DNA of 64,000 bases from contig NC_090364.1 in assembly GCF_035084215.1 (NCBI RefSeq), positions 3,410,001 to 3,474,000 of the forward strand, written 5' to 3'. The notes under the pieces were generated by a model. It did no database searches, was not told where the DNA came from, and worked only from the letters and a program-made list of their open reading frames with translations. The stretch's first letter is position 1, and each line of letters begins with the position of its first letter. Origin of the DNA: Heptranchias perlo. Lineage: Eukaryota. Both the position numbers and the translations under genes were made by a program. Below, in pieces: positions 1 to 64,000 of the stretch.

Positions 1-278
1 GATTACTTTTAATTACTTCAGAGTCACAGGAAGCAAAGAGTCTGTGAGTTCCCAGCGTTGTTTAGTTCTCCTGAGCTTTTTGTTTTGAAAGATAGTTGCT
101 TGTACTCAAAACTGTCACATGGCTGGTTTACAGTGGCACAAATTTGGCTGGTTCCCATACCAGTGAGTTACAAGTTCAAACTAGGGATTGCCCAATGCGG
201 CCAATTGGCCTGATTTTTTCCCCCCCTCCTCATTTCCCCCCCGCCCCAATAAAAATATCAGCTGGATTTTGTTTTCAA

Positions 279-735
279 ATGATTCCAGGGATGAGGGACT
301 TCAGTTGTATGGAGAGACTGGAGCAGCTGGGATTGTTCTCTTTAGAGCAGAGAAGGTTAAGGAGAGATTTAATAGAGGTGTTCAAAATTATGACAAGGTT
401 TTGATGGAGTAAATAGGGAGAAATAGTTTCCAGTGGCAGGGGGGTCGGTAACCAGAGGACACAGATTTAAGATAATTGGCAAAAGAACTAGAGGAGAGAT
501 TTTTTTTTTACTCAGTGAGTTGTGATGATCTGGAATGCGCTGCCTGAACGGGCAGTGGGAGCAGTTTCAATAATAACTTTCAAAAGGGAATTGGATAAAT
601 ACTTGAAAAGGAAAAATTTGCAGGGCTGTGGGGAAAGAACGGGGGAAGTGGGATTAAGCTGGATAGCTCTATCAAACAGCCGTCTCAGGCACGATGGGCC
701 GAATGGCCTCTTTCCGTGCTGTTCATTCTATGAAC
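279..735 (+). mobile_element. CR1 LINE 3' fragment
   Basis: ORF2 C-terminal motif (LGLFSLEQRRLRRDLIEVFKIM) and typical CR1 3' tail gggccgaatggcct. Confidence 0.85.
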
Positions 736-1408
736 ATGATCTGAAAATCTGCAGGCACTCGAGCAGCTAAACTGACTTATTTTTCTAGACGGTAGATTGA
801 TAAAACTTTTCAACACATTTTAAATTCTGACTGAGTCAACAGAGAAGAAGCCGTAGGACAGCCAGATACAAATATGAAAGTTAAATATCCATTTATTGAT
901 ACAGTGCATGAACCTAAATTTACTGGTTACATTTTTTTGAGAAAATTGCCCATCGTTATCAGACGTAGATGGAACATTCCAAATGGTACGAGAGGTTATA
1001 CAGTCTTAAAGCATTCGTGCGCAATCCTTGAGGGCAGTGAAAGGCATCCATTACACGTTAAGCATAAGCAATATTTTGTTTCATCGAGCATTGCATGTGG
1101 GAGGTGTTCCTTAGGGATCCCCCCTCCCTCTTGCCTGCTCTCCTTGTTGGGTGGGAGGGGGGTCCAGTTCTGTGGGCACCATTCTCACCTAAGTGGTCGT
1201 TAGTTATGAACTTAAGTCAGCGGACTGTTCGCGTTGGGGCAGCAGAGCTTGTTCCTGCCGTCACCTCATATCGGCACGTACACACTATCCAGCAGGGGTG
1301 GGTCAGACGATAATAATCCAGAGAGTCACTGGCTCGTATTTTCCCCTTCCTACCCCAGGGTCAAATCATAGTGGAGTAGGGTTTTTTTAATAAACAGATA
1401 ACAACAAC

Positions 1409-1810
1409 AACTTGCATTTATATAGCGCCTTTAATGTGGTAAAATGTCCCAAGGCGCTTCACAGGAAGTGATTATCATGTTAAAATTTAACATCGAGCCA
1501 CATAAGGAGATATTAGGGCAGGTGACCAAAAACTTAGTCTAAGAGGTCGGTTTTAAAGAGTATCTTTAAAGGAGGAGAGAGAGGCGGAGAGGTTTAGGGA
1601 GGGAATTCCAGAGCTTAGGGCCGAGGCAGCTGAAGGCACAGCTGCCGATGGTGGGACGAAGGAAATGGATGCGCAAGAGGCCAGAATTGGAGGAGCGCAG
1701 AGATCTCGGAGGGTTGTGGGGCTGGAGGAGGTTACAGAGATAGGGAGGGGGTGAGGGCCATGGAGGGATTTGAAAACCAGGGTGAGAATTTTAAAATCGA
1801 GGCGTTGCCA
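1409..1810 (-). mobile_element. L2-clade LINE 3' fragment
   Basis: Tail (reverse of ggcgctatataaatgcaagttgttgtt) and FKILTLVFKSLHG motif; other copies at about 30490-30870, 31275-31670, 33075-33240, 51890-52380. Confidence 0.8.
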
Positions 1811-1889
1811 GATTGTAACTAAAATACAACTAAAGTTATGCATAGCTTCCTGACACAAACAGCCCCCGGTTCAAAGAATGAAAGAACTT

Positions 1890-2280
1890 GGATTTTTAGA
1901 AGTGTCTCGTTATGCGTTCAGTACATTGCAAAGTGCTTTGTAACCAATGAATCCAAAACATCCCAAAAACAGGAAATGAGTGACCAGATAGTCTGTTTTT
2001 GGTGGTGTCGGCTGCAGGAGGAATATTGGCCCCAGGATATAAGGAAAATTTCCTGCTCTTTGGACCGTGCTTTGGAATCTTTTTTACATCCACCTGACCA
2101 GGTAAGCCTTGCGTTAATGTCTTGTGTGTGAAAGACGGCACCTCTGACAATGTAGCACTCCCTCAGTACTGCACTGGAGTGTCAGCCCAGATCATTGGCT
2201 CGAGTCCAGAGCAGAGTTTGAACCCACAAGCTTCTGACTCAGAGAAGTGAGAGAGCTACTAACTGAGCCAACTTGGGCAC
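1890..2280 (-). mobile_element. tRNA-derived Deu-domain SINE (SacSINE1-like), degenerate
   Basis: gaaagacggcacctctgacaatgtagcactccctcagtactgcact core shared with >10 other copies in the window. Confidence 0.7.
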
Positions 2281-3378
2281 CTCAACAGGACTGTCTCAAT
2301 CCATTTATCACCAAAGAGTACCCTTCTATTTGAGATAACAAGCCTTTAATTTTAGGATTAAACCTGTGAATAGATGCAAGTCTGGACATTAGGAAGTGCC
2401 AGCTTGGCTCAGGTGGTGTATTCTAACCTCTGAGGCAGAAGGTCATAGTTTCAAGTCCCACTCCAGGACTGGAGGACATAACCTAGACTGACACTTCAGT
2501 GCAGAACCAATGTACCATTGTTGGAGGTGATGTCTTTCAGATGCAATGTTAAAACCAAAAAATTATGGGGACAGGTTGCATAGTCTAGGCTTGTATTCCC
2601 CTGAGTATAGAAGATTAAGGGGTGATCTAATCGAGGTGTTTAAGATGATTAAAGGCATCGATAGGGTGAGAGTGGAAATCTGAAACTCTCCCCCTAAAAG
2701 CTGTTGAGACTGGGGGTCAATTGAAAATGTCAAAACTGAGATTGATAGATTTTTGTTGGGTGAGGGTATTAAGGGTTATGGAATCAAGGCAGGTAGATGG
2801 AGTTAAGATACAGATCAGCCATGATCTAATTGAATGGCGGAACAGGCTTGAGGGGCTGAATGGCCTCCTCCTGTTCCTATGTTCCAAAGCCCCATCTACC
2901 TCTTCATGTGGATATAAAGGAACTTGTGGCACATTTTTCCAAAGCAGAGCAGGGGGAGTTCTCCTGGTCTCCCAGCCAACATTCATTCCTCAAATAACAC
3001 CACCAAAAAGAAATAATTAAACTGGTCAGTCATCTTATGGTGTGTAAATTGACTGCCGTGTTTCCTACAAAAACAATAGTGATTACCCTTCAAAAGTAAT
3101 TCATTGGCAGTAAAGCACTTTGGGACATCCTGAGCTCATGAAAGGCGCTATATAAATGCAAATTCTTTATGGGTCGATGGTTGATGGGTCAACAAGGATT
3201 AATCATAGACACTGCAGAGAGCAGGCAGCCTGGTCAGTTAGAATCGGTCATTTCTCAGTATGGCGAATCAATGAATTGCAACAAATGGCTGCCAGTGTGG
3301 AATTTAATGCAAGCTATTGGTCAGAAGCTTTGATGGTCTCTACAGGCAGCTAGAACTTTTATTCTGGGGACATGATGT

Positions 3379-3804
3379 GGAGAGACTGGAGAAGCTGGGG
3401 TTGTTCTTCTTAGAGCAGAGAAGGTTAAGGGGAGATTTGATCGAGGTGTTCAAAATCATGAAAGATTTTGATAGAGTAAATTAGGAGAAACTGTTACCAG
3501 TGGCAGGAGGGTCAGTAACCAGAGGACACAGATTTAAGGTGATTGGCAAAAAAACCAGAGGCGACATGAGGAGAAAAAAATATTTCTGCAGCGAGTTGTG
3601 ATGATCTGGAATGCACTGTCTGAAAGGGCGGTGGAGGCAGGTTCAATAATAACTTTCAAAAGGGAATTGGATAAATACTTGAATGGAAAAAATTTACAGG
3701 GCTATGGGGAAAGAGCAGGGGAATGGCACTAATCGGATAGCTCTGCCAAAGAGCCAGCACAGGCACGATGGGCCGAATGGCCTCCTTCTGCGCTGTATCA
3801 TTCT
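3379..3804 (+). mobile_element. CR1 3' fragment inserted into the GPR146-like C-terminal codons
   Basis: CR1 ORF2 end plus tail; 7-bp target-site duplication ATGATGT at 3372-3378 and 3805-3811. Confidence 0.9.
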
Positions 3805-4820
3805 ATGATGTCTGCCCCTGAAACTGTTACGACGTGTTGCTGGCGTATCTCGCGCCCCTTTATGCCGCACTGCACGTCTTGGATCACCAGCCTTAGTCTG
3901 GCGTCAAAGGTTTTCTGCAGATATTTGTATAACATGGGCACCACGCAGGTGCTGGTGTAAGCGAGCAGCTCGCACGCCCCTCTCAGAAAGTGAAGCACGT
4001 CGGCAAACCCAGTGTCGTCCTTCGTCTTAGTCACAAAGTGGGCAGTGCTCACCAATAGAGTCAGGTAGTACGGCAACCAGAGGGCAAACTGCACGAGGAC
4101 CGTGGCCAGGAGAAGCCTCCGGACGGAAGGGTCGAGGTGCGAGGATTCCTCCAGCTGAGGTGGCCGGTCTTGCCGGGCACTGAGAATGAGCCGGAAGGCG
4201 TAGCTCACTCCGACGGCGGGAACCACGAATCCGGTGAAGAACATGATGGCGTCCCCTAGCTCCTTGGTCTGGAGTTTTGAACAGTCGTGGACCTCGTCCG
4301 AGACCTTGCTGCAGACATAAAAGAGGAGGGAGGAGAAGCTGGCCAGGGCAGCCCCGCCCCACACAAAACTGCAGACGTGCTTGGTGTTGTAAACGCTTGA
4401 CATGTAGGTGTGAGGCAAAGCTTGCTCAATGAAACAGTCCAGGCTGAGCAAAGTGGCAGAGTGAATGCTCACCAGCGCTGCCATGTTGAACAAGATGAAA
4501 GAGGCCATGCAGATCTCCCGGCCAAAGGTCCACACTGGCCAGATGAGGTGGTCGGGGCCTAGAAGCTGCAGAAAAGCCACCAGGTTCAGGACCAAGCCAG
4601 CCAATGCCATATTGGTGAAGTAGACATCAGGCATGTTGATGGACAGCTTGTGACGAAGGTTGACAACAAGAACCAAAACATTGAAGATAAGGCCCAGCGG
4701 AAAGCAGAAGATGAGGTAGGCCATCGAGGCAATTGACAGGACCATGCCGACATTGTAGCAAAGGTCATCTTTGCACCGTGTACTGTTGGATCCAAAGTCC
4801 CCTTGAATACAGCTCCACAT
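3798..4820 (-). CDS. GPR146: G protein-coupled receptor 146-like, 340 aa, single coding exon
   Basis: 7TM pattern; motifs MWSC, MPDVYFTNMA, IEQALPHTYMSSVYNTKHVCSFVWGGA, SFSSLLFYVC, RLLLATVLVQFALWLPYY closely match GPR146; ortholog versus paralog unresolved. Confidence 0.9.
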   Translation of the reverse strand: MWSCIQGDFGSNSTRCKDDLCYNVGMVLSIASMAYLIFCFPLGLIFNVLVLVVNLRHKLSINMPDVYFTNMALAGLVLNLVAFLQLLGPDHLIWPVWTFGREICMASFILFNMAALVSIHSATLLSLDCFIEQALPHTYMSSVYNTKHVCSFVWGGAALASFSSLLFYVCSKVSDEVHDCSKLQTKELGDAIMFFTGFVVPAVGVSYAFRLILSARQDRPPQLEESSHLDPSVRRLLLATVLVQFALWLPYYLTLLVSTAHFVTKTKDDTGFADVLHFLRGACELLAYTSTCVVPMLYKYLQKTFDARLRLVIQDVQCGIKGREIRQQHVVTVSGADIIE

Positions 4821-4956
4821 TGCAATGGGTTTCTAGGTCAACAGAGGTTGGAATGGTCAGCAAGGCAGGGTTCAGGGCTTCATATGGAGAGGTCCATATA
4901 GTTGAAGGATGTGACACCAGTAGAGTGGAAATCAGCTGCCATCATTATCTCTAAGT

Positions 4957-4980
4957 CTGGAAATAAGATAAAGAAAAACA
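4957..4980 (-). promoter_or_regulatory. Splice acceptor of the GPR146-like coding exon
   Basis: Minus strand tgtttttctttatcttatttccag| with exon starting at 4956, 136 nt upstream of the ATG. Confidence 0.65.
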
Positions 4981-5259
4981 TATAAATGTGCTGAACTGAT
5001 TATTTCGTCTTCGCATTACCAAGTTACTGCTCAGTGACTGGCTCCTGGGAGATATGCAAAAGGGGCCCAAAGATACACCTGCCCTGATTGTTCCTCCTCC
5101 CTGTGACGCTGTCGCCTCATCGCTAACTGCAGGGCAATGGGGGAAGAGCGGGGGGAATGGGACTAATTGGATAGTTCTTCTAAAGAGCTGGCACTGGCAC
5201 GATGGGCCGAATGGCCTCCTTCTGTGCTGTAAGATTCTATTGCGCACCTCCCTCCCTCA

Positions 5260-5757
5260 AAGAAGGTTCACTCGGTTAATCCCCGGGGATGAGGGGGTGG
5301 AGAGGTTGAGTAGATTGGGACTCTACTCATTGGAGTTCAGAAGAATGAGAGGCGATCTTATTGAAACATATAAGATTGTGAAGGGGCTTGATCGGGTGGA
5401 TGCGGTGAGGATGTTCCCAAGGATGGGTGAAACTAGAACTAGGGGGCATAATCTTAGAATAAGGGGCTGCTCTTTCAAAACTGAGATGAGGAGAAACTTC
5501 TTCACTCAGAGGGTGGTAGGTCTGTGGAATTTGCTGCCCCAGGAAGCTGTGGAAGCTACATCATTAAATAAATTTAAAACAGAAATAGACAGTTTCCTAG
5601 AAGTAAAGGGAATTAGGGGTTACGGGGAGCGGGCAGGAAATTGGACATGAATTTAGATTTGAGGTTAGGATCAGATCAGCCATGATCTTATTGAATGGCG
5701 GAGCAGGCTCGAGGGGCCGATTGGCCTACTCCTGCTCCTATTTCTTATGTTCGTATG
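5260..5757 (+). mobile_element. Young CR1 3' fragment
   Basis: Open ORF2 C-terminus (RRMRGDLIETYKI...RRNFFTQRVV); near-identical to copies at 7688-8088, 32472-32705, 33240-33423. Confidence 0.9.
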
Positions 5758-6702
5758 TTCCCTCTGATGGCCTGAACGAGAGTGTTAACTCGCCAGTTAT
5801 TGTAGGATGAGCACAAGCTGCAGTTCAGGCAAACCAATCCACTGACGACAAAGAGGGGCCCTTTAGCAGTTTCATCAGATATGTGTGAAAAATGAATCAT
5901 CACATTGTATTTTCGACATCATTTTCTTTTCCTCCCCCTGGCTCCTGAAAACCCAGACTCTGGTTCCGGGGCTTGAAGGGTTAAATTATGAGGGCAGGTT
6001 GCATAAACTTGCCTTGTATTCCCTCGAGTATAGAAGGTCGAGGAGTGACCTAATCGAGGTGTTTAAAATGTTAAAAGGATTCGATAGGGTCGATAGAGAG
6101 AAACTATTTCCTCCGGTGGAGAATCAAGAACAAGGGGACACAATCTTGAAATTAGAGCCAGGCCATTCAGGGACGAAACCCGGAAGCGCTTTTTCACAAA
6201 AAGGGCAGTAGAAATCAGGAATTCTCTCCCCCAAAAAGACTTTGGATGCTGGGGATCAATTGGAGCTTTCAAGACTGAGATTGACAGATTTTTGATGGGT
6301 GCAGGTATCAAGGGATATGGAGAGAAGGCATTAAGTAAATGGAGTTGAGGAACAGATCAGCCCTGATCTAATTCTATGTTGTGTGTAGAAGGACATTAAA
6401 CCAGTGGGGTAGAGTCCAGGACGGGGTAGATTGTACAGGACGGGGTAGATTGTACAGGGTGTGTAGAAACAAGGTGTGAATGGCTCCCACTCTTCTCCTC
6501 ATCATTGGGCACAGGTGACCCAACGATAAGTTATAATGCAATTTACATCATTCCTTGAATTGTATGTAAACAATGCAAAAAAGGGTTCGTCACGCACCAC
6601 GTCACCAAAGGGGAGTGACCACAGCAGCTGTGAAGCTCTGACTCTCGTTCTCCTCACTATACTGGTCACTGATGTGAACCCCAGGTTGTTCACAGTGCCC
6701 CA

Positions 6703-7052
6703 TAGGGTTGCCAACTCTGGTTGGACGTATTCCTGGAGGTTTCATTACGTGACTTGTCCCCTGACCCCATTGGTCTACCCTACACGACCATCCTCACGGG
6801 GCCCCGCCTTCCCACGGCCAATCGGAAAGCCAACAGACTCTTCATGACTCAATTGGATGATTCTTGACTGTCAGTCAAGCAGCCTTTCTTTTCCCCAACT
6901 CTTACATTTTTATAACGAATAAACAAAAGTGTTAAAAATAAATGAAAAAATACTCCATTTTTTTAATGCTCCTATGATTTTTCTTCCTAAATTGCTCACA
7001 GCAGCAAACTGGAGATTAATCTTTAATTCCTCGGGACTCCAGGGCAATCCTA
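6703..7052. mobile_element. hAT-type MITE (TAGGGTTGCCA termini)
   Basis: Terminal inverted repeats tagggttgcc...ggcaatccta; 8-bp TSD gtgcccca/gtgtccca (1 mismatch). Confidence 0.7.
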
Positions 7053-7687
7053 GTGTCCCATCACCATATATATAAAACAGAATTCTTTCCACACTGATTT
7101 TCGTACAACATACTCTAAATAAATGTGTGCCTTTTTGTGCCCAACTCTTAGAAAATGGGAGGGAAGGCTGGTGACGCACATCACAGGAATGTACTGTAAA
7201 TGTTGTGGATGTAAGTAAGATATACAGTTGAATGATTTCTCCTGAGGCTAATGTATTCCATTGGGGAACTATTTCAACATTACAGCAATCGGTGTCATCC
7301 TGTCCTGTTCTTTTTACAGTCGCACATCAAGCACTTTGGAAACAAACACTAAATTGGGAGATTAAAACATCACCAGCAGCGACTGTAACCCTTTCACGGC
7401 CAAAGACTCTGGGTTCGAAGAAACTCCCGCAGATGAGGTATGACCAGGGTTACGTACAGGGCAGCAGCACAGCGGACAATTTGTTCTAGTCCAGGGGGCC
7501 TCTTATGGTCTTGAGGGGCTAGGTCGGCAGGAGGTGGAGATTTAGTTCTTCCCACTCCTGGGGACGAGATGAAGGGGAACGTTGGATATATAAGGCAAAA
7601 TCCAGAAGGTTCTGTGGAGGAGGAGAGGGACAAAGAGGTGGAAGGGGAGATATTAATTTGTATATCATCGTTGTTGGTTATTGTTAA

Positions 7688-8088
7688 CATAAGAACATAA
7701 GAAATAGGAGCAGGAGTAGGCCAATCGGCCCCTCGAGCCTGCTCCGCCATTCAATAAGATCATGGCTGATTTGATCCTAACCTCAAATCTAAATTCATGT
7801 CCAATTTCCTGCCTGCTCCCCGTAACCCCTAATTCCCTTTACTTCTAGGAAACTGTCTATTTCTGTTTTAAATTTATTTAATGATGTAGCTTCCACAGCT
7901 TCCTGGGGCAGCAAATTCCACAGACCTACTACCCTCTGAGTGAAGAAGTTTCTCCTCATCTCAGTTTTGAAAGAGCAGCCCCTTATTCTAAGATTATGGC
8001 CCCTAGTTCTAGTTTCACCCATCCTTGGGAACATCCTTACCGCATCCACCCGATCAAGCCCCTTCACAATCTTATATGTTTCAATAAG
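7688..8088 (-). mobile_element. Young CR1 3' fragment
   Basis: Reverse complement of the 5260-5757 copy; flanked by attgttaa duplication. Confidence 0.9.
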
Positions 8089-8525
8089 ATTGTTAAATAC
8101 ACTCTATATACATTATATAAATATATAAAACCAGGCTTGAAGTTTCGACTGAAAGAAATTGAAGAAACTTTTTTTCTTCACAATATGAGGTCAAAGGGTT
8201 AGTTACTGGTCCCATATTTTGAGATTTAATAGAGATGTTCAAAATTATGAGGGGTTTTGATAGAGTAAATAAGGAGAAACTGTTTCCACTGACAGGAGGG
8301 TCGGTGACCAGAGGAGACAGATTTAAGATAATTGGCAAGTAAGCCGGGGAGAGATGAGGAGAATTTTTTTTACGCAGCGAGTTGTTATGATCTGGAATGC
8401 GCTGCCTGAAAGGGCGGTGGAAGCAGATTCAATAATAACTTTCAAAAGGGAATTGGATAAATACTTGAAGGGAAAACATTTGCAGGGCTATGGGGAAAGA
8501 GCAGGGGGAGTGGGACTAATTGGAT

Positions 8526-9326
8526 TTTTTTTTTTTATTCGTTCACGGGATGTGGGCGTCGCTGGCGAGGCCGGCATTTATTGCCCATCCCTAATTGCCC
8601 TCGAGAAGGTGGTGGTGAGCCGCCTTCTTGAACCGCTGCAGTCCGTGTGGTGACGGTTCTCCCACAGTGCTGTTAGGAAGGGAGTTCCAGGATTTTGACC
8701 CAGTGACGATGAAGGAACGGCGATATATTTCCAAGTCGGGATGGTGTGTGACTTGGAGGGGAACGTGCAGGTGGTGTTGTTCCCATGTACCTGCTGCTCT
8801 TGTCCTTCTAGGTGGTAGAGGTCGCGGGTTTGGGAGGTGCTGTCGAAGAAGCCTTGGCGAGTTGCTGCAGTGCATCCTGTGGATGGTGCACACTGCAGCC
8901 ACAGTGCGCCGGTGGTGAAGGGAGTGAATATTTAGGGTGGTGGATGGGGTGCCAATCAAGCGGGCTGCTTTATCTTGGATGGTGTTGAGCTTCTTGAGTG
9001 TTGTTGGAGCTGCACTCATCCAGGCAAGTGGAGAGCATTCCATCACACTCCTGACTTGTGCCTTGTAGATGGTGGAAAGGCTCTGGGGAGTCAGGAGGTG
9101 AGTCACTCGCTGCAGAATACCCAGCCTCTGACCTGCTCTAATAGCCACAGTATTTATGTGGCTGGTCCAGTTAAGTTTGTGGTCAATGGTGACCCCCAGG
9201 ATGTTGATGGTGGGGGATTCGGCGATGGTAATGCCATTGAATGTCAAGGGGAGGTGGTTAGACTCTCTCTTGTTGGAGATGGTCATTGCCTGGCACTTAT
9301 CTGGCGCGAATGTTACTTGCCACTTA
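8526..9326 (-). mobile_element. 3' fragment of the second LINE family (same as 53851-57132), nested in a CR1 copy (about 8220-9400)
   Basis: ORF 8591-9337 matches ORF 56374-56988; host CR1 tail resumes at about 9327. Confidence 0.85.
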
Positions 9327-9974
9327 TGCTCTTTCAAAGAGCTGGCACAGGCACAATGGGCCGAATGGCCTCCTTCTGTGCTGTATCATTCTATGATATC
9401 TGGAGAGGCTCGCCCAGGATCTTTCTAGCATTCCTGCATAGGAAAAGCCTAGTGTCTGGTAGACAATCTATCTCAAGCCTCCAACCTCTCTCTCAATCTT
9501 TCTTGCCTCTGTTTTATTGATACTACTACAGTCAGTGCCCCTCTGGACTCTCCACTCTTGTTCCCCCTGAGCTCCATATACCCCACTCCACACACTCTTC
9601 CTTCTGCCTCTGGGTTGAAATCACATTCATCACACCACCTCCTACTCTAACTCATTCACATTGAAATACACAGAAACAGGCCATTCGGCCCAACTGGTCT
9701 ATGCCGGTGTTAATACACCAAATGAGCCTCCTCCCACTCTAATTATCTCTTCCCGCCCTGCCCCCCCATCCCTCTATTCCCTTCTCCCTCATGTATGCCT
9801 CAAGCCTCCTTAAACGTGTCTATGCTCTCTGCTTCATGTAGCAGCGAGTTCCACACTGTCACCATTCTCTCTGTAAAGAAATTCCACCTAAATTATTTAT
9901 TTGATCTGTTAGTAGCCATCTTATATTTATGCCCCCATGTTCTGGATCACCCACAATTTTTTTTAAAATTCAGA

Positions 9975-10210
9975 GCTTTACTTTGTATCTAACCCGGGAG
10001 TGTTTGATGGGACAGTGTGGAGTGAGCTTTACTCTGTATCTAACCCTGTACCTGACCCTGGGAGTGTTTGATGGGACAGTGTAGAGGGAGCTTTACTCTG
10101 TATCTAACCCTGTACCTGACCCTGGGAGTGTTTGATGGGACAGTGTAGAGGGAGCTTTATTCTGTATCTAACCCGTGCTGTACCTGCCCTGGGAGTGTTT
10201 GATGGGACTC
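9975..10210. repeat. 63-67 bp minisatellite, short array
   Basis: Unit gggagtgtttgatgggacagtgtagagggagctttactctgtatctaaccc(gtgc)tgtacctgccct. Confidence 0.9.
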
Positions 10211-11702
10211 TGGATCTAACCTCTTTGATATCTGACCTAGGAGTACCTGCCATTGACAATGAATGGCCAAAATTTCACCTCAATGATGAGTACAGATAAA
10301 AATCTCACTAAATAACTTGTACAAACATCCCAGGGCTGTAGTTTGCTGACTGGCAATGGATTCCAGGGGAATGTGATTTCAGTGTCACAGAAGATTTTTT
10401 TTTTCTTCCCGATCACGCTGCCAAACGCAGACTCACTGGAGCCCCGAGAACAAAGGAATTAATTGACTACTTACATAACTCGCTTGTAAAGTAGATTAAT
10501 TGCAAGAGAACAGCTACAGTTTTTTTTTCCTGTTGGCACAGGGATGTGTTGATCCAAACTCTCGCCTCTTTTAATGGTACATTTTGGTTTTCTGCTCACA
10601 TCCTCGATCAGCAAACGCCTCAGAGCTGCCCGCCCCATTCACATGCTCTCAGAGAAAGGAAGCTCGCTGCCTTTTGATCCTGTTCCAAGAACACCACAAG
10701 TTTAAAGCCTCGGTAAGTGTGAAACCCGACTAGAACCCTGCATTCCAAGGTCAATAAATGGAGGCTTCCTCACAGAAAGTGTCAGGAAGACCAGAGTCAC
10801 AATAAAATCAAAAAACCAGGCACTGCCCTGCATTGTAATTTTTAATTATTTTTCAGGAAGAGAGAGAATATCTGTGTTTATCGCAGTGAGAGATATCGAT
10901 GCTGAGGAATGCAGCATTTATGAATGTTTTGCAGCCAGTGTCAGCTTTGATTTGACTGGGTCACTAGTTCATGATAAACCTGCACTATTGCACCATTCTA
11001 CTCATCCACAGGTATCGATCACTCTCTGTAATAACCACCCCCATATCTCCATCGCTCCCTGTATAATCAGGCAAGCAGGTACATGGGAACACCATCACCT
11101 GCACGTTCCCCTCCAAGTCACACACCGTCCTAAGTTGGAAATATATCGGCCGTTCCTTCATCGCCGCTGGGTCGAAAACCTGGAACTCCCTTCCTAACAG
11201 CACTGTGGGAGAACCGTCACCACACGGACTGCAGCGGTTCAAGAAGGCGGCTCACCACCACCTTCTCAAGGGGCAACTCGGGATGGGCAATAAATGCTGG
11301 CCTTGCCAGCGATGCCCACATCCCGAGAATGAACAAAAACAGGCACTAACTTGTATGAAATACGGGGGAGCGGTACAATTCTGTAATGTGTGTAAGAGAT
11401 GCACAGTTAAAGGAGGTAAGACTCAGTTTTAATAGGAAATGAATTGAAGCATGCTGTGATCTTATGTTGTCTCCTGCACATTGCTGGTTCTGCCCCTGCA
11501 GTCGTACAGTGCTGTGTAAAAGGGATATATCACACACTTATTGTGAGTCAGCGCCTGTTCAATGTAAACAGTGTGCGCTCCATAGCACAGGGACTGAAAG
11601 CTCAGAGCAAGGCAAGCCATGCGTGTGACGGAAGAGTTGTTATTACTTCCCATGTATTTGTGTGCTTGAGGCGTGCCTACTCTACATACATCCCCCTTAT
11701 CA

Positions 11703-12492
11703 TAGTGTAGAGGGAGCTTTACTCTGTATCTAACCCGTGCTGTACCTGCCCTGGGAGTGTTTGATGGGACAGTGTAGAGGGAGCTTTACTCTGTATCTAA
11801 CCCGTGCTGTACCTGCCCTGGGAGTGTTTGATGGGCCAGTGTAGAGGGAGCTTTACTCTGTATCTAACCCGTGCTGTACCTGCCCTGGGAGTGTTTGATG
11901 GGACAGTGTAGAGGGAGCTTTACTCTGTATCTAACCCGTGCTGTACCTGCCCTGGGAGTGTTTGATGGGACAGTGTAGAGGGAGCTTTACTTTGTATCTA
12001 ACCCTTGCTGTACCTGCCCTGGGAGTGTTTGATGGGACAGTGTAGAGGGAGCTTTACTCTGTATCTAACCCGTGCTGTACCTGCCCTGGGAGTGTTTGAT
12101 GGGACAGTGTAGAGGGAGCTTTACTCTGTATCTAACCCGTGCTGCACCTGCCCGGGGAGTGTTTGATGGGACAGTGTAGAGGGAGCTTTACTCTGTATCT
12201 AACCTGTGCTGTACCTGCCCTGGGAGTGTTTGATGGGACAGTGTCGAGGGAGCTTTACTCTGTATCTAACCCGTGCTGTACCTGCCCTGGGAGTGTTTGA
12301 TGGGAGAGCGTAGAGGGAGCTTTACTCTGCATCTAACCCGTGCTGTACCTGCCCTGGGAGTGTTTGATGGGACAGTGTAGAGGGAGCTTTACTCTGCATC
12401 TAACCCGTGCTGTACCTGCCCTGGGAGTGTTTGATGGGACAGTGTAGAGGGAGCTTTACTCTGTATCTAACCCGTGCTGTACCTGCCCTGGG
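11703..12492. repeat. 67-bp minisatellite, about 12 copies
   Basis: Period 67 (11753 to 11820); same family as the 9975 and 49350 arrays. Confidence 0.95.
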
Positions 12493-39074: not shown

Positions 39075-39630
39075 ATAGAATTACATAGAATTTACAGCAC
39101 AGAAACAGGCCATTCAGCCCAACTGGTCTATGCTGGTGTTTATGCTCCACCCGAGCCTCCTCCCACCCCTCTTCATCTCACCCTATCAGCATATCCTTCT
39201 ATTCCTTTCCCTCTAATGTACTTATCGAGCTTCCCCTTAAATCCATCTATGCTATTCGCCTCAACTTCTCCTTGTGATAGTGAGTTCCACATTCTCACCG
39301 CTCTCTGGGTAAAGAAGTTTCTCCTGAATTCCCTATTGGATTTATTAGTGACTATCTTATATTTATGGCCCCTAGTTCTGGTCTGCCCCACAAGTGGAAA
39401 CATCTTCTCTAAGTTTACCCTATCGAACCCTTTCATAATCTTAAAGACCTCTATCAGGTCACCCCTCAGTCTTCCCTTTTCTAGAGAAAAGAGCCCCAGC
39501 CTGTTCGGCCATTCCTGACAGTTATAACCTCTCAGTTCATCCTTGTAAATATTTTCTGCACCTTCTCCAGTGCCTCGATACCCTTTTTGTAATATGGAGA
39601 CCACAACTGTGCACAGTAACTCCAAGTGTG
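39075..39630 (-). mobile_element. CR1 3' fragment
   Basis: ORF 39173-39625 RLRGDLIEVFKIM...FFTQRAVRMWNSL. Confidence 0.85.
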
Positions 39631-39969
39631 ATCGACAACAACAACATCATGCAGTGGTATAGCACCTTTAACCTAGGATAACGTTCCATGGCACTTCACA
39701 GCAACATAATCAGACAAAAATTCACACCAGGCTGAAGAGGGAAATATTAGGCAGGGTGCCCGCAAACTTGGTCAGAGGTGGATTTTAAGGAGAGTCTTAA
39801 AGGAGGAGGAGAGAGGTGGGTGACAGCACCTTGAGACAAATTTGCCTTCGCTTTTATTTATCGGAGAATGGTGTATTGTTTGTACCCCATGAATAAACGG
39901 AGAATCAGCTGCTACCTCATTCCTGTCACCAGATAGCAAAAAAAAAAGCCTCCTTAGCCCTGGAAAGAG

Positions 39970-40132
39970 ATTGGCTGCATCCCATCCCACTGCCTCCTAC
40001 ATCTTTCCCAGTCTGCTCCTGGATCTATAAAAGAGTTCACATTGACTTCAGTCAACGCCACAGACGGAAAGTGCAGAGTCCTGGAGCATTGGGAGGAACC
40101 AAAGCTTTTATCCAGCGGAGGTGCACAGAGAG
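39970..40132 (+). promoter_or_regulatory. Promoter and non-coding exon 1 of the CGRP-type gene
   Basis: Inverted CCAAT (39970), TATAAAAG (40026-40033), Inr-like TCAGTC (40048), strong donor GAG|gtaaga after 40132; CALCA also has a non-coding exon 1. Confidence 0.65.
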
Positions 40133-40585
40133 GTAAGATGAGCTGCTCCGTTTCACCTCAACTCATGCTGCTGATTGCCACTTTCTTTCATTTTAAACAG
40201 CGAGAGAGGGAGAGAGAAACTTTTCATTTACACAGTGCTTTCCCATGATCTCTCAGGAATGTCACAAGGTGCTTTGGGCACAATGATTGTATTGTGCCTA
40301 ACAACAGTGGTCCCCCGCTCCACCCCTCCCCCCAGCTTTCCGCTCTCCTCTCCTAAAGGTGCTGACTCCCATTGGGCTACAGATCCATGGATCTCCGCAC
40401 AGTGCCCACTCTTTATGGGAGGATCTACAGAGTGAGTCTCATCCGGTTGTCACAGGACATCCCAGCCGGTCCTTGCTAGACAAGGAGCACTTTCCATCAG
40501 GGTGATCGGTTAGAGATTAGGAGGGGGGTCCCTGACTGATTTCTTTCCCTTCCCCTGGTCCTGGGGTTGTAGAACCGAGAACCTC

Positions 40586-41270
40586 GCTACTGAGTGTGAG
40601 GTGTAACAGAGAGAGTGTTATAACTGAGAGTCTAATACTGAGTGTGGGGTGTAACAGAGAGAGTGTTATAACTGAGAGTCTAATACTGAGTGTGGGGTGT
40701 AACAGAGAGAGTGTTATAACTGAGTCTAATACTGAGTGTGGGGTGTAACAGAGAGAGTGTTATAACTGAGAGTCTAATACTGAGTGTGGGGTGTAACAGA
40801 GAGAGTGTTATAACTGAGTCTAATACTGAGTGTGGGGTGTAACAGAGAGAGTGTTATAACTGAGAGTCTAATACTGAGTGTGGGGTGTAACAGAGAGAGT
40901 GTTATAACTGAGAGTCTAATACTGAGTGTGGGGTGTAACAGAAAGAGTGTTATAACTGAGAGCCTTTTGCTGAGTGTGGGGTGTAACAGAGAGTGTTATA
41001 ACTGAGAGCCTTTTGCCGAGTGTGGGGTGTAACAGAGAGAGTGTTATAACTGAGAGCCTTTTGCCGAGTGTGGGGTGTAACAGAGAGAGTGTTATAACTG
41101 AGAGCCTTTTACTGAGGGTGGGGTGTAACAGAGAGAGTGTTATAACTGAGAGTCTTTTACTGAGGGTGGGTGTAACAGAGAGAGTGTTATAACTGAGAGC
41201 CTTTTGCCGAGTGTGGGGTGTAACAGAGAGAGTGTTATAACTGAGAGCCTTTTACTGAGGGTGGGGTGTA
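40586..41270. repeat. 46-48 bp minisatellite, about 14 copies, intron 1
   Basis: Unit actgagtgtggggtgtaacagagagagtgttataactgagagtctaat. Confidence 0.95.
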
Positions 41271-41348
41271 TCCTGGTTGATACTTTGCCCAGTGAGGGGC
41301 AGGGTAGCGATGCCCTCTCACCCTCTCATGTGTTATTTGCAGGCTGCC

Positions 41349-41431
41349 ATGTTTCTGGCGAGGATCCCCCTATCGATGGTCCTGCTTTGTGCCTTGGCTG
41401 TGGCGACTACTTCAGACCTCTCCTCTCTCAG
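41349..41431 (+). CDS. CGRP-type prohormone, signal-peptide exon (MFLARIPLSMVLLCALAVATTSDLSSLR)
   Basis: Acceptor tgttatttgcag| at 41342, Kozak gccATG, hydrophobic core, phase-2 donor AG|gtgggt splitting an Arg codon as in CALCA exon 2. Confidence 0.82.
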
Positions 41432-42526
41432 GTGGGTGATAATCTCTCTCTGGGCTTTTCCTCTCATTTCTTCCTGTGGAGCAGATCGGGATCAGGATCA
41501 GGATCAGGACTGCTTGTAGATCCGTTGGGACGGGAATGTCAGATGGGAATCTTGTTTATTTCCAGATATCTTCCTTTGCTCTCCTACGGCGCTGACTCTT
41601 TCTGCAGTACTGTTCCATGACACCACCCTCCCTCCTTAGACCTGAGCCTAGGCAGTGAGGCAATTTGACCATGGGGTGCATCACAGCTGAGCCCAATAAT
41701 ATCCTCAACCGACATACTTTCCAGAGATAGTGATGAGGAGCAGGAACACCAGCTGACTTCCTTATCCTCGTTCCCTCACCCGGGGCATTGAGATTCCAAC
41801 CACTGCCCCATCTCACATCCACTAACTCAGCACTGATCAGGAATCAGATTTGGGATCACCCTGGGATTTGTGTAGCTCAATAACACACCAGTTGGAATAT
41901 TCAACCACTGAGGCATCGCGGGAGGGTAAAGGGGGAGATTTCTTTTCTCCCGCTTCTCCGTTGGTTGGAACTGAGAAATCCCTCAGACAGTGCCAAAGGA
42001 AAGACAGAGCAAGGGCCTGCATTTATATAGTGCCTTTCACATCCCAAAGAGCTTCACAGCCAATGAGGTACTTTTGAAGTGTAGTCATTATTGTAATGTA
42101 GGGAACGCGGCAGCCAAATTGAGCACAGCAAGATCCCACAAACAGCAATGAGATAATGACCAGGTCACTGTTTTAGGTGTTGGTTGAGGGATAAATATTG
42201 GCCAGGACTCCGGGGAGAACTCCCCTACTGTTTTGAAATAGTGCCCTGGAATCTTGTATGCCCACCTGAGAGGGCAGACGGGGCCTCGGTTTAACATCTC
42301 ATCCGAAAGACGGCACCTCTGACATTGCAGCACTCCCTCAGTACTGGCACCGGGAGTCTAGATTTTGTGCTCAAGTCTCTGGAGTGGGATTTGAACCCAC
42401 GACTGTCTGACTCGGAGGCGAGAGTGTGGAGTGTGCGCTGAGGTTTATACTCCTGGTGTTCTGACCGAGGGCCTTTATCTTTTGCTCGCGTCAGCAGCTG
42501 ACACCCGGGCTTTTGTTCTGTTTCAG

Positions 42527-42661
42527 ATCTCCAGCGACCCGACACTTAGGAAAGATTCTTATCCGTCGTGTGGATGGACACTATTTAGCAGGATCAACAC
42601 AACAACTCCAGCTGCCCAATCCCGCACTATCGTACGTGCAGGAGCAGGAGAGATCAAAAAG
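42527..42661 (+). CDS. CGRP-type prohormone, pro-region exon (SPATRHLGK...SYVQEQERSKR)
   Basis: Acceptor ttttgttctgtttcag|, phase 2-2, 135 nt; YVQ..EQER resembles CALCA exon 3 DYVQ...EQEQER. Confidence 0.78.
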
Positions 42662-42814
42662 GTGTTTCCCGTCTGTCAGTCAGTGTCTCCATCATCCCGC
42701 CTGTCGGTCAGTCTGTCTGTCTCTCTGTCTTCCTGCCTCTCTGTCTGTCTGTCTTTCTGTCTATCTGCCTCTCTGCTGTCTGTCTGTGTGCCTGCCTCTC
42801 TTTTCTCTGTCTGC

Positions 42815-43000
42815 CTCTCTGTGTGTCTGCCCCTCTGTCTCTCTGTGTGTCTGCCCCTCTGTCTCTCTGTGTGTCTGCCCCTCTGTCTCTCTGTGTGTCT
42901 GCCCCTCTGTCTCTCTGTGTGTCTGCCCCTCTGTCTCTCTGTGTGTCTGCCCCTCTGTCTCTCTGTGTGTCTGCCCCTCTGTCTCTCTGTCTGTCTGCCT
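42815..43000. repeat. 24-bp minisatellite upstream of the CGRP exon
   Basis: (ctgcccctctgtctctctgtgtgt)n, about 7 copies. Confidence 0.95.
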
Positions 43001-43085
43001 CCTTTCCTCCCTCGCTGTCAGTCTAACTCTGCCCTGACTGCCATGTCAGCATTTTGACCCTTTATTTCCCGATCTTTTCTCGCAG

Positions 43086-43254
43086 GCTCTTCCCTCTCCG
43101 TGTGCAGAAACGATCCTGTAACACTGCCACGTGTGTCACGCATCGCCTGGCCAACTTCCTGAGCCGCTCTGGGGCAGTGGGCAGCAGCCGTTTCATCCCC
43201 ACCGACGTCGGGGCAAGAGCGTTTGGGAGAAGGCGCCGAGAGGCTCAGATGTAG
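43086..43254 (+). CDS. CGRP-type prohormone, mature-peptide exon (37-aa CGRP-like peptide at 43114-43224)
   Basis: KR|[37 protein letters not shown]|G-RRRR-EAQM*: Cys2-Cys7 ring, C-terminal Phe, Gly amide donor, polybasic site; acceptor ttttctcgcag|. Confidence 0.95.
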
Positions 43255-43448
43255 CAAATCCATTGACTCACACAGGTAGAACCTTCCGGTAATTATACAA
43301 TACTGCTGACAAGGTGGGGGTGGGACACCAGCCACTGGGACCTCACTCAAGCCGCCATTCTTTATGTGTGAGCCTAGACAGCGAGCCTCATCCGGCAATT
43401 CGACCATGGGGTGAAGTAAATGAATGTCTATAAATGTTCATGCTATAG

Positions 43449-43830
43449 TCAGAGGGGCAGACAGACAGAGAGACAGAGGGGCAGACACACAGAGAGACAG
43501 AGGGGCAGACACACAGAGAGACAGAGGGGCAGACAGACAGAGAGACAGAGGGGCAGACACTCAGAGAGACAGAGGGGCAGACAGACAGAGAGACAGAGGG
43601 GCAGACACACAGAGAGACAGAGGGGCAGACAGACAGAGAGACAGAGGGGCAGACACTCAGAGAGACGGAGGGGCAGACACACAGAGAGACAGAGGGGCAG
43701 ACACACAGAGAGACAGAGGGGCAGACACACAGAGAGACAGAGGGGCAGACACACAGAGAGACAGAGGGGCAGACACACAGAGAGACAGAGGGGCAGACAC
43801 TGAGGCAGGCAGACAGAGACACAGACAGAG
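43449..43830. repeat. 24-bp minisatellite downstream of the CGRP exon, inverted relative to 42815
   Basis: (acacacagagagacagaggggcag)n, about 15 copies. Confidence 0.95.
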
Positions 43831-43842
43831 AGGCATGTAAAA

Positions 43843-44085
43843 TCTGGATTATAACATCTGGATTGTAATGCCTGGATTATAACACCGGGACTGTGACATC
43901 TGGATTGTAACATTTGGATTATGAGAGCTCGGTTATAACATCTGCCTTGTAATGCCTGGATTGTAACACCGGGACTGTGACATCTGGATTGCAACAACTG
44001 GATTATGATAGTGAAATTGTAATATCTGGATTGTCTAACCTGGATTGTAACACCTGGATTGATACACCTGGATTCATACATCTGG
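43843..44085. repeat. Degenerate ~13-bp tandem repeat
   Basis: ctggattgtaaca/ctggattataaca variants. Confidence 0.7.
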
Positions 44086-44408
44086 TCTGACACTCTATAA
44101 TACATTAAAAGTCTTGCACATAGAGTGCACTTCCTGTAACATCACACATCCTTCCTGTCACACTTCCTCTGTCACACCACTCTTGTTATAAAATAGCGAA
44201 TCCTTCGACTCATGACGAGCAACTCCAGGGGAGATCTGCCAGCCCATAATAATCACTAAAAGTGATTTTTTTTTTTCTAGACAGTAGCAAGTAGGTCTCG
44301 GTTAATCTGAATAAGAAGCTTTTTGATACATTAGAGATATAAATACATGCCATCTTTCTGATATCTGATCCCCGTTAATCAAACTTTTTTCTCTCCTTTT
44401 CTCTTCAG

Positions 44409-45250
44409 CCTGATTGGGACGCCCTGTTCAAACTGTCCAGCCGTATGATGTCTGGACTCAGCTCGACTTTGCCGAAATTACAACTCGCCTGATTGTGTTG
44501 CCGTCTCTTTCCCGCAGTTTCTGAATTTCTGTCATGTTACCAGGACGCTGGACCCCAGGGAACATGGGGCACAGGATGGCACCATGCCCACATCTCCTAC
44601 AGTGCATTGTCACCCCGCCATCAGTATCAGGCTCTCAGTTATAACACTCTCTCTCTTACACCCCACGCCCTCGGTATAAGACTCTCAGTTATAACACTCT
44701 CTCTGTTACACCCCACCCTCAGTATCAGGCTCTCAGTTATAACACTCTCTCTGTTACACCCCACCCTCAGTATCAGGCTCTCAGTTATAACACTCTCTCT
44801 GTTACACCCCACCCTCAGTATCAGGCTCTCAGTTATAACACTCTCTCTGTTACACCCGCCCTCAGTATTACACTCTCAGTTATAACACTCTCTCTGTTAC
44901 ACACTCCACCCTCAGTACTCTCATTTTTTAAATATTAATTCTCGTGATGTGGGCGACACTGGCAAGGCCGGCATTTATTGCCCATCCCCTAGTTGTCCTG
45001 AGACGGTGGTGGTGGGCCGTATTCTTGATCCGCTGTAGCAGTTTTATAAACCTGAGTGACTTGCTAGAAAGAAAGATATACTTGAAAACTATTCCAGATG
45101 TCATACTCCTGTGTCAGGCTGCCTGTGGGTTGCCTATGTAGTATCTGAGGTTCTGTATTCTGCTTGAATAACTCATTGACTTGTGTCTCAATTGTATTAA
45201 GGAGTGAAGCATTAAGGATATATTAATAAATATTTTCAACAATTTACAGT
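44409..45250 (+). other. Candidate 3'-UTR terminal exon of the CGRP-type gene
   Basis: Donor CAG|gtagaa at 43275, 21 nt after the stop; strong acceptor ttttttctctccttttctcttcag| at 44408; AATAAA at 45225; mirrors CALCA exons 5-6. Confidence 0.6.
44620..44918. repeat. 48-bp minisatellite, about 6 copies, inverted relative to 40586
   Basis: Unit cagtatcaggctctcagttataacactctctctgttacaccccaccct. Confidence 0.93.
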
Positions 45251-46584
45251 ACCTTCTCTGGTTTTTTTTTAATTAAACCTCTGTCATTTAGCTGGACTGT
45301 GAAAAGAAAGACAGACTTGCATTTATATAGCGCCTTTCATGACCTCAGGACATCCTGAAGGTCTTTACAGCCAATGAGGTACTTTTTAATGTGTAGTCAC
45401 TGTTGTGATGTAGGAAACGCAGCAGCCAATTTGCGCACAGCAAGATCCCACAAACACAATGTGATAAAGACCAGATCATCTGTTCTTTTAGTGATGATGG
45501 TTGAGAGATAAATATTAGCCCAGGACACCGGGGAGAACTCCCCTGCTCTGAGGGGAAAATAAGCATCCCAGAGATCGTCGAAGTCAGCATTGAATCTGTG
45601 GCTTTCCTGTTCTGTGTGACTTCCTGCCACAAGGGAATTTTTTTCTTAAATTTTAATTTTCTTCCCCTATCCCCTTGCTGTTCATCTAAAAGCAGGTTGG
45701 CGACCTGCTCCGAAGGCTTTGTTAAGACCGCTATCACCAGGGGTACGGTGGGGTAGTGGTTATGTTACTGGACCAGTAATCCAGTGAGTGAATATTCAAA
45801 TCCCATCCATGTCAGTTTGAGAATTTGAATTCAGTTTAAAAAAAAATCTGGTACCAGTAAAAGTGACCAGAATTGTTGTTAAAAACCCAACTGGTTCACC
45901 AATGTCCTTTTAGGGAAGGAAACCTGCTTTTCTTACCTGGTCTGGGTCTAAATGTGACTCCAGTCCCACACCAACATGGTTGACTCTAAACCTCCCAGAC
46001 ACTCTGATGTATCAAACCTCTACCCAGTGGTTGAAGAAGAAAGCTCACTGCCACCATCTCAGGGCAAAGAGGGATGGGCAATAAATGCCAGCAATGCCCA
46101 TAATCCCAAGAATGAATGAAAAAAAATTTCCCCCCGGGCAGGAGGTGACAACATGGGTTGAGGTGACTCTGCCCTCCTTTTTAAAAAAAATTAATTTTAA
46201 TCTAAGATCTTACTGACCTTCTGTACTCATTAACTCGAAAGTCAGTCCTATCTGGTAGTTAGTTACAGGACTGCGACAGCAACCTCTGCTCGAGCAGTAC
46301 AAGAGATTCGACAGATTTATTCATGGGCCTTGCTTTCTCTTTCTGGCTGAATGGAAGGTCATGTCTTAATGCTCGCTCCCATTGGAAGACAATGGGGGCT
46401 GTAACCCGATCAATCTGTTGATTTCCTGTACGGTTTATACAGGGAGACTGGGCTGTGCTGTAGAGTACTGGAAGTGATGGGAACATCGAGTCCAGAGGAA
46501 AAGACTATTCACCCCATTGAACCCACTCCATCCAGAGCCCATGTGTGATTGTCCGATCACATCCACACCCCACCACGTTTAATG

Positions 46585-46810
46585 AATTGTAAACAATTTT
46601 ACAACACCAAGTTATAGTCCAGCAATTTTATTTTAAATTCACAAGCTTTCGGAGGCTACCTCCTTCCTCAGGTGAACGATGTGGAAACCTGAGGAAGGAG
46701 GTAGCCTCCGAAAGCTTGTGAATTTAAAATAAAATTGCTGGACTATAACTTGGTGTTGTAAAATTGTTTACAATTGTCAACCCCAGTCCATCACTGGCAT
46801 CGCCACATCA
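46585..46810. mobile_element. Penelope-like inverted pLTR remnant with hammerhead core, copy 2
   Basis: Long inverted repeat with short spacer, CTGAGGA...GAAA core, duplicated cacgtttaatgaa at both flanks. Confidence 0.8.
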
Positions 46811-46985
46811 CGTTTAATGAACACAAAGTTCCTTCTTTGACTCGCCCTTTTCATTAAAAAAAAGTTGAGCAGTGATGTTAATCTCTAACTCTCAATCCTC
46901 ATCTCAACAGATGCTCCTTTTAAAAGGTGCCAATTGACCCTAATCAAATATGATGCCTTAATGTGGCTGTAATATTTAATTTTAT

Positions 46986-47418
46986 GGGTACAGTAGCATA
47001 GTATGTTAGTGGACTAGTAATCCAGAGGCCTGGTCTAATATTCCAGAGTCATGAGTTCAAATCCCACCACAGCAGCTGGGGAATTTAAATTCAATTAATT
47101 AAATAAAAATCTGGAATTAAAAAAACTAGCATCAGTAATGGTGGCCATGAAACTACCAGATTGTCGTAAAAACCCATCTGGTTCACTAATGTCCTTTAGG
47201 GAAGGAAACCTGCCGTCCTTACTCCGGTCTGGCCTACATGTGACTCCAGACCCACAGCAATGTGGTTGATTCTTAATCGCCCTCTGAAATGGCCTGGCAA
47301 ACCACTCAGCTGTTCAAGAAGGCGGCTCACCACCACCTTCTCAAGGGGCAATTAGGGATGGGTAATAAGTGCCGGCCTCGCCAGTGACACCCACATCCCA
47401 TGAACAAATCTAAAAAAA
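46986..47418 (+). mobile_element. Bipartite tRNA-headed SINE (5' and 3' ends of the 53851 LINE)
   Basis: First ~325 bp match 53851-54185; last ~100 bp match 57027-57132; related copies at about 45742-46125 (+), 34165-34500 and 57900-58250 (-). Confidence 0.8.
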
Positions 47419-49349
47419 TATTTAAACTCTACATGTTCTCTCTTGGCTTCGAACCCATCTTTTTCTCTCTCTTTCTTCCCTTGTTCCCTCCCTCCCTCCC
47501 TTCCCTCCCTCCTTCCCTCCGCCCTCTTCTTCATTCCTTCCCCCCTTCCCTTCCCCCCCCCCACCCCCCACTTCTTCTGTGAGCAAAGTCTCAATGAGAT
47601 TGGGTGGATCACTCCCTCCTGCTAGCATAATCGTAGTCTGTCATTGCAGGAGAAGGACAGAAAGAATGACCTCGTTGGTAGGGAAGGGGGTGAATGAGAG
47701 AGAGCGATTTCCTATGTGGGGGGAGGTCGGGGGTCGGGGGTCACATGTAACCAAATGGGAATCCTGTTTATAAAGAAGATGTTTGACCTTTTCTATACCA
47801 AACGCACAGGAATTCTCCTCCCTGTGTCTACTGTGGGAATCCAGGGATATGGGGATTGGGCAGCCAAGTCAAAGATCAACCATGGTCTTATTGAATAGTG
47901 CTGCAGGCTCGAGGGGTCGTATGGCCTACTCCTGCTCCTATTCCTTATGTTCTTTTGGTGATGCTGGTTGAGAGATAAATATTGGCCAGGACACCGAGGG
48001 AGAACTCCCCTCTCTTCTTCGAAATAGTGCCATGGGATCTTTTACATCCAACCTAGAGAGCCTTGGTTTAACATCACATCTGAAAGACGGCACCTCTGAC
48101 AGTGCAGCACTCCCTCAGCACTGCACTGGGAGTGTCAGCCTGGATTATGTGCTCAAGTCTCTGGAGTGGGGACTTGAACTCAGAGTCCTTGTGACTCAGA
48201 GGCGAGAGTGTGAGCCACGGCTGATGTTGCTAGCTACCTCTCAATGTGCTTTGTATCAGAATCTCTCTCAAGGCCTGGGGTTAGACGTGTGAGCTAAGAG
48301 GAAAGATTGGAGACAATTTGGTCAGCCATGATGTCATAAGCACGTTCTTTGTGATTCCAATCACAACTCCAAATGAAAGGAAACTGTAACAAATGTATTT
48401 ATATAATAACCAGAGGAAAAGAAAGATATCTAAGAGAGAGAGGTGATCATCTAGCAGTAGATGAGATAGTTAAGGGGTTGGAAATGATAACTACAGAAAA
48501 TTACCTTAAATTAAATGACGAAAGCAGGTCCAGGAGACACAAGTTCAAATTAGTTAAAGGCAAATTTAAGACTGATATCAGGAAGTTCTTCTTCATTGAA
48601 AGAGTGGTCAACACTTCGAATGGACTCCCAGAGAGAGTAGTGGAACTGTAAGAATCAATTGGACACTGCGATGGGGGCTGTGGGATCTTTCTGGATGGTT
48701 GAATTAAGATGGGCCGAATTACCGTGTGATTTTGCGATCACCCGTGCACTATAACCCACTGTCCCCAAGTACGTGTCCCTTAAATCCCTTCACACTCCCC
48801 GCACTCCCAAGAGCAATTGAGAACCATCAGTCCCTCACTACCCTCCCAAACACCGCAGTGAACTCCAAACTGTCTCAGTCACCCATCCCCAATGACCATA
48901 TCGCCTCGAGTACAGAAGGTTAAGGGATGATTTAATTGAAGTGTTTAAGATGATTAAAATATTTGATAGGGTAGATACGGAGAAGCTACTTCCCCTGGTT
49001 GGGGGAGTCCAGAACAAGGGGGCATAACCTTAAAATTCGAGCTAGGCCGTTCAGGGATGATGTCAGGAAGCATTTCTTCACACAAAGGGGAGTGGGAATC
49101 TGGAACCCTCTCCCCCAGAAAGGTTGTGCATGCTGGGGGACAGTTGGAGCTTTCAAGACTGAGATTGATAGAATTTTGTTGGATAAGGGTACAAGGTAAA
49201 TGGAGTTGAGGTGCATGACAGCCGTGATCTAATTGAATGGCGGAACAGGCTCAAGGGGCTGAATGGCCTCCTCCTGATCCTATGGTCCTGACCTCCTCCT
49301 CCAAGCAGCCTCCAGGGATCAGCCTTGTGGGTCTTCACTGCGCTGGAAT

Positions 49350-64000: not shown

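Follow-up and report, generated by a model that had tools for sequence, protein, structure and literature searches.

Gene content of the window

The window (the whole 64-kb stretch of Heptranchias perlo DNA analyzed here) contains a gene of the calcitonin/CGRP family, with a TMEM86A-like gene and a GPR146-like receptor gene upstream and the start of a PSMA1-type gene downstream. No second family member was found within these 64 kb. The following features were placed.

3798..4820, minus strand: GPR146-like receptor, single coding exon (Pfam 7tm_1; first Atlas cluster "G-protein coupled receptor 146," 0.99)
24322..35216, plus strand: TMEM86A-like lysoplasmalogenase, upstream neighbor (Pfam YhhN, E = 5e-31; P0122 maps here)
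40026..40032, plus strand: putative promoter TATA box, TATAAAA, ~100 bases before the first donor (sequence signal only)
40055..40132, plus strand: putative noncoding exon 1, start approximate (donor GAG/GTAAGA after 40132)
41343..41431, plus strand: exon 2, ATG at 41349, signal-peptide region, phase 2 end (P0001 residues 1 to 28, splice sites, X5 depth)
42527..42661, plus strand: exon 3, pro-region, 135 bp, phase 2 end (P0001 match; X7 record 32)
42662..43085, plus strand: intron at the place of CALCA's calcitonin exon, 424 bp, neither exon nor remnant (HMM, tblastn, Pfam, composition)
42810..42999 (looser from 42716), plus strand: 24-bp tandem array within the intron (repeat search; unbridged by short-read contigs of run X1)
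43086..43275, plus strand: CGRP exon with KR, 37-residue peptide, Cys2-Cys7, Phe-Gly-RRRR, and stop at 43252 to 43254 (Pfam, PDB)
after 43275, plus strand: predicted donor closing the CGRP exon
43450..43800, minus strand: inverted array of the intron's 24-bp unit, 14.6 copies, past the CGRP exon (repeat search)
44409..45250, plus strand: probable noncoding last exon, AATAAA at 45225, end approximate (compare CALCA exon 6)
62593..62637, plus strand: PSMA1-type exon, 45 bp, downstream neighbor (AG/GT bounded; 13 of 15 residues; PDB E = 1.5e-4 to 6e-4)

The coding exons (41349 to 41431, 42527 to 42661, and 43086 to 43254) translated letter for letter to P0001, which is XP_067830269.1, an NCBI prediction from H. 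perlo on a 20.26-Mb contig named "calcitonin gene-related peptide 2-like"; the gene is already machine annotated. Both coding introns are in phase 2, each splitting an arginine codon, and the arginine at the exon 2/exon 3 junction aligned with an arginine of bony-vertebrate CALCA precursors. Sequence signals suggest that noncoding first and last exons flank the coding exons; those for the last exon were a polypyrimidine-CAG acceptor ending at 44408 and the AATAAA at 45225, followed by a T-rich tract.

The CGRP exon matched Pfam PF00214 (E = 1.5e-18; 68 to 71 bits against a cutoff of 22.3), as expected of the calcitonin/CGRP/IAPP family. Its peptide is of CGRP type, with 37 residues, Cys2-Cys7, a preceding KR, and a terminal Phe followed by Gly and basic residues, as are those of five ray orthologs. 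The best PDB match of the mature peptide was human CGRP (E = 2.6e-11; 24 of 37 residues), with IAPP chains at 3.1e-8 or weaker. Identity amounted to 27 to 30 of 37 residues with 13 CALCA-type CGRPs, 19 to 21 with 8 amylins, and 31 to 33 with the 5 ray orthologs. By analogy with the family, the signal peptide would be cleaved, the precursor cut at KR and RRRR, the Phe amidated, and the Cys2-Cys7 ring closed, and the peptide may act on CLR/RAMP1 or CTR/RAMP1 receptors in a vasoactive or neural role. The pro-region exon (42527 to 42661) also encodes a conserved stretch (P0001 residues 36 to 45) with a dibasic RR in four of five aligned species; together with another basic site, where the exons meet (residues 72 and 73), it might allow the release of a further peptide of ~30 residues.

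Repeats surround the gene. The 24-bp arrays at 42810 to 42999 and 43450 to 43800 flank the CGRP exon in opposite orientations, and their pairing in the pre-mRNA could loop out this exon or alter its splicing. Members of a 48-bp repeat family likewise lie on both sides of the gene, oppositely oriented, at 40588 to 41270 (intron 1) and 44611 to 44917 (presumed last exon). Stops and frameshifts interrupt the endonuclease and reverse-transcriptase frames of a near-full-length LINE (54230 to 57100, plus strand), and 48% of the window's sequence recurs elsewhere in it.

The TMEM86A-like gene (21762 to 35216, plus strand) has four annotated alternative N termini and main coding exons at ~27028 to 27293 and 34790 to 35216. 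Its protein was 71 to 77% identical to eight other shark proteins and 61 to 63% identical to two ray proteins. Comparison with Atlas and PDB did not tell TMEM86A and TMEM86B apart, and the gene may be TMEM86B or a third TMEM86 paralog. The GPR146-like gene upstream of it is GPR146 itself or a paralog. The PSMA1-type exon, whose reference was mammalian proteasome alpha type-1, lies 17 kb downstream of the CGRP gene on the same strand, and a candidate first coding exon (ATG/GT) was found at 60830 to 60832. Across this gene start (60830 to 62637, plus strand), 2 of the 15 exon residues were unlike mammalian PSMA1; if sharks also keep canonical PSMA1, the PSMA1-type gene would be a retained second alpha-6 proteasome subunit gene. 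A weak Pfam match to neuromedin U at 60856 to 60984 on the plus strand (E = 0.0047, falling below the cutoff, in 1 of 130 frames, with no amidation signal after it) is probably due to chance.

The intron between the pro-region and CGRP exons

In CALCA, the calcitonin exon, with its own poly(A) site, is placed between the pro-region exon and the CGRP exon. Neither this exon nor its poly(A) site was found at that place in the H. perlo gene, where a 424-bp GT..AG intron (42662 to 43085) separates the pro-region exon (42527 to 42661) from the CGRP exon (from 43086). An initial annotation of the sequence had described this intron as CT-rich and largely composed of a 24-bp repeat, and the description held: its bases are T174, C153, G80, and A17, the tandem array at 42810 to 42999 contains 7.9 copies with 98% matches, and with a looser 48-period array from 42716, repeats make up ~284 of the 424 bases.

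The same annotation had claimed that the intron is devoid of both calcitonin coding sequence and AATAAA. Its three plus-strand frames contain neither a lysine nor a dibasic pair and together a single glycine, which leaves no way to read a calcitonin exon's KR...GKK frame in it. A profile HMM search was run in six frames over all 64 kb with stops as X; the only match to the HMM, built on the calcitonin-exon products of five proteins, was to the CGRP exon, with 3.7 bits. A tblastn search of the intron with calcitonin-exon products of five proteins yielded at most 15.4 bits (E = 0.12), and Pfam assigned no family to any of the six open frames over it. Both parts of the claim were thus confirmed, a motif search of the intron having found neither AATAAA nor its common variants; since only 33% of 424-bp windows of this 64 kb carry AATAAA/ATTAAA, the absence of a poly(A) signal is weak evidence by itself.

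Read contigs across the gene

Four runs were placed as contigs on 41280 to 43445 only, a stretch with exon 1 and the last exon outside it. Runs X5 and X6 (RNA runs by guess) and DNA run X1 came from one sample. Contig 24 of X6 aligned with 43084 to 43209 without differences and carried 29 extra letters at its start. In the bin that contains the last bases of exon 3, X6 depth was 2.66, which equals 6.7 × 29/73 and therefore identifies the 29 extra letters as the end of exon 3. X5 contig depth fit joins of exon 3 to the CGRP exon and of exon 2 to exon 3. We infer a direct exon 3-CGRP exon join from these contig ends and depth arithmetic, as opposed to a listed joint; a dispersed intron 2 repeat took up the joint table of the read contigs. 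Exon 3 would then be spliced directly to the CGRP exon, with the other exons and phases of CALCA kept. Zero cover by X5 and X6 in the bin from 42667 to 42739, within the intron, was not counted as evidence, and an X5 contig at 43298 to 43445 (depth 2.1) fell in the presumed last intron and was unhelpful in placing the last exon.

X1 contigs matched both flanks of the array without differences (42374 to 42694 and 43014 to 43445), the array core being unbridged. In X7, from another organism, record 32 differed by 27 letters and 3 gaps over 42422 to 42646, a span that takes in most of exon 3; X7 also covered part of the CGRP exon.

Orthologs and searches for relatives

Among the 120 listed of 411 matches, six rows were from cartilaginous fishes, all of the CGRP-only type, and a second search added two species. 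The gene was found in one shark (H. perlo) and six rays (Pristis, Narcine, Hypanus, Hemitrygon, and two Mobula species). Isoform labels were absent in six of the seven species, and the two isoforms retrieved from Mobula hypostoma were both CGRP; most bony-vertebrate rows, by contrast, were labeled as later isoforms. No calcitonin product was present among the ray ortholog proteins retrieved from six species. The intact frame, the six ray orthologs with CGRP products alone retrieved, and the RNA-type contigs support the description of the locus as a CGRP-only gene, as originally proposed.

A TMEM86A-like ortholog and the CGRP-like gene were on contigs of equal size in five of the six rays, with accessions 1 to 6 apart in four of them; no TMEM86A-like copy was retrieved for Pristis. 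Galeomorph sharks have the TMEM86A-like gene, and no CGRP-like ortholog was retrieved from them. When 1.84 billion representatives were searched with a profile, 98 matched, of which P0005 alone scored as this clade; this set collapses members within 50% identity, and P0005 is a member of the query alignment. Chondrichthyan CALCA or calcitonin was found neither among the 120 listed of 411 matches nor among 19 representatives looked up from the profile search. A word-index search with the pro-region gave four candidates, of which P0001 alone was correct; it missed the ray orthologs too and was therefore uninformative. None of 109 pattern matches from a metagenome scan was confirmed.

Assignment among CALCA, amylin, and other paralogs

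N-terminal identity was 21% between this gene and CALCA, 23% between this gene and IAPP, and 23% between CALCA and IAPP. Within groups, it was 68% among CALCA proteins from teleosts to platypus, 53% between shark and rays, and 31% among IAPP orthologs. The signal and pro-region of this gene were 14 to 32% identical to those of CALCA, compared with 51 to 83% among 10 bony vertebrates. This divergence is suggestive of paralogy and not proof of it, because IAPP orthologs share only 31%.

Trees were built from 30 proteins hand-picked from ~245, a set without adrenomedullin, calcitonin, or chondrichthyan CALCA. Six CGRP-only orthologs formed one clade (UFBoot, 96 to 98) whose position was unplaced, and AU tests on full precursors rejected none of four placements. 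The amylin clade (UFBoot, 96 to 100) formed without the CGRP-only gene, which has His10 and Phe-amide in place of the Gln10 and Tyr-amide of amylin. Separate chondrichthyan amylin-type Tyr-amide precursors were found in whale shark, elephant shark, and sawshark (P0192, P0190, and P0223), and the whale shark has its amylin-type gene and its TMEM86A-like gene on different contigs (50.6 Mb and 21.8 Mb, respectively). Amylin identity is ruled out by these separate precursors, by His10 and Phe-amide, and by the identity of 19 to 21 of 37 residues. Visual inspection had suggested that the pro-region is linked to that of amylin, but the scores did not bear this out (mean z of 2.1, against 2.8 for CALCA).

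A coelacanth precursor, P0180 (XP_005991017.1), named "islet amyloid polypeptide-like isoform X2," is in fact a Phe-amide 37-mer and an extra family member, identical to CGRPs at 20 to 23 of 37 residues and to amylins at 15 to 18. Its orthology with the H. perlo gene was unsupported (20 to 21 of 37 residues; the trees do not join them), and for the peptide-region alignment an AU test (rough constrained search, P = 0.013) rejected its grouping with the CGRP-only clade. The N-terminal region of the lamprey precursor P0215 resembled the CALCA pro-region (mean z of 2.5) slightly more than that of this gene or amylin (~1), hinting that both calcitonin-less genes may have drifted from an ancestral pro-helix.

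Origin of the CGRP-only gene

We consider it probable, with some reservation, that the gene is a CALCA paralog of sharks and rays, an old and most likely genome-doubling duplicate whose calcitonin exon was lost before sharks and rays split. The CALCA neighborhood would have been duplicated most likely in the second vertebrate genome doubling, and the direction of the later change would be from presence to loss of the exon. The N terminus, as distant from CALCA as CALCA is from IAPP, argues for a duplicated CALCA block, as does the PSMA1-type exon downstream on the same strand, an arrangement shared with human CALCA. In human, PSMA1 follows CALCA in the same orientation, with CYP2R1 and PDE3B in between, and CALCA itself is flanked by CYP2R1 and INSC. 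Human TMEM86A is on the same arm as CALCA, with the TMEM86 and PSMA1 types megabases apart, and human 19q13 holds TMEM86B and ADM5 together with paralogs of 7p22 genes. The GPR146-like/TMEM86-like/CGRP-like/PSMA1-type block on a small chromosome looks like a compacted, gene-poor copy of the CALCA neighborhood left by a genome doubling. Duplicate status is supported, but not proven, by the neighbors and the divergence, no shark CALCA having been retrieved.

Loss of the exon has a precedent, because CALCB of mammals makes CGRP only (PMC6283891). According to the same review, Ciona CT resembles calcitonin in its Cys1-Cys7 and Pro-amide, and amphioxus peptides are also Pro-amides; splicing of two CT-type exons is already found in a gene of a sea cucumber (PMC12638048). 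With the Pro-amide ending already present in ascidians and amphioxus, the calcitonin type is probably the more ancient of the two exon types, which makes loss likelier than an ancestral CGRP-only state. The calcitonin-type exon is thus probably inherited, which implies an ancestor with two exons and more than one loss, amylin and mammalian CALCB being examples. The initial annotation had left both options standing, loss after duplication and a preserved CGRP-only state; the Pro-amide outgroups favor the former and weaken the latter. Its further point, that the gene bears on the origin of CT/CGRP alternative splicing, holds less directly than claimed, as the gene would then be one more exon loss.

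Retention of the ancestral CGRP-only state in the same old duplicate, with CALCA gaining its calcitonin exon later by exon duplication or by capture of a tandem CT-type gene, is unlikely, though it deserves to be weighed first. CGRP/amylin-type peptide alone is seen in amylin, this gene, the lamprey and hagfish precursors P0215 and P0235, and coelacanth P0180, so that one gain would take fewer steps than several losses, and the intron from 42662 to 43085 holds no calcitonin remnant. The lamprey and hagfish precursors retrieved are CGRP-type, and the CGRP exon type therefore predates jawed vertebrates; the lamprey precursor, without an isoform label, fits the ancestral-state and loss readings equally well. 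However, the lack of isoform labels in cyclostomes is weak evidence, and over several hundred million years any remnant would be expected to disappear. The C termini of the invertebrate outgroups resemble that of calcitonin, so a late gain by exon duplication would need a convergent return to Pro-amide and a seven-residue ring.

Rather less probable is a segmental duplication of the CALCA block within cartilaginous fishes, before the shark-ray split, with loss of the calcitonin exon in parallel to mammalian CALCB. Among the matches listed, orthologs were found in elasmobranchs only, the mature peptide is close to CALCA CGRP (27 to 30 of 37 residues), and coelacanth P0180 shares only 20 of 37 residues, with its grouping rejected as described above. 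This origin is at odds with an N terminus as distant from CALCA as that of IAPP, and the joining of TMEM86 and PSMA1 types, megabases apart in human, with a GPR146 type added, suits a gene-poor genome-doubling copy. No bony-vertebrate TMEM86A occurred among the 54 candidates of the TMEM86A-like search, a search of low sensitivity.

An equally doubtful proposal is that the gene is a third CGRP/amylin copy of the genome doublings, a CALCA sister on an ADM5-type small chromosome, present in coelacanth too (XP_005991017.1) and in a precalcitonin state; if so, alternative splicing of CT and CGRP would have begun in CALCA after the second doubling and not before.

It is improbable that the gene is the elasmobranch CALCA ortholog itself, with a fast-evolving pro-region and calcitonin on a separate gene. 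The neighbors are of PSMA1 and TMEM86A type, no other shark CGRP was retrieved among the matches listed, and calcitonin occurs in stingray (PMC6283891), all of which would suit it. Against it are the N-terminal identity of 21%, compared with 68% conservation of CALCA from teleosts to platypus, and the lack of any P450 or phosphodiesterase Pfam match in 130 downstream open frames, a search that short exons can escape. Concealment of a calcitonin exon by assembly collapse at the 24-bp array is very improbable: the X1 short-read contigs leave the array core unbridged, but they match both flanks exactly, the RNA-type contigs are compatible with a direct exon 3-CGRP exon join, and six other species in separate assemblies gave CGRP products alone among the proteins retrieved, the concordance of seven assemblies making a collapsed repeat unlikely.

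Significance

The locus holds a real, conserved, and probably old further member of the calcitonin/CGRP family. According to a 2018 review (PMC6283891), no CGRP gene was then on record for cartilaginous fishes. In the model it reviews, CGRP is paired with adrenomedullin 1 on one ancestral chromosome and amylin with adrenomedullin 2 on another, and adrenomedullin 5, on a third chromosome, has neither CGRP nor amylin as a partner. A conserved CGRP-only paralog with duplicated CALCA neighbors could fill this partner gap, and elasmobranchs would gain a second candidate ligand for CLR/CTR-RAMP receptors. Together with cyclostome gene structures, the order of calcitonin-exon gain and loss becomes testable. 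A literature search found no description of this paralog. The accessible text of PMC5207463, PMC4362833, PMC13311285, PMC11010885, PMC3961327, and PMC7118120 held nothing on the gene, and 12 of the 26 supplementary files of PMC12638048 and 12 of the 17 of PMC7118120 held nothing usable on it. Sekiguchi 2022 (Gen Comp Endocrinol 328:114123), which lay beyond the scope of that search, described CT/CGRP-family candidates from cartilaginous-fish genomes (as cited in PMC9832379), and these may include the CGRP-only gene. The significance is bounded by the existing machine annotation, by possible coverage in Sekiguchi 2022, and by the likelihood that the gene is one further exon loss.

Comparison with known systems

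Coelacanth P0180 is likewise a Phe-amide 37-mer beside canonical CALCA (P0039 and P0002), with a Ser-Cys start and a Leu10 as in Narcine; unlike an ortholog, it shares 20 to 21 of 37 residues with the CGRP-only clade and joins it in no tree. IAPP also lacks a calcitonin product and has a 37-residue peptide with Cys2-Cys7, but identity is 19 to 21 of 37 residues, and His10 and Phe-amide here stand against Gln10 and Tyr-amide in IAPP. Mammalian CALCB/CRSP genes resemble the H. perlo gene in a product of CGRP type only (for CALCB, PMC6283891); they sit in tandem next to CALCA, and the human peptides are 92% identical (PMC6283891), whereas this gene is far older and has no second family member within 64 kb.

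Compared with CALCA (in teleosts, CGRP1 and CGRP2), the gene lacks the calcitonin exon and its poly(A) site, has an N terminus only 21% identical, in which the conserved CALCA pro-helix is barely recognizable, and has a TMEM86A-like gene directly upstream on a 20-Mb contig. It shares with CALCA a 37-residue Phe-amide peptide (27 to 30 of 37 residues identical), signal, pro-region, and peptide exons in phase 2, probable noncoding first and last exons, and a PSMA1-type gene downstream. Vertebrate CGRP genes are described with a six-exon layout (PMC6283891), and this layout minus the calcitonin exon is that of the present gene, if the predicted outer exons hold.
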